Shown here: positions 1-64,000 of the stretch, one piece after another
Layout of the letters: each line of letters opens with the position of its first letter
Position numbering within the stretch: position 1 is the first letter of the stretch
Position numbers and translations under genes: made by a program
The notes under the pieces: model-generated
Told to the model about the DNA's origin: nothing
What the model saw: only the letters and a program-made list of their open reading frames with translations
Database searches by the model: none
Source of the DNA: Escherichia coli
Lineage (GTDB): Bacteria > Pseudomonadota > Gammaproteobacteria > Enterobacterales > Enterobacteriaceae
Direction: 5' to 3' (one strand)
Assembly (NCBI RefSeq): GCF_024502345.1
Contig: NZ_JALDNN010000001.1
Length of the DNA: 64,000 nt

Positions 1-281
1 GGCGTGTCTGCGGTTTTTCAACTATTCAGATACATCACTCCCATCACATTCATTCCTCCGCATCATAGGCATATAGGCTATATCACCTTGATATTTTTCT
101 TCTTCAGATAAAAACTGTTATCTATGTATACTTTTAAACCCAATCCGTGTAGAGTCTCTGCATAAGATAGTTTGCAGTTGCCACTTCAGCTTGCGCCATA
201 AACCGCCTGATTTTTGCCGCCACCTGGGTGATGCTGCCAACTTACTGATTTAGTGTATGATGGTGTTTTTGAGGTGCTCCA

Positions 282-557
282 GTGGCTTCTGTTTCTATCA
301 GCTGTCCCTCCTGTTCAGCTACTGACGGGGTGGTGCGTAACGGCAAAAGCACCGCCGGACATCAGCGCTATCTCTGCTCTCACTGCCGTAAAACATGGCA
401 ACTGCAGTTCACTTACACCGCTTCTCAACCCGGTACGCACCAGAAAATCATTGATATGGCCATGAATGGCGTTGGATGCCGGGCAACCGCCCGCATTATG
501 GGCGTTGGCCTCAACACGATTTTCCGCCATTTAAAAAACTCAGGCCGCAGTCGGTAA
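282..557 (+). CDS. insA: IS1 InsA
   Basis: 91-aa [27 protein letters not shown]..., recognised as IS1 InsA. Confidence 0.95.
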
Positions 558-979
558 CCTCGCGCATACAGCCGGGCAGTGACGTCATCGTCTGCGCGGA
601 AATGGACGAACAGTGGGGATACGTCGGGGCTAAATCGCGCCAGCGCTGGCTGTTTTACGCGTATGACAGGCTCCGGAAGACGGTTGTTGCGCACGTATTC
701 GGTGAACGCACTATGGCGACGCTGGGGCGTCTTATGAGCCTGCTGTCACCCTTTGACGTGGTGATATGGATGACGGATGGCTGGCCGCTGTATGAATCCC
801 GCCTGAAGGGAAAGCTGCACGTAATCAGCAAGCGATATACGCAGCGAATTGAGCGGCATAACCTGAATCTGAGGCAGCACCTGGCACGGCTGGGACGGAA
901 GTCGCTGTCGTTCTCAAAATCGGTGGAGCTGCATGACAAAGTCATCGGGCATTATCTGAACATAAAACACTATCAATAA
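476..979 (+). CDS. insB: IS1 InsB (expressed as InsAB' by frameshift)
   Basis: 167-aa ORF overlapping insA in the -1 frame, typical IS1 arrangement. Confidence 0.9.
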
Positions 980-994
980 GTTGGAGTCATTACC

Positions 995-1092
995 TAAGTC
1001 AGGTATAAATATAAGTGACATTGCCCAAGAATTCAAAACCTCGCGGCAAACCATTTTAAGAGCTAAAGCAAAAAATCAGACACCTGATATAT
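995..1092 (+). pseudogene. C-terminal HTH fragment of a recombinase/DNA-binding protein truncated by IS1
   Basis: Open frame running straight out of the IS1 right end: ...[31 protein letters not shown]. Resembles the C-terminal HTH of serine recombinases; no start codon of its own. Confidence 0.3.
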
Positions 1093-1191
1093 AAAAATAA
1101 TCTCGGTGTGAGATTCCTTACGTTTTCCAAGCCCCCCTTCCTAGCCTTAAATGGAAAGATACTTCTAATTATAGAATTTATATATCTTACC

Positions 1192-1359
1192 CTACGGTAG
1201 GGCTGGCCATTCAATATCCGGTGCAGTTGATGTATCAACACGGTTCAGCAACACCCGATACTTTTTCCAGGCTTCCAGCAACAAGGTTTCTTCCTCCGTT
1301 GCGATCTCCAGATCCACAGCATCCTGAAGCGGCGCTATATGCTCACTGGCTACCTGCAT
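1192..1359 (-). CDS. Hypothetical small acidic protein (55 aa), divergent from the CI-like gene
   Basis: [58 protein letters not shown]; below the 60-aa cutoff of the ORF track; sits in the cro position but shows no obvious HTH. Confidence 0.3.
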
Positions 1360-1439
1360 CAGGCTGTTTTTTGTTTCTTCCGCCTACCTGTAATACTGAT
1401 TGCGAGTTGAATGGTTTGATTTGTCATTATCAATTCCTA

Positions 1440-1537
1440 TTGGTATTGCAATGAATGAATAATAGCAATGCGTATTAATCCAAGCAATAGCAAAACGTGT
1501 TTTGACCATCAATACGCAAGCGTATAAATTAAAACTT
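1440..1537. promoter_or_regulatory. Operator/promoter region upstream of the CI-like gene
   Basis: AATAGCAAT at 1461-1469 and AATAGCAA at 1486-1493; palindromes ATTGCAAT (1445-1452) and ATACGC-AA-GCGTAT (1512-1525); TTGACC (1502-1507) followed by an AT-rich -10-like stretch ending ~9 nt before the ATG at 1538, suggesting a leaderless or near-leaderless transcript. Confidence 0.45.
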
Positions 1538-2230
1538 ATGAAAAAAGAAACTCTTGCTGATCGCTTAAACCTAGCGATGGAACAATCTGGAATGTCTCAA
1601 GGCGCTCTTGCAAAGGCGTCTGGCGTAGCTCAACCCACAATCTGGAGACTGACAAGCGGCAACGCTCGCGGCTCAACAAAAATTGTTGAAATAGCTAATG
1701 CATTGGGTGTTCGAACAGAATGGCTCTCATCAGGCATAGGCCCGATGAGAAATGACGGTCAACAATCAGGGAAGCCTGCTGTCAGCCATTCAAAATACTT
1801 CAAGATTGACGTTCTTGATATAGAAGTGAGTGCCGGGCCGGGAGTCATCAACCGTGAGTTTGTAGAAGTTCTACGCTCGGTTGAGTACTCGTTTGACGAT
1901 GCTCGTCACATGTTCGATGGTAGGAAGGCAGAAAATATCCGCATCATTAACGTACGCGGTGACAGCATGTCAGGAACGATCGAACCAGGTGATCTGCTGT
2001 TCGTTGATATCACGGTTAAATCTTTCGACGGTGATGGTATCTATGCGTTTCTGTATGACGACACCGCCCATGTAAAGCGCCTGCAAATGATGAAGGATAA
2101 GCTACTGGTTATCTCTGATAACAAGAGCTACTCACCGTGGGACCCGATCGAGAAAGACGAGATGAACCGGGTATTCATATTCGGTAAGGTTATTGGGAGC
2201 ATGCCGCAGACGTACAGAAAACACGGATAA
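1538..2230 (+). CDS. CI/LexA-type phage repressor (N-terminal XRE HTH, C-terminal S24 autopeptidase)
   Basis: 230 aa from MKKETLADRLNLAMEQSGMSQGALAKASGVAQPTIWRL (HTH) to ...NVRGDSMSGTIEPGDLLFVDI...AHVKRL (S24 Ser in GDSM and Lys in VKRL). The ORF track offers an upstream ATG at 1502, but that lies inside the promoter-like region. Confidence 0.85.
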   Translation: MKKETLADRLNLAMEQSGMSQGALAKASGVAQPTIWRLTSGNARGSTKIVEIANALGVRTEWLSSGIGPMRNDGQQSGKPAVSHSKYFKIDVLDIEVSAGPGVINREFVEVLRSVEYSFDDARHMFDGRKAENIRIINVRGDSMSGTIEPGDLLFVDITVKSFDGDGIYAFLYDDTAHVKRLQMMKDKLLVISDNKSYSPWDPIEKDEMNRVFIFGKVIGSMPQTYRKHG

Positions 2231-2312
2231 TCAGCCGCGTGTTGATGAGGCTTTTGGGTAATACGCTGAAGAAAATACCTTATAAAAAATAACATTACGG
2301 GAAAGGCAAAAA

Positions 2313-2576
2313 ATGAGTAATAAAACACTTGTTAAAAAATCAAATAACTGTGTCGATGCATACGCCGACGCGTTTGGCTACTCTTCGTTTGGTGACGGCT
2401 CTCAGCGCCTAGGTTCAATTTCTTTTTTTCATAATGTAACTGAATGGCCTGTTGATGAAAGTGACGATGTTGAGAACATAAAGTACAACATTGCAACCAT
2501 TAGAATGCCCGAAGAATTGATGCTTAAATTGGCTGACTTCATTCGCGACCAGCATGACAAAGCTAAAACAAACTAA
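2313..2576 (+). CDS. Hypothetical protein (87 aa), prophage cargo gene
   Basis: ORF with GGAAAGG ribosome-binding site 7 nt upstream; AT-rich compared with neighbours; no family recognised. Confidence 0.5.
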   Translation: MSNKTLVKKSNNCVDAYADAFGYSSFGDGSQRLGSISFFHNVTEWPVDESDDVENIKYNIATIRMPEELMLKLADFIRDQHDKAKTN

Positions 2577-2588
2577 TCGTAATTAATT

Positions 2589-3032
2589 ATGAAACACGAT
2601 TATTACGAAGCTCCAAACCTAAATGATAAAATTGCAAAGGCGGCAAAATCATTTTGTTTGCACTCCAGTGCGTCTTCCCAGCTAGCAGGTATATCTGGAA
2701 AAAGATGGGACATGCTACAATCAAGTGGTAGCAGTGGGTCTGGGAGTGATAACATGCCTGAAAAAGTTGCAAAACTGGAGTCCGATGTTGCTCATATCAA
2801 ACGAGACGTTGATGAACTTAAAACAGACGTTAAAGCTATCGACAAAAATATGATAACTATTCTTGCACGTCTGGACTCTATAAAAGAATCCTTAACAAAC
2901 AAGCCATCAAGTGATGCTGTCGATAGAAAGATTTCAGACGCAAAGCTTGCGGTATTGCTTGGTGTTCCAGCAATCATCGCTGCAGGAACAGGACTTTATA
3001 AGCTATCAATGTACTTTTTCTTTAGTGCTTAA
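2589..3032 (+). CDS. XhlA-like coiled-coil protein with C-terminal transmembrane helix
   Basis: C-terminal 92 aa MPEKVAKLESDVAHIKRDVDELKTDVKAIDKNMITILARLDSIKESL...AKLAVLLGVPAIIAAGTGLYKL: heptad-like coiled coil plus one hydrophobic helix, resembling phage hemolysin XhlA. The ATG at 2589 has no ribosome-binding site; the ATG at 2754 has GGGAG 7 nt upstream and may be the true start. Confidence 0.5.
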   Translation: MKHDYYEAPNLNDKIAKAAKSFCLHSSASSQLAGISGKRWDMLQSSGSSGSGSDNMPEKVAKLESDVAHIKRDVDELKTDVKAIDKNMITILARLDSIKESLTNKPSSDAVDRKISDAKLAVLLGVPAIIAAGTGLYKLSMYFFFSA

Positions 3033-3106
3033 GAAAATGCTCGCACCCTTGCATTAGGTAAAGCGATTTTTCATTCCCCATTACCCTCGCTCTTAACCAA
3101 TCATCT

Positions 3107-3136
3107 AAACCCGGCCACCGTGCCGGGTTTTCTTTT
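3107..3136 (+). terminator. Rho-independent terminator after the CI/cargo operon
   Basis: aaaCCCGGC-caccgt-GCCGGGttttctttt: GC stem, 6-nt loop and T-run, just downstream of the 3032 stop. Confidence 0.6.
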
Positions 3137-3261
3137 GCCCTCCCCTCATCACACACCGTTCAAAAAACCACCACGACCTCACTTCAGTTATCGCTATGCG
3201 ATGCAAGTCACAAAATTAATTCTTTTTGCTATCAAACATTTAATATCAAAACACATCAACT

Positions 3262-3308
3262 AATAGCAATAAGTATTGATATCACCAATAGCAATAGCTA
3301 TTATCACC
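3262..3308 (+). promoter_or_regulatory. Second operator set with pL-like promoter
   Basis: AATAGCAAT at 3262-3270; palindrome AATAGC-AATA-GCTATT at 3287-3302; TATCACC direct repeats at 3280-3286 and 3302-3308; TTGATA (3276-3281), 17-nt spacer, TATTAT (3299-3304) on the + strand. Confidence 0.4.
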
Positions 3309-3497
3309 ATATCGCAACAACACAACGATACGGCAACCACCTGATTCACCGTTGCGATGACCGCTTAGATCCGCAGCTTGAATTTCAGCAGGCTTCGGGG
3401 AGTGCGAGGGATGAAACGGACGCGTGAACGTCGGTGTGACCAGCTGAAATCAACTCAACATTTCATACCTTAGTCGCTTCAACGAGGCGGCTTAGTT

Positions 3498-3788
3498 ATG
3501 ACAACCGGCGGCCATCCACCGCCTGAATACGCGCAGAAGTCTTTATATGTTCAGCAGCCCAGCTTACGGGCAGGAGTTTTTATGGTTCATCAACATTACG
3601 GAACGCAGACCGTTAATCGCGGTGCGGTCATGCCAGGAATGCTGGTCAAACGCAAAGATGGTACCTGGACTGCATCAGCTAATTTACGCGGACGACTTTA
3701 TCTGCATCGCGGCATTGAGCGCACTTATACCCGTGACTTGCTCGTGGAAGTTTTTCTCGACGGACGCGGCAACGGTCTGAATCACTAA
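3498..3788 (+). CDS. Hypothetical prophage protein (96 aa)
   Basis: ORF with GAGG about 10 nt upstream; no family recognised; an internal start MVHQHYG at 3582 is also possible. Confidence 0.35.
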   Translation: MTTGGHPPPEYAQKSLYVQQPSLRAGVFMVHQHYGTQTVNRGAVMPGMLVKRKDGTWTASANLRGRLYLHRGIERTYTRDLLVEVFLDGRGNGLNH

Positions 3789-3863
3789 TCCCCTTTCCTG
3801 TTTTCCGAATCAGCCTGGCATTCCGCGGGCGATTTTTTCACAGCCATTTTCAGGAGTTCAGCC

Positions 3864-4148
3864 ATGAACGCTTATTACATTCAGGATCGTCTTGAGGCTC
3901 AGAGCTGGGCGCGTCACTACCAGCAGATCGCCCGTGAAGAGAAAGAGGCAGAACTGGCAGACGACATGGAAAAAGGCCTGCCCCAGCACCTGTTTGAATC
4001 GCTATGCATCGATCATTTGCAACGCCACGGGGCCAGCAAAAAAGCCATTAGGCGCGATCACTTTCATCTACTCCGTTACAAAGCGAGGCTGGGTATTTCC
4101 CGGCCTTTCTGTTATCAGAAATCCACTGAAAGCACAGCGGCTGGCTGA
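3864..4148 (+). CDS. Hypothetical prophage protein (94 aa)
   Basis: [31 protein letters not shown]... with AGGAG 9 nt upstream. Confidence 0.5.
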
Positions 4149-4175
4149 GAAGATAAATAATAAACGGGAGGCGGT

Positions 4176-4367
4176 ATGCACAAAGCATCTCCTGTTGAGT
4201 TAAGAACGAGTATTGAGATGGCACATAGCCTTGCTCAAATTGGAGTCAGGTTTGTGCCAATACCAGTAGAAACAGACGAAGAATTTCATACGTTAGCCAC
4301 ATCCCTTTCACAAAAGCTGGAAATGATGGTGGCGAAAGCAGAAGCAGATGAGAGAGACCAGGTATGA
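4176..4367 (+). CDS. Hypothetical prophage protein (63 aa)
   Basis: ORF MHKASPVELRTSIEMAHSLAQIGVRFVPIPVETDEEF... with GGGAGG 5 nt upstream. Confidence 0.5.
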   Translation: MHKASPVELRTSIEMAHSLAQIGVRFVPIPVETDEEFHTLATSLSQKLEMMVAKAEADERDQV

Positions 4368-4377
4368 CAACCACTGA

Positions 4378-4656
4378 ATGCATTTTTCTGGCAGCGGGCT
4401 TCATATTCTGTGTGCTTATGCTTTCCGTTTCCATGACCTCAGACACACCTGGGCAAGCTGGCTGATTCAGTCAGGCGTCCCATTATCAGTGCTTCAGGAA
4501 ATGGGCGGATGGGAGTCCATAGAAATGGTTCGTAGGTATGCTCACCTTGCGCCTAATCATTTGACAGAGCATGCGAGGAAAATAGACGACATTTTTGGTG
4601 ATAATGTCCCAAATATGTCCCACTCTGGAATTATGGAGGATATAAAGAAGGCGTAA
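4378..4656 (+). pseudogene. Tyrosine integrase, C-terminal fragment only
   Basis: ...[46 protein letters not shown]... carries the integrase catalytic box (HxLRHT, trailing Y) but only ~80 aa remain; ends 16 bp from the 3' end of argU, the expected attachment site. Confidence 0.8.
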
Positions 4657-4671
4657 CTGATTGAATTGTAA

Positions 4672-4748
4672 TGGCGCGCCCTGCAGGATTCGAACCTGCG
4701 GCCCACGACTTAGAAGGTCGTTGCTCTATCCAACTGAGCTAAGGGCGC
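4672..4748 (-). tRNA. argU: tRNA-Arg (anticodon UCU)
   Basis: Reverse complement reads GCGCCCTTAGCTCAGTTGGATAGAGCAACGACCTTCTAAGTCGTGGGCCGCAGGTTCGAATCCTGCAGGGCGCGCCA (77 nt, anticodon TCT, CCA end). Confidence 0.95.
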
Positions 4749-4990
4749 GTTGATACCGCAATGCGGTGTAATCGCGTGAATTATACGGTCAACCCTTGCT
4801 GAGTCAATGGCTTTTGATCTGGTTGCTGAACAAGTGAACGACCGCGTCTGATTTTCTGATTTATTTCGCTATAGCGGCAAACAAACACACACCGCTGCGC
4901 GTCTGAATCAAGAAAACCCGTATTTTCATGTATCAAAGTACAATTTACCGCCCTAACGGAAAATTGTCCGCTCCTATGAGACTGGTAACT

Positions 4991-5623
4991 ATGAAACCAA
5001 CGTCGGTGATCATTATGGATACTCATCCTATCATCAGAATGTCTATTGAAGTTCTGTTGCAAAAAAACAGTGAATTGCAGATTGTCCTGAAAACGGATGA
5101 TTACCGCATAACCATCGATTATCTCCGAACCCGTCCTGTTGATTTAATCATTATGGATATAGACTTGCCCGGAACAGACGGTTTTACCTTCCTGAAAAGG
5201 ATCAAACAAATCCAGAGCACAGTGAAAGTGTTATTTTTATCATCGAAATCAGAATGCTTTTATGCTGGCAGAGCGATACAAGCTGGTGCTAACGGTTTTG
5301 TCAGTAAATGCAATGATCAGAATAATATTTTTCATGCCGTTCAGATGATCCTCTCCGGATACACGTTTTTTCCCAGCGAAACGCTTAACTATATAAAAAG
5401 CAATAAATGTAGTACGAATAGTTCAACGGTCACTGTGCTATCTAATCGTGAAGTGACCATATTACGTTATCTGGTTAGCGGATTATCTAATAAAGAAATT
5501 GCCGATAAGTTATTACTTAGCAATAAAACAGTTAGTGCGCATAAATCTAATATTTATGGCAAGCTAGGTTTGCATTCAATTGTAGAGCTTATCGACTACG
5601 CCAAATTATACGAATTAATATAA
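4991..5623 (+). CDS. fimZ: Fimbrial response regulator FimZ (LuxR-type)
   Basis: 210 aa from MKPTSVIIMDTHPIIRMSIEVLL...; receiver domain plus C-terminal LuxR HTH. The ORF track's upstream start at 4928 is probably an overcall. Confidence 0.9.
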   Translation: MKPTSVIIMDTHPIIRMSIEVLLQKNSELQIVLKTDDYRITIDYLRTRPVDLIIMDIDLPGTDGFTFLKRIKQIQSTVKVLFLSSKSECFYAGRAIQAGANGFVSKCNDQNNIFHAVQMILSGYTFFPSETLNYIKSNKCSTNSSTVTVLSNREVTILRYLVSGLSNKEIADKLLLSNKTVSAHKSNIYGKLGLHSIVELIDYAKLYELI

Positions 5624-5720
5624 TATTAATTATAATTGATCATAAATATCGCATCCGCTTTCGCCGGTGATGCTGCCAACTTACTGATTTAGTGTATGAT
5701 GGTGTTTTTGAGGTGCTCCA

Positions 5721-5996
5721 GTGGCTTCTGTTTCTATCAGCTGTCCCTCCTGTTCAGCTACTGACGGGGTGGTGCGTAACGGCAAAAGCACCGCCGGACA
5801 TCAGCGCTATCTCTGCTCTCACTGCCGTAAAACATGGCAACTGCAGTTCACTTACACCGCTTCTCAACCCGGTACGCACCAGAAAATCATTGATATGGCC
5901 ATGAATGGCGTTGGATGCCGGGCAACCGCCCGCATTATGGGCGTTGGCCTCAACACGATTTTCCGCCATTTAAAAAACTCAGGCCGCAGTCGGTAA
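5721..5996 (+). CDS. insA: IS1 InsA
   Basis: Protein identical to copy 1 InsA. Confidence 0.95.
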
Positions 5997-6418
5997 CCTC
6001 GCGCATACAGCCGGGCAGTGACGTCATCGTCTGCGCGGAAATGGACGAACAGTGGGGATACGTCGGGGCTAAATCGCGCCAGCGCTGGCTGTTTTACGCG
6101 TATGACAGGCTCCGGAAGACGGTTGTTGCGCACGTATTCGGTGAACGCACTATGGCGACGCTGGGGCGTCTTATGAGCCTGCTGTCACCCTTTGACGTGG
6201 TGATATGGATGACGGATGGCTGGCCGCTGTATGAATCCCGCCTGAAGGGAAAGCTGCACGTAATCAGCAAGCGATATACGCAGCGAATTGAGCGGCATAA
6301 CCTGAATCTGAGGCAGCACCTGGCACGGCTGGGACGGAAGTCGCTGTCGTTCTCAAAATCGGTGGAGCTGCATGACAAAGTCATCGGGCATTATCTGAAC
6401 ATAAAACACTATCAATAA
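5915..6418 (+). CDS. insB: IS1 InsB
   Basis: Protein identical to copy 1 InsB. Confidence 0.9.
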
Positions 6419-6600
6419 GTTGGAGTCATTACCCGAAAAATGAAGCTTTCAATCTCAGCGACCTCAGCGACGGTGCGCCTCACCTTCGCAAGAGGTCGCT
6501 TCACGCGATAAATCTGAAACGAAACCTGACAGCGTGCCCCGCTTCTGACAAAATAGGCGCATCCCCTTCGACCTACGTAACAGATGGAATCCTCTCTCTG

Positions 6601-7467
6601 ATGGCAGCAAAGATTATTGACGGTAAAACGATTGCGCAGCAGGTGCGCTCTGAAGTTGCTCAAAAAGTTCAGGCGCGTATTGCAGCCGGACTGCGGGCAC
6701 CAGGACTGGCCGTTGTGCTGGTGGGTAGTAACCCTGCATCGCAAATTTATGTCGCAAGCAAACGCAAGGCTTGTGAAGAAGTCGGGTTCGTCTCCCGCTC
6801 TTATGACCTCCCGGAAACCACCAGCGAAGCGGAGCTGTTGGAGCTTATCGATGCGCTGAATGCCGACAACACCATCGATGGCATTCTGGTTCAACTGCCG
6901 TTACCGGCGGGTATTGATAACGTCAAAGTGCTGGAACGTATTCATCCGGACAAAGACGTGGACGGTTTCCATCCTTATAACGTCGGTCGTCTGTGCCAGC
7001 GCGCGCCGCGTCTGCGTCCCTGCACCCCGCGCGGTATCGTCACGCTGCTTGAGCGTTACAACATTGATACCTTCGGCCTCAACGCCGTGGTGATTGGCGC
7101 ATCGAATATCGTCGGTCGTCCAATGAGCATGGAACTGTTGCTCGCAGGTTGCACCACTACCGTGACTCACCGTTTCACTAAAAATCTGCGTCACCACGTA
7201 GAAAATGCCGATCTGTTGATCGTTGCCGTCGGCAAGCCGGGCTTTATTCCTGGTGACTGGATCAAAGAAGGCGCAATTGTGATTGATGTCGGCATCAACC
7301 GTCTGGAAAATGGCAAAGTTGTGGGCGACGTCGTGTTTGAAGACGCGGCTAAACGCGCCTCATACATTACGCCTGTTCCGGGCGGCGTTGGCCCGATGAC
7401 GGTTGCCACGCTGATTGAAAACACGCTTCAGGCGTGCGTTGAATATCATGATCCACAGGGTGAGTAA
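6601..7467 (+). CDS. folD: Methylenetetrahydrofolate dehydrogenase/cyclohydrolase
   Basis: 288 aa, [23 protein letters not shown]... Confidence 0.95.
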
Positions 7468-7468
7468 C

Positions 7469-7681
7469 ATGGCGACATTTTCTTTAGGTAAACATCCGCA
7501 CGTTGAGCTGTGCGATTTGCTGAAACTGGAAGGCTGGAGCGAAAGCGGCGCGCAGGCGAAAATCGCGATTGCCGAAGGCCAGGTGAAAGTCGACGGTGCG
7601 GTTGAAACGCGCAAACGCTGCAAAATCGTCGCCGGTCAGACAGTGAGTTTTGCAGGTCACAGCGTACAGGTTGTTGCCTGA
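7469..7681 (+). CDS. ybcJ: S4-like RNA-binding protein YbcJ
   Basis: 70 aa, MATFSLGKHPHVELCDLLKLEGW...; start 2 nt after the folD stop. Confidence 0.85.
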   Translation: MATFSLGKHPHVELCDLLKLEGWSESGAQAKIAIAEGQVKVDGAVETRKRCKIVAGQTVSFAGHSVQVVA

Positions 7682-7788
7682 TCCCTTTCCCGGCCTGTAT
7701 CAACAGGCCGGTTCTCTTTTCAGACTTTTGCCCTCTACGCCCCGTTCATCCATGCTGATAGCATCGACATTTTGCCGAAGTGACCATC

Positions 7789-8310
7789 ATGCCAACCGTT
7801 ATTACGCACGCCGCCGTTCCCCTATGCATTGGTTTAGGGTTGGGTTCGAAAGTCATCCCTCCGCGTCTGTTATTTGCCGGAATCATCCTGGCGATGCTGC
7901 CCGACGCCGACGTATTGTCGTTTAAATTTGGCGTTGCTTACGGCAATGTTTTTGGTCATCGCGGGTTTACCCATTCGCTGGTGTTTGCGTTTGTTGTCCC
8001 GCTGTTATGTGTGCTGATTGGACGCCGATGGTTCAGGGCTGGGCTGATTCGCTGCTGGCTGTTTTTAACCGTCTCGTTGCTATCGCACAGCATGCTGGAT
8101 TCGGTAACCACTGGCGGTAAGGGTGTTGGCTGGCTGTGGCCGTGGTCAGATGAACGCTTTTTCGCTCCCTGGCAGGTGATTAAAGTCGCGCCGTTTGCAT
8201 TGTCTCGTTACACCACAGCGTACGGGCATCAGGTGATTATTTCTGAATTGATGTGGGTGTGGTTGCCGGGGATGCTACTGATGGGAATGCTGTGGTGGCG
8301 CAGACGATAA
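7789..8310 (+). CDS. ybcI: Inner-membrane protein YbcI
   Basis: 173 aa from MPTVITHAAVPLCIGLGL...; hydrophobic. Confidence 0.85.
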   Translation: MPTVITHAAVPLCIGLGLGSKVIPPRLLFAGIILAMLPDADVLSFKFGVAYGNVFGHRGFTHSLVFAFVVPLLCVLIGRRWFRAGLIRCWLFLTVSLLSHSMLDSVTTGGKGVGWLWPWSDERFFAPWQVIKVAPFALSRYTTAYGHQVIISELMWVWLPGMLLMGMLWWRRR

Positions 8311-8334
8311 CCGGATGCGAAAACTCGCATCCGG
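8311..8334. terminator. Bidirectional hairpin between convergent ybcI and cysS
   Basis: CCGGATGCGA-aaac-TCGCATCCGG, a perfect 10-bp stem. Confidence 0.5.
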
Positions 8335-8345
8335 CAATAGCGCAA

Positions 8346-9731
8346 TTACTTACGACGCCAGGTGGTCCCTTGCGGGCCATCTTCCAGCACGATCCCCATC
8401 TCGTTAAGACGGTCACGTGCCGCATCTGCCGCCGCCCAGTCTTTCGCTTTACGGGCATCCAGACGCTGTTGAATTAACGCTTCAATCTCAGCCACTTCGC
8501 TGTCGTCTGCCTGCGCGCCGCTTTGCAGGAACGCTTCCGGTTCTTGCTCCAGCAGGCCCAATACAGCGGAAAGTTTACGCAGGTGAGATGCCATTGCATT
8601 CGCCGCTGCCATATCTTCTGCTTTCAGACGGTTCACTTCACGGGCCATATCAAACAGCACGGAATAGGCTTCCGGGGTGTTGAAATCGTCGTCCATCGCT
8701 TCAATAAAGCGCGCTTCAAACGCTTCGCCACCGGCAGGCGCAACGGTTTTATCTGTGCCGCGCAGCGCAGTGTAGAGGCGCTCCAGCGCCGCACGCGCCT
8801 GCTTCAGGTTCTCTTCGCTGTAGTTCAGTTGGCTGCGATAGTGGCCCGACATCAGGAAGTAACGCACGGTTTCCGCGTCGTAGTATTTCAGCACATCGCG
8901 CACGGTAAAGAAGTTACCCAGCGATTTGGACATCTTCTCGCGGTCAACCATCACCATTCCGGAGTGCATCCAGTAGTTAACATACTGACCATCATGGGCA
9001 CAGGTGGACTGCGCGATTTCGTTCTCGTGGTGCGGGAACATCAGGTCTGAACCGCCGCCGTGGATATCAAAGTGGTTACCCAGCTGCTTGCAGTTCATTG
9101 CCGAACATTCAATGTGCCAGCCAGGACGGCCCGCGCCCCACGGAGACGGCCAGCTCGGTTCGCCCTCTTTCGACATCTTCCACAGAACGAAGTCCATCGG
9201 GTTGCGTTTGTCGTCGACCACGTCAACGCGCGCGCCTGCCTGCAGCTGGTCGAGATCCTGACGCGACAGCACACCATAAGTCGGATCGGTCGGGACGTCG
9301 AACATCACGTCGCCGTTGTCAGCCACATAAGCGTGACCTTTGGCGATCAGTTGTTCAGTGAGTTCAATAATTTCTGCGATATGGTGCGTCGCGCGCGGCT
9401 CCATATCCGGGCGCAGAATGTTCAAAGCATCAAAATCTTTGTGCATTTCGGCGATCATGCGATCCACCAGCGCCACAAAGCTTTCGCCATTTTCATTGGC
9501 GCGTTTGATGATTTTGTCGTCGATATCGGTAATGTTGCGCACATACTTCAGTTTATAGCCGAGGAAACGCAGATAGCGCGCAACGACGTCAAAAGCAACA
9601 AAGGTACGCCCGTGACCGATATGACAGAGATCGTAAACGGTGATTCCACACACATACATGCCGACTTCCCCGGCGTGAATAGGCTTAAATTCCTCTTTTT
9701 GGCGTGTCAGAGTATTGAAGATTTTTAGCAT
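8346..9731 (-). CDS. cysS: Cysteinyl-tRNA synthetase
   Basis: 461 aa, [42 protein letters not shown]... (HIGH motif). Confidence 0.95.
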
Positions 9732-9904
9732 CGAAGATTCCGTTTAGACATGTGTGGGTAATTGAGTTGCGTATAATACCCATATTTCCCGCGCGAATCA
9801 GCATACATTGCGTGATGATCCGATCGTGCGGTTATGCTATAACACCACCCTATATATGACCCGAACTGGGTTGAAGCACCAATCAAACGGAACAGGATGC
9901 AAAA

Positions 9905-10399
9905 ATGGTTACTTTCCACACCAATCACGGCGATATTGTCATCAAAACTTTTGACGATAAAGCACCTGAAACAGTTAAAAACTTCCTGGACTACTGCCGC
10001 GAAGGTTTTTACAACAACACCATTTTCCACCGTGTTATCAACGGCTTTATGATTCAGGGCGGCGGTTTTGAACCGGGCATGAAACAAAAAGCCACCAAAG
10101 AACCGATCAAAAACGAAGCCAACAACGGTCTGAAAAATACCCGTGGTACGCTGGCAATGGCCCGTACTCAGGCTCCGCACTCTGCAACTGCACAGTTCTT
10201 CATCAACGTGGTTGATAACGACTTCCTGAACTTCTCTGGCGAAAGCCTGCAAGGTTGGGGCTACTGCGTGTTTGCTGAAGTGGTTGAAGGCATGGACGTG
10301 GTAGACAAAATCAAAGGTGTTGCAACCGGTCGTAGCGGTATGCACCAGGACGTGCCAAAAGAAGACGTTATCATTGAAAGCGTGACCGTTAGCGAGTAA
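9905..10399 (+). CDS. ppiB: Peptidyl-prolyl cis-trans isomerase B
   Basis: 164 aa, [27 protein letters not shown]... Confidence 0.95.
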
Positions 10400-10401
10400 T
10401 C

Positions 10402-11124
10402 GTGGCGACACTCTTTATTGCAGATCTTCATCTCTGCGTGGAAGAACCGGCGATCACCGCCGGTTTTCTGCGTTTTTTAGCGGGGGAAGCTCGCAAGGCC
10501 GACGCGCTGTATATTCTTGGCGATCTGTTTGAAGCGTGGATTGGCGACGACGATCCCAATCCACTCCATCGCCAGATGGCGGCAGCGATCAAAGCGGTGT
10601 CCGATTCCGGCGTTCCCTGTTATTTCATTCATGGCAACCGTGATTTTCTGCTCGGCAAACGCTTTGCCCGTGAAAGTGGCATGACGTTATTGCCGGAAGA
10701 AAAGGTGCTCGAACTTTATGGCCGCCGGGTGTTGATTATGCATGGCGACACGCTGTGCACCGATGACGCGGGTTATCAGGCTTTTCGCGCCAAAGTCCAC
10801 AAACCCTGGCTGCAAACGCTATTCCTCGCCCTGCCGTTGTTTGTGCGCAAACGCATTGCCGCGCGAATGCGAGCGAACAGTAAAGAAGCCAACAGCAGTA
10901 AATCGCTGGCGATCATGGACGTTAACCAAAACGCGGTAGTCAGTGCGATGGAAAAACATCAGGTGCAATGGCTGATCCACGGACATACCCATCTCCCGGC
11001 GGTACATGAACTTATCGCCAACCAGCAACCTGCTTTTCGCGTGGTACTCGGTGCCTGGCATACGGAAGGTTCGATGGTGAAAGTCACGGCGGATGACGTT
11101 GAGCTGATTCATTTTCCGTTTTAA
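10402..11124 (+). CDS. lpxH: UDP-2,3-diacylglucosamine hydrolase
   Basis: 240 aa, [26 protein letters not shown]...; GTG start. Confidence 0.9.
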
Positions 11125-11155
11125 AAAACCCACAACTTTGCTGATTTCACAGCCA

Positions 11156-11171
11156 CGCAACCGTTTTCCTT
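11156..11171. promoter_or_regulatory. PurR box upstream of purEK
   Basis: ACGCAACCGTTTTCCT matches the PUR box consensus closely, about 70 bp upstream of the purE start. Confidence 0.6.
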
Positions 11172-11241
11172 GCTCTCTTTCCGTGCTATTCTCTGTGCCC
11201 TCTAAAGCCGAGAGTTGTGCACCACAGGAGTTTTAAGACGC

Positions 11242-11751
11242 ATGTCTTCCCGCAATAATCCGGCGCGTGTCGCCATCGTGATGGGGTCCAAAAGCGACTG
11301 GGCTACCATGCAGTTCGCCGCCGAAATCTTCGAAATCCTGAATGTCCCGCACCACGTTGAAGTGGTTTCTGCTCACCGCACCCCCGATAAACTGTTCAGC
11401 TTCGCCGAAAGCGCCGAAGAGAACGGTTATCAGGTGATTATTGCGGGCGCAGGTGGCGCAGCGCACCTGCCAGGCATGATTGCCGCCAAAACGCTGGTGC
11501 CGGTGCTGGGCGTGCCAGTACAGAGCGCCGCACTGAGCGGTGTCGATAGCCTCTACTCCATCGTACAAATGCCGCGCGGCATTCCGGTGGGTACGCTGGC
11601 GATTGGTAAAGCTGGCGCGGCAAACGCGGCATTACTGGCAGCACAAATTCTCGCGACTCACGATAAAGAGCTACACCAGCGTCTGAATGTCTGGCGCAAA
11701 GCCCAGACCGACGAAGTGCTGGAAAACCCGGACCCGCGAGGTGCGGCATGA
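11242..11751 (+). CDS. purE: N5-carboxyaminoimidazole ribonucleotide mutase
   Basis: 169 aa from [24 protein letters not shown]... Confidence 0.95.
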
Positions 11752-12815
11752 AACAGGTTTGCGTCCTCGGGAACGGGCAGTTAGGCCGTATGTTGCGCCA
11801 GGCCGGCGAACCGTTAGGCATTGCTGTCTGGCCGGTCGGGCTGGACGCTGAACCGGCGGCGGTGCCTTTTCAACAAAGCGTGATTACCGCTGAGATCGAA
11901 CGCTGGCCGGAAACCGCATTAACCCGCGAGCTGGCGCGCCATCCGGCCTTTGTGAACCGCGATGTGTTCCCGATTATTGCTGACCGTCTGACTCAGAAGC
12001 AGCTTTTCGATAAGCTCCACCTGCCGACTGCACCGTGGCAGTTACTTGCCGAACGCAGCGAGTGGCCTGCGGTGTTTGATCGTTTAGGTGAGCTGGCGAT
12101 TGTTAAGCGTCGCACTGGTGGCTATGACGGACGCGGTCAATGGCGTTTACGCGCCGATGAAACCGAACAGTTACCGGCTGAATGCTACGGCGAATGTATT
12201 GTCGAGCAGGGCATAAACTTCTCTGGTGAAGTGTCGCTGGTTGGTGCGCGCGGCTTTGATGGCAGCACCGTGTTTTATCCGCTGACGCATAACCTGCATC
12301 AGGACGGTATTTTGCGCACCAGCGTCGCTTTTCCGCAGGCCAACGCACAGCAGCAAGCGCAAGCCGAAGAGATGCTTTCGGCGATTATGCAGGAGCTGGG
12401 CTATGTAGGCGTGATGGCAATGGAGTGTTTTGTCACCCCGCAAGGTCTGTTGATCAACGAACTGGCACCGCGTGTGCATAACAGCGGTCACTGGACACAA
12501 AACGGTGCCAGCATCAGCCAGTTTGAGCTACATCTGCGGGCGATTACCGATCTGCCGTTACCGCAACCAGTGGTGAATAATCCGTCGGTGATGATCAATC
12601 TGATTGGTAGCGATGTGAATTATGACTGGCTGAAACTGCCGCTGGTGCATCTGCACTGGTACGACAAAGAAGTCCGTCCGGGCCGTAAAGTGGGGCATCT
12701 GAATTTGACCGACAGCGACACATCGCGTCTGTCCGCGACGCTGGAAGCCTTAATCCCGCTGCTGCCGCCGGAGTATGCCAGCGGCGTGATGTGGGCACAG
12801 AGTAAGTTCAGTTAA
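11748..12815 (+). CDS. purK: N5-carboxyaminoimidazole ribonucleotide synthase
   Basis: 355 aa, ATP-grasp; start overlaps the purE stop. Confidence 0.95.
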
Positions 12816-12824
12816 CCTGGTGCT

Positions 12825-12950
12825 CATTTGATTGCCGGATGCGGCGTGAACGCCTTATCCGGCCTACACCGATCCGGTACCCATTGTAGGCCTGATAAGA
12901 CGCGTCAAGCGTCGCATCAGGCATGGTGCGCCGATTGCCGGATGCTCTCA
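12825..12950. repeat. REP (repetitive extragenic palindromic) cluster
   Basis: GCCGGATGCGGCGTGAACGCCTTATCCGGCCTAC and GCCTGATAAGACGCGTCAAGCGTCGCATCAGGC palindromic units between convergent purK and ybcF. Confidence 0.7.
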
Positions 12951-12953
12951 TCA

Positions 12954-13847
12954 CTACAGCGAAATACAGGTCCCCGCTTCGCCCGCCAGCGTCTCTTCAA
13001 TTCGCGATAACGCCCCAATCCACGCGGGTTTACCACGGCTTCTGACATAACCACTCACCGCCGTTACCTTCGGCCCCATCGAACCATCGGCTTTGGCAAA
13101 TGGCGCTAACTCATCCGGTGTGGTATGGCGAATGGCACGTTGCTGCGGCGTTCCCCAGTTTTCATATACCGCATCAGCATCGGTGAGGATCACCAGTCCA
13201 TCGGCATTAATCTGCTCGGCGAGCAACGCAGCGGCGAGATCTTTATCAATCACTGCTTCACTCCCTGCTCCGTCATCCGTCACAGGCACACCGCCGCCGC
13301 CACTGCAAATTACCACATGCCCCTCTTTGAGCAACAACTCGATGGCTTCGCTGTCGAGAATTTTACGCGGTTGCGGAGACGCCACCACCCGGCGTAAATA
13401 TTTACCATCACGTTTCATCTGCCAGCCGTAAGCCGCTTCCAGTGTCTCTTGTTCTTCTGGCTGATAAACCGGACCGATAAACTTCTCTGGCTGCAAAAAC
13501 GCCGGATCATCAGGCGAAACTTCAATGCGCGTCAGCACCGTCGTGACAGGCGGCATCTGCGGCTGTGCGCTCAAACTCTGCGCCAGCATATAGCCAATCA
13601 TCCCCTGACTTTCCGCTACCAGCACATCCAGCGGATACGGTTCTACCTCTTTCCACGCCAGATTCTGTAATGCCAGCAGCCCCACCTGCGGCCCGTTGCC
13701 GTGAACAATCGCCAGCCGATAAGAACGGGCCAGGCGCGCCAGCGCGGGCACAGCACTGGCAATATTGCGATATTGATTTTCTGCCGTCAGCGCCTCACCG
13801 CGCTGGAGTAAGGCGTTGCCCCCAAGAGCCACAACCAGTGTTTTCAT
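12954..13847 (-). CDS. ybcF: Carbamate kinase-like protein
   Basis: 297 aa, [18 protein letters not shown]... carbamate kinase fold; also named allK as I recall. Confidence 0.85.
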
Positions 13848-14659
13848 GGTTTTCCTTGTAATAATTGTTGGCCAAGCCAGAACCCCAGCAGCGTATCTGC
13901 CCCTGACGTATGCCCCAGCGCCAGCAGCGAATCAATCGCAACAGCGGTACGTTTCGGGCAACTCAGAGCATGAACAAAGTGCAGGAGTGGCGAGGCGAAA
14001 TATCCTTGCGCGGCATAACGTAAATAACTGACGCTCACCGCTGTGGTAACGAGTTGCAGATTGTCGGAACAGGCAAAAAACGGGCGACCGGCGCGCGCAT
14101 CTAAAGCGCCATAATACCAGGCCGCCAGCAGCATTCCGCTCAACGTGTCATCATGACTTGGCGTTAATCCGGGGCCTTTACCCAGCCAGTGCCGCCAGTC
14201 GGTCTTAACGCCATTGAGCGCGGCCTGAAAACAGTGACGAAACTGGCGTAATTCAGCGGGCAGCGGATCGCTTGCCGCCATCGCCAGTGGCCCGAAAAGT
14301 CCGGTTTCCTCCGCGCGTTGCATCCATGCAGCTGCAAGCGGTTGAGGATGCGAAGGCGGCGTAATACGCAGCAAACAATAACGCTGTGGCTGTTTAACCG
14401 TAAAACGCCCGAGGCGAATCCCTTGAGCCACAACCTGTGGTCGTTCATTGCCGCATAATCCACCGCATAACGCATCGAATTGCGCGCGGCGAAGCACCCA
14501 TCCTCCGGGGCCGAAACCACTACCCTGACGATGCAGCGTTAACAGTTCGCCGCTTTCCGTCATCAGGTTAATCGCCCGCCGCCACACTCCCGCTAACCGC
14601 CAGGACTGGCGATAATTCGGTGCGCTACTGCTGGCAAGCAGAGGATGGATGATCGTCAT
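13844..14659 (-). CDS. ylbF: DUF2877 protein YlbF
   Basis: 271 aa from [18 protein letters not shown]...; the longer 302-aa ORF (start 14752) would overlap ylbE. Confidence 0.75.
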
Positions 14660-14669
14660 TGCGCGTTCC

Positions 14670-15929
14670 TCAACCAATCCCCATGCTTTCAGCCAGTGCT
14701 TCCAGCGCCTGTTCAAAACACGCCAGCGGTGCCCGCACAGTGCCTGCGCCAATCTGCCCGATCCCCGCCTCTTTATGGGCGATACCGGTATTGATGAGTG
14801 GCGTAATGCCGGTTTCTACCACGCGACGAATATCCAGCCCCAGGCACGCGCCCTGAAAATCCCAGCCTGGGATCTGCAACTGCATATTGCGTTCAAGGTA
14901 AATTTCCGCCATCTCTTCAGATACCGCCCTGGCCGCTTCCATGCCACCCGCACCGACAAAGCGCGTTACGCCAGGCGCTGCGATCATTGCCGCACCTCCG
15001 ATACCAAAGGTTTCGGTAATCGCGCTATCGCCCATATCCGGGTTCGCCTGCTCCTGCGAGAAGCCGGTGAAAAACAGACCTTGCGGAGTGTTTACAGGCG
15101 CAGTAAACCAGCGTTCACCCAGCCCGCTTCCCCGAATCCCGAACATATTGCCGTTGCGGGTCATAGCCGTAACGATGCTGCCTGCGCGGATCATCGCGCC
15201 AGCATCCATCGCCGCCTTGCAGTAAGCCATCGCAAGGTTGAGGAAGAACTGATCGGTCACGCTGAGGAAATCCATCACTTCCGCGATGTGCTGTTTATCA
15301 TGATCGAGGCGAGCAATTTGTGGGGCCAGCGCACGCATTAACAGTGCTGAGGAAGCAATATTGCGTTGATGGAACTCATCGCCCATGGTAATGCCCTGCG
15401 CCATCATCGCCGTGAGATCGATACCGTGCTCCATGCGCCCCAGCGCCGCGCTTAATACTGGCATTAACACATCGCGCATCCAGCGATGGCGAGTCAGGAC
15501 ATCTTCGTCGTAAGCGCCAAAACGCATCACTTTGCCGATACCTTCGTTGAGGTTGCAGTACGCCCGGTTGCCGTCGGTCACGTTCTCGACCACCAGCATC
15601 GGCATACTGGCAGAAGTAATACCGCCCATTGGCCCGACGGCATTCACATGGTGACAAGGAATGAAGTTCACTTCCCCCTGCTCCAGCATCGCCAGTGCCT
15701 GCGCTTCATCTTTCGCCCAGCCTTCGAACAGACATGCGCCCACGCACGCCCCTTTCATGGGTCCGGTCATCTCCTGCCAGCGCATTGGCGGCCCGGCGTG
15801 AAGCAGTGTTTTGCCCTCGTTTAGTTCGCTGATAAGTGAAGACGCCGGTTGCACATCCAGCCAGTGTGGACGAGCACGACGAATTTGTTCGATAACCGCA
15901 GCATTGGCTTGCGCCACTGATGTAAACAT
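14670..15929 (-). CDS. ylbE: DUF1116 protein YlbE, intact
   Basis: Uninterrupted 419-aa [26 protein letters not shown]... Confidence 0.8.
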
Positions 15930-15938
15930 GGGAACCCC

Positions 15939-17606
15939 TTATTGCAAACGTTCTAATAAACGAGCCAGTTTTTTATTGCCGCCGGCGACTGGCGACCATT
16001 GGTAATGCACAACCGGTTTGCTGGCGCTTTGTAGCTCCAGCGCAAAGCTGCGTAATCCGATGTTAATCACGGCGACGTTTTCCAGTAATGACGGTGTGTG
16101 TTGCTGTGCGGCAGGCGAGAGCGGATGAATTAACGCTGCCGCCAGCAAGGTGGCTTCCAGTAGCGAACTCACGACCGCAATCCCCGCATCTTCCAGCGTG
16201 GCGATTTGCTGCGAGCGGCATTGCGGGTCACGTTCAGTGCCTGTCACCGTGGCAATGGCATACAGTGGTTGATTGTCTGAACGCGCAGCACAGGCTTTTT
16301 GCCAGGCGCTTACCAGCGAGGCGGCAGGATCGGCGGTCGCACCGAAGCCAATCACGACATCAAGCAGCAGCACACGCACTTGCGGTTTAGCGCCGAGATC
16401 GGTAATTAACTGGTTGCGTAAGGTTGGGTCGATCATCGGATGGGGACGCCCGACGGTGTAGAAATCATCGCCGAGGTCAATAATCTGGTGGCCATCGGCG
16501 TCGAGCATCATGCCGTGATGATGGGCATCATCGGCTTCCACGCCAAGGTGTCCGGCAAGTAATCCCGCCGCTTCGGCAGCCAGCGTACCGCCGGTATACA
16601 AACCGCAAATAAATCCGCTGCTGGCAGGCGTTATCGCGTTACGTCGCGCCGTAACGCGTGAAAGCAGGCAAGCCAGGCGTGCGGCCTCATCCAGCGAGGA
16701 GGCAAACCAGACATTCTCGTCGCGGGCCACCGCCGGGGTATAACCTAAAAACAGCGCCACCGTCGGTTTGCCGGTTGCTTTCATGGCATTAACAATTTTC
16801 AGACGCACAGCTTCGGCAGGCGGTTTTGAAACAAATGCCAGCACTTCGCTTTTCTCGTCTGCACTGAGCATTTCCAGCGCCGTCAGCGCACTGATGCCGC
16901 CCACTTCACGGCTGAGGTCGCGCCCGCCAAGGCCAATCGCGTGAGTAATTCCCTCCCCTGCCAGCGCAATCTGTGAGCACAGCTCCTGAATCCCGGTACC
17001 GGAAGCGCCAATGACGCCAATGTTGCCTTCCGGCATCACGTTAGCAAAAGCCAGCGGCGTGGCGGCAATCATCGATGTACCGCAGTCCGGCCCCATCACC
17101 AGCAAGCCTTTTTCCCGCGCGCGGGTTTTGAGTTGGATTTCATCTTCCAGCGTGACGTTATCGGAGAACATCATCACGTTGAGGTTGCGATCCAGCGCCT
17201 GATTCGCCAGCTCCGCCGCATACTCGCCAGCCACTGAAATCAGCGCCAGATTGGCATCGGATAATTTCTGACAGGCACTGTCCCAGCGACGCACCTGCGT
17301 CAACGCCTGGCTGCTGCCTGACCCCTGCGCCAGTTGTTTTAGCGCCTCTTCAAGCTGCTGCATAATCGCCAGCGCGATCCCCGCATCCGCCGCTTCGCTA
17401 CGAATTGCCACGCAAATATCGTTCGGCGTGGCGTTATTAAAATCGTCATGCCAGAAACCTGTGGTATCTAATAACGCTTTATTGGCGGGCGTACCCATCA
17501 TTACGGAAACATCATCAACATTTTCTGATTCGCTGAGTTTTCGTGAAATAATCATTAAACTGACCGAATCCTGAAAACACCCTTTTTTAATAAAGGCGTG
17601 GATCAT
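15939..17606 (-). CDS. fdrA: FdrA (succinyl-CoA synthetase-like CoA-binding protein)
   Basis: 555 aa, MIHAFIKKGCFQDSVSLMIISRKL... Confidence 0.85.
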   Translation of the reverse strand: MIHAFIKKGCFQDSVSLMIISRKLSESENVDDVSVMMGTPANKALLDTTGFWHDDFNNATPNDICVAIRSEAADAGIALAIMQQLEEALKQLAQGSGSSQALTQVRRWDSACQKLSDANLALISVAGEYAAELANQALDRNLNVMMFSDNVTLEDEIQLKTRAREKGLLVMGPDCGTSMIAATPLAFANVMPEGNIGVIGASGTGIQELCSQIALAGEGITHAIGLGGRDLSREVGGISALTALEMLSADEKSEVLAFVSKPPAEAVRLKIVNAMKATGKPTVALFLGYTPAVARDENVWFASSLDEAARLACLLSRVTARRNAITPASSGFICGLYTGGTLAAEAAGLLAGHLGVEADDAHHHGMMLDADGHQIIDLGDDFYTVGRPHPMIDPTLRNQLITDLGAKPQVRVLLLDVVIGFGATADPAASLVSAWQKACAARSDNQPLYAIATVTGTERDPQCRSQQIATLEDAGIAVVSSLLEATLLAAALIHPLSPAAQQHTPSLLENVAVINIGLRSFALELQSASKPVVHYQWSPVAGGNKKLARLLERLQ

Positions 17607-17922
17607 AACAACTCCTTAAAAATTGCACCCATGGCAATTGCACGAGCAGTGTTAATGTGGCGATTACGGTATCGATGACAACGGGTAAATAAGGTGATGA
17701 ATATCACACAGGGATTATTAACAAAAGAATTCAAATAACCGCCATGCTATTACGTGTTATTTTTTAATAAGCGTGGTTGTTTTAAAAACCAGGTTAAAAG
17801 CGAGCGGATTATCAAATAAATTCTAACTATATTTTTTTGCCTGTCTGGATCACATAATCCAGATATTTTCCCTGTATGTTAATTGCAGTCATGCTTCACA
17901 CCGTCGTTAAAAAGGAAGACAG

Positions 17923-18972
17923 ATGAAAATCAGTCGGGAAACACTCCACCAGCTAATTGAGAATAAACTCTGCCAGGCTGGGTTAAAACGTGAGCACGCT
18001 GCAACCGTGGCTGAAGTATTGGTTTACGCCGATGCCAGAGGGATCCACTCTCATGGCGCGGTGCGCGTGGAATACTACGCGGAACGCATTTCAAAAGGCG
18101 GCACCAACCGCGAACCGGAGTTTCGTCTTGAGGAAACCGGGCCGTGCTCGGCAATTTTACATGCCGACAATGCCGCCGGACAGGTCGCGGCGAAAATGGG
18201 TATGGAACATGCCATCAAAACCGCCCAGCAAAATGGCGTTGCGGTGGTCGGTATCAGCCGGATGGGTCACAGCGGCGCAATCTCTTATTTTGTGCAGCAG
18301 GCAGCCCGCGCCGGATTAATTGGCATTTCGATGTGCCAGTCCGATCCAATGGTGGTGCCGTTTGGCGGCGCGGAAATTTACTACGGTACTAACCCCCTGG
18401 CCTTTGCCGCGCCGGGAGAAGGCGACGAGATCCTTACCTTTGATATGGCGACTACCGTACAGGCATGGGGAAAAGTGCTCGACGCCCGCTCGCGTAATAT
18501 GTCTATCCCGGATACCTGGGCGGTCGATAAAAACGGTGCACCAACAACCGATCCGTTCGCGGTACATGCTCTGCTCCCCGCCGCCGGGCCAAAAGGGTAT
18601 GGCCTGATGATGATGATTGACGTCCTCTCAGGCGTCTTACTCGGCTTACCGTTCGGGCGACAGGTTAGTTCGATGTATGACGATTTACACGCAGGGCGTA
18701 ATTTAGGGCAATTACATATAGTTATTAATCCGAACTTTTTCTCCTCCAGCGAATTATTCCGTCAACATCTTAGACAGACCATGCGCGAATTAAATGCCAT
18801 TACCCCCGCGCCCGGTTTTAATCAGGTTTATTATCCCGGACAGGATCAGGATATTAAACAACGTAAAGCCGCCGTCGAAGGCATCGAAATTGTTGATGAT
18901 ATTTACCAGTATTTAATTTCCGACGCGCTTTATAACACGTCATACGAAACGAAAAATCCCTTTGCGCAATAA
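17923..18972 (+). CDS. allD: Ureidoglycolate dehydrogenase
   Basis: 349 aa, MKISRETLHQLIENKLCQAGLKRE... Confidence 0.9.
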   Translation: MKISRETLHQLIENKLCQAGLKREHAATVAEVLVYADARGIHSHGAVRVEYYAERISKGGTNREPEFRLEETGPCSAILHADNAAGQVAAKMGMEHAIKTAQQNGVAVVGISRMGHSGAISYFVQQAARAGLIGISMCQSDPMVVPFGGAEIYYGTNPLAFAAPGEGDEILTFDMATTVQAWGKVLDARSRNMSIPDTWAVDKNGAPTTDPFAVHALLPAAGPKGYGLMMMIDVLSGVLLGLPFGRQVSSMYDDLHAGRNLGQLHIVINPNFFSSSELFRQHLRQTMRELNAITPAPGFNQVYYPGQDQDIKQRKAAVEGIEIVDDIYQYLISDALYNTSYETKNPFAQ

Positions 18973-18993
18973 TTATTGAGACAGGACTTTCTT

Positions 18994-20229
18994 ATGATTA
19001 CACATTTCCGTCAAGCCATAGAAGAAACGCTACCCTGGCTTTCCTCTTTTGGCGCTGACCCAGCGGGTGGGATGACCCGTTTACTTTATTCGCCGGAATG
19101 GCTGGAAACCCAGCAGCAATTTAAAAAAAGAATGGCAGCAAGTGGGCTGGAAACACGTTTCGATGAAGTGGGGAATTTATACGGTCGCCTGAGTGGCACC
19201 GAATATCCACAGGAAGTGGTTCTGAGCGGTTCGCATATCGATACCGTGGTTAACGGCGGTAACCTCGACGGGCAATTCGGCGCGCTGGCGGCGTGGCTGG
19301 CAATTGACTGGTTGAAAACGCAATACGGCGCGCCGTTACGTACGGTCGAAGTGGTGGCGATGGCAGAAGAAGAAGGCAGCCGCTTCCCGTATGTCTTCTG
19401 GGGCAGTAAAAATATCTTTGGGCTGGCGAATCCTGACGACGTGCGGAATATCTATGATGCCAAAGGAAATAGTTTTGTCGATGCGATGAAGGCTTGCGGA
19501 TTTACTCTGCCGAACGCCCCACTAACTCCGCGTCAGGATATTAAAGCCTTTGTTGAACTGCATATTGAACAGGGCTGTGTGCTGGAAAGTAATGGTCAAT
19601 CAATTGGCGTGGTGAATGCAATTGTCGGGCAGCGTCGCTATACGGTGACGCTGAACGGCGAATCAAACCATGCAGGCACCACGCCGATGGGTTATCGTCG
19701 TGATACGGTTTACGCTTTCAGTCGCATTTGCCATCAGTCGATCGAAAAAGCGAAAAATATGGGCGATCCGCTGGTTCTGACCTTTGGCAAAGTAGAGCCG
19801 CGCCCGAATACGGTAAATGTGGTGCCGGGTAAAACCACGTTCACCATTGATTGTCGTCATACCGACGCTGCCGTGCTGCGTGATTTCACCCAACAGTTAG
19901 AAAACGACATGCGGGCGATTTGCGATGAAATGGACATTGGTATTGATATCGATTTATGGATGGACGAAGAACCCGTGCCGATGAATAAGGAGCTGGTCGC
20001 CACCCTGACAGAATTGTGTGAAAGAGAAAAACTGAATTACCGGGTGATGCACAGTGGTGCCGGGCACGACGCGCAAATTTTCGCGCCTCGCGTACCAACC
20101 TGCATGATTTTCATTCCCAGCATCAACGGGATCAGCCATAACCCGGCGGAACGCACCAATATTACCGACCTTGCCGAAGGGGTCAAAACGTTGGCACTCA
20201 TGCTTTATCAACTTGCCTGGCAGAAATAA
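18994..20229 (+). CDS. allC: Allantoate amidohydrolase
   Basis: 411 aa from MITHFRQAIEETLPWLSSFGADPAGGMTR...; M20 peptidase family. Confidence 0.9.
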   Translation: MITHFRQAIEETLPWLSSFGADPAGGMTRLLYSPEWLETQQQFKKRMAASGLETRFDEVGNLYGRLSGTEYPQEVVLSGSHIDTVVNGGNLDGQFGALAAWLAIDWLKTQYGAPLRTVEVVAMAEEEGSRFPYVFWGSKNIFGLANPDDVRNIYDAKGNSFVDAMKACGFTLPNAPLTPRQDIKAFVELHIEQGCVLESNGQSIGVVNAIVGQRRYTVTLNGESNHAGTTPMGYRRDTVYAFSRICHQSIEKAKNMGDPLVLTFGKVEPRPNTVNVVPGKTTFTIDCRHTDAAVLRDFTQQLENDMRAICDEMDIGIDIDLWMDEEPVPMNKELVATLTELCEREKLNYRVMHSGAGHDAQIFAPRVPTCMIFIPSINGISHNPAERTNITDLAEGVKTLALMLYQLAWQK

Positions 20230-20239
20230 GGAGTCATAA

Positions 20240-21025
20240 ATGGGATATTTAAATAACGTCACCGGTTACCGCGATGATTTACTGGCTAACCGTGCGATTG
20301 TTAAACACGGTAATTTCGCACTGTTAACCCCGGATGGTCTGGTAAAAAATATTATTCCGGGCTTTGAAAATTGTGACGCGACAATCCTCTCCACGCCAAA
20401 GCTGGGTGCCTCTTTTGTTGATTATCTGGTCACACTGCATCAAAACGGCGGCAACCAACAGGGCTTCGGTGGCGAAGGCATTGAAACGTTCCTGTATGTG
20501 ATCTCTGGAAATATCACTGCCAAAGCCGAAGGCAAAACATTTGCCTTAAGCGAAGGTGGCTATCTTTATTGCCCGCCAGGCTCCTTAATGACGTTTGTTA
20601 ACGCCCAGGACGAAGACAGCCAAATCTTTTTATATAAGCGCCGCTATGTTCCGGTAGAAGGCCATGCACCGTGGCTGGTTTCTGGCAATGCCAGCGAACT
20701 GGAACGCATTCATTATGAAGGCATGGACGATGTTATTCTGCTGGATTTTCTGCCCAAAGAGTTAGGTTTTGATATGAACATGCATATCCTCTCTTTTGCA
20801 CCAGGTGCCAGCCACGGTTATATCGAAACACATGTTCAGGAACACGGTGCCTATATTCTTTCCGGTCAGGGGGTTTATAACCTCGACAATAACTGGATCC
20901 CGGTGAAAAAAGGCGATTACATCTTTATGGGCGCTTATTCTTTACAGGCTGGTTATGGCGTAGGGCGTGGTGAAGCGTTCAGCTATATTTACTCGAAAGA
21001 TTGTAACCGCGACGTAGAGATTTAA
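20240..21025 (+). CDS. allE: (S)-ureidoglycine aminohydrolase (cupin)
   Basis: 261 aa, MGYLNNVTGYRDDLLANRAIVKHGNF... Confidence 0.85.
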   Translation: MGYLNNVTGYRDDLLANRAIVKHGNFALLTPDGLVKNIIPGFENCDATILSTPKLGASFVDYLVTLHQNGGNQQGFGGEGIETFLYVISGNITAKAEGKTFALSEGGYLYCPPGSLMTFVNAQDEDSQIFLYKRRYVPVEGHAPWLVSGNASELERIHYEGMDDVILLDFLPKELGFDMNMHILSFAPGASHGYIETHVQEHGAYILSGQGVYNLDNNWIPVKKGDYIFMGAYSLQAGYGVGRGEAFSYIYSKDCNRDVEI

Positions 21026-21067
21026 GTCATACCACTCGCCTGATTATTTTTAGCTATGTTGGATTTT

Positions 21068-21094
21068 GCCACGGTTTATACCGTGGCTTTTTTT
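21068..21094 (+). terminator. Rho-independent terminator after allE
   Basis: GCCACGG-tttata-CCGTGGC followed by TTTTTTT. Confidence 0.6.
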
Positions 21095-21110
21095 GTAGTA
21101 AATTCAGGTA

Positions 21111-21135
21111 AAAAAGATGCGAAATAAATCGCATC
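21111..21135 (-). terminator. Rho-independent terminator after glxK
   Basis: On the minus strand GATGCGA-tttatt-TCGCATC followed by TTTTT. Confidence 0.55.
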
Positions 21136-21152
21136 CGCTTTAAAGGTAAGAG

Positions 21153-22298
21153 TCAGTTTTTAATTCCCTGACCTATTTTAATGGCGCAGGCAATATTTCG
21201 CGCGCTGTTGAAGAGATTGGTTTCACCGCTGGCGAGCACTTCGGCTAAAGGTGCCAGACGTGGCAAAATGCTGAATACCGCATCAATGCCGTACTGGTGT
21301 ACCACTTCCACGCCATCACCCAATACGCCAGCAATCCCAATCACCGGTACATTAAACTGCTTCGCCACCGACGCAACGCCCAGCGGCGCTTTACCGCCTG
21401 CCGTTTGCGAGTCAATGCGCCCTTCCCCGGTGATCACCAGTGCTGCCCCCTGCACCGCCTGCTCAAGGTTGACCGCACGCAGTACAATCTCAATGCCCGG
21501 TTTAATATCCGCATTGAGAAATACCGCCGCCGCAATACCCATACCGCCCGCAGCGCCGCCGCCCGCCATCTGGCAGACATTAATTTCAGTTTGCTGTTGT
21601 AAAACACGGGCGTAATTTTGCAGCCCCTGTTCCAGCTCTTCGACCATTTCCGGCGTTGCCCCTTTTTGCGGGCCAAACACCGCCGCCGCGCCGCGTGCCC
21701 CTACCAGCGGGTTATCAACGTCACATGCTACTTCAATATGGCAATTCGCCAGACGCGGATCGCATTCATCCATCTCAATGCTTGCCACGCGCGCTAAATT
21801 ACCGCCGTTAGCCACCAGCACCTGACCGTCGGCATCAAGGAAACGCACACCGAGCGCCTGCGCCATGCCCATACCACCGTCGACCGTCGCACTGCCGCCA
21901 ATGCCGAGAATAATATGGCGAATGCCGTTATCCAGCGCATGACGAATTAACTCCCCCGTACCAAAACTGGAGGCCAGCAACGGATTACGCTTTTCAGGCG
22001 CGACCAGCATCAGGCCACTTGCTGCCGCCATCTCAATCACCGCCGTTTTCCCGTCGCCGGTAAGGCCATAAAAAGCATTCACTTTTTCGCCCATCGGCCC
22101 GCAGACTTCAAGCGTCACGATGTTGCCGCCCGTCGCGGCGACCATCGCATCCACCGTTCCTTCGCCGCCATCCGCTATCGGCAAACAGATATAGTTCGCA
22201 TCGGGAAAGAGGGTCGAAAACCCGGCTTTAATTGCCTGACAACATTTTTCTGCACTTAAGCTCTCTTTAAAAGAGTCTGGCGCAATGACAATCTTCAT
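21153..22298 (-). CDS. glxK: Glycerate 2-kinase
   Basis: 381 aa from [23 protein letters not shown]... Confidence 0.9.
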
Positions 22299-22319
22299 TA
22301 TCAATCCTTTTTCAACAAA

Positions 22320-23627
22320 TTATTCGATACGTTCCCACGGAATAAGGTTATCCATAAGAACAGCCAGTAAAATCCCGACCAATAAGCCGTTACTGAGCAG
22401 AGGACGAAGCGTTAATGGAAGGTCTTGCAGATACACAGGCGGTAATGCCATTAAAAATATGCCGACAAATAACGGCAATGCGAGTCGATAAATATTGCGA
22501 GCGGTAAAGGTTATTTGCTGGCTAAACACCAGCGCGGAAAAGAGTAAAGGCAGATAAGAAACCAGCATGACCGCGCTACTCACGGGTAAAGGGATACTGC
22601 AAAACAGTCGTGTGAGTGCCGGAACCAGCGCCACCAGCAGGCAAATAACGCTGCCATAAATAAACGAACGCCGCGTGTAATCGCCTGTCTGGGTTAATAA
22701 ACCAATGGATGAAACAAACGGTGAAAATGGAATTACCGCCAGCGGTACGGTTATCAGCGTCATAAATCCGGTCGCCACAAAGCTGCGACGATAACGCGTA
22801 TTTCCCGCGCCCTGCTGCGGATAAAAAACATCCGTGCCCCGAATCGCACCGTAGGTATTGCTGATATTCACCAGACCTGTAATCACCGCCGTCAGAATAA
22901 TTCCCGGCGACAAAGCACCGCCACTGCCGAGCGGGAACCACTGCCAGTGCAACTCACCGGAGAGCGAATGCGAAGAAGGAAAGCAAAAGTACCACAACAA
23001 CCAGCCGGTTATCGTACCGACCAGCAGGCCATAACGGGCAAAACGTTGCGGCAGGAAAATAATCATCGCCAGTACCAGGCACATCACCGCCACCGAGAGC
23101 GCGAACGGTGGTAACTGAATTTTAAAATTTGGGTCGGCTATGCCAAACGGCAGCCCGAGCATACCTTTGAAAAAGATAGTGGTCAGCTGTGCGCCCAGCA
23201 TCAACATAAACAAGACCATCACCGACGGCGTAAATAACCGTGCCAGGCGATGGCCTAATCCGCTAAAACCAATCAACATCGTCAGCACGCCGGAGAGCGC
23301 AATCCCCACTGCCAGGCTGGTGGCGATATCGTTGATCGGTGTCCCGCGCGATGCTTCGCCAAGGGTGATAGTTAGGATGGTTCCCCACCACAGGCCCCCC
23401 GGCCCTTCCATAATAGCGCGACGATGGCCACAGAACGCCTGAGCGAAGCAGGCCAGTGCGGTAGCAAGAAAAGCATATTGTGTGAGTGTAAGCAGGCTAC
23501 TTTGCGGCAACTGAAAAGCAGAAAGTAGCGTAGGAGGAACCACAACCGTGTTGCAAAAAATAAAGAAAAACCACTGAAATCCTGATAACAGGCTTTCGCG
23601 GCTGACTGCAAAATTGAACATAAACAC
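22320..23627 (-). CDS. ybbY: Nucleobase (purine) permease family transporter YbbY
   Basis: 435-aa polytopic membrane ORF; start uncertain by a few codons. Confidence 0.8.
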   Translation of the reverse strand: MFMFNFAVSRESLLSGFQWFFFIFCNTVVVPPTLLSAFQLPQSSLLTLTQYAFLATALACFAQAFCGHRRAIMEGPGGLWWGTILTITLGEASRGTPINDIATSLAVGIALSGVLTMLIGFSGLGHRLARLFTPSVMVLFMLMLGAQLTTIFFKGMLGLPFGIADPNFKIQLPPFALSVAVMCLVLAMIIFLPQRFARYGLLVGTITGWLLWYFCFPSSHSLSGELHWQWFPLGSGGALSPGIILTAVITGLVNISNTYGAIRGTDVFYPQQGAGNTRYRRSFVATGFMTLITVPLAVIPFSPFVSSIGLLTQTGDYTRRSFIYGSVICLLVALVPALTRLFCSIPLPVSSAVMLVSYLPLLFSALVFSQQITFTARNIYRLALPLFVGIFLMALPPVYLQDLPLTLRPLLSNGLLVGILLAVLMDNLIPWERIE

Positions 23628-23677
23628 ACCTTAACCGGAGAATGCCCGCCGCAAGGACGGGCATTGCAGGGGCCAGA

Positions 23678-24882
23678 TTACTGCTGATGTTTAAGGATAA
23701 ATTGACCTTTCGGCGCAACAGGGAAGCCCTGTTCGATGTCGTAAATCACATCACCACGTAAGATGGTTTTCGTGATACGCGCGCCAATGGTACGGCCAAC
23801 ATACGGGCTGACTTTGTGGCGATATTCCAGATCGTCATTGGTAAGAACATAGCTGCTATTCGGCTGAATGAAGACGAAGTCGGCATCTTTTCCTGGGGCG
23901 ATACGGCCTTTTTGCTGCAGACCGAAAATATCTGCTGCGTTAGTCGCCATTAATTTGCCGAACATTGGCAGAGACATTCCGCGTTTCTGTACCGCTTCAT
24001 CGAACATCACGTCCATACAGTTTTGCAGACCGGCAATACCGCCCCATGCTTCCATGATGTTGCCGGCTTTCATTTCCGGAGGGCATGGTGAGTGGTCGGA
24101 AACCAGGCAGTCGATTTCACCGTTAAACAGTTTTTCCCACATGCCTTTCTGGTTTTCCAGATCGCGGATCGGCGGTGAACACTTCGCCAGAGTACCAATT
24201 TCTTCGAACTGATCGGTATCCAGTACAAAGTAATGCGGGCAGGATTCACAAGTAACGTCCTGACCTTCCTGACGTGCACGAGTCACTTCCTCAACACCTT
24301 CCGGGCTGCTGATATGGCAAATGTGCAGACGGCAACCGGCAACTTTCGCCAGATACAGCACGCGGCGAATCGCTTCCACTTCGGTAAATACCGGACGCGA
24401 AGCCACATAGTCATGGGCAGTTACGCGACCTTCACGTTTCGCTTCTTCGCCCAGTGCGTCACAGATCAGCGCGTTTTCGCAGTGCACCAGCACCGGCTGC
24501 CCCAGTTCGCCCAGCTTCTGCGCACCTTTGAAGAACTGCCAGTCGTTTACATCACGGAAGTCGTTGTCGATACCGCGATCGCCACAGGTCGCAACGAAGC
24601 ATTTGAAGCCGACAACGCCCACTTCATCCAGCTCATGCAGACGGTCGATGTTGTAAGACACCAGGCCACCGAGTTGTGCCGCATCGATAGTTAGCTTGCC
24701 TTTAGCGGCATCGAACTTCAGTTCAATTGAAGCGCGGTCAACCGTTGCAGGCAGCTGGTTGAGCGGCATTTCGATCATGGTGGTGATACCACCTTTTGCC
24801 GCTGCGCGAGTACCGGTTTCATAACCTTCCCAGTGGCTACGACCCGGTTCAGAAATATGGGTGTGCGCATCAACCATGCCCG
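23678..24882 (-). pseudogene. allB: Allantoinase allB, 3' portion (interrupted by IS903)
   Basis: Encodes allantoinase residues from ...[21 protein letters not shown]... to the C-terminus; the 5' part of the gene lies on the other side of the IS. Confidence 0.85.
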
Positions 24883-25939
24883 GGCTTTGTTGAATAAATC
24901 AGATTTCGGGTAAGTCTCCCCCGTAGCGGGTTGTGTTTTCAGGCAATACGCACGCTTTCAGGCATACCTGCTTTCGTCATTTTGTTCAGCGCTCGTACCA
25001 GGGCCATAGCCTCTGCAACCTGACCATCGTAGTCACGCAGTGTCAGTGAACCCCCGAACAGCTGTTTTACCCGGTACATCGCCGTTTCCGCTATCGAGCG
25101 ACGGTTGTAATCTGTTGTCCATTTCCACCGCGCATTACTCCCGGTCATTCGCTGATTAGCCACTGCACGGTTACGGTCTGCATATTCACCGGGCCAGTAA
25201 CCCGCACCTTTTCGGGGAGGGATAAGCGCGCTGATTTTCTTACGCCGCAGTTCATCGTGACATAGCCGGGTATCGTAAGCGCCATCGGCGGCGGCTGACC
25301 TGATTTTCCGGTGGGTTTGCCGGATTAACCCGGGGAAGGCCTCTGAGTCCGTAACGTTGTTCAGCGACAGGTCAGCGCAGATGATTTCATGTGTTTTACT
25401 GTCAACGGCGAGATGCAGCTTACGCCAGATACGGCGGCGTTCCTGGCCATGCTTTTTGACTTTCCACTCGCCTTCACCGAAGACCTTCAGCCCGGTGGAA
25501 TCAATTACCAGGTGTGCGATTTCACCCCGGGTGGGCGTTTTGAAACTGACATTAACCGACTTTGCCCGCCTGCTGACACAGCTGTAATCCGGGCAGCGTA
25601 GCGGAACGTTCATCAGAGAAAAAATGGAATCAATAAAGCCCTGCGCAGCGCGCAGGGTCAGCCTGAATACGCGTTTAATGACCAGCACAGTCGTGATGGC
25701 AAGGTCAGAATAGCGCTGAGGTCTGCCTCGTGAAGAAGGTGTTGCTGACTCATACCAGGCCTGAATAGCTTCATCATCCAGCCAGAAAGTTATGGAGCCA
25801 CGGTTGATGAGGGCTTTATTGTAGGTGGGCCAGTTGGTGATTTTGAACTTTTGCTTTGCCACGGAACGGTCTGCGTTGTCGGGAAGATACGTGATCTGAT
25901 CCTTCAACTCAGCAAAAGTTCGATTTATTCAACAAAGCC
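24883..25939 (-). mobile_element. IS903-type insertion sequence (IS5 family), 1057 bp
   Basis: Terminal inverted repeats GGCTTTGTTGAATAAATC at 24883-24900 and 25922-25939; direct 9-bp duplication CCATGCCCG at 24874-24882 and 25940-25948; end sequence matches the IS903 ends known from Tn903. Confidence 0.9.
24939..25907 (-). CDS. IS903 transposase
   Basis: 322-aa ORF with DDE transposase features; the true start may be downstream of the first ATG. Confidence 0.85.
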   Translation of the reverse strand: MKDQITYLPDNADRSVAKQKFKITNWPTYNKALINRGSITFWLDDEAIQAWYESATPSSRGRPQRYSDLAITTVLVIKRVFRLTLRAAQGFIDSIFSLMNVPLRCPDYSCVSRRAKSVNVSFKTPTRGEIAHLVIDSTGLKVFGEGEWKVKKHGQERRRIWRKLHLAVDSKTHEIICADLSLNNVTDSEAFPGLIRQTHRKIRSAAADGAYDTRLCHDELRRKKISALIPPRKGAGYWPGEYADRNRAVANQRMTGSNARWKWTTDYNRRSIAETAMYRVKQLFGGSLTLRDYDGQVAEAMALVRALNKMTKAGMPESVRIA

Positions 25940-26105
25940 CCATGCCCGGCGAAACCACCAGACCAGACGCATCCATAACTTCTTTTGCATCGCCCAGATC
26001 CTGACCGATAGCAGCAATTTTCCCGCCTTTAACGGCGATATCTACAACGCGAGCTTCGTTTTCTAAAATAACGGTGCCGTTTTTAATGATTAAATCAAAA
26101 GATAT
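25940..26105 (-). pseudogene. allB: Allantoinase allB, 5' portion; start codon position reads ATA
   Basis: Encodes (I)[53 protein letters not shown]; the codon where Met1 is expected is ATA (plus-strand tat, 26103-26105). Confidence 0.8.
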
Positions 26106-26164
26106 AACAAACTCCTTGTAAAATACAGATTGGTTTTTAACTCAATGTTCAATATCGGGATTAA

Positions 26165-27619
26165 TTAACCTATGGTTTTTTGCTCTCCTGTTTTTTCTGC
26201 TGTTGTACGTTTCTTTAATAAGGCGTAGGCCGCAAAGGCGACGATGACGCCGACAAACCATGAAACACGCGATAACGGTTCCATTAAGGGAATAAACTTA
26301 CCGCCAAGAGATAAAATAACGGCGACCAGAGTTACTGAAAACGCGGTGAGGTTAAAACCGTTATCGTAATATTTATAATCGCCAGGTGCGGTGTACAGTT
26401 CATCAAGATTAATTTGCCCACGCATCACCACAAAATAATGCGCCATCATGACACCAATTACCGGACCAAGCATTCCGCCGATAATATCGAGGAACAGATA
26501 AATACTGTCCTGATTTTCCATTAATTTCCACGGGCAGATCAGCAGGCTGATAATACTGGCAATCAGTACGCCGTTTTTATAAGTCAGTTTCGTCGGTGCA
26601 ATAGCGGCAATCTGATAACCGGCAGGAATAATATTACCGGTGGCGTTAGTGGAGATAGTCGTCATCAGAATAACCAGTACCGCAAAGAACGAGGTGAACA
26701 AGCTGTCCCAACGCTGAACAATATCCAGCACGTTCCAGGTATCAGCGCCGTAATGAATACTGGCTCCGGCAATAATACATACCCCCGCGACCGCAAACAG
26801 AATATAGGCCACAACTAAACCCAGCGTTTGCCCCAGCGCTTGCTCACGAAACGAGTGGGCGTTTTGCGTAAAGTCGGATGCGCTCACCGCCGGTGCCGCC
26901 CAGACCGCAACTACCGCGTTTATCACCACCAGGAACAGGAAGCCACTGTTTTCTGCTTTCTGAATACCGCTCGGAATGTAGTCAAAGATTGGACCGAGCC
27001 CGACCAGCGAAATCGCCCAAATCGCCATACCGCCGAAAACGATATAGATGCACGGGTTAAGAATGGCAGTGAATTTATTTAAAACTTTGCCACCGCCAAA
27101 ACCTATACCAACGTTGACCAGCCAGAAGAGTAAGAAAGTAATTAAGCCCGGTAGAGAAAGCCCTAACAGCGTGAAATCACCACCGAGAGTTAAAAATCCC
27201 GGCCAGATTTTGCCAATCAGAATCAAGCAGGCCAGTGACCCCGCGTAACATTGCAGGCCAAACCACATAATGGCAGCAATACCGCCTCTTAATAATCCGG
27301 GAAACAGTGCGCCACGTACGCCGTAAGAAGCACGCAGGATCATGGCAAACGGTACGCCGTATTTACTGCCCGCAGCGCCGTTTAATACCATTACCGCGGC
27401 AATGAAAAAGGCGCTGAGGATAATTGCCAGCATAATACTAAAGGTAGACAAGCCGAGAATAAAAAAGCCGCCGACCATCACATAATTGGGAACGTTATGA
27501 ACCGAACCCATCCATAAGGTAAAATAGTTAAATGTTTTCCAGGTCCGCTGGCTTTGCGTTTTCGGCAATAGATCTTCGCTATAGCCGCGTTGCTGGAATA
27601 GTTTTCTCTGATGTTCCAT
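26165..27619 (-). CDS. ybbW: NCS1-family allantoin permease
   Basis: 484 aa, MEHQRKLFQQRGYSEDLLPKTQSQRTWKTFNYFTLWMG... Confidence 0.9.
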   Translation of the reverse strand: MEHQRKLFQQRGYSEDLLPKTQSQRTWKTFNYFTLWMGSVHNVPNYVMVGGFFILGLSTFSIMLAIILSAFFIAAVMVLNGAAGSKYGVPFAMILRASYGVRGALFPGLLRGGIAAIMWFGLQCYAGSLACLILIGKIWPGFLTLGGDFTLLGLSLPGLITFLLFWLVNVGIGFGGGKVLNKFTAILNPCIYIVFGGMAIWAISLVGLGPIFDYIPSGIQKAENSGFLFLVVINAVVAVWAAPAVSASDFTQNAHSFREQALGQTLGLVVAYILFAVAGVCIIAGASIHYGADTWNVLDIVQRWDSLFTSFFAVLVILMTTISTNATGNIIPAGYQIAAIAPTKLTYKNGVLIASIISLLICPWKLMENQDSIYLFLDIIGGMLGPVIGVMMAHYFVVMRGQINLDELYTAPGDYKYYDNGFNLTAFSVTLVAVILSLGGKFIPLMEPLSRVSWFVGVIVAFAAYALLKKRTTAEKTGEQKTIG

Positions 27620-27787
27620 AAATCCCTCTTAATTTCACGTATCGAATAACGTTGTTTTAATCTAGCTATGAGGAACAAATAAAATAAAAATATTATTTTT
27701 AATACTGAAGCAACATCTTTGGCTGCTTTCTTTTTTAATATTGCTGGCCGATTCATTTTCTGATATCGGCCATTTTTATTGCGGGTA

Positions 27788-28666
27788 TCAGGCCAGTTTA
27801 TGGTTAGCCATTAATTCCAGCGCCTGCACTAACGCAGAGTGATCCAACTGGCTGCCACCGTTTGCCGCACAGGTATTAAATAACTCCTGGCAGGTCGCAG
27901 TGTTTGGCAGGTTCAGCGCAAGTGCTTTCGCACTTTGCAGTGCCAGGTTGAGATCTTTCTGGTGCAGAGCGATTTTGAAGCCCGGATTAAAGGTGCGTTT
28001 AATCATACGCTCGCCATGAACTTCCAGAATACGTGAGGAAGCAAAGCCGCCCATCAGCGCCTGGCGCACACGTACCGGGTCCGCACCGGCTTTTGAAGCA
28101 AATAGCAGGGCTTCAGAAACCGCTTCAATATTGAGCGCCACAATAATCTGATTTGCCACTTTGCAGGTTTGACCGTCGCCGTTACCGCCCACGAGGGTGA
28201 TATTTTTACCGAGCAGTTCAAACAGCGGTTTAACACGTTCAAATACCGCTTCATCACCGCCAACCATAATCGACAACGTCCCTTCACGCGCACCGATTTC
28301 ACCGCCGGAGACTGGCGCATCGAGATAATCGCCGCCCAGTTCATTCACCTGACGAGCGAAACGCTTAGTTTCAATCGGGGAAATGGAGCTCATATCAACA
28401 ATGGTTTTGCCCTTCAGCGAGGCTTTGGTACAACCATTTTCACCGAACAGAACTTCTTCAACCTGTGGTGTATCTGGCACCATAATAAAAATGATGTCCG
28501 ATGCTTCCGTTACCTGGCGAGCAGTTTCAACACTGACGGCACCCAGTGACAGTAATTCATCAGCAACCGGACCAATGGTTGTGACATGCAGTTGATGACC
28601 GGCACGCGCCAGATTAATGGCCATCGGTGTACCCATAATGCCTAAGCCAATAAATCCCAGTTTCAT
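27788..28666 (-). CDS. glxR: Tartronate semialdehyde reductase
   Basis: 292 aa, MKLGFIGLGIMGTPMAINLARAGH... Confidence 0.9.
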   Translation of the reverse strand: MKLGFIGLGIMGTPMAINLARAGHQLHVTTIGPVADELLSLGAVSVETARQVTEASDIIFIMVPDTPQVEEVLFGENGCTKASLKGKTIVDMSSISPIETKRFARQVNELGGDYLDAPVSGGEIGAREGTLSIMVGGDEAVFERVKPLFELLGKNITLVGGNGDGQTCKVANQIIVALNIEAVSEALLFASKAGADPVRVRQALMGGFASSRILEVHGERMIKRTFNPGFKIALHQKDLNLALQSAKALALNLPNTATCQELFNTCAANGGSQLDHSALVQALELMANHKLA

Positions 28667-28765
28667 AATTAACCTCTTTTAAATTTCGCTTTTCCTGAAT
28701 TCAGACAACACGATCCCCTGCTAACTTAGCGGCCTAAAAAAGCATTGTCTGAATAGCGTTACGTT

Positions 28766-29542
28766 TTAACGGTACGGATCCATCCAGCGTAAACCAGCTT
28801 CCGTGGTGGTTTGGGGTTTATATTCACACCCAACCCAACCGTTGTAGTCAGAGTTTTCAATTACCGTAAAGAGATATTCGTAATTAATTTCTCCGGTTCC
28901 CGGTTCGCCGCGATGCGGATTATCAGCAATTTGCAGGTGACCAATTTTATCGGCCCACTGAGTCATGGTGTTGGTTAATTCACCTTCCATCCGCTGCATG
29001 TGATAAATGTCATACTGAATTTTCAAATTGCAGCAACCAACATCATCAATCAATTTCAGCGCCTGCCGAGTTCCGGTGAGATGGAAACCAGGAATATCAA
29101 AATGGTTAATAGGTTCAATCAGTAATAAAATATCTTCTTTCATCAGCATATTCGCGGCATAACGCAGGTTTTCTACAAGCGTTGCGTGAATCTGTTCACT
29201 GCTGAAACCAGCCGGCGTTTTACCGACCAGACAGTTAATTTTTTTATTCCCCAGCGCACGGGCATAACGAATCGCTGCTGCTACGCCATCCCGAAACTCT
29301 TCTTCACGGCCAGGAATACAGGCAATACCGCGCTCCCCCGCCGCCCAGTCACCCGCCGGTAAATTGTGCAGCGTATGTTCGAGTTTATTACTCGCCAGCA
29401 CCTGTTTTAATTCTTCAATGTCGTAGTCATAAGGAAACATAAATTCAACGCCGCGAAAACCACACTGCGCAGCTTTCTCAAAACGGGCGAGAAAATCATA
29501 TTCTCCAAATAACATCGATAAATTAGCAGAGAAACGTAACAT
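28766..29542 (-). CDS. hyi: Hydroxypyruvate isomerase
   Basis: 258 aa, MLRFSANLSMLFGEYDFLARFEKAAQCGFRGVEF... Confidence 0.9.
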   Translation of the reverse strand: MLRFSANLSMLFGEYDFLARFEKAAQCGFRGVEFMFPYDYDIEELKQVLASNKLEHTLHNLPAGDWAAGERGIACIPGREEEFRDGVAAAIRYARALGNKKINCLVGKTPAGFSSEQIHATLVENLRYAANMLMKEDILLLIEPINHFDIPGFHLTGTRQALKLIDDVGCCNLKIQYDIYHMQRMEGELTNTMTQWADKIGHLQIADNPHRGEPGTGEINYEYLFTVIENSDYNGWVGCEYKPQTTTEAGLRWMDPYR

Positions 29543-29554
29543 TATTTATCTCCC

Positions 29555-31336
29555 TTATTCATAGTGCATGAAGCAGGTTTCAGTCGGTGCGTCCGCTGCG
29601 TTATCGGCGATATCTTCAAATTCCATGACGTTATCCAGTTCGCTGCCCATCGAAATATTGGTCACACGCTCGAGAATAACTTCCACGACTACCGGTACCC
29701 GATATTGCGCCATTAAGGCTTTCGCCTGTTCAAAGGCTGGCGCAATATCTTCCGGTTTGAAGACCCGAATAGCTTTACAACCTAAACCTTCCGCTACTTT
29801 TACGTGGTCGACGCCGTAACCGTTCACTTCGCTGGAGTTAATATTTTCGAACGCGAGCTGTACGCAGTAATCCATATCAAACGCGCGCTGCGACTGGCGA
29901 ATCAGCCCCAGATAAGCGTTGTTGACCAGTACATGGATGTACGGAATGTTGAACTGTGCGCCAACGGCTAATTCTTCAATCAGGAACTGGAAGTCGAAGT
30001 CACCGGAAATCGCCACCACATTGCGTTTCGGATCAGCGGCACAAACCCCCAGCGCCGCCGGAATCGTCCAGCCTAACGGACCAGCCTGACCACAGTTGAT
30101 CCAGTGGCGGTCTTTAAAGACATGCAGCATTTGTGCCGCAGCGATTTGTGACAGGCCAATGGTGGTGACATAACAAACATCGCGACCAAAGGCTTTGTTC
30201 ATCTCTTCATACACGCGCTGCGGTTTCACCGGCACGTTGTCGAAATGGGTTTTGCGCAGCAAAGTGCGTTTGCGCTGCTGGCAGTCGGCGACCCATTCTT
30301 TACGACACGGCAGACGACCCGCTTTTTGCATCTCCTGCGCCACTTCAACCAGCAGTGTCAGCGCCGCTTTAGCATCAGAAACAATGCCGAGATCCGGACA
30401 CAACACGCGGCCAATTTGCGTCGGCTCAATATCGATATGAACGATTTTGCGCCCTTCGGTGTATTTCTCTACCGAACCGGTATGACGGTTAGCAAAACGG
30501 TTACCGATACCAAACACCATGTCGGACGCCAGCAGCGTTGCGTTACCGTAACGATGCGCGGTTTGCAGACCGACCATCCCGGCCATCAGTTCATGATCGT
30601 CCGGGATACAGCCCCAGCCCATCAGTGTTGGGATCACCGGAACGCTGGTCAGTTCAGCAAACTGTTGTAACAGTGCAGCTGCGTCAGCATTGATTACCCC
30701 GCCCCCGGCAACAATCACCGGACGTTCGGCCTGGATTAACATTTCTACAGCTTTTTCGATCTGCATACGGCTGGCAGCAGGTTTGTAGACCGGCAGCGGT
30801 TCGTACATGTCAGGATCAAACTCGATTTCCGCAACCTGAACGTCGAACGGTAAATCCACCAGTACCGGACCCGGACGACCAGAACGCATCAGGTGAAATG
30901 CCTGTTGCAGCACGCGAGGCACCAGCGCCGCTTCACGTACTGTAACCGCCATTTTGCTGACCGGTTTAGCAATTGCTTCAATATCTACGGCCTGAAAATC
31001 TTCTTTATGCAGACGGGCGCGCGGAGCCTGGCCGGTAATGCACAGAATAGGAATGGAATCAGCAGAAGCAGAATAGAGCGCGGTGATCATGTCCGTGCCC
31101 GCAGGACCGGAAGTCCCCAGACATACGCCGATATTCCCTGCCGTTGCGCGGGTATAACCTTCCGCCATGTGCGAAGCACCTTCCACATGACGCGCCAGAA
31201 TGTGACGAATACCGCCATGCTTACGCATCGCTGAGTAGAACGGATTGATTGCAGCTCCCGGAACACCGAAGGCGGTGGTGATACCTTCTTTCTCCAGCAC
31301 ATACATTGCCGCGTCAACGGCTCTCATTTTTGCCAT
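29555..31336 (-). CDS. gcl: Glyoxylate carboligase
   Basis: 593 aa from [34 protein letters not shown]...; the 623-aa ORF in the track is an N-terminal overextension. Confidence 0.9.
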
Positions 31337-31425
31337 TTTATTCCTACCTCTATTAATTGGAAAAATTTTCCAACTTTCAAATTTTGTCAAAAAAACCCGC
31401 TCCGCAGAGCGGGATGCGACAGACA

Positions 31426-32241
31426 TTATGGATGTGCTTTCAGTCCCAACGCCGTGCTGATATCGCGGGCGGTGTCTCTGACCAGCTCACCCTGACTGAC
31501 AAAACGATCTTCTGTCAGTCTTGATGAAGGCCCGGAGATGGAGATAGCGGCAACAACGCTACCGACATCATCGTAAATTGCTGAAGCTATGCAATTCAGA
31601 CCTACAACATGCTCTTCTTTATCTACGGTATAGCCCAGTTCACGCGCTTGTTCCAGGTCCTTCAGCAAGGTGGGCATATCCACAAGCGTAGTTGGCGTAA
31701 ACTGCTGCAAACCGGTTTGCAGAATGATGCTCATCAACTCCTCTTCCGCCAGCGGATAAAGCAACGCCTTGCCCGCACCGGAAGCATGCAGCGGCAGACG
31801 ACTGCCCAGTGGCGCACACATCCTGACCATCGATTTACACTCTAACTGACCAATTAATACCGCTTCATTGCCGTTACGGATCGCGACATTGACCGTTTCG
31901 CCGGAAAGTAACATCAGACGGCGCATAAACGGCCCGGCGACGGAGAGGACATCGCGGTTATGGATGTACGCCGCACCGACGTTAAAGACACCTAATCCTA
32001 TATGCCACCAGCCTAATTGACTGTCCTGATAGACAAAATCCGCTGCCTGTAAAACCTTCAGCAAGCGAAAGGTCGTGGAGAGCGGCAAATCCAGATTGAG
32101 AGAAATATCGCTAACCGACGAACTTCCCCCACTTTTTTCCAGATATTGCAGAATCGCAATTCCCCGCTCTAACGCCTGTGCGCCCTTCTGTGCCACAGGC
32201 TCCGCCTGTCCTGGCCTGCCGCGCCGTCTAACTTCCGTCAT
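31426..32241 (-). CDS. allR: IclR-family allantoin regulon repressor
   Basis: 271 aa, [34 protein letters not shown]... Confidence 0.9.
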
Positions 32242-32318
32242 ACCTACGTTAACTCCGACCTACAAGTGAGCATAAACAATGAACAATTAGTTTATCTTAT
32301 GCAAGTCGGTTGCAGGCG

Positions 32319-32801
32319 TCACGCAAAACAGAGTTCCTGTTCAGGAATACTTTCAACATCACAGTTGTCACTGCCGCCGCGATCGATGGTCAGAAAATCG
32401 GTGACGCGCTGCCAGGCGAAAAGTGGGTGATGCCAGACGTTACGATGGTAATTCACCCCCTGTTCGCCGTTGGTGATAAACGCCCGCAGCGTTGACAGGT
32501 CTGGTTTGTCGTCGCCTAACGCCACGACCACCACAAACACTTCACCTTTCATCGGGATAAAGGCCTGAGTGCCCAGCGGATGACGTTCGAGTTCGTGAAT
32601 GGTCAGCGGCAGATTCGCCGGTTGCGCGCGGTTAATGCTGATAAGCGTACGGTCTTGCTCAAGAATCTCAACCAGCGCCAAATCGTGGTAACGCTCCACC
32701 AGGCCATTGTTAATATGGAAAAAATCCCGTTGCTGCGTTTCGATTACGTCGCCATAAGCACTAAAGGCTTCCTGACTTAACGGTAATACCTGAAGTTTCA
32801 T
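32319..32801 (-). CDS. allA: Ureidoglycolate lyase
   Basis: 160 aa, [34 protein letters not shown]... Confidence 0.9.
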
Positions 32802-33030
32802 CTTTTTGTCCTTGTAACATAATTCCGTTCAACCACCGCCGACCGGTCAGCTTGGTTTCAATAACAAGCAATCTAAAACCTTAAGAGAACAACATCAATA
32901 CAAAAGTTGGAATATTTTTCCAAAACTAGATTTAGTCCACAAATTGAACAGGGTTATCATGTAAAAATACTGATAAATCAGAGGATAAGAAAATCACGCA
33001 ACTTGCGGATTTAAAAGGGGATACCTGAAG

Positions 33031-33957
33031 ATGTTCGATCCAGAAACCTTGCGGACTTTCATTGCGGTTGCTGAAACAGGAAGTTTTTCAAAAGCGGCAG
33101 AACGATTATGTAAAACCACGGCGACGATCAGTTATCGCATTAAACTTCTGGAAGAGAATACCGGAGTAGCGCTGTTTTTCCGCACGACTCGCAGCGTGAC
33201 GTTGACAGCGGCTGGCGAGCATCTACTTTCCCAGGCCAGAGACTGGCTGAGCTGGCTGGAAAGTATGCCAAGCGAGCTGCAACAGGTGAATGATGGCGTG
33301 GAACGCCAGGTGAATATTGTCATCAACAACCTGCTCTACAACCCCCAGGCCGTCGCCCAGTTGCTGGCGTGGCTGAATGAACGTTACCCCTTTACCCAGT
33401 TTCATATCTCCCGACAAATCTATATGGGCGTCTGGGATTCGCTATTATACGAAGGTTTTTCACTGGCTATCGGCGTCACGGGAACCGAGGCGCTGGCAAA
33501 TACCTTTAGTCTTGATCCCTTAGGATCGGTGCAATGGCGCTTTGTCATGGCGGCGGATCATCCGCTGGCGAACGTTGAAGAGCCGCTAACAGAAGCGCAG
33601 TTGCGGCGCTTTCCGGCGGTCAATATTGAAGACAGCGCCCGCACCTTAACCAAACGCGTCGCCTGGCGATTGCCAGGGCAAAAAGAGATTATTGTTCCTG
33701 ATATGGAAACGAAAATCGCCGCCCATCTTGCGGGCGTTGGCATTGGTTTTTTGCCAAAATCGCTTTGCCAGTCAATGATCGATAATCAACAACTGGTTAG
33801 CCGGGTAATCCCAACGATGCGCCCTCCTTCGCCATTGAGTCTGGCATGGCGCAAATTTGGCAGCGGCAAAGCGGTAGAAGATATTGTGACCTTGTTTACC
33901 CAGCGCAGGCCGGAAATCAGCGGATTTTTAGAAATTTTCGGCAACCCACGCAGTTAA
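33031..33957 (+). CDS. allS: LysR-family activator of allDCE
   Basis: 308 aa, [26 protein letters not shown]... Confidence 0.9.
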
Positions 33958-34010
33958 AAATCAAGTTTCCTTGCGCGTTGGCGCGTAAAATAGCGCGCAA
34001 GCTGATTTGA

Positions 34011-35120
<1,110 letters not shown>

Positions 35121-35199
35121 TGAGGGACGTATTTGTATTAGTCGCGACTTGATCTGACACATGGCCTTGAAAGGTTGAGAGTTACCGGTTTTGATATGA

Positions 35200-35580
35200 G
35201 TGTCGAATCCTTATCCAAAACAAGAGGTAACTCTCATGCTTCATACTGCCAATCCCGTCATCAAACACAAAGCCGGTTTGCTCAATCTGGCTGAAGAACT
35301 CAGCAACGTATCAAAAGCCTGTAAAATCATGGGCGTTTCGCGTGATACGTTTTATCGTTACCGCGAACTGGTCGCTGAAGGCGGTGTGGATGCGCAGATT
35401 AATCGTAGTCGCCGCGCTCCTAACCTTAAGAACCGTACCGATGAGGCAACTGAACAGGCTGTTGTTGATTACGCCGTCGCTTTCCCGACACATGGTCAGC
35501 ACCGGGCCAGCAACGAGCTGCGTAAACAGGGGGGTTTTTATCTCCGACAGTGGTGTCCGTTCTGTCTGGTTACTCCATAA
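35200..35580 (+). pseudogene. ybbD: IS481-family-like transposase, N-terminal fragment
   Basis: 126-aa ORF with HTH ...KACKIMGVSRDTFYRYRELVAEGGVDAQINRSRRAPNLKNRTDEATEQAVVDYAVAFPTHGQHRASNELRKQG...; the DDE catalytic domain is missing. Confidence 0.6.
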
Positions 35581-35620
35581 CCTTGAGAATCTCAAAAGAC
35601 GATACTGAACAAATTTTATC

Positions 35621-35756
35621 AGGTGACGTTCCGTAAAAAGTTGTATGGAGTTCTCGATGCAGTCGGCGCGACTATCAGTACCCCCGCTGAACCCTGGACT
35701 ATCGGGCCGCCGTACTGGGGCATGTCACCCTGGCGTGCCGCTGGTTTTCCGCTAAT
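35621..35756 (-). pseudogene. ylbH: Orphan Rhs N-terminal fragment
   Basis: Reads [26 protein letters not shown]..., about 80% nucleotide identity to the first ~95 nt of the rhs gene at 40806, but with ATT where that gene has ATG. Confidence 0.7.
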
Positions 35757-36122
35757 GGTTTATTTCCTCTTTCTTTCCCGGCAAGAATTTATTTTAATCC
35801 GGAAGGATTATTTATTTTCAGATAGGGACTCACATTAAACACGTAACATTTTAATTAATGCATGGCTGAATATGTATTACACAATGTCAGATATCGTAAA
35901 AGACCAGTGCAATTCTATGTAAACTCTCTGACTGTTCATTTTATTTGTTGTTTCAGGGTCGGAACTCACCCTCAATAAACAACTGAATACGAGTAGATAT
36001 TCATCGTCTGAGCTATATGGCTTTACACAATAGCCGACATGTCTTTTCTCAGTCAGGAATTTTACTTTTCCTCACTACGAAGTTGACGACTTCGATATGG
36101 GATAGACTCTTAATTCAAGCAA

Positions 36123-36584
36123 TTACTCTGCACAAGCATCAGGCAATCCAGCTCCAATATTTGTTATAAAATAATGCGTAACATTAATTTCACCAACAAA
36201 AAAAAGGTTTACACCATCCCCTTGCCCTGGTATCTTACCATATTTACACCACACTTTTTTTGTATCTGGATCATTCTTTGATACGATTTTCGCCACTTGT
36301 TCCCTGGCCCTCACTGTCAATGTTTTCTTAAACCTACCCCCATCATCATTTGTTAGGGAAAAATAAGAAAAAAAATAATCATCTTCTACATTTGTGTATA
36401 TTGATATATCCACCGCTACGTGCGGAAAAAAATCTGGGAGCCATGTAAAAACTCCATCATTTTCTGGTATTGCCATATAGTTTATGTAATGTTTACTTAC
36501 AAGAGATTCATCTTTGTATAAATAAAGATAAGTAATTACGCATAAAACAACAATGATTATAATAGCAAAAATAAATATTATCAT
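36123..36584 (-). CDS. Putative Rhs immunity protein (N-terminal transmembrane helix)
   Basis: AT-rich ORF just downstream of the rhs stop; MIIFIFAIIIIVVLCVITYLYLY...; the longer version starting at 36614 would overlap rhs by 20 nt. Confidence 0.6.
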   Translation of the reverse strand: MIIFIFAIIIIVVLCVITYLYLYKDESLVSKHYINYMAIPENDGVFTWLPDFFPHVAVDISIYTNVEDDYFFSYFSLTNDDGGRFKKTLTVRAREQVAKIVSKNDPDTKKVWCKYGKIPGQGDGVNLFFVGEINVTHYFITNIGAGLPDACAE

Positions 36585-36594
36585 CTTTGATAGA

Positions 36595-39500
36595 TTACTT
36601 GAGATAGCCAGCATCTTGTAAAGCCTTTATCGTTTTTTTATGCTCTGGATTAATATAATCACTACATCTATCTGAGCAATCTGTTGTTGATGGACATGTC
36701 AACCCATGGTCATTTACAGCCAAGTCTTTTTTATTATCTTCAATCATTTCAGAATGGGATAGCTTTACTTTTCTGCCGTACATACCGAACAGATTTAACC
36801 CGTAATCTCTAATCTCTTTTTCATAACCCAGCCCTTTCGCCGATCGGCTAACACCAGCGTCATTTAATTTAGACACTCGACAAAATGCCATACAATGAAA
36901 AAATTGATCAGTCCCACCTAAATTTAATCTCTTCATATCTTCATAAGTATCAGATAATATATCCCATGCTCTTTGATGGTTTAGTTGATCTTTTCTTCTT
37001 ATTAGCGCTACATCTGCGGGACTTAACCCTAATGGATCAATACCATTCACCGGATTCAGCGGATACGCATACAGACTCCATCCCCCCTCCAGCCCTATCG
37101 GGTCCTGAGTGATATACCGCCCCTGCAACGGATCGTAGTACCGGTTCCGGTTGTAGTACAGCCCCGACTCCTTATCATACTGCTGCCCCGGCAGCCGGTA
37201 CGGCTGGTGCAGGTGATGCGGGTTCTCCTCATTAAGCTGGTTGCCCCATTCATCATATTCCGCGCTCCACGCCGTATTGCCGTCTTCACTGATAAGCGCC
37301 AGCGGCAGGCCCCGGTGGTCACAGTGATAAAGATGTATTTTTCGCTCAGGCAAATAAACCGGCTCTATCTGTGCCGCCAGCCGCTCCACCGTCAGCCCGC
37401 ACTGCGCAAGCCACTGGCGGCTTTCACTGCTCACGCAGTTTGCCCGGATTTCCCCCTCCAGCCTGTCCAGCAGCCCCACCAGTTCAGCCGGGAACACCAC
37501 ACCGTGACCGTCTTCGCTCCCTTCCTGCTGTAACTTCTCCGCCAGGCTGCGGCACTGCGCTTTCTCCCGTTCACCGTTGTCTGTTTCGATGCGGATGAGC
37601 GGCGCGAAGCTCCCCGGCAGGTAGACCGTCTGGATTCGCGTGGTATCTGTCTGTACCGTCGTCAGGCGGTCTCCGTCCCAGCCGTACCATGTCATCTCCG
37701 GTTTACGCGACAGCGACATCCACCCCGTCAGGTCACGCTCCCGCCGCCATACCCGTTTCGCCATTCGCCGTCCCAGCGGGTCGTAGAGGTAGCGGCTCTC
37801 GACCAGTGGCTCGCCATGCTGTATCCGCGTGTGGAACACCAGGCGGTGCTGGCTGTCGTAGTGGTAGTGGTGGGTCCGCTCGTCGTCCGTCCGTATCACA
37901 CCCGTCGGGATGCGGTCCGTCTTCTCCGTCAGTCTGCCGTATTCATCATAGTGGTAAACATAGTGCGCATCCTCTGCGATGCGGTTATCCGGCCACGCCG
38001 TGAGCGTGCTGTCCGGGTGTAGCTCCGGGTCCGGCAGGCGGTTTCCCGCCGGGTCGGTGGCATACGGGATGCGGATGTCCAGGTCCGGTGCGAGGGTGCG
38101 CACGCTCTCCAGCCTGCCCGTGGCACTGTAGCCGTATTCCCGCGTCTGTCGCGGACCGCTGATGCGCACCAGGTCGCCGTTGTCATTCCACCCGTAGTCA
38201 CGGTCATACACCAGGCTGTTCAGGTGCTGGCTCTGTAACTGGCCTGCGGGGGTGTATGTGCTGGTCAGTTCATATGCGGCATTACTGCCTGCCATGCTGC
38301 CAAAGCTGCGCACCGTCTCCCGGTGCAGGCGGTCGCGCGTGTACTCCAGCAGCGGCGTGTCGCCGAGCTTCATGCCCGCCAGATAACCGCTGCCATACGT
38401 CAGCCACTCCACCGGCGGCAGGCTGTCCGGCGTGACGCGGTTTGCCAGCCCCTGTTCGTTGTAGGCGTGCGTTGTCTCATGCTGCCACAGCAGTTCCCCC
38501 GTCTCCGGGTTCTCCACCGTCTGGCGTTCGCCGGTCAGGCGGCCTTTATCGTCATAGCCGTAGTGGACCGACACGCGGTGGCCTTCACTGGTATGGCTGA
38601 GGGTGGTTAACCACCCGTGCTCATCATACTGCCACTGCTCTGCCGGGTCGCCGTTCACCGTCCGGTGCGTGATGCGGTCCGACGCATCGTAGTGCCAGAG
38701 GGTGATAAGCCCCTCATCCTCACTCTGCGTGAGTTTTCCGGTCAGGTCATAATGATAACGTTGCGTCCGCCCGTCAAAGCCGCCCTGCTGTACCAGCCGG
38801 TCCAGCGCATCGTAGCTGAAGTCGCTGTGACTGCCGTTCTCGTTAGTCAGACTGATGACACGTCCGGCAGCATCGTACTCCATACTGCGCGTCAGCCCGC
38901 CCTGCGTGGTGCTGACCGCCTTTCCCCACGCATCGTACTGTGTCTCGCTCCGGTTGCCGTCCGGGGTGATAACGGCAGTCAGGTCGCCTGCGGCGTTGTA
39001 CTCATACTGCGTTTCACGGCCCTGTGCGTCTTTCACCGAGGTTAACCGGCCACGGTTGTCATAGTGGCGGTAAAGGCTGATACCTTCCTCGCGGTGAACC
39101 GCCGTCATCTGGCCGAAGCGGTCGTATTCATAGCGGGTCTGGTAGCCCGAGCAGTCAGTGAACGCCAGCAACTGCCCGTAGCGGCTCCACGTCATCTGCC
39201 GGGTGCTGCCCGTCGCATCCGTTGTCGTCGCCGGTAACTCACTGTGCGCGTCATCGTAGCGGTAGCGTACTGTCTCCCCGCTGCGCGATGTCTCCGATAC
39301 CAGCCTGCCCGGTTCATCATATTCCCGGCGGCTCTCCAGCCCGTCCGGGTACACCACCGCCGTCAGCTGGTTCCCGTCGTTATAGTAAAATTTCGTCTCC
39401 CGCCCGTCCGGTGTGGTGATGTCCGTGATATCGCCGGACACCACATTCAGACCGTACTCTGTCCGCCGTCCCGCCGCGTCCGTCTGCGCCGTGAGCCTTC

Positions 39501-40806
39501 CTGCCGCGTCATACCCGCTGCGCGTGACGCTGCCGTCCGCCAGTTCTTTTTTCACCACCCGTTTCAGCCCGGCCCCGCCTTCTGTATGCAGCACCTCACG
39601 CCGGTTCAGGCTGTCGGTGACGGTGATGCGGTCCTGCTCATAAAGATAGCGGTAGCTTAACCCTGCCGGGTTCAGTTGCTCCACCACCCGCCCCGTATCG
39701 TCGTAGCGGTAGCGCATCTCCGGCCTGCCTGCATAACGGTGCCCCACCATCCGGCCCCGGTATTTATCATCGTAAGTAAAGTGGCGCATCTGCGTACCGC
39801 TGCGGTCATACACCGCCGCCAGCTCACCGCGTGGCGTCCAGTCGTAGCACACCAGTGGCGCGGCAGGTAAATTTTCCGGGTATTCCGGGTCGTGCATCAG
39901 CCACACCGCCGAAAGACGGATACCGCTGTCAGCGCCGTATTCCGTACCGGGCAGTGTGTCGGGGAAGGAAGGAGCTGAGAGAGGGCGGGGACTGTCAGGG
40001 GAAGATAACGAAGCGGTGTGCGGTTTACGGGCCTCTTCCGCCCGCTGTGCCTGTGTGGTCAGTACCAGACGGAACTCCCGCCCGGCACCGTCCGTCACGC
40101 CGGTGATTTCCCCGGCCAGGTCACCGGCGGCCTCACGCCGGTACGCCAGCGTCCGCCCGAAGCGGTCCGCCATCCCGGTAAGCACCCGGTACGGCGGCAG
40201 CGGCGCTGGCAGTAAGTCCTCAGCACCCGGCACCCGCTCAGACCACCCCAGTATCCACCACGGCCCCTGTGCGCTGTTGGTCGCCAGGTAAAGATGCGGG
40301 CTTAACCGGATATCCGGTGGCAGCGACGCCCACAGCCGTGCCAGCGTGTGGCCGTCCGGCTGCGCTGCCTTACCGCCACGCACCAGCCACATTGACTCAC
40401 TGCGGCTGTACACCGCCTCCCCCGGCAGCAGCGGCTCAAAGTGAATGCTCCGCCCGCCGTTGTCGTTGAGTATCAGTGCATCATCGCGTATCTGTAAGCG
40501 GATATCAGAAGGCGCTTTCCAGCCGGGGCCGAAAACGCCCACCGGTGCAGGCGTCTTCGTCCGGTAGCTGCTGTAGGTGCGGGAGAGAATGAACGGCAGC
40601 GGGCCGGGCAGCGCAAGGTCCGTCTCGCCGGGCTGTACTTTTGCACCGAGCAGCGGGTTCACCGGGTTGCCCGAGGTCATCCCGCCCGGACACACCGAGC
40701 ACGCCACGCCAGTTGGCGCGCCAATTCTTACACCTGCCGAACCCTGGACAATGGGACCGCCATACTGAGTCATATCTCCCTGACGCGCCGCTGGTTTTCC
40801 GCTCAT
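36595..40806 (-). CDS. rhsD: Rhs-family polymorphic toxin (YD-repeat protein)
   Basis: 1403 aa; N-terminus [25 protein letters not shown]; many YD repeats; DPxGL motif ([12 protein letters not shown]) followed by a 141-aa AT-rich C-terminal tip (about 36598-37020). Locus equated to rhsD by position. Confidence 0.9.
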
Positions 40807-41234
40807 ATAAAGTGCCCTTTTAGTTATTGTTCATATCCCTGTGTTAGCAACAAAAAAAATAAAATGACACACAAGACCAGCTAATGTATTTATATATTTT
40901 TCACATAAACTTATTTGTTCTCAATCAACAACAACTGTTATTACAGGTCACTTTCAATATTTTATTAAACTAAAATTTTTAGCACAGATGAATTCATCAT
41001 CAACAAATTCACTATATGGATAATATCCATTCAACGCATATGATTTATGATTTTATTAGTCTGAGTTATTTTTGTAGGGCTATATTTAAAATTATTAAAC
41101 TCCACCGATTCAGATTAATATCGCAATAGAAAGATAGGAAATCACCAATTCAATAACATCATCAATGAAACATATTGTAGAATTAATTTAAACAAGGCGT
41201 TCCATTCAACCAGAACGCCCCTTATTTACTCTCA

Positions 41235-43649
41235 TCACCCCGCAAACTGCCTGAACAGCGCCTTACCCTTAACCAGTCGCGCACCCAGCCAGCCGCCGAA
41301 AAGCGACAGCAGCAGCGCACCGCTGCACGGCAGAACAATCCACAATCGCCAGTCTGGCTCCCACGGGAAATCAAACACTTTCGCCTGCAACACTGCCAGT
41401 GCCGTTTCCGCACCAATTGCGGCCACCAGGCCGGAAACAAACCCAAGCATGACGAACTCACACCACAATGTCGTGCGCAGCAGTTTTTTCCCCGCACCGA
41501 GTGTGCGCCATACCACCAGCTCCTGATGACGCTGGCGCATTCCCACCTGCACCTGTGCCAGCAACAGCAACATACCGCAGGCGGTGACCAGCACCACCAT
41601 CACCTCCAGCGCCCGACTTACCTGCTCCAGCACCTGACCGACCTGTTTTAAAATCGCGCCAATATCTAACAGGCTAATGGTCGGGAACTGGCGGTTGAGT
41701 TGCGTCAACATGCCGTTGCCATTCTCCCAGCGGAAACTGGTAAGCCAGCTCTGCGGTTGCCCGTCTAATGCCCCTTCCGGGAAAATAAAATAGAAATTAG
41801 GCCGCAGACTTTCCCAGTCCACTTTGCGCAGGCTGGTCACTTTAGCGCGGAACTCCTGGGTATCGCCCATAAAAGTCACGGTATCACCGAGGGCAACGTT
41901 TAAGCGTTTCGCCAGCCCCTCTTCCATCGACACTTCATCGGCTTTTGGCGGCCAGTTACCGGCGACAATCGGATTATGATCGGGCCGCGTATTTTGCCAG
42001 GTAAGATTGAGTTCGCGATTAAGCGCCTCATCTTCATTACCTTCTGTCGGCTTATCGTTAATCGCCGTCAGCCGCGCCCGCACTACCGGATAAAATGATT
42101 CCGGGACTATATGATGTTCCGCGAGGAACGCTTTTAGCGGTGCTACCTGTTCTGTGGCGATGTTAATTAAAAAGTAGTTCGGGCTTTCTGGCGGTAGCTG
42201 CTGCTGCCAGCGGTCGAGCAGATCGCCACGCAATACCAGCAACAGCGCCAGCAGCATAAAGGAGAGCGAAAATGCCGAAAGCTGGCTTAACGTTGACCAC
42301 GGCTGACGTAACAGGCGGCTAACCGCCAGGCGCAAAGGTAGCGATTTCAGCGTCATGCGGCGAAGTACATTCAGCTGCATCCAGCCCAGCACACCGCACA
42401 GCAAAGCCAGTACTACCGCGCCCGCCAGCACCGCCCAAAGCAGCATGCTGCCACCCATTAATCCGGCGAGCAGCAGCACAACCACCACACTGACAATCGG
42501 CAGATAAAACTTCAGCGGCCAGACGTTCGCTACCACATCATTATGTAATACGCGTAAAGGCTGCGTTGCCAGCAACAAGCGGTATGGTCGTAGCCCCACC
42601 AGCAGCGAGATGACCGTCATGGTGCCAAGCGCCCACAGCCACGGCCAGAGGCTGGCTGGCGGTAGTGCAGCAGGCAGAACGGGCTTGAGCAGCACCATCA
42701 ACACGTTTTCGAACAACAGGCCTATGGCCCCACCGGTAACGGCTGAAAGCGTCAGCACCATCAACCACTGACCGACGATTAGCTTACGCAGTTGCGCTCG
42801 CCCTGCCCCCAGCGTTTTGAGGATCGCCACCAGATCGTAGCGACTGCGACAGTAATGATTCATCGCTACCGCCACCGCTGCCACTGCCAGCAGCAAGGTC
42901 AGAAGCGCCGAAAGCAGCAGGAACTGTTGCGAGCGTTCCATCGATCGCCCCAGCGCGCCTTCGTCCTGTTCCAGACCGTACCAGCGTTGTTCGGGTTTAA
43001 GCTGAGGTAACAACCATTTCTCATAGCCGTCGAGCTGGTTCTCGTTGCCGCCGAATTTATAACGCCAGGTGACCCGACTCCCCGGCTGCACGGCTCCGGT
43101 TTTATCGACATCCGCCAGATTCATCATCAGACGCGGAGCCATCTGGAAGGGGTTAAAACCGGAATCCGGTTCCTGAATCACTTCTCCGGCAATCCGCAAG
43201 GTGGCATCGCCCACGTCAATGGTGTCGCCCGTTTTCAGGTTAAGCAGTGCCATCAGGCGTGGGGCCAGCAATACGCTGCCCGCCTGCGGTTTCAGGCCAG
43301 GGGGATTAGTTTGCAGATCGCCATACATCGGGTAGATATCATCCACCGCTTTGACGTTCGCCAGCTGCGGTGTGTCGCCTGCAAAGGTCATTGTGGCGAA
43401 AGTCAGCTGCTTGCCGACTTTCAGGCCGCGCTTTTGCGCTTCCTCCAGCCACGCTTGCGGCACTTCGCGTGAACTGCGCAACGCCCGATCGCCCGCCATA
43501 AACTCACGGCTTTGCTGGCTTAAGCCCTTCTCCATGCGATCGCTGATATTGCCCAGCGCCAGCACGCAGGCCACCGCCAGGCTTAGCGCCAGCCAGACAA
43601 TTAATAGCGACGGCGAACGCCATTCGCGCCAGAACCAACGTGCAATCAT
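41235..43649 (-). CDS. ybbP: ABC transporter permease (FtsX-like, two-domain)
   Basis: 804 aa, MIARWFWREWRSPSLLIVWLALSLAVACVLAL... Confidence 0.9.
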   Translation of the reverse strand: MIARWFWREWRSPSLLIVWLALSLAVACVLALGNISDRMEKGLSQQSREFMAGDRALRSSREVPQAWLEEAQKRGLKVGKQLTFATMTFAGDTPQLANVKAVDDIYPMYGDLQTNPPGLKPQAGSVLLAPRLMALLNLKTGDTIDVGDATLRIAGEVIQEPDSGFNPFQMAPRLMMNLADVDKTGAVQPGSRVTWRYKFGGNENQLDGYEKWLLPQLKPEQRWYGLEQDEGALGRSMERSQQFLLLSALLTLLLAVAAVAVAMNHYCRSRYDLVAILKTLGAGRAQLRKLIVGQWLMVLTLSAVTGGAIGLLFENVLMVLLKPVLPAALPPASLWPWLWALGTMTVISLLVGLRPYRLLLATQPLRVLHNDVVANVWPLKFYLPIVSVVVVLLLAGLMGGSMLLWAVLAGAVVLALLCGVLGWMQLNVLRRMTLKSLPLRLAVSRLLRQPWSTLSQLSAFSLSFMLLALLLVLRGDLLDRWQQQLPPESPNYFLINIATEQVAPLKAFLAEHHIVPESFYPVVRARLTAINDKPTEGNEDEALNRELNLTWQNTRPDHNPIVAGNWPPKADEVSMEEGLAKRLNVALGDTVTFMGDTQEFRAKVTSLRKVDWESLRPNFYFIFPEGALDGQPQSWLTSFRWENGNGMLTQLNRQFPTISLLDIGAILKQVGQVLEQVSRALEVMVVLVTACGMLLLLAQVQVGMRQRHQELVVWRTLGAGKKLLRTTLWCEFVMLGFVSGLVAAIGAETALAVLQAKVFDFPWEPDWRLWIVLPCSGALLLSLFGGWLGARLVKGKALFRQFAG

Positions 43650-44332
43650 GCTTCCTCCTGCAACTGCCCGTTCACCAGCCGTAAGCAGCGGTCGCAGCGT
43701 GCCGCCAGTTGCAGGTCGTGGGTCACCATAATCAACGTGGTGCCATGTTCACGGTTGAGGGAAAACAGCAGGTCGGCAATTTTATCGCCCGTCTGGCGGT
43801 CAAGGTTGCCGGTGGGTTCGTCGGCAAACAGCACATCAGGTCGACCATTAAAGGCTCGTGCCAGCGCCACTCGTTGCTGTTCACCGCCGGAAAGCTGTGC
43901 CGGAAGATGATCCAGACGTTTACCCAGCCCTAACTGTTCGAGCAACGCTTTCGCCCCGTTACGACTTTCCGCGCTACTCTCACCGCGCAGCAGAGCCGGA
44001 AGCTCGACGTTTTCCAGCGCGTTAAGGGTAGGAATTAACATAAATGACTGAAAAACAAAGCCGACGTGCTTCGCGCGCAACTTTGCCCGCGCTTCTTCGT
44101 CCATATTATGTAGCGGTTGTCCCACCAGACTCACTTCGCCACTGCTGCCGTCATCAAGCCCGGCGAGGATCGCCAGCAAGGTTGACTTACCCGATCCCGA
44201 CTCGCCCACCAGTGCGATGGTCTCGCCACGTTTGACAACCAGCTCAACTCCGGTGAGGATGGAGAGTTCATGCTCCCCCTGACCGACGGACTTCTTAAGA
44301 TGATGAACTTCAACAATGTTTTCCGCTGGCAT
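43646..44332 (-). CDS. ybbA: ABC transporter ATP-binding protein
   Basis: 228 aa with Walker A (GESGSGKST) and signature LSGGEQQR. Confidence 0.9.
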   Translation of the reverse strand: MPAENIVEVHHLKKSVGQGEHELSILTGVELVVKRGETIALVGESGSGKSTLLAILAGLDDGSSGEVSLVGQPLHNMDEEARAKLRAKHVGFVFQSFMLIPTLNALENVELPALLRGESSAESRNGAKALLEQLGLGKRLDHLPAQLSGGEQQRVALARAFNGRPDVLFADEPTGNLDRQTGDKIADLLFSLNREHGTTLIMVTHDLQLAARCDRCLRLVNGQLQEEA

Positions 44333-44926
44333 TTGCCCTTCCTGTTCCTGGTCCTGTTAACCTTCCGTGCCGCCGCAGCGGACACGTTATTGATTCTGGG
44401 TGATAGCCTGAGCGCCGGGTATCGAATGTCTGCCAGCGCGGCCTGGCCTGCCTTGTTGAATGATAAGTGGCAGAGTAAAACGTCGGTAGTTAATGCCAGC
44501 ATCAGCGGCGACACCTCGCAACAAGGACTGGCGCGCCTTCCGGCTCTGCTGAAACAGCATCAGCCGCGCTGGGTGCTGGTTGAACTGGGCGGCAATGACG
44601 GTTTGCGTGGTTTTCAGCCACAGCAAACCGAGCAAACGCTGCGCCAGATTTTGCAGGATGTCAAAGCCGCCAACGCTGAACCATTGTTAATGCAAATACG
44701 TCTGCCTGCAAACTATGGTCGCCGTTATAATGAAGCCTTTAGCGCCATTTACCCCAAACTCGCCAAAGAGTTTGATGTTCCGCTGCTGCCCTTTTTTATG
44801 GAAGAGGTCTACCTCAAGCCACAATGGATGCAGGATGACGGTATTCATCCCAACCGCGACGCCCAGCCGTTTATTGCCGACTGGATGGCGAAGCAGTTGC
44901 AGCCTTTAGTAAATCATGACTCATAA
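44300..44926 (+). CDS. tesA: Acyl-CoA thioesterase I / lysophospholipase L1
   Basis: 208 aa from MMNFNNVFRWHLPFLFLVLLTFRAAAADTLLILGDSLSAGY (signal peptide plus SGNH GDSL motif). Confidence 0.9.
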   Translation: MMNFNNVFRWHLPFLFLVLLTFRAAAADTLLILGDSLSAGYRMSASAAWPALLNDKWQSKTSVVNASISGDTSQQGLARLPALLKQHQPRWVLVELGGNDGLRGFQPQQTEQTLRQILQDVKAANAEPLLMQIRLPANYGRRYNEAFSAIYPKLAKEFDVPLLPFFMEEVYLKPQWMQDDGIHPNRDAQPFIADWMAKQLQPLVNHDS

Positions 44927-45725
44927 AGCAACGGAGATCCTGACAGGTAAAGTTATGCAAAAATCGGTCTTAATTACCGGATGTTCCAGTGGAATTGGCC
45001 TGGAAAGCGCGCTCGAATTAAAACGCCAGGGTTTTCATGTGCTGGCAGGTTGCCGAAAACCGGATGATGTTGAGCGTATGAACAACATGGGATTTACCGG
45101 CGTGTTGATCGATCTGGATTCACCAGAAAGTGTTGATCGCGCAGCAGACGAGGTGATCGCCCTGACCGATAATTGTCTGTATGGGATCTTTAACAATGCC
45201 GGATTCGGCATGTATGGCCCCCTTTCCACCATCAGCCGTGCGCAGATGGAACAGCAGTTTTCCGCCAACTTTTTCGGCGCACACCAGCTCACCATGCGCC
45301 TGTTACCCGCGATGTTACCGCACGGTGAAGGGCGTATTGTGATGACATCATCGGTGATGGGATTAATCTCCACGCCGGGTCGTGGCGCTTACGCGGCCAG
45401 TAAATATGCGCTGGAGGCGTGGTCAGACGCGCTGCGCATGGAGCTACGCCACAGCGGAATTAAAGTCAGCCTGATCGAACCCGGTCCCATTCGTACTCGC
45501 TTCACCGACAACGTCAACCAGACGCAAAGTGATAAACCAGTCGAAAATCCCGGCATCGCCGCCCGCTTTACGTTGGGACCGGAAGCGGTGGTCGACAAAG
45601 TGCGCCATGCTTTTATTAGCGAGAAGCCGAAGATGCGCTATCCGGTAACGCTGGTGACCTGGGCAGTAATGGTGCTCAAGCGCCTGCTGCCTGGGCGCGT
45701 GATGGACAAAATATTGCAGGGGTGA
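44916..45725 (+). CDS. ybbO: Short-chain dehydrogenase/reductase
   Basis: 269 aa with TGCSSGIG Rossmann motif and YAASK active-site motif. Confidence 0.85.
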   Translation: MTHKATEILTGKVMQKSVLITGCSSGIGLESALELKRQGFHVLAGCRKPDDVERMNNMGFTGVLIDLDSPESVDRAADEVIALTDNCLYGIFNNAGFGMYGPLSTISRAQMEQQFSANFFGAHQLTMRLLPAMLPHGEGRIVMTSSVMGLISTPGRGAYAASKYALEAWSDALRMELRHSGIKVSLIEPGPIRTRFTDNVNQTQSDKPVENPGIAARFTLGPEAVVDKVRHAFISEKPKMRYPVTLVTWAVMVLKRLLPGRVMDKILQG

Positions 45726-45743
45726 GTTGAAGCGCGCGCTTAA

Positions 45744-46640
<897 letters not shown>

Positions 46641-46671
46641 TATTCCGTTGTTCGGCACATGAACCACAACG

Positions 46672-46696
46672 CCGGATGCGATGCTGCGCATCCGGC
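46672..46696. terminator. Hairpin between convergent ybbN and fetB
   Basis: GCCGGATGCG-atgct-GCGCATCCGGC palindrome. Confidence 0.45.
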
Positions 46697-46702
46697 ATCG
46701 CA

Positions 46703-47482
46703 TCATTTCTTCTTCAATTGCGTCACCACCAACTGGTGGCGCGAATTATAAAACTTACGATAGGTTAAATAGCAGGCAATAATGGTCGACAAGCTGGCGG
46801 TTGAGAGCAGCATAAAGGTCACCATAATCTGATATTTAATCGCCTTCACCGGATCAATCCCGGCAAATATCAGCCCGGACATCATTCCTGGTAAACTCAC
46901 TAAGCCAACCGTTTTTGCTGAATCGACCGTCGGAATTAAAGCCGCGCGAATACTGTCGCGAATCAATATCGCTGAAGCCTGCTTCGGCGTCGCGCCAAGA
47001 CTCAGTTTCTCCTGAATCTGTTGCTGTTCGCTAATGACCCGTTGCCCTAAATTGTTGTAACACAACCCCACCGCTACCATGGCGTTACCGGCAATCATCC
47101 CGGCGATAGGGATCACCTGCATCGGGATAAATTCAATCGACCCTGAGAGAATCAGCACCGCCAGGGTAATTCCCGCCCCGACCGTAATGGCAATAAACGA
47201 TGAGATAAAAGCTTTAGCAATATATTTACTGCGTTTTTGCGCGTTCCACGCCGCATTAAAGCAGATAAATAACACCATCAATAATGTCAGGCTGGCATCA
47301 TCCACGCTGAAAATATACTTCAGCACATAGCCGACAATAATCAGCTGAATTATCGCGCGCCCGACGCTCCAGAAAATATCTTTCTCCAGCGCCAGTTTTT
47401 CTTTATGGCTAATTAAGATTGCCACCACCACCAGCATTAATGCCAGTGCCAATGATTCGTTAGTAATATTATGCGAGTTCAT
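46703..47482 (-). CDS. fetB: Iron export ABC permease
   Basis: 259 aa from MNSHNITNESLALALMLVVVAIL... Confidence 0.85.
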   Translation of the reverse strand: MNSHNITNESLALALMLVVVAILISHKEKLALEKDIFWSVGRAIIQLIIVGYVLKYIFSVDDASLTLLMVLFICFNAAWNAQKRSKYIAKAFISSFIAITVGAGITLAVLILSGSIEFIPMQVIPIAGMIAGNAMVAVGLCYNNLGQRVISEQQQIQEKLSLGATPKQASAILIRDSIRAALIPTVDSAKTVGLVSLPGMMSGLIFAGIDPVKAIKYQIMVTFMLLSTASLSTIIACYLTYRKFYNSRHQLVVTQLKKK

Positions 47483-48146
47483 AGCGTGCTTCCTGCATTT
47501 CTCCGGCATGCGGTTGCAGTGTAATCACTTTATCCGCATGATTAATTTCGTCTTTATCGTGTGTCACCCACAGCACGGCAATATTTTGCTCGCGCACATA
47601 ACGATGGATCATCTCATTAACGTTATGTTTATTACTTTCATCCAGCGCACTGGTGATTTCATCCAGCAATAAAACCTTCGGCATAAATTGCAGGTTACGA
47701 ATCAGTGAGATGCGTTGTTTTTCACCACCAGATAGCTCGGCGATATTTTTCGTCAAAATGCTGTCCGGCAAGGCGAAGCGTTCGAGAAAATCGAGAAAAA
47801 TGGCTGGGTCAGGCTGCCGGTTACGGATCTGCCAGGGAAAGATCAGATTATCGTATACCGTATCGCCAAACAGCGTCGGTGTCTGGGCGCAGTAAGAGAC
47901 TTGTTGGCGGTAGATTTCTGGCTTTAGTGTGCTGACATCCTCACCTTCAAACAGTAACGTTCCGCTGGTTGGGCTGATCAATGAAGCAACTATTTTTAGC
48001 AGCGTACTTTTGCCACAACCAGAAGGACCGGTAATTAACTTAAATTCGCCAGCACGCAGCGAAAAATTGATGTTATTAAGAATCTTCGCATCACCCGCCA
48101 GATATCCTACGTTTTGTAGCTGAAGCAAAGGACTATTTTCCTGCAT
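47469..48146 (-). CDS. fetA: Iron export ABC ATP-binding protein
   Basis: 225 aa with Walker A (GPSGCGKST) and signature LSGGEKQR. Confidence 0.85.
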   Translation of the reverse strand: MQENSPLLQLQNVGYLAGDAKILNNINFSLRAGEFKLITGPSGCGKSTLLKIVASLISPTSGTLLFEGEDVSTLKPEIYRQQVSYCAQTPTLFGDTVYDNLIFPWQIRNRQPDPAIFLDFLERFALPDSILTKNIAELSGGEKQRISLIRNLQFMPKVLLLDEITSALDESNKHNVNEMIHRYVREQNIAVLWVTHDKDEINHADKVITLQPHAGEMQEARYELA

Positions 48147-48291
48147 CGCTGTTCCCTTTTTCTGATTTTTACTAAAAACAGTTTATCCTTCGCAGGAATA
48201 AGGGGGAACTCTCTTTCAGTAATCAGGTATAATTTGTTTAATCAAGCAGCAATTTTGCTGATTATGGACGGTACAACAGGAGGTTTTTCCG

Positions 48292-49209
48292 ATGCTTATC
48301 TTTATCCCGATTCTCATTTTTGTCGCGCTGGTCATTGTCGGCGCGGGCGTCAAAATCGTGCCGCAGGGCTATCAATGGACGGTAGAACGTTTTGGTCGCT
48401 ATACCAAAACGTTACAGCCGGGGCTCAGTCTGGTGGTGCCGTTTATGGATCGCATTGGTCGCAAGATCAATATGATGGAGCAAGTGCTCGATATCCCTTC
48501 CCAGGAAGTTATCTCGAAAGATAACGCCAACGTTACCATCGACGCAGTCTGTTTTATTCAGGTGATTGACGCGCCACGCGCTGCCTATGAAGTCAGCAAT
48601 CTGGAGCTGGCGATCATCAACCTGACCATGACTAACATCCGTACCGTGTTGGGTTCAATGGAACTTGACGAAATGCTCTCTCAGCGCGACAGCATCAACT
48701 CACGCCTGCTGCGTATTGTCGATGAAGCCACCAACCCGTGGGGGATTAAAGTCACCCGTATTGAAATTCGCGACGTGCGCCCACCGGCAGAGCTTATCTC
48801 TTCAATGAACGCGCAGATGAAAGCGGAACGTACCAAACGCGCTTACATTCTTGAAGCGGAAGGGATCCGTCAGGCGGAAATCCTCAAAGCCGAAGGTGAA
48901 AAACAGTCGCAAATCCTGAAAGCGGAAGGCGAACGTCAGTCGGCGTTTTTACAGGCTGAAGCGCGTGAACGTTCCGCCGAAGCAGAAGCCCGCGCCACCA
49001 AAATGGTGTCTGAAGCTATCGCCTCCGGTGATATTCAGGCGGTGAACTACTTCGTAGCGCAGAAATACACCGAAGCGTTACAGCAGATCGGTTCCTCCAG
49101 TAACAGCAAAGTAGTGATGATGCCATTAGAGGCCAGCAGCCTGATGGGGTCGATTGCCGGGATTGCCGAGCTGGTGAAAGACAGCGCCAACAAACGGACT
49201 CAGCCATGA
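48292..49209 (+). CDS. qmcA: SPFH/band-7 (stomatin-like) protein
   Basis: 305 aa, [37 protein letters not shown]... Confidence 0.9.
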
Positions 49210-49664
49210 TGGAGTTAATGGTCGTTCATCCACATATTTTCTGGCTCAGTCTCGGCGGTTTGCTGCTGGCAGCCGAGATGCTGGGCGGAAATGGTTATTT
49301 GTTGTGGAGCGGCGTGGCAGCGGTGATTACCGGCCTGGTGGTCTGGCTGGTGCCGCTGGGTTGGGAGTGGCAAGGGGTAATGTTTGCCATCCTGACGCTG
49401 CTCGCCGCCTGGCTGTGGTGGAAATGGTTGTCGCGGCGGGTGCGCGAACAAAAGCACAGCGATAGTCATTTAAACCAGCGCGGGCAGCAGCTGATTGGCC
49501 GACGTTTTGTGCTGGAATCTCCGCTGGTCAACGGGCGCGGTCATATGCGCGTCGGTGACAGTTCATGGCCTGTCAGCGCCAGCGAGGATCTCGGTGCAGG
49601 TACGCATGTTGAAGTCATTGCGATAGAAGGGATAACCCTACATATCCGAGCCGTCTCGTCTTAA
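49206..49664 (+). CDS. ybbJ: NfeD-like inner-membrane protein
   Basis: 152 aa; overlaps the qmcA stop, the usual SPFH/NfeD pairing. Confidence 0.85.
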
Positions 49665-50072
49665 TCACCCTGCCCGATGATGACAGCAGCCGGAGAGATT
49701 TTCGATAATCGGGCAGTCGGCGCTGTCATCGCCAGGGCAGGCATTCGCCAGTGCCAGCAGCTGGTCGCGCATGGATTGCAGCTCCTCAATGTGTCGTTCG
49801 ATCTCCGCCACCTTCTCCAGCGTGCGCCGTTTGACGTCGGCGCTGTGCCGCTGCGGGTCGTTAAACAGATTCACCAGCTCGCCGCTCTCTTCCAGGTTAA
49901 AGCCCACCTGCCGTGCCTGGCGCAGTAAGGTCAGTTCGTTGAGATGCTGCTGCGTGTAGGTGCGATAACCGTTTTCGCTGCGCATCGGCGGCGTCACCAG
50001 CCCCTTCTCTTCATAGAAGCGAATGGCTTTGCTAGTCAGGCCGGTAATTTTTGCTACATCGCTGATGTTCAT
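49665..50072 (-). CDS. cueR: MerR-family Cu(I)-responsive regulator
   Basis: 135 aa, [29 protein letters not shown]... with C-terminal Cys motif. Confidence 0.95.
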
Positions 50073-50196
50073 CGTTCGCGCAACGCCTCCTGTGCTTTGT
50101 TAAAGGGTTTCAACAGATATTCAAGCACGTTTTTTTGCCAGTGCGAATATCGACCGCCACCACAATAATACAGGAAGTACTGCGCACAGAGAGATG

Positions 50197-51489
50197 TTAT
50201 ACGGTTTTATTGCGCTTCATGACCATTGCCACAATAAGGCTGAGTAAGAGTGAGCCAATAATCCATATCAACGCACGGCTACCCTGGGACCACAGACTGT
50301 AGATAAAGCCAACGATCACCAACAACATCACCAACGTACCAACGATAAGAATCGGCAACGAGGCGTGAATATCATGACGCAGGCGGATCGCCACCACAAA
50401 CACCGCCAGGTAGCAAATCAAAAAGGTGGCGCTGGCAACGCTGGCGAGTGAGCCTAAATTCAGTGCCGCCGTCATCAGCATAATCAACACCACGACAATG
50501 ATGTTGCCCCAGGTACTCTGCCGCCACAGGGATTTATTCATTAGCTTCGGCAGTTCGCGTTCGCTGCCCATGTTGTCCATGATGTTAAACACGGCGAACA
50601 GGTTCGCGTTAATGGCTGAAGCCGTCGCCAGTAAAGCGCCGATGACGACGATCACATAACCCACATGTCCGAGCAGCGGAGAAGCAGCCTGCGCTACGGC
50701 GGTATCGGCATATTTTTCTAACTCTAATGCCGATACATCGCTAAGCAAAACCAGTGCCAGCGAGATATAAAGCAACGTGGTAACGCCAATCGCCACCAGA
50801 AACGCCCGCGGCATAATGACCTGCGGATCTTTCACTTTATCCGCCGCGTTCGCCATCATGCCAAAGCCCGCATAGGCAAGGAAGGTTATCCCGATACAGG
50901 AGAAGAACGCACCGGAGCTGGGGGGCGCAGAGACGGAAATATGCGCCGGTTGCAGCGACCAGACACCGGCAATAATCAGCAATAACAGGATCATCATTTT
51001 AATGCCGACGAGGATCACTTCCAGCCGCCCTACCGCATGGTTGCTTAAGGAGTTGAAAAGCGTCATCACCGCAATGATCCCCAACGCGTAGAGCAAAATA
51101 AGGTGCTCCTCCTGGCTGCCTTCATGCAAAAACTGCACGGCATAAGCGCCAAAAGCACGGGCGACCATGGCGATGCTCACCGCCAGCGTCAACAGGTACA
51201 GTAACGAGAGCGCCAGCGAAAAGACGCCGTTGCCTAATCCGCGACGAAAGAAGTCGATAATGCCGCCATTGCTGGGATAGCTCGCCCCCAGGCGCGCATA
51301 GGCATAACCGGAAAACATCGCCACAATACCGCCAAAAGCAAAGGCGACCCAGGTCGAGGCTTCCATTAGCAATGCAGCCTGCCCCAGCAGCGCGAAGATC
51401 CCCGCCCCCACCATTGCCCCAATGCCGATGGAAACGACGTTCCATAGACCGAGAGGTTTGTTACCGTTATTACCTTCCGTGTTCATCAT
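50197..51489 (-). CDS. ybaT: APC-family amino acid transporter
   Basis: 430-aa polytopic membrane ORF. Confidence 0.85.
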   Translation of the reverse strand: MMNTEGNNGNKPLGLWNVVSIGIGAMVGAGIFALLGQAALLMEASTWVAFAFGGIVAMFSGYAYARLGASYPSNGGIIDFFRRGLGNGVFSLALSLLYLLTLAVSIAMVARAFGAYAVQFLHEGSQEEHLILLYALGIIAVMTLFNSLSNHAVGRLEVILVGIKMMILLLLIIAGVWSLQPAHISVSAPPSSGAFFSCIGITFLAYAGFGMMANAADKVKDPQVIMPRAFLVAIGVTTLLYISLALVLLSDVSALELEKYADTAVAQAASPLLGHVGYVIVVIGALLATASAINANLFAVFNIMDNMGSERELPKLMNKSLWRQSTWGNIIVVVLIMLMTAALNLGSLASVASATFLICYLAVFVVAIRLRHDIHASLPILIVGTLVMLLVIVGFIYSLWSQGSRALIWIIGSLLLSLIVAMVMKRNKTV

Positions 51490-51491
51490 GA

Positions 51492-52424
51492 TCAGCCCTT
51501 AAACACGTTATAGCCGAGTTGCTTAGCGACCGATGCCACCATTTTTTGACCGCGAACACTGTTGCCTTCTTCGTCCAGCGGTGGTGAGAACGCGGCAATT
51601 CCCATCACGCCAGGGACGACCGCCAGAATACCGCCACCTACACCGCTTTTGCCCGGTAAACCAACGCGATACGCCCAATCACCGGAGCGACCATACAGCC
51701 CTTCCATCATCATTTCGGCCAGAATGTACGGCACGTTGTCGGCCTGAAGAACGCGTTTATGCGTCAACGGATTCACACCACCCGCCGCCAGCGTCGCGCC
51801 AAGCGTTGCCAGTTCAACAGTATTGATGAGCGTAGAGCACTGACGGGTGTACACGTCACAGGCTTCCATTGCATCACAATAGAGATATCCGGCGGAGTAC
51901 AGCAGCCAGGCAATGGCCCGGTTATGGAAGTTGGTTGTTTGTTCCGACTGGTTGACTTCGTCAGAGAGCGCTACCTGCTCACCAGCCAGTTGCTGTTGGA
52001 TATGTAAAATTCGCTGCCAGCGTTGTTCGGCGTTTTCAGCGTTAATCAGGCTGGTGGTGGCAATAGCGCCAGCATTTACCAGTGGCGACAGCGGTTTGCC
52101 ACCATGCAACTCTAAGGCGATAACTGAGTTAAAGGGCAATCCGGTCGGGTCAGCGCCAATTTTGTCCTGTACCGCCTGCGGGCCGACATCTTCTAACGCG
52201 AGGGCTAACGTACAGACTTTCGAGATGGATTCCAGCGCAAAGCGGTAATCACTGTCACCCGCACTATAGATGTTGCCATCGCTGGTCACGATAGCCACTG
52301 CTGCCAGTTGACCAGGTACATTCGCCAGAAAGGGAATGTAATCGGCATTTTGTCCGCCGTTAAGTGAGTGAAATTGGGTGTGAGCCTGATCCACTGCCTG
52401 CTGTAATTTGTTTGCATCTAACAT
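51492..52424 (-). CDS. glsA: Glutaminase 1
   Basis: 310 aa, MLDANKLQQAVDQAHTQFHSLNGGQNADYIPFLANV... Confidence 0.9.
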   Translation of the reverse strand: MLDANKLQQAVDQAHTQFHSLNGGQNADYIPFLANVPGQLAAVAIVTSDGNIYSAGDSDYRFALESISKVCTLALALEDVGPQAVQDKIGADPTGLPFNSVIALELHGGKPLSPLVNAGAIATTSLINAENAEQRWQRILHIQQQLAGEQVALSDEVNQSEQTTNFHNRAIAWLLYSAGYLYCDAMEACDVYTRQCSTLINTVELATLGATLAAGGVNPLTHKRVLQADNVPYILAEMMMEGLYGRSGDWAYRVGLPGKSGVGGGILAVVPGVMGIAAFSPPLDEEGNSVRGQKMVASVAKQLGYNVFKG

Positions 52425-52615
52425 CTTTTGTTAACTCCTTTTTATAGATGCGGGAGGTAATTCCTCACCCCGGTGCCGATTTTCAGGCATCCTGATTTAA
52501 CTTAGCACCCGCAACTTAACTACAGGAAAACAAAGAGATAAATGTCTAATCCTGATGCAAATTGAGCCAATTTTTTAATCTTTACGGACTTTTACCCACC
52601 TGGTTTATTAATTTC

Positions 52616-52645
52616 TTGACCTTCCCCTTGCTGGAAGGTTTAACC
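52616..52645 (+). promoter_or_regulatory. copA promoter with CueR operator dyad
   Basis: TTGACC then the dyad CCTTCC-cttgct-GGAAGG inside the long spacer typical of MerR-type promoters, ~45 bp upstream of the copA start. Confidence 0.7.
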
Positions 52646-52685
52646 TTTATCACAGCCAGTCAAAACTGTCTTAAAGGAGTGTTTT

Positions 52686-55190
52686 ATGTCACAAACTATC
52701 GACCTGACCCTGGACGGCCTGTCCTGCGGTCACTGCGTTAAACGCGTGAAAGAAAGTCTCGAACAGCGCCCGGATGTGGAACAAGCGGATGTGTCTATCA
52801 CTGAAGCGCACGTTACCGGGACTGCCAGTGCAGAACAGCTGATCGAAACCATCAAACAAGCGGGTTATGACGCATCTGTAAGCCACCCAAAGGCTAAACC
52901 GCTGGCGGAGTCATCAATCCCGTCGGAAGCACTGACAGCGGTTTCTGAGGCGCTTCCGGCAGCGACCGCCGATGACGATGACAGCCAGCAGTTGCTGCTG
53001 AGCGGCATGAGCTGCGCCAGCTGTGTCACCCGCGTACAAAATGCGCTGCAAAGCGTACCGGGCGTCACTCAGGCACGGGTAAACCTGGCGGAGCGTACTG
53101 CGCTGGTGATGGGCAGTGCCTCCCCACAAGATTTAGTGCAGGCGGTGGAAAAAGCGGGCTACGGCGCGGAAGCGATTGAAGATGACGCTAAACGCCGCGA
53201 GCGCCAGCAAGAAACCGCCGTTGCTACGATGAAGCGCTTCCGCTGGCAGGCAATTGTCGCACTGGCGGTGGGTATCCCGGTGATGGTCTGGGGGATGATT
53301 GGCGATAACATGATGGTCACCGCTGACAACCGCAGCCTGTGGTTAGTTATCGGCCTGATAACCCTGGCGGTGATGGTTTTCGCCGGCGGGCATTTTTACC
53401 GCAGCGCATGGAAAAGCCTGCTGAACGGTGCGGCGACGATGGATACGCTGGTGGCGCTGGGAACGGGTGTGGCGTGGCTCTATTCGATGAGCGTCAACCT
53501 GTGGCCGCAGTGGTTCCCGATGGAAGCGCGGCATCTTTACTATGAAGCCAGTGCGATGATTATCGGTCTGATTAATCTCGGCCATATGCTGGAAGCGCGC
53601 GCACGTCAGCGTTCTTCTAAGGCGCTGGAGAAATTACTCGATTTAACCCCACCGACGGCGCGAGTGGTCACCGCAGAGGGTGAAAAAAGCGTGCCGCTGG
53701 CGGAAGTTCAGCCAGGGATGTTACTGCGCCTGACGACCGGCGATCGCGTGCCGGTAGATGGCGAGATTACCCAGGGCGAAGCATGGCTGGATGAAGCGAT
53801 GCTGACGGGCGAACCAATCCCACAGCAAAAAGGCGAAGGCGAAAGCGTCCATGCCGGGACAGTGGTACAGGACGGTAGCGTGCTATTTCGCGCCAGTGCG
53901 GTTGGCAGCCATACCACGCTGTCACGGATCATTCGCATGGTGCGCCAGGCCCAGAGCAGCAAGCCAGAAATCGGTCAGCTGGCGGATAAAATCTCAGCCG
54001 TATTTGTGCCGGTAGTAGTGGTTATTGCGCTTGTCAGTGCGGCAATCTGGTATTTCTTTGGTCCGGCACCGCAGATTGTCTATACCCTGGTGATTGCCAC
54101 CACGGTGCTGATTATTGCCTGCCCGTGTGCGCTGGGGCTGGCGACGCCGATGTCGATTATTTCCGGCGTCGGGCGGGCGGCTGAGTTTGGCGTGCTGGTG
54201 CGGGACGCTGACGCGCTGCAACGCGCCAGTACACTCGATACCGTCGTGTTCGATAAAACCGGGACGCTGACCGAAGGGAAGCCGCAGGTTGTCGCAGTAA
54301 AAACGTTTGCTGATGTTGACGAAGCGCAGGCATTGCGTCTGGCGGCGGCACTGGAGCAAGGTTCCAGCCATCCGCTGGCACGGGCGATCCTTGATAAAGC
54401 AGGCGATATGCAGCTGCCGCAGGTCAACGGTTTCCGCACATTGCGCGGGCTGGGCGTGAGCGGTGAAGCAGAAGGTCATGCGTTATTGCTGGGTAATCAG
54501 GCGTTGTTAAATGACCAGCAAGTCGATACTAAAGCGATTGAAGCCGATATTTCAGCTCAGGCATCGCAAGGAGCAACGCCTGTGCTGCTGGCGATTGACG
54601 GGAAAGCAGTAGCCCTGCTGGCTGTACGCGATCCGTTGCGTAGTGATAGCGTGGCGGCGCTGCAACGCCTGCATAAAGCGGGATATCGTCTGGTGATGTT
54701 GACCGGGGATAACCCAACCACCGCCAATGCGATCGCCAAAGAAGCAGGGATTGATGAGGTGATAGCCGGCGTGCTGCCGGACGGTAAAGCCGAAGCGATC
54801 AAACGTCTGCAAAGTGAAGGACGTCAGGTGGCAATGGTGGGCGACGGCATTAACGACGCGCCAGCGCTGGCCCAGGCGGATGTCGGTATTGCGATGGGTG
54901 GCGGCAGTGATGTTGCCATTGAAACCGCGGCGATTACCCTGATGCGCCATAGCCTGATGGGTGTTGCGGATGCGCTCGCGATTTCCCGCGCAACGCTGCG
55001 CAACATGAAGCAGAACCTGCTCGGCGCGTTTATCTACAACAGTATCGGTATTCCGGTCGCCGCCGGTATTTTGTGGCCGTTTACTGGAACACTGCTTAAC
55101 CCGGTAGTTGCCGGAGCGGCAATGGCGCTCTCGTCGATTACCGTAGTGAGTAACGCCAACCGGTTGCTGCGGTTTAAACCGAAGGAATAA
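52686..55190 (+). CDS. copA: Cu(I)-exporting P-type ATPase
   Basis: 834 aa; two N-terminal CxxC metal-binding motifs (GLSCGHC, GMSCASC), CPC, DKTGT. Confidence 0.95.
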
Positions 55191-55247
55191 GTATGTCATT
55201 GCGGATGCGCTGCTTTAGGGTGGCGCATCCGTTATAGGGAAATTATT

Positions 55248-55589
55248 CTACGCGACCTTTTTTGCACGCTCTTCACGGCGTGCCAAATATTCAGCCACTG
55301 TTTCAATCCGTCCCAATTCTTCCTGGGTACGCATGTTGTTTTCAACTTCCCAAAGATCAACTGCCGCCTGGAGGTTTAGCCAAAAATCGACTGTGGTATC
55401 AAAAACTTTCGCCAGACGGAATGCCATCTCAGTGGTGAGTTTACGATTGTTATTGATCAGTGCACTGACGCTATTACGATGAACATGCAGCAACTCTGCT
55501 AATTCATTGATTTTCAAATCGAGCGGTTCCAGATATTCATAGAGAAGAATATCTCCGGGTGTCGTCGGTTTTCTTGTTGCCTGTTTCAT
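55248..55589 (-). CDS. ybaQ: HigA-like XRE-family HTH protein (putative antitoxin)
   Basis: 113 aa, MKQATRKPTTPGDILLYEYLEPLDLKINELAELLHVHRNSVSALINNNRKLT... Confidence 0.85.
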   Translation of the reverse strand: MKQATRKPTTPGDILLYEYLEPLDLKINELAELLHVHRNSVSALINNNRKLTTEMAFRLAKVFDTTVDFWLNLQAAVDLWEVENNMRTQEELGRIETVAEYLARREERAKKVA

Positions 55590-55624
55590 AGTTTTACCTT
55601 TCTCGTCAATACGACAGCTATGTT

Positions 55625-55927
55625 TTAGTAGTTGTGTGGGTCTAAAAACAATTCTTCGGCCTTGCCATTAACCCATTTAAATATCAGTCGGTACTGTTTA
55701 TTCACTCTAATGGAGGAATATTCCTGTAATTTCCCGGACAACTCTTCGTATCGGTTCCCCGGAGGGGAGCGTAAATCCCGATGAGAAGTGGCAGCATTAA
55801 TGATGTCCAACTTTCGTGATAACGAGGTATGGATTTCAGCAGGGATCTTTCGATGTGGCGTTGAATGGACAAAAAAATCAGCCAGCCAGGCATCACGAAA
55901 ACTCCTTATATTATTCTTTTGAGCCAT
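55625..55927 (-). CDS. HigB-like RelE/ParE-superfamily toxin candidate
   Basis: 100-aa ORF 35 bp upstream of and co-directional with ybaQ (toxin-first order as in higBA); basic, ...YRLIFKWVNGKAEELFLDPHNY. Confidence 0.55.
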   Translation of the reverse strand: MAQKNNIRSFRDAWLADFFVHSTPHRKIPAEIHTSLSRKLDIINAATSHRDLRSPPGNRYEELSGKLQEYSSIRVNKQYRLIFKWVNGKAEELFLDPHNY

Positions 55928-56059
55928 TCCATTCTCATCTCCTTGTCCATTGTTTAATTATTGTAATGCACACAAGCACTGTGCACAAGTGCGACAATCA
56001 ACTCCATTTGCGCCATCCCTCCCCGCGCGCTAGCATGATATTTCACAAAGGGAGGTCGT

Positions 56060-56854
56060 ATGGATCTGTTGTACCGGGTAAAAACGCTTTGGGCCGCGCT
56101 GCGCGGTAATCATTACACCTGGCCTGCCATCGATATCACCCTTCCCGGCAATCGCCATTTTCATCTGATTGGCAGTATTCATATGGGTAGCCACGATATG
56201 GCTCCCCTGCCCACCCGTTTGCTCAAAAAGCTCAAAAACGCCGATGCGCTGATCGTCGAGGCTGATGTTTCCACCAGCGATACGCCTTTTGCTAATTTGC
56301 CTGCCTGCGAGGCGCTGGAAGAGCGCATTAGCGAGGAGCAACTCCAAAACCTGCAGCATATTAGCCAGGAGATGGGCATTTCTCCCTCACTCTTTTCTAC
56401 CCAACCGCTGTGGCAAATCGCGATGGTTCTTCAGGCGACGCAGGCGCAAAAACTGGGGCTGCGGGCAGAATACGGTATCGATTACCAGCTATTGCAGGCG
56501 GCGAAGCAACAACATAAACCCGTGATTGAACTGGAAGGGGCTGAAAACCAGATTGCCATGTTGCTCCAGCTCCCTGACAAAGGACTGGCGCTGCTGGACG
56601 ATACGCTGACCCACTGGCATACCAACGCACGGTTGCTGCAACAAATGATGAGCTGGTGGCTGAATGCACCTCCGCAAAATAATGATATAACGCTGCCCAA
56701 TACGTTCAGTCAGTCGCTGTACGATGTGCTGATGCATCAGCGAAATCTCGCCTGGCGGGATAAACTGTATGCTATGCAGCCAGGGCACTATGTGGTCGCG
56801 GTCGGTGCACTACACCTGTATGGAGAAGGGAATTTGCCGCAAATGTTGCGCTAA
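56060..56854 (+). CDS. ybaP: TraB-family protein
   Basis: 264 aa, MDLLYRVKTLWAALRGNHYTWPAIDITLPGNRHFHLIGSIHMG... Confidence 0.85.
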   Translation: MDLLYRVKTLWAALRGNHYTWPAIDITLPGNRHFHLIGSIHMGSHDMAPLPTRLLKKLKNADALIVEADVSTSDTPFANLPACEALEERISEEQLQNLQHISQEMGISPSLFSTQPLWQIAMVLQATQAQKLGLRAEYGIDYQLLQAAKQQHKPVIELEGAENQIAMLLQLPDKGLALLDDTLTHWHTNARLLQQMMSWWLNAPPQNNDITLPNTFSQSLYDVLMHQRNLAWRDKLYAMQPGHYVVAVGALHLYGEGNLPQMLR

Positions 56855-57042
56855 AAAAATGGCCAATATCGCTATTGGCCCGTCAAAGAGGAATTTCATT
56901 TTTTTATTATTATGCCGTCACTTTAAGCGACGGTGTAACTCGATTGTCGCTCAATCTCACCATCCTGCCAATACTCTTAGGCAAGATGACTCTTTTTTTT
57001 GGACCGCCATCAGGCGTATGCTTGCTTCGTTTTTTTGTTTAA

Positions 57043-57537
<495 letters not shown>

Positions 57538-57542
57538 GCATT

Positions 57543-57570
57543 GTGCCGGATGCAAATATCCGGCACTTTC
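57543..57570 (+). terminator. Hairpin after ybaK
   Basis: GTGCCGGA-tgcaaata-TCCGGCAC followed by TTT. Confidence 0.5.
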
Positions 57571-57573
57571 GGA

Positions 57574-59226
57574 TTACTGCCAGCTCACCTCACCTTTCGG
57601 TTCATAAACACTCACATCCAGCGGTGAGTTTTTCTGGATATACGCTTTCAGCACTTCGGCATCAATAAAGCCGGTATTCACATAGCCCGGTTTGTTATCA
57701 AGGCGCGGATAGCCATCACCGCCGGTGGCATTGAAGTTTAATGTCGCCATACGATAAGTTTTCGCCGGATCGACCGGTTCGCCTTTGATTTTCAGGTCGT
57801 TGAGTTTGCCGTCTTTCGCCACAAAGCTAACGTTGGCAAATTGCGGGTAGGCACCTGAATCTGGCTTCATTTGTGCGACGGCTGACAGGTAATCAATCAC
57901 CTCTTTACCGGTCATGTCGGCATACACCACCACATTGCCGAATGGCTGCACTTTCAGCACGTTTTTATAGCTGATATCGCCTGCTTCGATAGAATCACGA
58001 ATTCCGCCTCCGCTCATCACCGCAAAGTCGGCACCAGTGCGATCCATTTGGGCTGCCAGAATCAACCGCCCCATATTGGTCTGTACAAAACGCACTTTGT
58101 CACGATCGCCTTCCAGACGACCATTGGTTTCGCCTATTTTCACTTCCAGCTGCGCTTTGCCTTTGTTCTGGAACGGCGATAACAGCGAGATCATTTGCTG
58201 GTTTTCAGCGATTTCAGGGGTGTACAGCACGCGCTCGCTTTTCCCGTCTTCCCAGGTCACTTTCTTCTTCAGGTTCACCGGAATCAGCTGGTAGTTAACC
58301 ATTTTCATTTCGCCATTACGAAACTCAAAATCAGCCCGTCCCACGTATTTGCCCCACTCATGCGCCTGCACAATCCAGATGCCGTTTTGTTGATCTGGTT
58401 TGCATGGCGTACCCGGCACGTAATCGACCTGTTTTTTGTTTTCTGCCGCCATGCAGACCGGATCTTGCGAGTGACCACCGACGATCATCGCCAGCGATCC
58501 GGCAGGCAGCGCGCGCGCCATCTCCACATCGCCCGCTGCGTTAGAGCCGTGCTCACCATTATCGTAATGCCCCATATGGGTCGCCGCGATAATAATGTCT
58601 GGCTTTTCTGTCTGTTGCAGCTCCTGAATCACCAGCTTCGCTTCATCGGCGGGCTTACGAAATTCGATATCAGTGAAGTATTCCGGGTTACCAATTTTTG
58701 CTGTGTCATCGGTTGTCAGCCCAATAACGGCAATTTTCAGATCCTGACGCTTAAACAGCGCCCACGGTTTAAACAGGCGCTCGCCAGTACTTTTCTGGTA
58801 GATATTCGCGGAAAGCAACGGGAACTTGGCCCACTTTTCCTGCTGGCGTAATACGGTGAGCGGATTATCAAATTCATGATTACCGATCGCCATCGCGTCA
58901 TAGCCCACCAGATTCATACCGCGAAAATCAGGTTCGGCATCCTGTAAGTCAGACTCGGGCACGCCAGTGTTAATGTCGCCACCGGAAAGTAGCAGCACGC
59001 TACCGCCTTCAGCCGCAACCTCTTTGCGGATACCATCCACCAGCGTTTTTTGCGCCGCCAGACCATATTCGCCATATTCATTGCGCCAAAAATGCCCATG
59101 ATGATCATTGGTATGCAGAACTGTAATTTTGTAGGTTTTATCCTGCTCATACGCCAGAGCAGTTTCACTCGCCAGTGTAAATGTGGTTAACAGCGCTAAC
59201 GCCACGCCCCGCTGCAATAATTTCAT
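57574..59226 (-). CDS. ushA: UDP-sugar hydrolase / 5'-nucleotidase
   Basis: 550 aa with signal peptide; MKLLQRGVALALLTTFTLASETALAYEQDKTYKITVLHTNDHHGHF... Confidence 0.95.
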   Translation of the reverse strand: MKLLQRGVALALLTTFTLASETALAYEQDKTYKITVLHTNDHHGHFWRNEYGEYGLAAQKTLVDGIRKEVAAEGGSVLLLSGGDINTGVPESDLQDAEPDFRGMNLVGYDAMAIGNHEFDNPLTVLRQQEKWAKFPLLSANIYQKSTGERLFKPWALFKRQDLKIAVIGLTTDDTAKIGNPEYFTDIEFRKPADEAKLVIQELQQTEKPDIIIAATHMGHYDNGEHGSNAAGDVEMARALPAGSLAMIVGGHSQDPVCMAAENKKQVDYVPGTPCKPDQQNGIWIVQAHEWGKYVGRADFEFRNGEMKMVNYQLIPVNLKKKVTWEDGKSERVLYTPEIAENQQMISLLSPFQNKGKAQLEVKIGETNGRLEGDRDKVRFVQTNMGRLILAAQMDRTGADFAVMSGGGIRDSIEAGDISYKNVLKVQPFGNVVVYADMTGKEVIDYLSAVAQMKPDSGAYPQFANVSFVAKDGKLNDLKIKGEPVDPAKTYRMATLNFNATGGDGYPRLDNKPGYVNTGFIDAEVLKAYIQKNSPLDVSVYEPKGEVSWQ

Positions 59227-59443
59227 ACTTCTCTCCCTGACCTGATTTCAACGTGTTGAAAAATAGTATGACGCGACATCATAGACAAGTCTGCGTCCGG
59301 TGAAGATAAATCTGCATCCAGATTAGAAATTCTGTATTCGGCGTTGAGACTTCCTTCAGACGACGCATACAGGTATGTTAGTCGGGTAATAATCACAAAT
59401 AAGATCATTCTTTACATCGCAACCCTGAAAAAGTGACTTTCCT

Positions 59444-60664
59444 ATGGCAATGAGTGAACAACCCCAGCCTGTGGCGGGCGCGGCTGCGTCAACGACCAAG
59501 GCCCGAACATCGTTTGGTATTTTAGGTGCTATCAGCCTCTCACATCTGCTGAACGACATGATCCAATCGCTGATTCTGGCGATTTATCCGCTGCTTCAGT
59601 CAGAATTTTCTCTGACATTTATGCAGATTGGCATGATAACCCTCACCTTCCAGCTCGCCTCTTCGCTACTGCAACCAGTGGTCGGCTACTGGACCGATAA
59701 ATATCCGATGCCGTGGTCGTTGCCAATTGGCATGTGCTTTACCTTAAGTGGTCTGGTGCTGCTTGCGCTGGCGGGCAGTTTTGGCGCAGTTCTGCTGGCG
59801 GCGGCGCTGGTCGGTACCGGTTCATCGGTCTTTCATCCGGAATCTTCTCGCGTAGCCCGTATGGCTTCCGGCGGGCGGCATGGCCTGGCGCAATCTATCT
59901 TTCAGGTCGGCGGCAACTTTGGCAGTTCCCTGGGACCCTTGCTGGCGGCGGTGATTATCGCGCCTTATGGCAAAGGCAACGTTGCCTGGTTTGTGCTTGC
60001 GGCACTGCTGGCGATCGTGGTGTTGGCGCAAATTAGCCGTTGGTACTCGGCACAGCACCGAATGAATAAAGGAAAACCCAAAGCGACGATAATCAATCCA
60101 CTGCCGCGCAACAAAGTGGTACTGGCAGTCAGCATTCTGTTAATCCTCATTTTCTCGAAATATTTCTATATGGCGAGCATCAGCAGCTATTACACCTTTT
60201 ATCTGATGCAAAAATTCGGATTATCTATCCAGAATGCCCAGCTTCATCTGTTTGCCTTCCTGTTTGCCGTTGCGGCAGGTACGGTGATCGGCGGGCCTGT
60301 AGGGGATAAAATTGGACGGAAATATGTGATTTGGGGCTCTATCCTCGGCGTTGCGCCGTTTACGCTGATTTTACCCTACGCCAGCCTGCACTGGACGGGG
60401 GTTTTAACGGTGATTATTGGATTTATCCTCGCTTCGGCATTCTCTGCCATTCTGGTCTACGCTCAGGAGCTACTTCCGGGACGTATCGGTATGGTTTCTG
60501 GACTCTTTTTCGGTTTTGCTTTTGGCATGGGAGGTCTGGGAGCGGCAGTTCTGGGGCTTATCGCCGATCACACCAGCATCGAGTTAGTCTATAAAATCTG
60601 TGCTTTCCTGCCACTATTGGGGATGTTGACCATATTCCTGCCTGATAACCGGCATAAAGACTGA
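59444..60664 (+). CDS. fsr: Fosmidomycin-resistance MFS transporter
   Basis: 406-aa 12-TM MFS protein. Confidence 0.9.
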   Translation: MAMSEQPQPVAGAAASTTKARTSFGILGAISLSHLLNDMIQSLILAIYPLLQSEFSLTFMQIGMITLTFQLASSLLQPVVGYWTDKYPMPWSLPIGMCFTLSGLVLLALAGSFGAVLLAAALVGTGSSVFHPESSRVARMASGGRHGLAQSIFQVGGNFGSSLGPLLAAVIIAPYGKGNVAWFVLAALLAIVVLAQISRWYSAQHRMNKGKPKATIINPLPRNKVVLAVSILLILIFSKYFYMASISSYYTFYLMQKFGLSIQNAQLHLFAFLFAVAAGTVIGGPVGDKIGRKYVIWGSILGVAPFTLILPYASLHWTGVLTVIIGFILASAFSAILVYAQELLPGRIGMVSGLFFGFAFGMGGLGAAVLGLIADHTSIELVYKICAFLPLLGMLTIFLPDNRHKD

Positions 60665-60901
60665 TTTCATTGCAGCCAAAGGCAAACTTTGGCTGCATCG
60701 TTTTACAGTCGCCATAAGCCTTTCCTCTGTTAAACCGCCTTCTGTTTTCCGATCCGTGCTTTTTTTGCAGCTAATTCCATTTTTCTGCAAAATTCAATAA
60801 TTATTCATGAACATCATCAATGAAATTGTCATAAACTATTACCTGTAATTTTGGCTTTCCCGGCCAAAAATGGACAATAACCACCAGGAAAAGGAGACGG
60901 A

Positions 60902-62578
60902 ATGCATCACGCCACCCCGCTTATCACCACCATTGTTGGCGGCCTTGTGCTCGCCTTTATCCTCGGCATGCTGGCCAATAAACTACGTATTTCTCCTCTG
61001 GTGGGATATCTGTTAGCGGGTGTGCTGGCAGGACCATTCACTCCGGGCTTTGTTGCCGATACCAAGCTTGCGCCGGAACTGGCTGAACTGGGCGTTATTT
61101 TGCTGATGTTCGGCGTCGGTTTGCATTTTTCGCTCAAGGATTTGATGGCGGTAAAGTCCATCGCCATTCCCGGCGCGATCGCCCAGATAGCCGTGGCGAC
61201 GCTGCTGGGTATGGCGCTCTCCGCCGTGCTGGGCTGGTCGTTAATGACCGGTATCGTGTTCGGCTTATGTCTTTCCACCGCCAGTACCGTGGTGTTACTG
61301 CGCGCACTTGAAGAACGGCAATTAATAGACAGTCAGCGTGGGCAAATCGCCATCGGTTGGTTGATTGTGGAAGACCTGGTGATGGTTCTGACGCTGGTGT
61401 TGCTGCCCGCAGTGGCAGGAATGATGGAACAGGGCGATGTGGGCTTTGCCACTCTTGCAGTCGATATGGGGATCACCATCGGCAAGGTGATCGCATTTAT
61501 CGCCATTATGATGCTGGTAGGTCGCCGTCTGGTGCCGTGGATTATGGCACGCAGCGCGGCAACCGGTTCTCGCGAGCTATTTACCCTGTCGGTGCTGGCG
61601 CTGGCGTTAGGGATTGCCTTTGGTGCGGTGGAGTTGTTTGACGTCTCCTTCGCACTTGGCGCGTTCTTTGCCGGGATGGTACTGAACGAGTCTGAACTGA
61701 GTCACCGTGCCGCCCACGATACGCTGCCATTGCGCGACGCGTTTGCGGTGCTGTTTTTTGTCTCCGTCGGGATGTTGTTTGATCCGTTAATTCTGATTCA
61801 GCAACCGCTGGCAGTGCTGGCGACGCTGGCAATTATTCTGTTTGGTAAATCGGTCGCGGCCCTGTTCCTTGTCCGTCTGTTTGGTCACTCCCAACGTACG
61901 GCATTAACCATCGCCGCCAGCCTGGCGCAGATTGGTGAGTTCGCGTTTATCCTGGCGGGACTGGGAATGGCATTGAATTTACTGCCGCAGGCCGGACAAA
62001 ACCTGGTACTGGCAGGGGCGATCCTGTCGATTATGCTCAACCCGGTACTGTTCGCACTACTGGAGAAATATCTGGCGAAGACCGAAACGCTGGAAGAGCA
62101 GACGCTGGAAGAGGCAATCGAAGAAGAGAAACAGATCCCAGTGGATATTTGCAACCATGCGCTATTGGTGGGTTACGGTCGTGTAGGCAGCCTGCTGGGG
62201 GAGAAATTGCTCGCCTCTGATATTCCGCTGGTGGTGATTGAGACGTCACGAACCCGTGTTGATGAGCTGCGAGAGCGTGGGGTCCGCGCTGTATTGGGCA
62301 ATGCAGCGAACGAAGAAATTATGCAACTGGCGCATCTGGAATGTGCAAAATGGCTGATCCTGACGATCCCCAACGGTTATGAAGCGGGTGAGATTGTGGC
62401 GTCTGCCCGCGCGAAAAACCCGGATATTGAGATTATCGCCCGCGCCCATTATGACGATGAAGTGACGTATATCACCGAACGTGGCGCGAATCAGGTAGTG
62501 ATGGGTGAACGTGAAATTGCCCGTACTATGCTGGAACTGCTGGAAACGCCACCGGCGGGTGAAGTGGTGACGGGGTAA
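60902..62578 (+). CDS. ybaL: CPA2-family cation:proton antiporter with C-terminal RCK/TrkA-N domain
   Basis: 558 aa; membrane domain plus NAD-binding motif LLVGYGRVG. Confidence 0.9.
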   Translation: MHHATPLITTIVGGLVLAFILGMLANKLRISPLVGYLLAGVLAGPFTPGFVADTKLAPELAELGVILLMFGVGLHFSLKDLMAVKSIAIPGAIAQIAVATLLGMALSAVLGWSLMTGIVFGLCLSTASTVVLLRALEERQLIDSQRGQIAIGWLIVEDLVMVLTLVLLPAVAGMMEQGDVGFATLAVDMGITIGKVIAFIAIMMLVGRRLVPWIMARSAATGSRELFTLSVLALALGIAFGAVELFDVSFALGAFFAGMVLNESELSHRAAHDTLPLRDAFAVLFFVSVGMLFDPLILIQQPLAVLATLAIILFGKSVAALFLVRLFGHSQRTALTIAASLAQIGEFAFILAGLGMALNLLPQAGQNLVLAGAILSIMLNPVLFALLEKYLAKTETLEEQTLEEAIEEEKQIPVDICNHALLVGYGRVGSLLGEKLLASDIPLVVIETSRTRVDELRERGVRAVLGNAANEEIMQLAHLECAKWLILTIPNGYEAGEIVASARAKNPDIEIIARAHYDDEVTYITERGANQVVMGEREIARTMLELLETPPAGEVVTG

Positions 62579-62584
62579 ACGGTG

Positions 62585-62705
62585 GTTGCCGGATGTAAAA
62601 TATGAAAAATATGTAGGCATGATAAGACGCGCCAGCGTCGCATCAGGCATCGAGAGCCAAATGCCAGATGCGGCGTGAACGCCTTATCTGGCCTACGAAC
62701 CGACG
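62585..62705. repeat. REP element cluster
   Basis: GATAAGACGCGCCAGCGTCGCATCAGGC and GCCAGATGCGGCGTGAACGCCTTATCTGGCCTAC units between convergent ybaL and gsk. Confidence 0.7.
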
Positions 62706-62710
62706 ATAAC

Positions 62711-64000
62711 TTAACGATCCCAGTAAGACTCTTCCAGGCTGTCTTCACGCTCCGGCAAGCCGCGCGTTAAACGAGGTGAATGCTGGTTCAGTACCTGATA
62801 GCTCACACGGTTAGCATATTTACACACCTGCGCTAACGATGAATAAGTTAACCAGGTGAATTTATGTTTGCTGGAGTTTGGTACGTTGCTACGATGGTAG
62901 CTGTTGGCGGTAATGTCATGCAGCAACGCTGCCAATGCGCCATCCCCCGCTCCATTAGTGTTCATGATTTTTTCCGGCCCGCCCATGTACGGCGCAATGT
63001 GCGAATAGACACGCAGCGGATTCTGGCAATCCTTGTGGCGCATGGCGCGGCTAAACTCATACTGGTTGAATTCCGCTATAGCGCCCGGCAGCAGCGGATG
63101 CTGGGTTTTACGTTTCGCTTCGTCTTCGGTAAAGCCCGCCATATACAAGCCGATTGGCCCGGCGGTGCACAGCACCAGATCTACCCAGTCCAGCGCCTTG
63201 TCAGATGCCAACAACGGATCGCTTTCTCCGGTCAACGCTTCGGCTTCATCTTCGTTCATCGCAAGGATAGAGACGTGATCTTTGAGGAATTGCTGCCACC
63301 ACTGCGGATTCTCGGCAATGACAAACTTGGTGCCCAGCGTCAGCACCACCGGTACGTTATATTTCTTCGCGTACTCAATGGCTTTCATGGTTGCTTCCGG
63401 CATGGGTTCACCCGGTTTGCAACGCACCAGATAAGAGGTGAGAACCAGTGCCGAGGCTCCGGCAATCACATCTTCCGGAATGCTTTCAGCCCGCAGCTGG
63501 TTCATGTGGCCTGGACTGATAGCAAAGGTACGTTCCCCGGACTCGCCAATCAGCGTAAAGCAACGACCAATCGGGCCATCCACGCCTTGTAGATAGTTAA
63601 GATCGGTACGGCTGGAAGTGTTACACAGGTAACGATAGGCATAACTGCCAATTTCAATATTGCTGCACATGACGCCCAGCAGCACCGAACGGTCGTCCGC
63701 GAGCACCGAGTAGTTGTGCATGGTGTTACCAATGGTGCCACCCGCAAACTGATGGGTAATCAGGTTTTTCTGTTTTAGCTCCTGATAAAGCGCTTCGGCT
63801 ACGTCATCCTCAATCACCAGTGAATGCCCGGCGCTTAATCCATAACGCTCAATGAATTCATCATCCACTTTCGCTTCAATATCGACCAGCGTCTGGTCAA
63901 TACCTACGACCCAGGCGGCGCTGGTTTCGTTTTCTGGCTGGAATTGCTGAAGCAGCGGATCGCGTGCATTTACAGGGAAGTAATGTTTGGATTTACGTTT
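62711..64000 (-). CDS. gsk: Inosine-guanosine kinase (5' end lies beyond the window)
   Basis: Frame stays open to the window edge; translation ...KRKSKHYFPVNARDPLLQQFQPENETSAAWVVGIDQTLVDIEAK...; only the first few codons are missing. Confidence 0.9.
   Translation of the reverse strand, partial: KRKSKHYFPVNARDPLLQQFQPENETSAAWVVGIDQTLVDIEAKVDDEFIERYGLSAGHSLVIEDDVAEALYQELKQKNLITHQFAGGTIGNTMHNYSVLADDRSVLLGVMCSNIEIGSYAYRYLCNTSSRTDLNYLQGVDGPIGRCFTLIGESGERTFAISPGHMNQLRAESIPEDVIAGASALVLTSYLVRCKPGEPMPEATMKAIEYAKKYNVPVVLTLGTKFVIAENPQWWQQFLKDHVSILAMNEDEAEALTGESDPLLASDKALDWVDLVLCTAGPIGLYMAGFTEDEAKRKTQHPLLPGAIAEFNQYEFSRAMRHKDCQNPLRVYSHIAPYMGGPEKIMNTNGAGDGALAALLHDITANSYHRSNVPNSSKHKFTWLTYSSLAQVCKYANRVSYQVLNQHSPRLTRGLPEREDSLEESYWDR

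Follow-up and report, generated by a model that had tools for sequence, protein, structure and literature searches.

DLP12 of Escherichia coli K-12 is a defective (cryptic) prophage integrated at argU, and the decay of such prophages, through deletions next to IS1 or at microhomologies, is known biology. Intact lambdoid relatives of DLP12 share a common gene order, in which cI, cro and O/P come first and stf, tfa, a recombinase gene, ydfK, ynfT and a methyltransferase gene lie at the other end. In E. coli C8 (NZ_CP010125.1, 1,037,429-1,083,000), one intact lambdoid prophage of this kind is found between intD and appY and reads intD ... exo-bet-gam-kil ... cI, then cro-ydaT-O-P ... Q-lysis-head-tail-J-lom-stf-tfa, then recombinase-ydfK-ynfT-methyltransferase. 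The recombinases at the right end of such prophages resemble PinR and PinQ, the serine recombinases of Rac/Qin-like prophages (PF00239 and PF02796), and their neighbours encode tail fibre assembly proteins of the Caudo_TAP family, to which lambda Tfa, Mu gpU and K-12 TfaQ/TfaR belong. In Tfa, the N-terminal domain binds the fibre and the C-terminal helical domain has been proposed to mediate trimerisation (PMC9608196).

The window analysed here, a stretch of 64,000 nucleotides of E. coli DNA, carries a remnant of such a prophage at the tRNA gene argU, adjacent to the site that intD occupies in intact relatives. The neighbourhood is a shared one: intD and appY flank the C8 prophage, and the window has tRNA-Arg(tct) (4672-4748, minus strand) and then fimZ. 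In comparison with the intact relatives, nearly all of the prophage is gone from the window. It keeps cI and two further ORFs, kil, a stump of gam, an ORF like the C-terminal end of an integrase and the stumps of tfa and of the recombinase gene, and these pieces share 99-100% DNA identity with the intact prophages. The stretch 995-1427 is very probably non-functional debris from the decay of a lambdoid prophage whose centre has collapsed, and two separate lesions meet in it (Table 1).

Table 1. Positions of the features in and around the collapsed centre of the prophage remnant (numbering of the window).
Feature	Position	Strand	Description
Left flank of IS1 copy 1	1-226		Prophage right-end DNA; in intact relatives it follows closely on the class I SAM-methyltransferase gene
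IS1 copy 1	227-994	+	Complete, 768 bp, recognized by sequence and ORFs; insA 282-557, insB frame 476-979
3' stump of PinR/PinQ-like serine recombinase gene	995-1094	+	Last 32 codons 996-1091, stop 1092-1094
Hairpin CCCTA-CGG-TAGGG (CCCTACGGTAGGG)	1190-1202		Spans the tfa stop codon
3' stump of tail fibre assembly gene tfa	1192-1385	-	Last 63 codons and stop
Chimeric 22-codon ORF	1359-1427	-	cro start read out of frame into tfa
Deletion junction	1384-1385		tfa-derived up to 1385, cro-derived from 1384; CT common to both
5' stump of true cro	1386-1427	-	ATG at 1427, 14 codons (MTNQTIQLAISITG) of a 75-aa YdaS/Cro-type HTH protein
Divergent control region cro'-cI	1428-1537		Intact; 100% identical to the intact prophage L001
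CI-type repressor gene	1538-2230	+	Intact, 230 aa, HTH_3 and Peptidase_S24 (Pfam)
IS1 copy 2	5666-6433		100% identical to copy 1

The element on the left of this stretch has the length, the terminal inverted repeats and the insA and insB frames of IS1, and the first base outside it on the right is 995. No 9-bp target duplication surrounds it (218-226, CGCCACCTG; 995-1003, TAAGTCAGG). The left flank is 100% identical to positions 5001-5226 of the prophage region of E. coli GE3 (L003), where it is followed by ynfT, ydfK, pinR and tfa. Both flanks of the element are collinear in GE3, but they lie 1,334 bp apart there, and the 1,334 bp of parental sequence missing from the window hold ynfT, ydfK and recombinase codons 1-164. 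Given the missing duplication and the parental distance between the flanks, this is not a simple IS1 insertion; we infer an IS1-associated adjacent deletion or a recombination between two IS1 copies. IS1-mediated adjacent deletions likewise leave one flank collinear with the parent and the other displaced (here by 1,334 bp) with no 9-bp duplication, and the case in the window shows nothing unusual in this respect. The first of the two lesions, if it arose as an IS1-associated adjacent deletion, would thus have removed ynfT, ydfK and the first 164 recombinase codons.

The frame that leaves the right end of IS1 matches the end of a 196-aa recombinase encoded by an intact parental prophage (L002 42027-42617), and its 32 residues are identical to the last 32 of the 196-aa protein of C8. 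The parent protein starts MSRIYAYCRVST and has a Resolvase domain at residues 4-144 followed by HTH_7 (Pfam). The 32-residue tail matches HTH_7 at profile positions 20-44/45 (28.8 bits, cut-off 23.8; E 1.4e-6), so the first 19 profile positions are lost and the distal part of the DNA-binding domain is what remains. Unlike PinR/PinQ recombinases, the stump does not encode the Resolvase catalytic domain with its nucleophilic serine (the Ser of the N-terminal YCRVST motif), and since that domain has been deleted, recombinase activity is impossible for the stump. A related copy in the GE3 prophage, called pinR by PGAP, shows 92.6% DNA identity. More broadly, window positions 995-1388 share 99.5-99.7% DNA identity with the convergent 3' ends of two genes that many E. 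coli prophages carry, annotated as 'recombinase family protein' and 'tail fiber assembly protein'. The preliminary description had proposed that IS1 took away the body of a DNA-binding or recombinase gene, and the parental gene, with Resolvase and HTH_7 and 32 codons left in the window, bears this out. It had also described the HTH-like frame as having no start codon, which is correct for ATG; a TTG in the right terminal repeat of IS1, on the other hand, opens a 37-aa ORF (981-1094) that continues through the HTH remnant of the recombinase. In an E. coli draft assembly, a gene caller predicted a 40-aa product at the corresponding position (L016 35-157).

Convergent with the recombinase stump is the end of a tail fibre assembly gene. 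The 63-aa fragment (1195-1383) matches the C-terminal half of the Caudo_TAP profile (PF02413, profile positions 68-130/131, E 6e-30, 104.5 bits, cut-off 22.1) and PHROG tail fibre assembly families (E about 1e-28), and it aligns to residues 113-174 of Mu gpU (PDB 5YVQ, 5yvq_B). The parental Tfa has 191 aa and a full Caudo_TAP domain, of which the window encodes residues 129-191, the conserved C-terminal helical portion. At the DNA level the stump region is 99.5% identical to L002 41733-42126; in the matching E. coli prophages the gene is sometimes named tfaQ. In contrast to Caudo_TAP proteins, the fragment is missing the first two thirds of the chain, to which PMC9608196 assigns fibre binding, as well as a start codon of its own, the sequence upstream being cro. 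There is also no tail fibre gene stf in the window, while stf is present in the parents L002, L003 and L012. The fragment cannot work as a chaperone.

The true cro gene is found on the far side of the tfa stump. In the parents it occupies L001 3817-4044 and L002 6273-6500 and encodes the 75-aa product, which matches YdaS_toxin in Pfam and, weakly, P22_Cro. As in lambda, the cro start in the window lies beside OR and is divergent from cI; in contrast to lambda-type Cro, no more than 14 codons are kept. These lie upstream of the stretch that matches the HTH profiles (parent residues 15-52), and the match between the window and L001 begins only 44 nt inside cro. Read on out of frame into tfa, the cro start gives a chimeric ORF whose TGA (1361-1359) overlaps the ATG of the next ORF (1359-1357) as TGATG. 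The immunity side has been spared: positions 1384-2300 are 100% identical to the 5' part of cro, the operators and cI of the prophage of E. coli 2014C-3307, and 96-98% identical to phages with genes annotated cI and Cro; Escherichia phages PhiR30_1 and Lambda_4C10 are examples with cI at this level of identity. Among the PHROG families, the repressor matches the transcriptional repressors of PHROG 4 (E 5e-69). While cro is destroyed, PR and the operators are intact; together with the intact cI, the operators may still confer immunity.

Within the control region, operator-like repeated and palindromic motifs are present at 1461-1479 (AATAGCAATGCGTATTAAT) and 1511-1529 (AATACGCAAGCGTATAAAT), the latter with the palindrome ATACGC-AA-GCGTAT. 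A promoter-like sequence, TTGACC-17-TAAATT, at 1502-1530 overlaps the second motif and ends 7 nt before the cI ATG. A transcript that starts there would have almost no leader before cI, as is the case for lambda PRM.

In megablast comparisons of 995-2300 with phage and E. coli collections, the matches split sharply at about 1384. Aligned jointly with the tfa and cro regions of L002 and L012, the window switches cleanly from one to the other at the dinucleotide CT; the flanks are otherwise unrelated, and cro codon 14 is joined out of frame to the last 63 tfa codons. In the C8 prophage the two pieces keep this order and orientation and are separated by 35,421 bp, a segment that holds cro, O, P, Q, the lysis, head and tail genes, stf and tfa. 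Given the clean switch at CT and the unrelated flanks, the second lesion was probably a deletion by illegitimate recombination at this 2-bp microhomology. Measured against an intact prophage, it would have removed about 35.4 kb with the replication, lysis, head, tail and tail-fibre genes; measured against an already deleted precursor of the type found in gut metagenomes, it would amount to 2.8 kb. What the sequences show directly is the origin of each piece, against which no evidence was found, along with the break-points, the reading frames and the parental order; the two deletion mechanisms, the sequence of events and the loss of function are inferred.

Copies of the arrangement were sought by look-up of the exact 55-aa product of the tfa stump and of a neighbouring chimeric 94-aa Gam product. 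The cro::tfa junction was found in five independent assemblies: the E. coli draft GCA_001484475.1 (L016), which is 99.98% identical over window positions 938-5665, and four contigs from human-gut or other metagenomes (L004, L013, L015 and L017). All five combine cI with an IS1 end, the stump of the recombinase gene and the fusion of the tfa stump to cro', and the copies are nearly identical to one another. Among 5,426 complete E. coli genomes the junction was found in none, which places the lineage of the window outside that set. The exact 30-nt junction pattern likewise had no match in the GTDB species representatives, which include very few E. coli/Shigella genomes. Seven further contigs (L005-L011) were rejected as copies of the junction; they yield the exact 55-aa product because they end inside tfa.

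It is very doubtful that the junction was made by a Pin-type invertase or by IS1 instead of by illegitimate recombination. A recombinase gene and IS1 do lie within 400 bp of it, and serine recombinases exchange strands at a 2-bp core, just as the junction shares 2 bp; yet IS1 sequence is absent at the junction, the flanks of the break-points are otherwise unrelated, and neither parental break-point has an invertase crossover core. Searching 46 kb of the parent with AAACCNNGGTTT, which we take to be the consensus of this core, and allowing one mismatch, we found 2 matches against 1.5 expected, both away from the break-points. The probability that the junction is an assembly artefact we consider negligible. 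The 3' end of tfa is a repeated sequence, which an E. coli genome has at a median of 2 places, and assemblies often break there, as the contig ends L005-L011 illustrate; but five independent assemblies, produced from different samples and with different assemblers, show the junction in identical form between unique flanking sequences. Given this recurrence, the junction is real and inherited in a lineage.

The small ORF created by these events deserves separate consideration, since the preliminary description had placed it at the position of cro. In agreement with that description, the minus-strand ORF at 1192-1359 encodes 55 aa, proved to be acidic (pI 4.25; 11 D+E against 4 K+R), has no HTH match in Pfam and is divergent from the CI-type repressor gene. 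Its position next to the operator did not hold: the cro ATG and 14 cro codons intervene, and in the parents the ORF is the in-frame C-terminal end of the 191-aa Tfa, about 35 kb from cI. Judged from its sequence, the 55-aa ORF is the C-terminal piece of tfa, has no relationship to Cro and is not a gene at the cro position, and gene callers label the product "tail fiber assembly protein, partial". It resembles cro in placement because the deletion set the end of tfa beside the intact OR/PR/cI module. The possibility had also been raised that these bases are non-coding or read in a different frame in the intact parent; they are coding there and in the same frames, but as ends or interiors of tfa and of the recombinase gene and not as stand-alone genes. 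It is extremely unlikely that the ORF is a genuine early gene, for example a cro substitute or an antirepressor, read leftward from the operator region. Divergence from cI and a place downstream of an intact PR region fit such a gene, but its sole Pfam match is Caudo_TAP, its start is an internal Met of Tfa and its end the natural tfa stop, and the true cro ATG lies 68 nt upstream of that start and is read in a different frame. By eye, the 12 bases that precede the start also contain no convincing ribosome-binding site, and the parental arrangement already refutes the idea. An exaptation of the fragment also seems very unlikely. Cleavage of CI during the SOS response would let PR drive the 22-codon cro' ORF together with the TGATG-coupled C-terminal oligomerisation domain of Tfa, which would spoil the tail-fibre assembly of co-resident, induced or superinfecting phages; if so, the remnant would make a dominant-negative chaperone fragment on SOS induction. 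Several features are compatible with this scheme: PR/OR and cI are intact and do not differ from their counterparts in an intact prophage, a TGATG stop-start overlap is present, the conserved C-terminal helical domain with its proposed role in trimerisation (PMC9608196) has been retained, and the same junction recurs in several samples. Against it, cro and tfa are joined out of frame, seemingly by accident, erosion also affects neighbouring genes of the same remnant, the junction is absent from the 5,426 complete E. coli genomes, and its copies carry no sequence divergence by which selection could be gauged. With the overlap and an intact PR, low-level SOS-dependent translation of the Tfa C-terminal domain is possible. 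For the stumps in 995-1427, the reading of debris implies that they most likely have no function.

Two metagenome contigs from the gut, L012 (1-3400) and L014 (1-3330), carry this remnant in a form that lacks the cro::tfa deletion. The IS1::recombinase boundary of the window and its gam fusion are present in both, and they contain 2,814 bp more, comprising full tfa, an stf stump, full-length O, ydaT and full cro. In these contigs the 185-codon stf stump is joined to the first ~108 nt of P, a deletion of ~31.7 kb with respect to C8. IS1 copy 2 is at the position of the window in L012, and L014 ends in matching IS1 left-end sequence. Their form is a possible precursor of that in the window and a plausible intermediate still circulating in human gut metagenomes. 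The junction in the window may be a nested second deletion of 2.8 kb in a gutted prophage, or else an independent deletion of 35 kb; the 35.4-kb route and the nested 2.8-kb route each need two events from a common ancestor. IS1 copy 2 is present in the window and in the undeleted L012 and L014, and not in the junction-bearing L013, L015, L016 and L017, which conflicts with a simple tree and requires recurrence, recombination or chimeric metagenome contigs.

Erosion extends to other parts of the remnant. A 94-aa chimeric ORF (3864-4148) is a gam::DUF1317 fusion with its junction at 4049/4050, where the N-terminal part of Gam is joined to sequence inside the DUF1317 gene by a 1.6-kb deletion that covers the 3' end of gam, bet and exo; the exact product is annotated as 'hypothetical protein' in E. 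coli drafts (KUG79532.1 and others). The integrase is represented by a 92-codon ORF resembling its C-terminal end (4378-4656), immediately before the tRNA gene, so excision of the remnant is probably impossible. The locus is a fully traceable case of stepwise prophage erosion, with two IS1-associated and at least three IS-independent deletions. It also calls for caution in annotation, where the small gene at 1192-1359 could easily be called "cro-like" or "hypothetical": in decaying prophages, the place of a gene with respect to the immunity region cannot be taken as evidence of its role, since deletions bring the ends of unrelated genes together.

Two ORFs follow cI where lambda has rexAB, one of 87 aa (2313-2576, phrog_4231) and one of 147 aa with a hydrophobic C-terminal segment (2589-3032, phrog_3556). 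Their counterparts in L013, L015 and L017 were called as 47 aa and 92 aa, and both ORFs appear to be decaying as well.

The preliminary description had also pointed to a hairpin with a 5-bp stem over the stop codon of the 55-aa ORF, at 1189-1201. It exists and covers the stop, with its coordinates shifted by one (Table 1). The window contains 85 perfect hairpins with a 5-bp stem and a 3-nt loop against a mean of 62 in shuffled sequences, the folding z-scores of this one are -0.58 and -0.42, and a terminator scan found no terminator-like site in 900-1700. On these grounds it was rejected as a terminator; it is a chance-level hairpin inside or next to coding sequence. Just past the recombinase stop lies a short inverted repeat, AATCTC-GGTGT-GAGATT (1099-1115), with CCTTACGTTTTCC behind it, a weak terminator candidate between the convergent recombinase and tfa genes for which the consensus scan made no call.

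In the parental prophage, the methyltransferase gene contains GAACCTTGGTTT (L002 43758-43769), which resembles an invertase crossover core and has the recombinase gene on one side and another tfa copy, a pseudogene (L002 44535-44702), on the other; the number of such matches is at chance level. IS1 copy 2 of the window stands directly after fimZ and is followed by folD (flanks 4928-5623 and 6601-7467), and the sfm fimbrial genes are gone. Fimbrial genes are still present beside fimZ in L013, L015, L016 and L017, and in L016 an IS1 end is found 1,037 bp further on.

Follow-up and report, generated by a model that had tools for sequence, protein, structure and literature searches.

An intact repressor, its predicted operators and a kil gene in a 3.7-kb prophage stump at argU of Escherichia coli

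Why does a prophage that has lost most of its genome still carry what looks like an intact repressor module? The question arises from positions 995-4660 of a stretch of 64,000 nucleotides of Escherichia coli DNA (the window), where a few phage genes are left beside the tRNA gene argU. A first-pass annotation, made from the letters of the sequence, had described them as a lambda-style immunity region and had suggested that the cassette was kept, either for immunity or for the cargo genes that it controls. The data are best explained, with a probability of roughly 75%, by a real immunity region in which CI would control two cargo genes, A and B, and the PL-kil unit, and which owes its intactness to recency together with counter-selection.

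The intact parent for which the first-pass annotation had suggested a search can be identified. Intact DLP12-family lambdoid prophages at argU match positions 1384-4660 with 99.9% identity across their immunity and early-left region. The intact prophage of E. coli OkiPb01695 matches the window in three collinear blocks, with 2 differences in 2,667 bp, and positions 1384-4427 are collinear with the related locus L001 except for two deletions. On the right, positions 4422-5665 correspond to the int 3' end, argU and fimZ of L001 (15651-16894), with 99.8% identity. Both features used to define the DLP12 family, an IntD-type integrase gene ending by argU and a collinear backbone, are present in the window. 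On this comparison, the segment 995-4660 is the leftover of a DLP12-family lambdoid prophage of about 44 kb. In the intact argU relatives, the gene order is cro, OR, cI, a variable slot, terminator, OL/PL, kil-gam-bet-exo ... int, argU, and the layout is the same in phage PhiR68_2 and in 10 more loci with identical CI. The stump holds the same genes in the same context, and the intact elements carry them within an immunity layout, as the lambda-style description implied; judged from this shared context, the surviving core of the stump is the parent phage's real immunity region. DLP12 of E. coli K-12 resembles the stump in its integration site and in the integrase family beside argU and fimZ, and it shares the backbone ybcK, emrE, ybcN, ninE, ybcO, rusA, ylcG and quuD with the intact relatives. 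On the published map, the K-12 prophage retained int/xis and the nin-Q-lysis region and lost cI, cro and kil. The stump, in contrast, retained the opposite part, and its int is only a fragment.

The left end is marked by an IS1 element (copy 1) of 768 bp on the plus strand (227-994, with InsA and InsB ORFs), which ends at 994 as annotated and interrupts the prophage invertase gene. Phage DNA does survive between this element and int, but it is not confined to that interval: positions 1-226 correspond to 2439-2664 of locus L028, in the right-end region of the prophage, and the match resumes at 995 with L028 4001 onward. The 1.3 kb lost next to IS1 on the left comprised ynaM, ydfK and the N-terminus of pin. 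Positions 995-1094 (plus strand) are left from the late end of the prophage and encode a C-terminal piece of a Pin-type DNA invertase, with a weak match to PHROG 125 (DNA invertase) and 99.5-99.7% identity to the 'recombinase family protein' beside tfa in E. coli prophages. A C-terminal fragment of the tail-fibre assembly gene tfa lies at 1192-1385 on the minus strand (PHROG 105, 188 and 136, E values to 3e-24), with 99.7% identity to tfaQ-type genes. The small divergent ORF at 1192-1359, which had been assigned to the immunity region, is in fact the C-terminal end of this tfa. In the Rfam search, the only notable match besides the tRNA was IS009 (1226-1426, 177.7 bits). We do not regard it as an RNA gene relevant to the cassette, as it coincides with the tfa coding remnant and its 5' 40 nucleotides align poorly across the junction.

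Homology to the intact prophages begins at 1384, at a cro/tfa junction with a 2-bp microhomology. The first 14 codons of cro, which encodes a YdaS-family HTH protein, are left (1386-1427, minus strand) and are fused out of frame to tfa DNA. The stub translates as MTNQTIQLAISITG, followed by 8 junk codons, compared with 75 aa for the intact Cro of L001; cut after codon 14, it lacks the helix-turn-helix. The divergent arrangement of cI and cro around a shared multi-operator region, present in the parental prophages, is thus absent here, and the window contains a remnant of a lambdoid immunity region, not a complete one. Since the real cro is destroyed, the circuit is a repressor-only circuit with no bistable switch.

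The repressor gene itself is complete. cI (1538-2230, plus strand) encodes 230 aa and has 0 nucleotide differences from the RefSeq-annotated gene (WP_001295669.1) in an intact prophage. As the first-pass annotation had predicted, the protein combines HTH_3 and Peptidase_S24. The 434-like HTH occupies residues 6-63 (Pfam HTH_3, 3.4e-6; HTH_31, 4.5e-5) and is, among solved structures, most similar to the 434 repressor DNA-binding domain (E 1.6e-5 to 1e-4); the Peptidase_S24 match (1.9e-18) covers model positions 5-116 of 116. The residues proposed as catalytic, Ser in GDSM and Lys in VKRL, are borne out by alignments with UmuD and UmuD', which cover both: GDS143M aligns with GDS60M, and VK180RL with VK97KL, of UmuD. 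Ala99-Gly100 (VSAGPG), at the start of the S24 match, is a likely candidate for the self-cleavage site. Between the window and PhiR68_2 (L002), cI differs at 19-20 nucleotides, all synonymous; the same pattern in L003-L012 is biased, as these loci were retrieved via exact protein identity, and only L002 gives an unbiased comparison. Within the wider family, CI thus appears to be constrained by purifying selection. In the collection, 18,834 blocks list exactly this protein, which ranks among the most frequent phage repressors of E. coli.

If CI works like the repressors of lambda and 434, its dimers would bind 16-bp operators at OR and OL. We infer the operators, together with PR, PRM and a leaderless start of cI, from the sequence. 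The operator motif, the palindrome AATASS-N4-SSTATT (16 bp), has 3 zero-mismatch matches in the 64-kb window, all within the OR and OL clusters. With up to 3 mismatches there are 14 matches versus 4.9 expected, a count reached in 0 of 100 shuffles, and a half-site rule (at least 11/12) yields six sites in the two clusters versus three in the other ~60 kb. Pattern searches and the half-site scan place four putative operators in OR (1432-1447, 1461-1476, 1486-1501 and 1511-1526; region 1432-1530) and two in OL/PL (3262-3277 and 3287-3302; region 3262-3304, plus strand), at the two operator/promoter regions first noticed at about 1440-1537 and 3262-3308. In a promoter scan, the same predicted operators overlap the promoter-like sites of PRM and PL. 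The predicted PRM (-35 TTGACC at 1502-1507, -10 TAAATT at 1525-1530) agrees with the consensus at 9/12 positions, and from its location the cI mRNA would be leaderless or nearly so. The predicted PL (-35 TTGATA at 3276-3281, -10 TATTAT at 3299-3304) agrees at 10/12 positions, and its -35 and -10 elements are overlapped by the OL operators. A divergent PR on the minus strand, read by eye (-35 TTGCTT, 17-nt spacer, -10 TATTAT), overlaps 1461-1501. Across 13 related loci the OR region is mostly invariant, and the operator at 3287-3302 and the PL -10 hexamer are invariant in 13/13.

Downstream of cI lie the two small AT-rich genes that had been noted at 2313-3032. They occupy the lowest-GC stretch (0.38-0.41) and end before an intrinsic terminator at 3107-3136 (plus strand), a 9-bp stem with 6 GC pairs and a T-run, which agrees with the hairpin annotated there and would terminate the cI-A-B unit. 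On the plus strand between cI and 3107, the only terminator-like site is a weak one inside gene B. The terminator is also the right boundary of the cargo slot, as loci with other cassettes regain homology at 3103-3110. Mosaicism is known to concentrate in the cI-to-N interval (PMC8585504), and the slot between cI and the terminator illustrates such a swap site: an identical repressor is followed by any of at least six alternative cassettes.

Gene A (2313-2576, plus strand) encodes 87 aa (PHROG 4231, function unknown), a small protein of beta-sheet and a C-terminal helix, and gene B (2589-3032, plus strand) encodes 147 aa (PHROG 3556, with weak matches to XhlA 'hemolysin' PHROGs). The N-terminal part of B, about 50 aa, is partner-specific; a Ser/Gly linker and a coiled coil come next, and a membrane anchor forms the C-terminus. 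The core conserved in the alignment comprises the last 92 aa and starts at Met56. The 92-aa 'type B' calls are not a mutated gene B: the DNA is identical, and they merely reflect an alternative start call at Met56. Gene A has no Pfam, NCBIfam or PADLOC match, and gene B has no real NCBIfam match and only coiled-coil noise in Pfam and PADLOC 2.0 (E>0.003). Neither resembles RexA, RexB, BstA, SieA or any PADLOC model in sequence, so that with RexAB or a catalogued defence protein the pair has only its position and its co-orientation with cI in common. For the AlphaFold model of A (pLDDT 77), the best match among solved structures has E = 0.07 and is not usable, and the AFDB contains only uncharacterised orthologues and a weak resemblance to DUF3467. 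In a model of A fused by a linker to residues 1-47 of B, based on six paired sequences, the B segment has a pLDDT of 40-59. Literature searches for the genes by accession and PHROG number, and for GevT, a name in the PhiR phage records, found nothing. Values of pN/pS (0.06-0.19 for A, 0.32 for B) indicate purifying selection on both genes across the wider family.

In lambda-like phages the A/B pair is found downstream of cI, and in P22-like phages downstream of mnt, between mnt and gene 16, exactly where rexAB (lambda), bstA (BTP1) and sieA (P22 immI) sit. A and B are an uncharacterised mobile pair that occupies the lambda rexAB slot and the P22 sieA slot, and are candidate phage-exclusion genes. 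That they form a previously undescribed repressor-coupled exclusion or abortive-infection pair is a tentative proposal, which we consider rather less likely than its alternatives taken together. If it held, the role of a small, soluble sensor or adaptor would fall to A, and B would be a tail-anchored coiled-coil membrane protein whose first ~50 residues pair with A and whose membrane tail can be exchanged among three or more XhlA-like types. The two would travel together among the rexAB slot of lambda, the sieA slot of P22 immI and a moron site in the tail region, in Escherichia, Salmonella, Serratia, Leclercia and Raoultella, and the copy in the stump would be a stand-alone defence locus under PRM.

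The statement that lytic and structural genes are all gone is nearly right, with the exception of kil (3582-3788, plus strand), which is host-toxic by family membership and intact. It has an AGGAG ribosome-binding site and encodes a 68-aa putative inhibitor of FtsZ and cell division of the KilR type, with matches to PHROG 294 (Kil, 1.5e-36) and, in related loci, to Pfam KilR; the match to the NCBIfam FtsZ inhibitor model NF008465 (3.7e-16, 58.9 bits) is under the 92-bit cut-off set for Rac KilR. The terminator scan found no terminator-like site between PL and kil (3305-3581). An HK022 put-like antitermination RNA or an N gene in this interval was considered and rejected, as there is no Rfam match and the fold of 3311-3585 has z = -0.16 against shuffles; a distant BLAST search with the PL-kil leader returned the same phage family and short phi80 and HK225 matches only. 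An intact repressor, a predicted repressible promoter and a putative toxic gene are thus found in one piece without an intervening terminator, and cI, OL/PL and kil are all identical to the intact prophages. Beyond kil, the first ~62 codons of gam remain (3864-4050, plus strand; PHROG 259). A deletion of 1.6 kb has removed the rest of gam, bet and most of exo (window 4050 is L001 11667, and 4049 is L001 13270). The DUF1382 gene (lambda orf63-like in the L001 annotation; 4176-4367, plus strand) is intact, and a deletion of 2.0 kb at about 4425 has taken orf61, a traR-like gene, a DUF4222 gene, xis and most of int. The truncated integrase that had been noted next to argU is the C-terminal 78 codons of a 387-aa IntD-type protein (4422-4656, plus strand; PHROG 1, integrase), and with int so reduced, excision of the stump is impossible. 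The adjoining argU, the prophage attachment site, encodes tRNA-Arg(UCU) (anticodon tct; 4672-4748, minus strand) according to ARAGORN and Rfam.

If these elements work as in lambda and 434, CI at 1461-1501 would shut the now pointless PR and, adjoining the PRM -35, may stimulate PRM, while CI at 1511-1526, over PRM, would cap its own level. PRM would drive a near-leaderless cI mRNA through A and B up to the terminator at 3107, so that A and B would be expressed constitutively in a lysogen-like state, and CI would give immunity to superinfecting phages with the same operators, of which at least 10 sequenced isolates exist. At 3262-3302, CI would shut PL and so silence kil. Given a strong PL and no terminator ahead of kil, loss of CI, or its RecA-stimulated self-cleavage, should turn on Kil and block cell division. 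The circuit could instead already be dead, with CI not made or PL-kil non-functional, and the region inert DNA: PRM is modest, and cII, the YdaT-like gene, is gone, and with it any activation of a PRE-type establishment promoter. We consider this improbable, as all elements of the autoregulatory loop are identical to those of intact prophages, which must hold lysogeny from PRM alone, PL is close to consensus, and all four ORFs (cI, A, B and kil) are uninterrupted. The repressor thus probably still blocks related phages and silences kil.

What, then, has kept the cassette? The sister stumps differ by 0-1 nucleotides over 3 kb, and the decay is accordingly recent. The gam' and int' junctions are common to all of them. 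The gap between cro and tfa totals 35.4 kb (in strain C8, cI and tfa/pin are 35.4 kb apart on the same strand), and the sister stumps show that it arose in at least two steps: L014, L015, L019 and L020 retained cro, YdaT and O, and in the window and L017 another 2.8 kb is missing, removed in the last step, whose endpoint is 44 bp inside cro. The cro/tfa junction of the window is absent from the complete E. coli genomes searched. With so few differences among the sisters there has been too little time for decay, and as hardly any substitution has followed the deletions, the ORFs would be expected to be intact under neutrality as well. Recent deletions may simply have missed the cassette by chance, and any surviving piece would then look as if it had been kept. 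We take this to be a real possibility, if at less than even odds. The cassette differs from the intact prophage less than the adjoining chromosomal flank does (3 differences in 1,244 bp); the damage consists of a few large deletions and IS1, with only 2-bp microhomologies at the junctions; and IS1 copy 1 and the second direct copy at 5666-6433 are identical (768 bp, 0 mismatches), which points to very recent IS activity. Chance is less comfortable with two successive left deletions and one right deletion that all stop just short of the OR...kil unit, and with the sole independent cI-less stump examined, L029, where one deletion took cro'-OR-cI-cargo-PL-kil-gam-bet-exo and PL-kil was thus lost in the same event. 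Both samples are small: L029 is a single case, and the sister stumps, being clonally related, provide in essence one observation of cI-kil retention.

The deletion endpoints lie close to the unit (on the left 44 bp into cro, on the right 262 bp past kil), which can also be read as selection for homoimmune protection by CI, for a host benefit from the two CI-driven cargo genes, or for both. This type of immunity is widespread (718 of 5,426 complete E. coli genomes, about 13%, and the same OL in about 10 sequenced phage isolates), so that protection would be used, the cargo genes have low pN/pS (0.06-0.32) in the wider family, and their slots are known for exclusion genes. Yet one sub-lineage of sisters (L013, L016 and L018) carries a 47-bp frameshifting deletion in gene A, so that the cargo is dispensable there. 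In the complete genomes, cI occurs in 718 and its cro in 717, nearly always side by side in one genome, and cI-only remnants are thus not a recurrent outcome; nor is there accumulated divergence on which to measure selection. Together with the near-identity of the sisters, these data leave the claim that the cassette was kept for immunity or cargo unestablished, and we find it doubtful. The intact PL-kil suggests a third reason for the persistence of cI, at least as good as either. Loss of cI alone is probably harmful, because kil, downstream of PL without a terminator, would be derepressed. Most likely, the cassette is intact through very recent decay combined with counter-selection of deletions that remove cI and spare PL-kil, with possible added benefits from immunity and the cargo genes.

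As a remnant of a lambda-like prophage cut to 3.7 kb, the stump is of an ordinary type. Rac, Qin and e14 are textbook examples of cryptic lambdoid prophages in which a repressor and a division inhibitor have survived. The pairs RacR/YdaS-YdaT (Rac), DicA/DicB (Qin) and the e14 repressor/SfiC, as well as laboratory cI857-PL-kil lambda, resemble the stump in that the repressor of a non-inducible remnant holds down a host-toxic gene, and the counter-selection proposed here follows the logic of the first two. In contrast to RacR and DicA, which are not known to carry an S24 self-cleavage domain, the CI of the stump has one, and the module should respond to DNA damage, as does e14 SfiC. Loss of the prophage repressor is harmful in cryptic remnants (PMC5700377, PMC5700373, PMC3961180): RacR is essential because it represses ydaS-ydaT (PMC5700377, PMC5700373), and overproduced KilR leads to cell death (PMC4632033). 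The cro and cII of the present phage family, like those genes of Rac, belong to Pfam YdaS/YdaT, but in the stump they are deleted, and kil is the only candidate toxic target left. Compared with lambda and 434, the family has the same layout of divergent cro and HTH-S24 cI flanking a multi-operator OR, with a second operator set at OL overlapping PL, and accessory genes between cI and the terminator (the rexAB position) and kil in the PL operon. It differs from lambda and 434 in its four operator-like OR sites and two clear OL sites with a different 16-bp sequence, in its YdaS/YdaT-family Cro/cII and KilR-type Kil, and, in the window, in the destroyed cro. A further difference is that no N gene was annotated or found between PL and kil, in a 270-nt leader whose predicted structure is not above background.

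The stump is thus routine as a prophage remnant, and a natural counterpart of the laboratory defective lambda that consists of the immunity region plus PL-kil. From the few sister stumps, the order in which the prophage was taken apart can be read. The most useful lead is the A/B pair. As it is uncharacterised, appears to be under purifying selection and recurs in two classical superinfection-exclusion slots, it would be a cheap and specific candidate for a phage-defence screen.

The phage-derived DNA of the stump (995-4660, 3,666 bp) lies between IS1 copy 1 (227-994) and argU (tRNA-Arg UCU, 4672-4748, minus strand), and is followed by fimZ (4928-5623) and IS1 copy 2 (5666-6433), an identical direct repeat of copy 1. 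A BLAST comparison of the window DNA with complete E. coli genomes and phage records assigns 1384-4660 to the DLP12 family, a very common group of lambdoid prophages integrated at argU. A prophage of strain OkiPb01695 (locus L001), to all appearances complete, matches best and is 99.9% identical in three collinear blocks (window 1384-4050, 4049-4427 and 4422-5665, corresponding to L001 9001-11667, 13270-13648 and 15651-16894). In this prophage and in phage PhiR68_2, the genes left of cI are Q ... nin ... P, O, a YdaT-like cII and a YdaS-like cro. Rightward of cI come two small genes, kil, gam, bet, exo, DUF1317, DUF1382 and orf61, and the right end consists of a traR-like gene, DUF4222, xis and int, followed by argU. 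The parental elements thus carry the surviving genes in an immunity-region context, and the description of the region as a lambda-style immunity cassette in the first-pass annotation is largely correct. As such, the stump is nothing out of the ordinary: cryptic lambdoid prophage remnants with a repressor, a moron slot and a division inhibitor are a familiar class.

The proposed repressor nature of the 230-aa protein CI (1538-2230, plus strand) is borne out by matches to Pfam HTH_3 and Peptidase_S24. Its N-terminal domain aligns with the DNA-binding domain of the 434 repressor, its motifs GDS143M and VK180RL line up with Ser60 and Lys97, the catalytic residues of UmuD, and Ala99-Gly100 is a candidate self-cleavage site at the expected position. 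The protein collection lists the identical protein in 18,834 of its blocks. A 16-bp palindrome, AATA(G/C)(C/G)-N4-(C/G)(G/C)TATT, occurs at 1432, 1461, 1486 and 1511, with a spacing of 25-29 bp, and again at 3262 and 3287. In the 64-kb window, a stricter pattern has no perfect match outside these two operator clusters, and the palindrome count was reached in none of 100 shuffles. A promoter scan predicts PRM (-35 at 1502-1507, -10 at 1525-1530), with one operator abutting the -35 box, as OR2 would, and another covering the spacer and the -10 box, as OR3 would. The predicted start of transcription coincides with the cI ATG or slightly precedes it, which would make the cI mRNA leaderless, as it is in lambda. 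The scan also predicts PL (-35 at 3276-3281, -10 at 3299-3304, 10/12 consensus positions), which both OL operators overlap, and a divergent PR (TTGCTT-17-TATTAT) was read by eye over the 1461-1501 operators. We infer these operator and promoter assignments from the sequence; the sites are mostly invariant among 13 related loci, which have diverged too little to give a strong footprint. Many relatives, among them PhiR34_1, Turner, PhiR26_1, PhiR47_2, PhiR5_1 and O26 strains, match from window position 1779 onward. They have the S24-side (C-terminal) two-thirds of cI and everything downstream in common, and differ in the N-terminal DNA-binding domain and the operators. As only the C-terminal part of cI is common to many relatives, a recombination breakpoint near codon 81 appears to swap immunity specificity. 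PhiR68_2, PhiR70_1, 4A7, Perceval and Lambda_4C10 are expected to be homoimmune with the stump, and PhiR34_1 and Turner heteroimmune.

The small ORF at 1192-1359, previously described as a divergent ORF of the immunity region, is actually the C-terminus of a tail-fibre assembly protein and no cro analogue. The true cro is reduced to MTNQTIQLAISITG and eight junk codons, and has therefore lost its helix-turn-helix. The bistable switch is gone, and the repressor arm alone is left. The remnant of the tail-fibre assembly gene (tfa) also underlies a match to Rfam IS009 (1226-1426, minus strand, 177.7 bits, gathering score 117), in which the first ~40 positions of the model fit poorly across the deletion junction. 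This suggests that the IS009 family was built on a prophage pseudogene fragment, not on a dedicated RNA gene.

An intact kil gene (3582-3788, 68 aa), overlooked in the first-pass annotation, encodes a KilR-type FtsZ/division inhibitor (PHROG 294, 1.5e-36; NCBIfam NF008465, 3.7e-16, under the model cut-off). The gene is preceded by a good ribosome-binding site, and the interval between PL and kil contains nothing that resembles a terminator. The two are separated by a conserved, untranslated leader of 270 nt (3305-3581), which lacks an N-like gene and has a predicted RNA structure not above background. Short stretches of it (3461-3523) are also present in phi80, HK225 and some Enterobacter and Klebsiella phages. 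Overproduction of KilR of the Rac prophage leads to cell death (PMC4632033), and the essentiality of RacR in K-12 stems from its repression of ydaS-ydaT (PMC5700377, PMC5700373). The immunity region and PL-kil of the window are a natural counterpart of such a repressor holding down a toxic gene. A cI deletion that spares PL-kil would be expected to be counter-selected.

Four kinds of damage separate the stump from its parent. Compared to the intact element, a deletion of 1,602 bp has taken bet, the remainder of gam and most of exo (junction at ~4050, with 2-bp microhomology), and another has taken 2,002 bp from orf61 through the first 309 int codons (junction at ~4425). At the left junction (1385/1386), cro codon 14 is fused to the middle of tfa, and the Pin-type invertase gene beside tfa is cut by IS1, with 1.3 kb missing alongside. 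In strain C8, the cI and tfa/pin regions are on the same strand of one prophage, 35.4 kb apart, so that the left junction marks where the entire region for replication, lysis, head and tail has disappeared.

A look-up of the junction-specific Gam' fusion peptide retrieved sister stumps from one E. coli draft genome and several human-gut metagenome assemblies. All have the gam' and int' junctions in common, and otherwise fall into three groups. In four of them (L014, L015, L019 and L020), a tail-fibre gene is joined to a segment that still includes O, the YdaT-like gene and cro. Another 2.8 kb, reaching from the middle of tfa to cro codon 14, is missing from the window and L017. L013, L016 and L018 carry an additional 47-bp deletion (~2430-2476) that causes a frameshift in the 87-aa gene A. 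These events aside, each sister is either identical to the window over 3 kb or one position away from it. The sole difference to the closest sister, L017, is 1465G>T, and 1470G>A is one of two differences between the window and the intact prophage; both positions are inside the operator 1461-1476, which overlaps the PR -10 box.

It was also proposed that the cassette has been kept by selection. This is not demonstrated, and the evidence is mixed. Two points favour retention. The successive deletions on both sides end just outside the interval from OR to kil, those on the left 44 bp within cro and that on the right 262 bp downstream of kil. In L029, the one independent cI-less decayed relative examined, one deletion took out cro', OR and cI together with the cargo slot, PL, kil, gam, bet and exo. 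However, the sister stumps are one clone and count as one observation only, and hardly any substitutions have accumulated, so that open reading frames are expected regardless. Inactivation of gene A in one sister sub-lineage counts against retention or is neutral. OR and the cI N-terminal region are found in 718 of 5,426 complete E. coli genomes, the cognate cro in 717, and the junction of the window in none. Repressor-only remnants are therefore no repeated evolutionary outcome. The 19-20 differences between the cI genes of the window and PhiR68_2 are all synonymous, which points clearly to purifying selection on CI in the phage family, although this concerns live phages and not the stump, and the other loci compared are biased, having been selected for an identical protein. 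A kil-based addiction, in which loss of cI would be penalised by derepression of PL-kil, accounts for the pattern at least as well as selective retention. We favour recent decay combined with a ratchet imposed by kil, to which homoimmunity and cargo may plausibly add benefits.

The IS1 copies have 0 mismatches in 768 bp and flank 4.67 kb, the whole stump with argU and fimZ, in the manner of a composite transposon. A matching target duplication is absent at either copy, which ties both to adjacent deletions. Recombination between them would take out argU together with the stump. Right of copy 2 (5666-6500), the sequence resumes between sfmA (annotated fimA) and folD, and the fimbrial genes sfmF through sfmA are deleted (~5.9 kb in L001, 16895-22807). 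The sfm operon is still present in sister contigs L013, L016, L017 and L018; L014 and L015 have IS1 and a shortened, 134-aa fimZ call. The flank 6434-31000 (folD, cysS, allantoin genes and others) reaches at best 98.4% identity among the 5,426 complete genomes, and contains IS elements repeated ~29 times per genome, which suggests that the host is of an IS-expanded, Escherichia/Shigella-type lineage resembling Shigella or EIEC.

The cargo slot extends from the cI stop (~2231) to a conserved terminator (3107), in the position of rexAB in lambda and bstA in BTP1, and this interval is a recognised mosaic hotspot (PMC8585504). Behind the identical CI, various genomes carry at least six unrelated cassettes: DUF6932 with a 310-aa protein, HipA_2 with DUF3037, a lone 126-aa protein, 340-aa and 168-aa proteins, a protein-kinase cassette, and the pair of the window, genes A (87 aa, 2313-2576) and B (147 aa, 2589-3032), both on the plus strand. 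A second variable slot of the prophage family, between replication gene P/ren and ybcN/ninE (L003-L012; L001 2671-5769 and equivalents), holds SIR2_2, NADAR with PRTase-CE, HEPN, DUF4145, Metallophos with HAD, or emrE with ybcK, depending on the genome, and looks like another defence or cargo hotspot.

Among complete E. coli genomes, 197 carry the A/B pair, those of O26 and O111 EHEC among them, and a ~81% identical variant lies behind a heteroimmune cI (L030). Homologues of gene A are found in P22-like prophages of E. coli, Leclercia, Serratia and one further assembly, directly downstream of the mnt repressor gene and before gene 16, an interval occupied by orf59a and sieA in P22 itself; one Raoultella homologue is in a tail-region moron site. 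For both genes, pN/pS is below 1 (0.06-0.32). Gene B is modular, with ~50 N-terminal residues, a Ser/Gly linker, and a coiled coil with a C-terminal membrane anchor. The N-terminal motif (D/N)YYxxPxLxEK occurs in five of six examined loci with gene A, and is absent from the Pantoea and Rahnella homologues of gene B, which have unrelated upstream genes. The coiled coil and anchor are of at least three sequence types (PHROGs 3556, 6136 and 12602), with weak resemblance to XhlA. Nothing in Pfam, NCBIfam, PADLOC or solved folds explains either protein, a fused-chain A-B model gave no confident contact, and no literature on them was found. Judged solely by their position and architecture, the two proteins may tentatively be proposed to act in superinfection exclusion or abortive infection, at clearly less than even odds. 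It is this uncharacterised pair that gives the stump its main value for follow-up.

Follow-up and report, generated by a model that had tools for sequence, protein, structure and literature searches.

Two clusters of 16-bp pseudo-palindromic boxes flank a repressor gene and its two cargo genes in Escherichia coli DNA. The boxes are very probably operators of the dimeric CI protein encoded between the clusters, and regulation at the locus would resemble that of lambda and HK022. The stretch analyzed as a whole, hereafter the window, measures 64,000 nucleotides. The left cluster (boxes starting at 1461, 1486 and 1511) would correspond to OR, the right one (3287, 3262 and a weak distal box at 3218) to OL. 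The locus features what distinguishes a lambdoid immunity region, i.e. a repressor made of a helix-turn-helix (HTH) and an S24 domain, a divergent cro, boxes superimposed on PR and PRM and, beyond cI, a second box set over PL, which reads away from cI. The arrangement is textbook lambdoid, real but ordinary, and the immunity type is a common one. A sequence-only reading of the same DNA had likened the two sets flanking the CI-cargo operon to OL and OR of lambda. The comparison is borne out by the overlap with promoters, by the invariant 25-bp spacing and the retention of the boxes in nine loci of three host genera, and by a natural swap, in which operators change along with the CI N-terminal domain and Cro.

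Sequence and layout of the putative operator boxes

Genes, predicted promoters and boxes map in the window as follows.

1359..1427, minus strand: truncated cro (cro'); 14 native codons (MTNQTIQLAISITG) are left, from 1427 down to 1384
1432..1447, minus strand: candidate fourth, weak box (AATACCAATAGGAATT), between the PR start and the cro ATG
1459..1487, minus strand: predicted PR (lytic, rightward-type promoter, reading leftward here), read by eye
1461..1476, plus strand: OR1-like operator AATAGCAATGCGTATT, overlapping the PR -10
1486..1501, plus strand: OR2-like operator AATAGCAAAACGTGTT, starting 25 bp after OR1 in 9/9 loci
1502..1530, plus strand: predicted PRM (cI maintenance promoter), from a promoter scan, TTGACC-N17-TAAATT
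1511..1526, plus strand: OR3-like operator AATACGCAAGCGTATA, between the PRM -35 and -10
1538..2230, plus strand: cI repressor, 230 aa, 434-like HTH and S24 domain
2313..2576, plus strand: cargo gene 1, 87 aa, phrog_4231 or phrog_3556 (pair), no assigned function
2589..3032, plus strand: cargo gene 2, 147 aa, phrog_4231 or phrog_3556 (pair), no assigned function
3107..3138, plus strand: predicted intrinsic terminator of the cI-cargo operon, from a scan (9-bp stem, 6 GC pairs, T-tract)
3218..3233, minus strand: OL3-like weak box (GATAGCAAAAAGAATT on the minus strand), starting 44 bp before OL2
3262..3277, plus strand: OL2-like operator AATAGCAATAAGTATT, overlapping the PL -35
3276..3304, plus strand: predicted PL, from a promoter scan, TTGATA-N17-TATTAT, 10/12 consensus matches
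3287..3302, plus strand: OL1-like operator AATAGCAATAGCTATT, between the PL -35 and -10 and overlapping the -10
3582..3788, plus strand: kil, 68 aa (FtsZ-inhibitor family), phrog_294; NCBIfam PRK11354 matches below its cut-off

The 8-mer AATAGCAA is the left, better-conserved half of the box, in which half-sites AATA-S-N-N-W make up the full site AATAsnnA-nnnsTATT. Copies at 1461-1468, 1486-1493, 3262-3269 and 3287-3294 start where the sequence-only reading had placed them. The same reading had confined the motif to the two intergenic regions, and a fifth copy contradicts this: found at 36561-36568, it lies within AT-rich coding DNA and lacks the right half of the box. The question of whether the motif is simply common in AT-rich DNA has two answers in the 64-kb window. 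The bare 8-mer is not significantly enriched (5 observed vs 2.33 expected; at least 5 in 9/100 shuffles), whereas the extended 16-bp pattern AATAGCAANNNNTNTT is non-random (4 matches vs 0.06 expected; 4 reached in 0/100 shuffles). An 8-mer of whatever sequence with two or more copies in each of the 111-bp AT-rich regions arises in 5 of 5000 dinucleotide shuffles of these regions. When a position weight matrix (PWM) is built from the left sites only, the two right sites are the best matches elsewhere in the 64 kb; left-region sites score highest with a matrix made from the right sites only, and the boxes of the window rank top with one derived from Salmonella and Klebsiella phage sites only.

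Start-to-start spacing is 25 bp in the left set (1461, 1486, 1511) as in the right one (3262, 3287). OR1, OR2, OL1 and OL2 score 20–22 bits, OR3 ~15, the OL3-like box 11–15. The latter two depart strongly from the main consensus and could be primarily Cro sites; the OL3-like box could also be no site at all. In each set the first box (OR1, OL1) overlaps a TATTAT -10 and the second (OR2, OL2) a -35. The similarity of the PL and PR regions is partly forced by their common promoter hexamers, since the box shares its outer AATA/TATT with the TATTAT -10.

In the OR region, PR is made of a -35 TTGCTT (1487-1482), N17, and a -10 TATTAT (1464-1459), and went unreported by the consensus scanner because the -35 matches at 3/6 positions only. 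Relatives have an invariant PR -10 and conserve the TTG of the -35. Among phages of E. coli, Salmonella and Klebsiella, OR1 varies at its central 2 bp only; OR2 extends 2 bp into the PR -35 and adjoins the PRM -35. The PRM sequence is invariant in relatives; its start is predicted at, or 1–3 nt before, the cI ATG (1538), so that the cI mRNA would be near-leaderless, with no Shine-Dalgarno. The PRM -35 (TTGACC, 1502-1507) is near-consensus, and lambda-style activation by OR2-bound CI may therefore be unnecessary. Both this hexamer and the 14-bp perfect palindrome ATACGCAAGCGTAT (1512-1525) had been correctly located earlier; the palindrome, contained in OR3, is on sequence grounds a third right-hand (OR3-like) box inside PRM. 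OR3 starts 50 bp from the OR1 start, in register in 9/9 loci and invariant in sequence, and its half-site AATACGCA recurs as the right half of OR1. A fourth box at 1432..1447 is uncertain. The candidate scores 12.5–16.5 bits in all PWMs (rank 4–7 in the window), is only partly conserved in ST104 and Klebsiella, and overlaps the cro Shine-Dalgarno; its conservation may reflect the ribosome-binding site.

In the OL region, the palindrome AATAGC-AATA-GCTATT noted earlier does occupy 3287-3302, i.e. OL1. At the OL1 position ST104 and the Klebsiella phage carry an inverted box (AATACTCAwTGCTATT), as a dimer site with two-fold symmetry would lead one to expect. The OL3-like box, AATTC(T/A)TTT(T/A)GCTATC, is kept 44–45 bp from OL2 in 9/9 loci. 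The TATCACC direct repeats which the sequence-only reading had described are present at 3280-3286 and 3302-3308, but are absent at the same positions in Perceval, ST104 and the Klebsiella phage; considered as lambda-like half-sites, or as a separate element, and rejected, they are probably incidental. Downstream, kil is the first recognisable PL-transcribed gene still present, and the intact prophage L001 has a counterpart with the annotation 'cell division inhibitor'; gam' also lies downstream of PL. Positions 1000-5000 were scanned with Rfam for RNA elements, nut/put-like ones included; nothing was found between PL and kil, the only hits being tRNA-Arg and an 'IS009' match left of OR.

Conservation and co-variation in related phages

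The comparison covers nine phages or prophages of E. coli, Salmonella and Klebsiella whose repressors have the DNA-binding domain in common. Box geometry is identical in 9/9 loci (0/25/50 in OR; 44-45/25 in OL), while flanks and the cargo between cI and OL vary, and with the cargo the OR-OL distance, which ranges from 1776 to 2715 bp. In the phylogenetic footprint, invariant positions are 46/48 inside the boxes vs 32/63 outside in OR (p = 7e-8), and 38/48 vs 35/123 in OL (p = 2e-9). The OR-cI segment was found in 718 of 5426 complete E. coli genomes (13%). The immunity group includes Salmonella P22-like and Klebsiella lambdoid phages, the LF82 prophage Perceval and the NC101 prophage; in relatives cro is intact, and diverges from cI across a short intergenic region. 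Literature searches found no motif or operator work on this immunity type, and no binding, footprint, transcription-start or reporter studies of this repressor.

A natural swap is provided by the Klebsiella phage RCIP0114. It has a near-identical CI C-terminal domain and near-identical DNA downstream of PL, but the N-terminal domain and Cro are HK022-like; the operators are TGAAC-N5-GTwCA boxes, as in HK022, and AATAGCAA boxes number zero. RCIP0114 and ST11-VIM1phi8.2 share C-terminal domain and flanks, and differ in N-terminal domain, Cro and boxes. By this comparison, operators co-vary with the CI N-terminal domain and Cro, as expected of an immunity specificity module.

These data bear on the view that the recurrence has no protein-binding meaning, and reflects shared promoter architecture, an ancient PL/PR duplication, or chance in AT-rich DNA. 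Both regions have a GC content of ~27–31%, the bare 8-mer is not enriched across the window, and the outer AATA/TATT of two boxes coincide with -10 hexamers. Yet the local shuffles seldom match the signal and the 16-bp pattern far exceeds its expected number; conservation is just as high in boxes or parts thereof lying outside the hexamers (OR2 body, OR3, OL2 body); other phages have OL1 in the opposite orientation; and where the repressor HTH is a different one, all boxes are exchanged, with adjacent DNA unchanged. Such an origin is highly improbable.

The 230-aa repressor predicted earlier is confirmed as the ORF 1538..2230. The N-terminal domain matches 434-type HTHs (E = 1.6e-5), the C-terminal one is a UmuD/LexA-type S24 autocleavage domain (PDB search, NCBIfam domains) with Ala99-Gly100, Ser143 and Lys180; the Ala-Gly, Ser and Lys residues are invariant. 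CI matches phrog_4 and phrog_6201 (CI-like repressor), and protein cluster names for CI and Cro are generic only. Phage PhiR30_1 and the NC101 prophage encode the very same protein (100% identity), and Perceval CI is 98% identical. Compared with other carriers, cI shows 19 nucleotide differences, 19 synonymous and 0 non-synonymous; the gene is, to judge from these substitutions, under purifying selection. In the LF82 lysogen few prophage genes are expressed, the Perceval cI and the cargo gene downstream of it being two of them (PMC9928086); operators are not mentioned in that paper.

Instead of CI, a YdaS-like protein of the Cro type or some other phage regulator could be the main ligand of the boxes, which would then be vestigial in this remnant without cro. 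Co-variation with the boxes is seen for Cro and for the CI N-terminal domain alike, and comparative data therefore do not separate the two proteins; moreover, the perfect palindrome of OR3 is unlike the other boxes and could be Cro-preferred. Against this, CI and Cro use the same operators in every studied lambdoid switch, and the two proteins have matching recognition-helix motifs, QPT(I/V)WR (QPTIWR in CI, QPTVWR in the cognate Cro). In addition, the CI protein is perfectly conserved despite the 19 synonymous changes, and cI lies exactly between the two clusters, with boxes on its own promoter. Binding by a regulator other than CI appears quite improbable, and CI operators, which in intact phages the cognate Cro would also recognise, are the preferred reading.

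Comparison with known switches and possible OL-OR looping

The locus resembles lambda in the order PL/OL, cargo, cI, PRM/OR/PR, cro, with moron cargo downstream of cI; in the three evenly spaced pseudo-palindromic OR boxes, OR1 and OR2 over PR, OR2 abutting the PRM -35 and OR3 in PRM; in the leaderless, or here predicted near-leaderless, cI mRNA; in the HTH-S24 repressor; and in the ~2 kb separating OL and OR. It differs in that lambda operators measure 17 bp, with half-site TATCACCGC, and are spaced by 23–24 bp, vs 16 bp (AATAG...CTATT) and 25 bp here; the third left box is adjacent in lambda, separated (44 bp) here; the PRM -35 is near-consensus, and the N gene is absent between PL and kil. 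The CI is not closely homologous to that of lambda, of which no chain reached the E = 0.01 threshold of the PDB search. Lambda immunity specificity was rejected, as the two TATCACC strings by OL1 are unconserved and the nearest N-terminal domain is that of 434.

CI is 40% identical to HK022 CI over the full length, mostly in the S24/oligomerisation C-terminal domain. HK022 (Carlson & Little 1993, as cited in PMC8053113) likewise has three OR boxes and no N gene next to PL, and an OL3 set apart from OL2, by 53 bp vs 28 bp edge-to-edge here. In contrast, the HK022 operators, as read from L010, have the form TGAAC-N5-GTTCA/GTACA; its N-terminal domain and Cro have no more than the HTH fold in common with those compared here; and its OL and OR lie only ~0.7 kb apart with no cargo between. 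A counterpart of the HK022 OFR site, ~300 bp downstream of OR, was sought in intact relatives, which have only sub-threshold matches inside cro. The ST104 annotation 'similar to HK022 cI' had pointed to HK022 immunity, an assignment that was rejected: only the C-terminal domain is shared, and operators, N-terminal domain and Cro differ.

The solved structures closest to the N-terminal domain are those of 434 (1sq8, 2r63, 1per; E ~1e-5). Also in 434 the outer 4 bp of the sites are conserved (ACAA, vs AATA here) and the inner bases variable, and repressor and Cro have similar recognition helices. The 434 helix is QQSIEQ rather than QPTIWR. The 434 immunity specificity was rejected too, as 434 sites are 14-bp ACAA-N6-TTGT and boxes here 16-bp AATA-N8-TATT.

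By analogy with lambda and HK022, CI dimers on OR1 plus OR2 and on OL1 plus OL2 would cover the -10 and -35 of PR and PL. CI binding itself, and an order of affinity among the boxes, are inferred. The OR2-bound dimer would adjoin the PRM -35, and may activate this promoter, which is predicted to transcribe cI and the two cargo genes as a near-leaderless mRNA. OR3 occupancy within the PRM core would lead to negative autoregulation of cI. RecA-stimulated self-cleavage of CI at Ala99-Gly100 would derepress PL and PR, making the module SOS-inducible.

CI complexes on OL and OR, 1.8 kb apart, probably meet via a DNA loop. Looping is plausible by analogy with the lambda, HK022 and phiKO2 repressors, which all loop OL-OR in vivo in the loopometer, and HK022 CI combines looping with highly cooperative binding (PMC8053113). 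The operators may otherwise be real but independent, with CI cooperative on adjacent boxes only and no loop forming or mattering. Consistent with independent sets, no sequence feature demonstrates a loop, OR and OL lie at variable distances from each other, the OL3-like box is a weak one, and with a strong PRM -35 a loop-dependent fine control may be dispensable. However, the loopometer showed OL-OR loops for 3/3 lambdoid repressors, one of them HK022 CI with its homologous C-terminal domain; loops of 0.7–3.8 kb tolerate variable distances; and HK022 has a detached OL3, which the conserved OL3-like box, ~4 helical turns (44 bp) away from OL2, resembles. Independence of OL and OR is a possibility, though a rather doubtful one.

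The repressor cassette of a defective prophage

The locus is a defective lambdoid prophage at tRNA-Arg (argU). The remnant keeps an intact cI, two cargo genes and the PL-kil unit, and misses replication, lysis and structural genes. At ~1384 cro' is joined to a tail-fibre-assembly/invertase remnant, with loss of the HTH: alignment with L001 is identical from 1384 rightward, the flank left of cro' matches tfa and recombinase remnants, and the exact cro'-tfa' junction was not found in complete E. coli genomes. The window probably comes from an IS1-rich lineage akin to Shigella. Without the genes for replication, lysis and structure, and with only 14 codons of cro left, the module can no longer switch. 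The cargo genes (2313..3032), co-oriented with cI, occupy the position of lambda rexAB; PADLOC and NCBIfam searches of the two proteins gave no credible match, and relatives have different cargo in the same cI-to-OL slot. The remnant is most likely a constitutive repressor and immunity cassette, which silences PL-kil and expresses the cargo.

Domesticated prophage repressors silencing division inhibitors are featured by E. coli K-12, as RacR/kil in Rac and DicA/dicB in Qin. The likeness is in a defective prophage keeping a repressor whose loss would derepress a division inhibitor, PL-kil being intact here. To our knowledge RacR and DicA have no S24 domain, unlike this CI. A further step, suggested tentatively, is that in an IS1-rich host the prophage has been reduced to an actively retained, SOS-responsive CI-operator cassette, combining immunity, PRM-driven cargo, kil addiction and HK022-like looping. 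In such a cassette CI would confer immunity to a lambdoid type so common that 13% of complete E. coli genomes have it, and would be 'addictive' because its loss derepresses PL-kil; the 44-bp OL3-OL2 gap and the OR3 palindrome would bring about HK022-like loop-dependent regulation, unlike that of lambda.

The architecture being classical lambdoid, no new question of gene regulation is raised. The analysis defines operator consensus and layout for a widespread immunity group, for which no footprinting study was found in the literature, and flags the cI-to-OL slot as a variable cargo site. Consensus and layout may serve prophage annotation, the prediction of homoimmunity, reporter design, and the development of orthogonal repressor-operator pairs.

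Organization of the prophage remnant

A heavily decayed lambdoid prophage, inserted beside a tRNA-Arg gene, spans positions 1-4750 of the window. Beyond it are fimZ and folD; two IS1 copies are found in the window. Remnants of DNA invertase and tail-fibre-assembly genes occupy the leftmost part of the locus, and are followed rightward by truncated cro (cro'), an AT-rich intergenic region of 110 bp, the repressor gene cI, two small cargo genes, a terminator, a second AT-rich region and kil. Right of kil are a truncated gam, a 63-aa ORF without name or assigned function, and a truncated int.

Features of the prophage remnant
1427 down to 1384: cro, 14 codons left
1538..2230: cI
2313..2576: cargo gene 1
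2589..3032: cargo gene 2
3107-3130: intrinsic terminator, between cargo genes and second AT-rich region
3582..3788: kil
4675-4748, minus strand: tRNA-Arg gene

In intact relatives that occupy this chromosomal site, the left side comprises cro, a YdaT-like cII, O and P, and the right side kil, gam, bet, exo and int. At the cro'-tfa' deletion junction (995-1427) the 14 cro codons are fused to the tail-fibre-assembly C-terminus and a pin-like invertase remnant. This exact junction had no matches among complete E. coli RefSeq genomes, which, with the IS1 copies, suggests a Shigella-like lineage. The IS1 copies (201-1000 and 5666-6433) are identical to each other; the second sits where the sfm/fim fimbrial operon is found in other E. 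coli strains, with fimZ and folD on either side, and an IS1-associated deletion is implied. A full-length match to Rfam RF02111 'IS009' (1226-1426, minus strand, 177.7 bits, model positions 1-199) begins one base past the cro ATG, crosses the junction at about 1384, and would be on the predicted PR transcript.

The 230-aa CI matches the HTH domain of the phage 434 repressor (residues 6-66) and UmuD/LexA S24 peptidases (residues 137-219); its relatives all retain the Ala-Gly cleavage site, Ser143 and Lys180. CI is 98-100% identical in PhiR30_1, PhiR70_1, Perceval and the OkiPb01695 and NC101 prophages of E. coli, 86% in the P22-like Salmonella phage ST104, 82-83% in the Klebsiella phage ST11-VIM1phi8.2, and has a 74% tblastn match in Salmonella phage ST-87. 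In the deposited genome of ST-87 (L006, about 4499-5190) cI is apparently frameshifted near codon 40, with operators left intact; either a sequencing error or a mutation of clear-plaque type could account for the frameshift. Relative to those of functional phages, window cI has 19 substitutions, all of them synonymous, and encodes an identical protein. A small RNA, svsR, has been described at the cI 3' end of the lambdoid prophage NC-SV of E. coli NC101 (PMC12803456, 2026). Only one NC101 locus matches the OR-cI region; its CI and that of the window are 100% identical, and the cI 3' end in the window (about 2150-2230) may therefore carry an svsR homologue.

Boxes and promoters flanking cI

The sequence-only reading had assigned the 8-mer AATAGCAA exclusively to the two non-coding regions flanking the repressor cassette. 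All its coordinates were right on re-check, and four copies do lie in those regions, but a fifth is found at 36561, in AT-rich coding DNA. The bare 8-mer is not significantly enriched window-wide (5 observed, 2.33 expected). The four intergenic copies are left halves of a 16-bp box, candidate CI operator, whose pattern AATAGCAANNNNTNTT occurs 4 times in the window versus 0.06 expected.

Boxes (OR, left cluster; OL, right cluster) and predicted promoters
1461 (start): OR1-like box, AATAGCAATGCGTATT, over PR -10
1486 (start): OR2-like box, AATAGCAAAACGTGTT, 2-bp overlap with PR -35, adjoins PRM -35
1511 (start): OR3-like box, AATACGCAAGCGTATA, between PRM -35 and -10
3218 (start), minus strand: weak OL3-like box, GATAGCAAAAAGAATT, 44 bp before OL2
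3262 (start): OL2-like box, AATAGCAATAAGTATT, over PL -35
3287 (start): OL1-like box, AATAGCAATAGCTATT, between PL -35 and -10, overlapping -10
1487-1459, minus strand: PR, TTGCTT-N17-TATTAT, mirror image of PL
1502-1530: PRM, TTGACC-N17-TAAATT, promoter scan
3276-3304: PL, TTGATA-N17-TATTAT, promoter scan

Starts are spaced by exactly 25 bp in the left cluster as between the last two right boxes, and the palindrome ATACGC-AA-GCGTAT, listed in the sequence-only reading, makes up the third left box, which keeps the register of the first two. AATA-S-N-N-W describes the 8-bp half-sites of every box, with least variation in the four outer bases. When only the two 111-bp regions (27-31% GC) were shuffled, some 8-mer appeared two or more times in each region in 5 of 5000 shuffles. 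A weight matrix made from the three left boxes finds the two right boxes as best matches elsewhere in the 64 kb, one made from the two right boxes scores left-region sites highest, and one made from Salmonella and Klebsiella phage sites alone has the five boxes as its five best matches.

PR was not called by the promoter scanner, because its -35 matches the consensus at 3 of 6 positions only. The predicted PRM transcript would start at, or no more than about 3 nt from, the cI ATG, which is preceded by no Shine-Dalgarno sequence. This near-leaderless transcript resembles the cI message of lambda, which is leaderless.

Homoimmune loci and the RCIP0114 domain swap

In nine loci of E. coli, Salmonella and Klebsiella encoding the same repressor DNA-binding domain, OR boxes start at 0, 25 and 50 bp, OL1 starts 25 bp past OL2, and an OL3-like box is found 44-45 bp before OL2. 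The OR-OL distance varies from 1776 to 2715 bp, because the cargo between cI and OL differs in each phage. Among four lineages, invariant positions are 46/48 in OR boxes versus 32/63 in non-box non-coding DNA, and 38/48 versus 35/123 at OL. OL1 is inverted (AATACTCAwTGCTATT) in ST104 and in the Klebsiella phage, as would fit a symmetric dimer site; a directional element would not allow inversion. The OR-cI segment is carried by 718 of 5426 complete E. coli genomes, and the immunity type is common.

In the Klebsiella phage RCIP0114, CI has a C-terminal domain almost identical to that of AATAGCAA-type CIs, an N-terminal domain resembling that of HK022 CI, and is accompanied by an HK022-like Cro. 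Downstream of PL its DNA hardly differs from that of the homoimmune Klebsiella phage. No AATAGCAA boxes were found at its OR and OL, which feature TGAAC-N5-GTwCA boxes, the type seen at HK022 OR and OL. Box sequence thus follows the domains with which CI and Cro bind DNA. Homoimmune CI and Cro have the recognition-helix motif QPT(I/V)WR in common, consistent with both proteins reading the same sites. The chimeric repressor and its HK022-type operators (L007, 4382-4449 and 7500-7620) are a clean case of immunity-specificity exchange at a domain boundary.

Cargo, probable looping and predicted immunity in the host

The cI-OL slot (2313-3032) corresponds to the position of rexAB in lambda. Its cargo is unrelated between homoimmune phages (window; L002-L005, L008, L011): 87-aa and 147-aa proteins without assigned function in the window, a DUF6932 pair in NC101, a ParA-like protein in the Klebsiella phage, orf23 in ST104. 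The 147-aa protein (phrog_3556, no function assigned) features a coiled-coil and a hydrophobic C-terminal tail. The window cargo proteins gave no PADLOC matches; the 147-aa one may be a moron that acts in exclusion or defence. No gene for an N-like antiterminator lies in the PL-kil leader, about 270 nt long (3305-3581), and Rfam has no match there. The leader includes an 8-bp inverted repeat, ATCGCAAC...GTTGCGAT (3311-3358), and a 20-codon ORF (3411..3473) with an arginine-rich N-terminus (MKRTRERRCDQLKSTQHFIP), preceded by GAGGG.

The architecture is that of a classical lambdoid immunity region. The lambda, 434 and HK022 specificities were each tested, and none fitted. CI and Cro have only generic names in databases, and a literature search found no publications on these operators.

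Looping between OL and OR, proposed in the sequence-only reading, is plausible and rather probable for this CI. Lambda, HK022 and phiKO2 repressors loop in vivo (PMC8053113); CI is 40% identical to HK022 CI, mostly in the C-terminal domain; and the conserved OL3-like box is set apart, as is OL3 in HK022.

Since cro and every lytic function except kil and gam' are gone, the CI-Cro switch, judging from gene content, cannot flip here. CI would be made constitutively from PRM, autoregulated via OR3, and would silence PL-kil; the cargo genes would be co-expressed with cI. CI would also confer immunity toward homoimmune phages. Few prophage genes are expressed in an LF82 lysogen; those of Perceval CI and of the membrane-protein cargo downstream of it are two of them (PMC9928086). 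The main use of the result is in annotation and homoimmunity prediction.

Follow-up and report, generated by a model that had tools for sequence, protein, structure and literature searches.

Two genes between a prophage repressor and its terminator

The window (the whole 64 000-nucleotide stretch of Escherichia coli DNA that was analysed) carries a decayed prophage remnant, which has lost cro, the replication genes, gam/bet/exo and int and in which cI, ORF1 and ORF2 are intact. Both ORFs have the boundaries, strand and lengths that the first-pass annotation had given them (Table 1). They are co-oriented with the repressor gene, and no terminator was found between the genes. The repressor gene, for which an alternative TTG start at 1502 is possible, is 96–98% identical at the DNA level to annotated cI genes of E. 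coli phages, and its RefSeq homologue is annotated as an S24 family peptidase. The unit is bracketed by two operator blocks, of oR and oL type, which form a 50-nt direct repeat with 74% identity; the pL-like promoter site in the second block matches at 10/12 positions. A put-like structured RNA downstream of pL (3305–3480) was considered and rejected (folding z-score of −0.22).

Table 1. Features of the repressor–cargo unit and its surroundings (positions in the window; aa, residues of ORF2)
Feature	Position	Strand	Remarks
oR-type operator block	1460..1509	.	Upstream of the repressor gene; motifs TAATAGCAAT / CAATAGCAA
CI-like prophage repressor	1541..2230	+	HTH + S24 peptidase; PHROG 4, E 9e-70; PHROG 6201, E 2e-46
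Variable cargo slot	2231..3108	+	878 bp; from the cI stop codon to the backbone terminator
ORF1, predicted soluble partner	2313..2576	+	87 aa; PHROG 4231, function unknown
ORF2, long form	2589..3032	+	147 aa; PHROG 3556, E 2e-58 over residues 1–146
ORF2 layout			aa 1–41, partner-type-specific N-terminal region; aa 42–55, Ser/Gly linker; then coiled coil and C-terminal TM anchor
Internal Shine–Dalgarno-like GGGAG	2742..2746	+	Made of linker codons; 7 nt before ATG 2754
Probable short isoform of ORF2	2754..3032	+	92 aa (coiled coil + TM only); conserved in-frame internal start
Heptad coiled-coil segment	2757..2897	+	aa ~57–103; 3–4 hydrophobic spacing
C-terminal TM helix	2940..3005	+	aa ~118–139, then ~8 residues; Kyte–Doolittle
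Intrinsic terminator	about 3107..3140	+	Ends the cI–ORF1–ORF2 unit; 9-bp stem, 6 G–C pairs, T-run
oL-type operator block with pL-like promoter	3261..3310 (promoter 3276–3304)	+	Reads into kil
kil	3498/3582–3788		PHROG 294, E 1e-37

The borders of the cargo slot are set by comparison with phages that carry the same cI. Homology to these phages starts at 1384, in the cro–cI intergenic region; that to PhiR30_1 and PhiR70_1 ends at 2229–2231, on the cI stop codon, and restarts at 3109–3110. The two phages have different genes in the slot, and the same cI is found elsewhere with other cargo, including the PADLOC defence candidate PDC-M63. Judging from the position at which backbone homology restarts (3109), the predicted terminator belongs to the conserved phage backbone. 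As far as these breaks in homology tell, the ORF1–ORF2 pair is swappable cargo in the rexAB-equivalent slot, where the first-pass annotation had placed it. The region from cI to N (cI to pL) is a recognised mosaic hotspot, home of rexAB and bstA (PMC8585504). It had also been claimed that the cargo is AT-richer than the repressor and core genes, and this holds: the GC content is 39.3% for the slot (39.0% for ORF1 and 39.9% for ORF2, the latter with a GC3 of 31%), compared with 47.4% for cI, 51.2% for kil and 52% for the window. No conserved promoter of the cassette's own is predicted in 2231–2312, and homology to phage UPF_BP1 starts just 27 nt 5′ of ORF1. Transcription of the cassette would start, together with that of the repressor gene, at the maintenance promoter and stop at the backbone terminator.

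Architecture of the two proteins and the starts of ORF2

ORF1 was described in the first-pass annotation as a protein of no recognisable family, and our searches agree: Pfam and NCBIfam give no match, PHROG 4231 is the sole family matched and no match was obtained among PDB sequences. Its predicted fold is a four-stranded β-sheet followed by a C-terminal helix (AlphaFold2, pLDDT 77), and a hydropathy scan finds no hydrophobic segment. ORF1 homologues in Serratia, Leclercia and Raoultella share 60–78% identity and 33 invariant columns, and ORF2 has 65 homologous clusters; because these homologues exist, both are real genes and not chance ORFs. A kinship between ORF1 and a 93-aa partner type found in relatives (PHROG 12039) was suspected from a common C-terminal strand–helix pattern; homology between the two was rejected (hhalign probability 0.15).

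For neither ORF do Pfam, NCBIfam and PADLOC offer an informative family. The linker of ORF2 includes the motif SSGSSGSGSDN just before the internal start, and the one conserved DNA stretch across the relatives of the pair consists of the linker and the start of the coiled coil. From residue 57 to about residue 103 the hydrophobic residues keep a perfect 3–4 spacing, relatives carry insertions of exactly seven residues (one heptad) in this segment, and its profile matches, many of them to trimeric proteins, are all coiled coils. Likewise, ORF2 matches only generic, often trimeric coiled coils among PDB sequences (best E of 1e-3), and a helix spans residues 56–103 in an AlphaFold2 model of low confidence. 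The single hydrophobic segment is C-terminal, with 19-residue Kyte–Doolittle windows of at least 1.6 starting at residues 115 and 118–121 and a maximum of 1.80 at residues 118–136; a C-terminal segment of this kind is present in 43 of the 47 distinct relatives. The heptad coiled coil followed by one C-terminal TM helix that the first-pass annotation had read from the sequence is thus borne out. By prediction, nearly all of the mass of ORF2 lies in the cytoplasm, and about eight residues follow the TM helix. It should be noted that an AlphaFold2 model of ORF1 fused to ORF2 through a 30-residue linker, built with six paired rows, has a mean pLDDT of 42 and gives no sign of docking.

Two candidate starts had been proposed for ORF2, one at 2589 without a Shine–Dalgarno sequence and one at 2754 after the linker, with GGGAG 7 nt upstream. 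Both descriptions stand, but there is probably no choice to be made, since both starts appear to be used. The upstream start lies 12 nt past the ORF1 stop codon, a position consistent with translational coupling to ORF1. The internal start codon is conserved (ATG in 33 of 34 distinct DNA contexts from the family, GTG in the other), and a GGAGG-like motif (GGAG, GAGG or GGGG) precedes it in 34/34. This motif is stronger than under synonymous recoding, with 0/500 shuffles reaching it, in a set of 34 contexts that are phylogenetically related and in Gly-rich linkers that are intrinsically prone to Shine–Dalgarno likeness.

A modular family and its genomic contexts

The ORF1–ORF2 pair is a member of a large modular family found in Enterobacterales prophages (258 clusters at E ≤ 1e-10). 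An upstream partner gene accompanies the membrane-anchor gene in 47/47 distinct pairs, at a gap of −29 to +29 nt. The type of the partner covaries with the N-terminal type of the anchor (ARI 0.80, AMI 0.85), whereas it hardly follows the C-terminal type (ARI 0.05, AMI 0.15); the covariation between partner and N-terminus is also seen in distant metagenomic members. In the window, DNA homology to UPF_BP1 ends at 2761, at the linker and internal start of ORF2, and because it stops there the 2754–2761 region is taken to be a mosaic joint. From these comparisons, ORF1 and the N-terminal region of ORF2 read as one coupled module, and the linker connects it to a second, exchangeable one that consists of the coiled coil and the TM helix. 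Of the earlier description as two cargo genes, the swappable character is therefore retained and the independence is not (ARI 0.80). On the other hand, the covariation of partner and N-terminal region could reflect physical adjacency alone, with recombination confined to the conserved DNA of the linker and coiled-coil start.

We took a census of genomic contexts from 80 IMG/VR loci, of which 75 could be scored. The cassette lies directly downstream of a lysogeny repressor gene, on the same strand, at 65 of them (56 CI/HTH and 9 Mnt); the others are eight moron sites adjoining tape-measure or tail genes, one locus next to Ant and one of unknown setting. The first-pass annotation had named lysis cassettes as the setting that would speak against its proposal, and no lysis gene was seen among the annotated neighbours at the 75 scorable loci. 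In P22-like prophages (Salmonella, Serratia and Leclercia; UPF_BP1; nine IMG/VR loci), relatives of the pair replace orf59a–sieA between mnt and gene 16, in the order mnt, small gene, membrane-protein gene, the latter facing gene 16. The copy in the window sits behind cI and not behind mnt.

Comparison with known systems, proposed function and distribution

The closest analogue is RexAB of phage lambda. With respect to the repressor, the cassette lies in the same slot and on the same strand, and it is closed by the same kind of terminator; it likewise comprises two genes, for one soluble cytoplasmic and one inner-membrane component, and the logic of a sensor with a membrane effector is what we propose for it. 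Yet there is no sequence relationship. PADLOC-DB contains RexAB models, and a scan of it with both ORFs at E ≤ 1 gave coiled-coil noise alone (PbeC, LmuB and JetC, E ≥ 0.004); neither ORF1 nor ORF2 has a credible match in PADLOC-DB v2 (5027 models), and the same is true of three further partner types and two further anchor types. Moreover, RexB is polytopic, with four TM helices, whereas ORF2 combines one C-terminal TM helix with a long coiled coil and carries a partner-specific N-terminal region and an internal start. BstA (BTP1 and other prophages) and PDC-M63 also lie directly downstream of a prophage repressor gene, presumably sharing its promoter, but the proteins are unrelated to those of the cassette, BstA being a single large, soluble and DNA-associated protein. 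With the orf59a–sieA pair of P22 the family shares the identical position in P22-like prophages and, we presume, expression with the maintenance repressor; SieA, however, acts alone, whereas the family always has its partner gene. Four hydrophobic segments and the conserved motif FxRYPxEAxxFNK characterize SieA (PMC10883804), whereas ORF2 has one segment and lacks the motif, and with a best BLASTP E value of 2.6 it was rejected as a SieA homologue. Sequence searches thus reject an identification of the cassette with RexAB, SieA or any PADLOC system.

The first-pass annotation had called ORF2 XhlA-like. Like XhlA (PF10779; xhlA–xhlB–xlyA of Bacillus PBSX), it is small, with a coiled coil before a C-terminal TM helix, and the short isoform would have exactly the layout of a coiled coil and single C-terminal TM helix in about 90 residues. 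There is also a weak profile similarity, and some relatives are automatically annotated as 'hemolysin XhlA'. However, ORF2 of the window falls under the Pfam threshold (i-Evalue 0.11), and XhlA is matched at E ≤ 1e-3 in only 2/28 relatives, no better than FlaC_arch or SlyX. The cassette, in addition, lies beside a lysogeny repressor rather than a holin and endolysin, and ORF2 further differs by its linker, its N-terminal module and the partner that obligatorily precedes it. As judged from these profiles, the likeness is architectural only, that of a generic coiled coil with a TM helix; the label holds for the architecture but not for homology. In-frame dual starts, as in P22 sieB/esc and lambda S107/S105, are a classic way of building in a regulator or self-immunity factor. 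ORF2 resembles these genes in its conserved internal in-frame start and in a predicted shorter product with the same C-terminal membrane part; on the other hand, its starts are 55 codons apart, compared with two in lambda S, and its long form includes a separate module that goes with the type of the partner. That ORF2 uses both starts is suggested by their conservation.

From position and architecture, we infer that the pair is a horizontally exchanged two-gene exclusion or abortive-infection cassette expressed in the lysogen, with a RexAB-like logic; this is our best explanation, although a tentative one. ORF2 would be a tail-anchored inner-membrane protein with a long, cytoplasmic and probably oligomeric coiled coil, attached to the membrane by the single C-terminal TM helix and tied by the flexible linker to a short N-terminal region that would be the functional partner of soluble ORF1. 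ORF1 and this region would form an exchangeable specificity or sensor module that keeps the coiled coil and TM helix in an inactive state. On superinfection, a cue from the incoming phage would release these parts, which would assemble in the membrane, dissipate the potential and abort the infection. The conserved internal start probably also gives the anchor-only isoform of 92 residues, which may set a threshold or provide self-immunity, as in SieB/Esc or holin/antiholin pairs. With a single TM helix and almost no periplasmic exposure, ORF2 is not an obvious pore former. It is possible, if rather doubtful, that the pair founds an undescribed and widespread family of modular two-component anti-phage systems of Enterobacterales prophages, in which an unrelated, exchangeable partner with a matching N-terminal peptide is the sensor, followed by a Gly-rich linker, a conserved coiled-coil/tail-anchor effector and an anchor-only isoform as regulator or self-immunity factor.

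We may wonder whether the pair instead acts as a non-lethal exclusion system at the inner membrane, in the manner of SieA or HK97 gp15: the anchored coiled coil, carrying ORF1 at its N-terminus, would hinder the DNA-delivery channel or the ejection proteins, so that genome entry is blocked and the cell is not killed. ORF2 is indeed a predicted membrane protein, HK97 gp15 is located at a moron-type site among tail genes, such as the eight found in our census, and relatives of the pair fill the exact orf59a–sieA slot, which other genes must occupy since sieA is present in just 22/66 P22-like phages (PMC10883804). We nevertheless find this reading somewhat unlikely, given the dissimilarity to SieA described above (BLASTP E > 2) and the almost wholly cytoplasmic mass predicted for ORF2; sensing inside the cell better accounts for a partner that is soluble and cytoplasmic and for sensor-like modules that can be exchanged. 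A prophage addiction or toxin–antitoxin-like pair, or another phage-unrelated lysogenic conversion, would make ORF2 a membrane toxin or envelope modulator and ORF1 its coupled neutralizer, the benefit being retention of the prophage or an altered host physiology. The tight coupling of a small upstream gene to a membrane-protein gene with a partner-specific N-terminus would fit, as would the persistence of an intact cI–ORF1–ORF2 in a decayed remnant, but one remnant amounts to no more than an anecdote, known toxin–antitoxin families are unmatched in PHROG, NCBIfam and Pfam searches, and the strict preference for classic exclusion-gene slots is left unexplained; we regard this as distinctly unlikely.

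Two further readings are much less probable. That only the short ORF (2754–3032) is real, the 55 upstream codons being an untranslated leader and ORF1 an unrelated neighbour, would agree with the strong Shine–Dalgarno sequence at 2754 and the lack of one at 2589, with the many gene callers that annotate relatives as the short form alone and with the greater non-synonymous change in the N-terminal than in the C-terminal region of ORF2. However, the frame 5′ of the internal start is open in all of more than 47 distinct relatives despite their unrelated sequence types, the region is conserved at the protein level within a type (YYExPNL...AAKSSSLH; GKLLVAYSD..GS.VG.EFS) and has a third-position excess when distant sequences are compared, the PHROG 3556 alignment starts at residue 1 and the N-terminal type follows the partner type. 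By these signs the N-terminal region is coding, and the short-form reading is very improbable. The least likely is an XhlA- or holin-type lysis accessory acting in the prophage's own lytic cycle. Besides the shared architecture and the two Pfam-positive relatives, it draws on hemolysin-annotated PHROG families that match at E 1e-4 to 8e-6, on the NCBI name of one Klebsiella relative ('hemolysin XhlA') and on a dual start reminiscent of holin/antiholin pairs; yet ORF2 of the window misses the XhlA threshold, FlaC and SlyX score as well or better, and 0/75 loci lie beside annotated lysis genes, compared with 65 behind a repressor.

The slot downstream of prophage repressors has yielded functions of the rexAB, bstA and sieA type, which shape the phage infection of lysogens, pathogens included. 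If a defence or exclusion function is correct, the cassette would represent a new, compact kind of system, in which specificity is plugged in as a module and the effector has two starts, and it would bear on host-range prediction in phage therapy and on the retention of prophage remnants. The cassette is annotated everywhere as hypothetical, and we found no paper in the literature that mentions ECO26_0580 or ties XhlA-like proteins to defence. In E. coli, the identical cassette follows three or more different repressors and occupies two integration sites. It is present at ≥99% identity in 197 of 5426 complete E. coli genomes, largely O26:H11 and O111 EHEC, and at 80–90% identity in 54 further records (about 81–82% in the rows sampled). 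Finally, related forms are found in Salmonella, Klebsiella, Enterobacter, Serratia, Pantoea and Erwinia.

The cargo slot behind the repressor gene

The argU site of the window is occupied by a decayed lambdoid prophage, in which a CI-like repressor gene is followed by ORF1 and ORF2, a swappable, repressor-linked two-gene cassette. An operator-type repeat of 50 nt (1460-1509 and 3261-3310, 74% identical) flanks the repressor and cargo unit, the same arrangement as in lambda, where oR and oL likewise bracket the repressor unit.

Features of the prophage remnant and of the chromosome around it (window coordinates)
Feature	Position	Remark
IS1 copy	about 250-1000	part of remnant
Tail-fibre-assembly fragment	1192-1359	part of remnant
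CI-like S24 repressor	1541-2230	PHROG 4, E 9e-70
ORF1	2313-2576	plus strand, 87 aa
ORF2	2589-3032	plus strand, 147 aa
Terminator	3107-3130	3' of the two ORFs
pL-like promoter	3276-3304	
kil	3498/3582-3788	intact
Truncated gam	3864-4148	diverges after about 76 aa
Integrase fragment	4378-4656	most of int gone
tRNA-Arg	4675-4748	minus strand
fimZ	4928-5623	chromosome around remnant
folD	6601-7467	chromosome around remnant

In phages with the same cI (96-98% DNA identity), homology to the window ends at 2229-2231, the cI stop codon, and resumes with the opening bases of the terminator stem (3109-3110); the same interval contains two other genes in PhiR30_1 and three other, unknown genes in PhiR70_1. 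Together, the homology break and these other genes indicate, on sequence grounds, that the cargo, inserted between the repressor gene and the terminator that follows it, is exchangeable. The first-pass annotation had equated this slot with that of rexAB, and the survey of same-cI phages bears it out. The interval from cI to pL is a mosaic hotspot holding rexAB and bstA (PMC8585504). No promoter or terminator internal to the cargo was predicted in the slot (2231-3108), which is AT-rich as had been proposed (GC 39.3%; cI 47.4%, window 52%). The identical cassette occurs in E. coli with at least three different repressors and at two integration sites, argU and icd; it is present at ≥99% identity in 197 of 5426 complete genomes and at 80-90% identity in a further 54 records (about 81-82% in the sampled rows).

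The PhiR30_1 slot genes (L093:2461-3815, behind a cI 97% identical) match PDC-M63A (E 8e-36) and PDC-M63B (E 4e-42), the two genes of a PADLOC candidate defence system.

Two genes and the two candidate starts of ORF2

The products of the cassette are one soluble protein and one coiled-coil membrane protein with a tail anchor. By comparison with relatives, both genes are genuine: homologues of ORF1, 60-78% identical, occur in several genera and share 33 invariant columns, and ORF2 has 65 homologous clusters. All of the features first described from the sequence are present. ORF1 matches nothing in Pfam or NCBIfam and only PHROG 4231 (function unknown), in keeping with its description as family-less, and ORF2 carries a Ser/Gly linker (residues 42-55), a perfect 3-4 repeat of hydrophobic residues (57 to about 103) and a single C-terminal hydrophobic helix (Kyte-Doolittle 19-residue maximum 1.80, residues 118-136).

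GGGAG lies 7 nt before ATG 2754, whereas ATG 2589, 12 nt after the ORF1 stop, has no Shine-Dalgarno sequence, as previously noted. Family-wide, the linker is followed by ATG in 33 of 34 distinct DNA contexts and by GTG in the other, and GGAG, GAGG or GGGG stands 5-12 nt upstream in all 34. Mean anti-SD pairing energy is -10.1 kcal/mol, compared with -7.1 (E. coli codon usage) and -8.4 (uniform usage) after synonymous recoding, and the observed value was reached in none of 500 shuffles. The region upstream of the internal start is coding as well: the reading frame stays open in all relatives, its protein is conserved within each type, the PHROG 3556 alignment begins at residue 1 and distant comparisons show a third-position excess. 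Gene callers are divided between the 147-aa and 92-aa forms. The most economical reading is that both are made, the longer probably by coupling to ORF1 and the shorter as an anchor-only product; it stays provisional because the 34 contexts are relatives of one another and SD-like strings arise readily from Gly codons.

The short isoform shares the layout of XhlA, so this part of the first-pass comparison holds, but Pfam XhlA reaches only E 0.11 on ORF2. Just two of 28 relatives match it at E ≤ 1e-3, and FlaC_arch and SlyX do at least as well. Hemolysin-annotated PHROG families match at 1e-4 to 8e-6, and NCBI names a Klebsiella relative 'hemolysin XhlA'. As judged from these profiles, the likeness is architectural, with homology unproven.

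The best PDB matches of the family profile over ORF2 residues ~50-105 (2736-2903) are mostly trimeric coiled coils (reovirus sigma-1, the P22/Sf6-type tail-needle 'DNA stabilization protein', Lpp, RSV F and gp41; E 1e-3 to 0.1), and a PHROG tail-needle family is also matched by one relative; these matches could hint at a trimer or reflect composition alone. P0070, a 134-aa E. coli protein, is an in-frame ORF1::ORF2 fusion that joins the ORF1 N-terminus up to 'DVENIK' to a UPF_BP1-type ORF2 from after its own 'DVENIK', as if by deletion between copies of a short motif that both genes contain.

A modular family and its possible role

The cassette is modular in build, with a conserved internal start. 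ORF2 relatives align to one plan: a variable N-terminal region (0-80 residues), a Gly-rich linker, Met or rarely Val, a conserved coiled-coil start (ME/LExRVAKLESDVxYI+xDV), a coiled coil whose length varies by exact heptads and one of several unrelated C-terminal TM tails. An exhaustive profile search gave 258 clusters (50% identity) at E ≤ 1e-10, the family's outer boundary being blurred by weaker matches that include long repetitive coiled-coil proteins. A C-terminal hydrophobic segment is found in 43 of 47 distinct relatives, and all 47 loci have a same-strand upstream partner gene ending from 29 nt inside to 29 nt before the anchor gene, an arrangement repeated in four distant metagenomic members. 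The partners belong to mutually unrelated types: the ORF1 family, proteins of 93-98 aa (PHROG 12039), beta-rich proteins of 132-167 aa (PHROG 5893), Cys4 proteins (PHROG 4293) and several more. Partner type covaries with the anchor N-terminal type (ARI 0.80, AMI 0.85) and does not predict the C-terminal type (ARI 0.05, AMI 0.15). DNA homology with Salmonella phage UPF_BP1 (84%) covers 2286-2761, that is ORF1 and the ORF2 N-terminal region, and extends no further than the linker and internal start, the relationship between the C-terminal halves being only distant. From this covariation and the UPF_BP1 boundary, the cassette behaves as two modules, ORF1 plus the ORF2 N-terminus and the coiled coil plus TM. 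We infer that ORF1 is physically linked to the ORF2 N-terminus. Linkage alone, the two being adjacent, could also produce the covariation, and a fused AlphaFold model reached pLDDT 42 and showed no evident docking.

At one IMG/VR locus (L034:1022-1761) the gene in the upstream partner position encodes a second coiled-coil and TM protein (99 aa, PHROG 3556, E 1e-11), so that two anchor genes stand in tandem in place of partner and anchor.

Among 80 IMG/VR loci, 56 have a CI/HTH repressor gene on their own strand no more than 900 nt upstream (all ten calls examined by PHROG were repressors), nine follow Mnt, eight sit at classic moron sites among genes of the tail (tape measure, major or minor tail), one abuts an Ant anti-repressor, five are on truncated contigs and one is unclassified. 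In P22-like loci, ORF1 homologues directly follow or overlap mnt (UPF_BP1 95%, Serratia 63%, Leclercia 70% identical), and a coiled-coil and TM gene facing gene 16 comes next; P22 itself has orf59a and sieA in this position. Only 22 of 66 P22-like phages carry sieA (PMC10883804). ORF2 is not a SieA, since its hydrophobic segment is single where SieA has four, the FxRYPxEAxxFNK motif is absent and BLASTP shows no similarity between the two. In the Serratia prophage the pair is followed by a third small gene (L005:5957-6262, 101 aa, signal-peptide-like N-terminus) and in Leclercia by a hydrophobic 33-aa ORF (L007:5704-5805); the family as a whole conserves neither of them.

A function for the cassette is given in none of the databases, family libraries and papers searched. 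Repressor-adjacent cargo with exclusion potential is already known as a kind of element; this architecture, its partner-specific modularity and the conserved dual start are undescribed. Position and analogy to rexAB, bstA and sieA suggest that the cassette would be expressed in lysogens, and its role is presumably exclusion of other phages. Our preferred mechanism, held tentatively, follows RexAB logic: the exchangeable module would sense the phage, the coiled-coil and TM module would act on the membrane and the short isoform would tune the response. Nearly as plausible is a non-lethal block to DNA entry, in line with the relatives in the sieA slot and at tail-moron sites. Addiction or another form of lysogenic conversion seems less probable than either. 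That only the short ORF is real is unlikely, the upstream frame being open throughout the family. Also unlikely is a role in lysis: the first-pass annotation had raised homologues inside lysis cassettes as a counter-case to exclusion, and no lysis genes occur among the annotated neighbours of the 80 loci (as judged from their annotation only).

Decay of the prophage remnant

The remnant (1384-4656) has kept cI, ORF1, ORF2, the terminator, oL/pL and kil intact and is without cro, the replication genes, most of gam, bet/exo and most of int; the loss of cro is seen in homology to intact relatives beginning at 1384. An N-like gene between the pL-like promoter and kil is absent both from 3140-3500 and from an intact O26:H11 relative (L002), and a structured put-like RNA at 3305-3480 was unsupported (z -0.22). 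A second IS1 copy at ~5690-6420 has the same ORF set as the first, and the two enclose the remnant, argU and fimZ. Because one copy adjoins the tail-fibre-assembly fragment, IS1-mediated deletion is suggested to have shaped the remnant. Rfam IS009 (RF02111) matches at full length on the minus strand at 1226-1426 (177.7 bits, gathering score 117), overlapping the tail-fibre-assembly fragment and reaching the truncated cro end.

Follow-up and report, generated by a model that had tools for sequence, protein, structure and literature searches.

A Lambda-Type pL/oL Region and Its N-Less Leader Upstream of kil in an Escherichia coli Prophage Remnant

Introduction

How is an early-left operon, including xis and int, expressed in a lambda-like prophage whose pL leader comes without N or a nut site? 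The question is raised by a very common prophage family of Escherichia coli that carries a lambda-type N leader of this kind; the leader is present in 2221 of 5426 complete E. coli genomes and is unannotated in all of them. The copy considered here belongs to a decayed lambda-like prophage remnant (DLP12-family, Bievrevirus-type) located beside argU in the E. coli chromosome. It was analyzed within the window, i.e., the whole 64-kb stretch of DNA to which all coordinates refer. The initial annotation of the locus had proposed a pL-like promoter with an operator in its spacer, a structured leader, and a short arginine-rich open reading frame (micro-ORF) that might be either the decayed 5' end of an N-like gene or a functional small peptide.

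This article describes the promoter, the operators, the leader and the micro-ORF in the light of related phages and prophages. The reading that is considered very probable is that 3262–3304 is pL with two operators, oL1 and oL2, from which a long untranslated leader runs into kil, and that the micro-ORF is fortuitous. The arrangement of pL and oL is textbook and ordinary, and the operator sequence is new. A notable by-product was a hairpin element beginning at 3461, which is conserved across many phages and displays compensatory changes.

Relatives of the Locus and Their Variation

Phage PhiR68_2 matches the region with 100% identity, and identity is 95–96% in 4A7 (genus Bievrevirus), Lambda_4C10, 1W, 3W, D2 and Perceval. 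The latter is an active prophage of strain LF82, whose lysogen expresses cI together with the cargo gene behind it (PMC9928086). In all of these phages, among them the intact relatives PhiR68_2, 4A7 and Perceval, the gene order is cI, cargo, pL, leader, kil, gam, bet and exo. The initial annotation had named an unrelated gene at this position of the intact parental phage as evidence against its reading; the intact relatives indeed carry kil at this place and no N gene. No protein of the N type (about 100 aa with an N-terminal arginine-rich motif) is annotated as the first pL gene in 4A7, whose only annotated antiterminator is Q and which has a DLP12-type nin and late region.

Sequence variation was followed in 93 unique aligned variants taken from IMG/VR and phage records. 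Their loci were retrieved with the 22-mer 3419–3440, so that this stretch is invariant by data selection and its invariance says nothing on constraint. Among the variants, diversity amounts to 0.02–0.045 in the leader and to 0.003, 0.007 and 0.051 at the first, second and third codon positions of kil, respectively. The diversity of the leader is thus about half that of third positions in kil, which points to some constraint on the leader and in this respect counts against the reading preferred here.

Organization of the Prophage Remnant

On the plus strand the remnant contains cI, two cargo ORFs, a terminator, pL, the leader, kil, a gam fragment, a small ORF of family phrog_292 and the C-terminal part of an integrase gene, in this order; argU comes next, on the minus strand (Table 1). 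A fragment of a tail-fibre-assembly gene directly abuts the truncated cro at about 1397, indicating another deletion junction in the remnant. The fragment includes a strong match to the Rfam family IS009 (177.7 bits; 1226–1426, minus strand). A search of positions 1–9000 against Rfam (E <= 1) gave no match within 3150–3860. Two directly oriented copies of IS1 (about 253–1020 and 5692–6460), whose InsA and InsB ORFs are identical, flank the remnant, argU and a fimZ-like response regulator gene (4928–5623); the next gene is folD at 6601, so that the expected fimbrial operon is apparently missing.

Table 1. Positions of the features discussed in the text (window coordinates).
Feature	Position	Strand	Basis or remark
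Truncated cro stub, about 10 codons	1398–1426	minus	Adjoins oR
oR, three 16-bp operators (1461–1476, 1486–1501, 1511–1526)	1461–1526		25 bp apart, between truncated cro and cI
cI-like repressor gene, intact, 230 aa, HTH and S24/UmuD-like domain	1538–2230	plus	Matches to phrog_4 and phrog_6201
Intrinsic terminator closing the cI-cargo operon, directly upstream of pL	3107–3130	plus	9-bp stem with 6 GC pairs, then T-run
Possible weak third operator-like site, inverted	3217–3233		Suggested by the inverted-repeat search and by a counterpart beside oR in 4A7
Operator oL2, AATAGCAATAAGTATT	3262–3277		25 bp upstream of oL1; overlaps first two bases of the -35
pL promoter, -35 TTGATA (3276–3281), 17-nt spacer, -10 TATTAT (3299–3304)	3276–3304	plus	Sigma-70 promoter scan
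Operator oL1, AATAGCAATAGCTATT	3287–3302		Overlaps spacer and part of the -10
5' part of pL leader, homologue of the lambda pL-N leader (its first ~150 nt)	3311–3460	plus	z = 4.66
5'-terminal stem ATCGCAAC / GTTGCGAT	3311–3358	plus	Inverted-repeat search, predicted folding
Local hairpin CCGC-AGCUUG...CAGGCU-U-GGGG	3371–3400	plus	Predicted folding
Micro-ORF, 20 codons, ATG 3411 to TAG 3471–3473, encodes MKRTRERRCDQLKSTQHFIP	3411–3473	plus	Non-conserved chance ORF in leader
Conserved RNA-like element: CATACC, HP1, TTAGTTATGA, HP2	3461–3523	plus	Phage and IMG/VR comparisons
HP1, long hairpin	3464–3500 (apical stem 3472–3492)	plus	Part of the 3461–3523 element
HP2, GGCGG / CCGCC	3507–3511 / 3519–3523	plus	Loop CCATCCA
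kil, KilR-family FtsZ inhibitor, first real gene of the pL operon	3582–3788	plus	phrog_294, 1.5e-36; GGAG 6–9 nt upstream of start
argU, tRNA-Arg(UCU)	4672–4748	minus	Adjoins prophage remnant

The Promoter and Its Operators

The near-consensus sigma-70 promoter of the initial annotation was recovered at the same coordinates and is the second-best sigma-70 match in 1000–5000 (10/12). In this interval 4 promoter-like matches were found against 7.1 expected from shuffles, i.e., the motif alone is not above chance; promoter and palindrome rise above it because of their context, namely the operator copies shared by pL and oR. The palindrome in the spacer is present as described and extends over the first four bases of the -10. 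The 16-bp motif AATASSMANNVSTRTW, which is AATA-SS-N4-SS-TATT-like, has five sites in the window, two at pL and three upstream of cI, with a 25-bp spacing at both places, where 0.06 would be expected by chance, the pattern having been derived from the same five sites that it counts. The number of strand matches is six, since 1461–1476 matches on both strands. A repeat search linked the oL and oR copies independently in phage 4A7 and also in the window, and the oR sequence is identical in the intact phage PhiR68_2.

The designation as a pL-type promoter with a repressor operator inside it is also borne out by position. The promoter follows the intact CI-like gene, two cargo genes and a terminator, all in the same orientation, and heads the early-left genes, and this synteny is identical in the intact phages. 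At least two operators lie over the -35 and -10 and match oR of the same immunity region, and the cognate repressor with its helix-turn-helix and S24 autocleavage domain is encoded alongside. The CI-like protein, labeled as an XRE family regulator in RefSeq, matches phrog_4 (5e-69), the CI-like family phrog_6201 (2e-46) and a UmuD-like family (5.5e-7). The 16-bp operators lie across the -35 and across the spacer and -10, and this geometry, together with the triplet of like sites at oR, suggests that bound CI would keep pL off. The LexA/UmuD-type self-cleavage domain suggests that DNA damage should switch pL on, RecA-stimulated cleavage of CI presumably leading to its derepression.

Comparison among phages of different immunity also helps to place the start of the transcript. 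The immunity segment (operators, -35 and -10) is swapped among at least four types, and similarity resumes at 3311. One of them has a -35, a -10 and operators of its own in this position, and its similarity to the window family begins at 3311; in another one it resumes at 3345 instead. A contig with type-B immunity and a different leader confirms a module boundary at about 3311. The point at which similarity resumes suggests that this boundary coincides with the transcription start, which is predicted at about A3311.

A Diverged Homologue of the Lambda pL-to-N Leader

Between the promoter and kil lie about 270 nt (3311–3581) without a conserved ORF. A global alignment of 3311–3549 with the lambda sequence from +1 to the N ATG, with end gaps penalized, scored 104 against 56.8 +/- 10 for shuffled sequences (z = 4.7, 0/500), and the first 150 nt alone gave nearly the same result with the lambda leader (z = 4.66, 0/500 shuffles). 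The best local block, 3385–3418, aligns with lambda +82 to +113 and is at equal distance from pL in both. By these alignments the leader is homologous to the one between pL and N in lambda, diverged but collinear with it. The leaders of phi80, HK225, HK639, HK022 and CobraSix are not similar to it above the level of shuffles, except at short shared 5' and 3' ends, and no second copy of the leader was found in the early region of 4A7, including the sequence downstream of pR, or elsewhere in the window.

The description of the leader as structured holds for local hairpins and fails for the whole: folding of 3305–3500 (z = -0.8) and of 3311–3600 (z = -0.1) equals that of shuffled sequences. The 8-bp inverted repeat ATCGCAAC (3311–3318) / GTTGCGAT (3351–3358) reported before is exact, with 32 nt between its arms. 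A short hairpin, AUCG 3311–3314 with CGAU 3326–3329, is an alternative to this stem, and either of them may stabilize the mRNA. The substitutions A3311G and C3313T produce G-U pairs that are compatible with pairing, and no compensatory change was seen in the stem among the variants. The same applies to the local hairpins of the leader in general, where variation within the family (93 variants) was compatible only. In the hairpin at 3371–3400 the common variants are located in the loop, in a bulge or at a wobble pair, and the region of its 3' arm, i.e., 3385–3418, is the part most similar to lambda. Covariation within the family, as between 3416 and 3461, was considered and discarded: it reflects linkage of haplotypes, and 21 of the 93 variants show a mismatch.

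Two further observations concern the composition of the leader. C(UUCG)G at 3393–3398 has its variable base at 3395 (T in 49, C in 42 and A in 2 variants), which is the N of the UNCG-type tetraloop motif; apart from the closing pair no stem supports it, and the predicted fold shows the motif bulged out where two helices join. Of the first 40 nt, 15 are C and 5 are G, and given this C-rich, G-poor composition Rho could act on the untranslated leader.

The Micro-ORF, a Probably Fortuitous Frame

The 20-codon ORF with an upstream GGGGAG exists as annotated, apart from the distance between them: GGGGAG occupies 3397–3402 and the gap to the ATG is 8 nt instead of 9. Neither end of the ORF is stable in the family. 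The start codon is ATG in 12, GTG in 80 and GGG in 1 of the 93 variants; the stop codon has C in place of T3471 in 63 of them (TAG to CAG), in which case the frame continues in phase into kil; and the frame from 3411 comprises 20, 29, 67–69, 80, 122 or 125 codons. A 5-nt insertion interrupts it in 4 variants. The start, stop and frame that a conserved small protein should preserve among relatives are therefore all variable, and the proposal of a functional peptide finds no support in them. That the micro-ORF encodes a functional small arginine-rich peptide is barely credible: the Shine-Dalgarno-like GGGGAG with an ATG in the window and a slight third-position bias of the variation would fit such a role, against which stand the unstable length and start, the insertion and the lack of any family match. 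Furthermore, the stop codon's T lies unpaired within a conserved hairpin and is polymorphic.

The second proposal was that of a decayed N. In its explicit form the micro-ORF would be the surviving 5' end of an N-type gene, including its arginine-rich motif, and a deletion would have removed the rest of N together with tL1, fusing codon ~17 to the sequence beyond tL1. The peptide R-x-R-E-R-R-x-D does closely resemble residues 7–14 of lambda N (RTRERRCD and RRRERRAE; BLOSUM62 score 27), its ORF is the first one after pL, where N would be, with GGGGAG at a suitable place, and 4 of the 6 common substitutions inside it are synonymous. Moreover, the switch at 3461 is to an element that follows the terminator T-tract behind N or the first pL gene in phi80, HK225, HK639 and many IMG/VR contigs. 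Against this, 3411–3460 faces a non-coding part of the lambda leader in the alignment, some 110 nt ahead of the N start codon, no boxB hairpin precedes the micro-ORF, and its ATG is the minority allele. The best score of the leader against a panel of arginine-rich motifs of N and Nun was 32 (27 for the micro-ORF alone), no better than dinucleotide shuffles (mean 27; 127 of 1000 reach 32).

Searches for an N-like relative were likewise negative. Queries of PHROGs with the micro-ORF and with the long 125-codon ORF returned Kil only, and no family matched the micro-ORF peptide; tblastn of the micro-ORF over 50,697 phage records found just the 16 N-less phages; and a search of 5.8 billion proteins recovered only alternative ORF calls of the same locus, with this N-terminus on nothing N-like. 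Survival of an N head in the micro-ORF is accordingly regarded as improbable. What stands of the N-type interpretation is its looser sense, in which the region is what is left of an N-type leader. The frame beginning MKRTRERR is fortuitous, located in a CG-rich part of the leader; it is not a gene and not recognizably the head of N.

The True Start of kil

The assignment of kil agrees with RefSeq and with the annotation of 4A7. In 46 of the 93 variants an open frame of 125 codons extends from GTG 3411 as far as the stop of kil, and some deposited annotations (Perceval, PhiR47_2, PhiR26_1, PhiR30_1) contain an over-long Kil that spans the leader. Five frame-breaking indel events occur in 3498–3581 and none in kil among the 93 variants. 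These indels, together with the diversity pattern, place the true start of kil at ATG 3582, and the occasional merging of the leader into an over-long Kil ORF by annotation pipelines is, on this analysis, wrong.

The Hairpin Element Upstream of kil

From 3461 onward the sequence is clearly homologous to that of phi80, HK639, CobraSix, S9-5, KO-TP1 and ENT1; identity reaches 95% with HK225 over 3461–3523 and about 84–86% with phi80 over 3461–3521. The element is common to phi80, HK225, HK639, CobraSix and phages of Klebsiella, Enterobacter and Salmonella. It was located in the comparison loci L127 (2501–2560), L128 (2501–2547), L129 (2501–2563), L131, L132, L136 and L137 and in more than 70 IMG/VR variants; no Rfam family matches it. 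In the phages named and in most of 73 distinct IMG/VR variants it starts directly after the T-tract of a strong intrinsic terminator, which follows N or the first pL gene (tL1A in phi80), and it is placed upstream of kil. Hence the window family has a lambda-like 5' leader joined directly to the post-terminator element, without N or the terminator.

The HP1 stem exists in roughly nine or ten compensatory versions around a conserved loop ending in GAG, and RNAalifold detected double changes at 6 of 20 pairs. ATG 3498 takes part in the pairing at the base of HP1. It does not vary among distant phages and would open a mini-ORF (MTTGGHPPP), behind which CobraSix (-1 nt) and S9-5 (-3 nt) have a different frame and indels occur frequently. 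At 3498–3581 it is the nucleotides that are conserved and not a peptide.

In a further reading the leader is more than a relic, either because its 150-nt 5' part is a third kind of cis-acting RNA serving transcription of the whole pL operon or because the HP1/HP2 element is an undescribed regulatory or processing RNA. That one of the two applies is considered unlikely, and of them the HP1/HP2 RNA is perhaps the more likely. If it were true, the element could act as a gate for kil-module expression past the first terminator.

Predicted Transcription Without N, nut or put

The leader contains neither boxA (CGCTCTTA-like) nor a boxB hairpin: the positions of lambda boxA and boxB read CACCGTTG and GACCGCTTAGATCCGC, and the boxB stem cannot form. 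A counterpart of nutR downstream of pR and cro was absent as well, since no repeat common to the pL leader and the pR operon was found in 4A7, where about 30 nt separate cro from the gene that follows. Between pL and exo of 4A7 no strong intrinsic terminator was detected, which suggests that expression from pL needs no N over this distance. Further along the pL operon of this phage (L001, 8179–8193) there is a strong intrinsic terminator, GGAGCTACAGGCTCC followed by a T-run, upstream of a DksA-like gene, xis and int.

This last terminator, the family's lack of N and the moderate sequence constraint on the leader would suit an explanation by which 3311–3460 is a cis-acting RNA that modifies RNA polymerase like the put sites of HK022, allowing N-less phages to read through terminators. 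Indeed, sister phages with type-B immunity carry putL in the same slot, from pL to the CATACC element: in the IMG/VR contigs L174, L187 and L199 a genuine putL is found there, and the first ~22 transcribed bases are as in the window. A covariance model built from 8 putL/putR sequences, which scores known put sites at 60–99 bits, found no match at E <= 10 in the window leader or in six N-less loci, even with the filters off; the best filters-off match in 4A7 reached 9.2 bits and lies inside cI. With the put-type leader there is weak similarity (z = 2.5), restricted to the two ends. There is also no second copy downstream of pR in the early region of 4A7 and hence no putL/putR pair, the leader folds no better than shuffles and shows no compensatory changes, and the stretch from pL to exo offers no strong terminator to be read through. 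A put-like function of the leader is for these reasons deemed very improbable.

The preferred reading thus remains that of an untranslated leader of ordinary kind. Transcription from about 3311 would proceed through ~270 nt into kil without an antiterminator, and in the intact relatives it would continue into gam, bet and exo in the same way.

The comparison of leaders also revealed that one immunity type (-35 TTGACG, operators AACAACTnTnGTTGTT) is linked to a putL-containing leader in L174, L187 and L199 and to a window-type leader in L094. Both kinds of leader start with CATCG(A/C)AAC and both precede the CATACC element. Since one immunity type may be joined to either of them, early-left leaders behave as exchangeable cassettes.

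Comparison With Known Systems

The remnant still keeps repressor, operators, pL and kil together. Such a module would make the inhibition of division SOS-inducible, and losing the repressor would then be toxic. In lambda, pL follows cI, rexA and rexB, and the placement and orientation of pL in the remnant are identical. Several operators over the -35 and -10 that match those of oR are likewise common to both; the operator sequence of the remnant (AATAGC-N4-sGTATT, 16 bp, 25-bp spacing) differs from that of lambda, which implies a different immunity. The pL-to-N leader of lambda, which contains nutL and is RNase III-sensitive, is about as long as the window leader and alignable with it collinearly. 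It has boxA, the boxB hairpin and the N gene, all three of which are missing here, and the window leader ends at kil, with cIII, ral and sieB absent.

The put RNAs of HK022 and HK639 and the window leader both reside in early-left operons of N-less lambdoid phages. However, none of the invariant blocks of put (CGAACGGC, GTCGG, GGCG-GG, CAAT) is present in the window leader, which moreover has no copy in the right operon. In phi80 (pL-nutL-N-tL1A-tL1B-kil) the sequence right after tL1A, in the mapped t-L1 region upstream of kil, is homologous to 3461–3581 of the window, whereas the N gene and tL1A of this phage have no equivalent in the window.

A small RNA, KilS, is annotated upstream of kilR in the Rac prophage of E. 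coli K-12 (L134, 5406–5503); it is not alignable with the window leader, and a literature search retrieved no paper on it. The upstream region of Rac as a whole does not align with the leader either, and in Rac three genes, sieB, ydaF and ydaG, separate the repressor from kilR. The kilR locus nonetheless offers a parallel to the remnant, in that a cryptic prophage has likewise kept its repressor and a KilR-family inhibitor behind a long non-coding upstream region.
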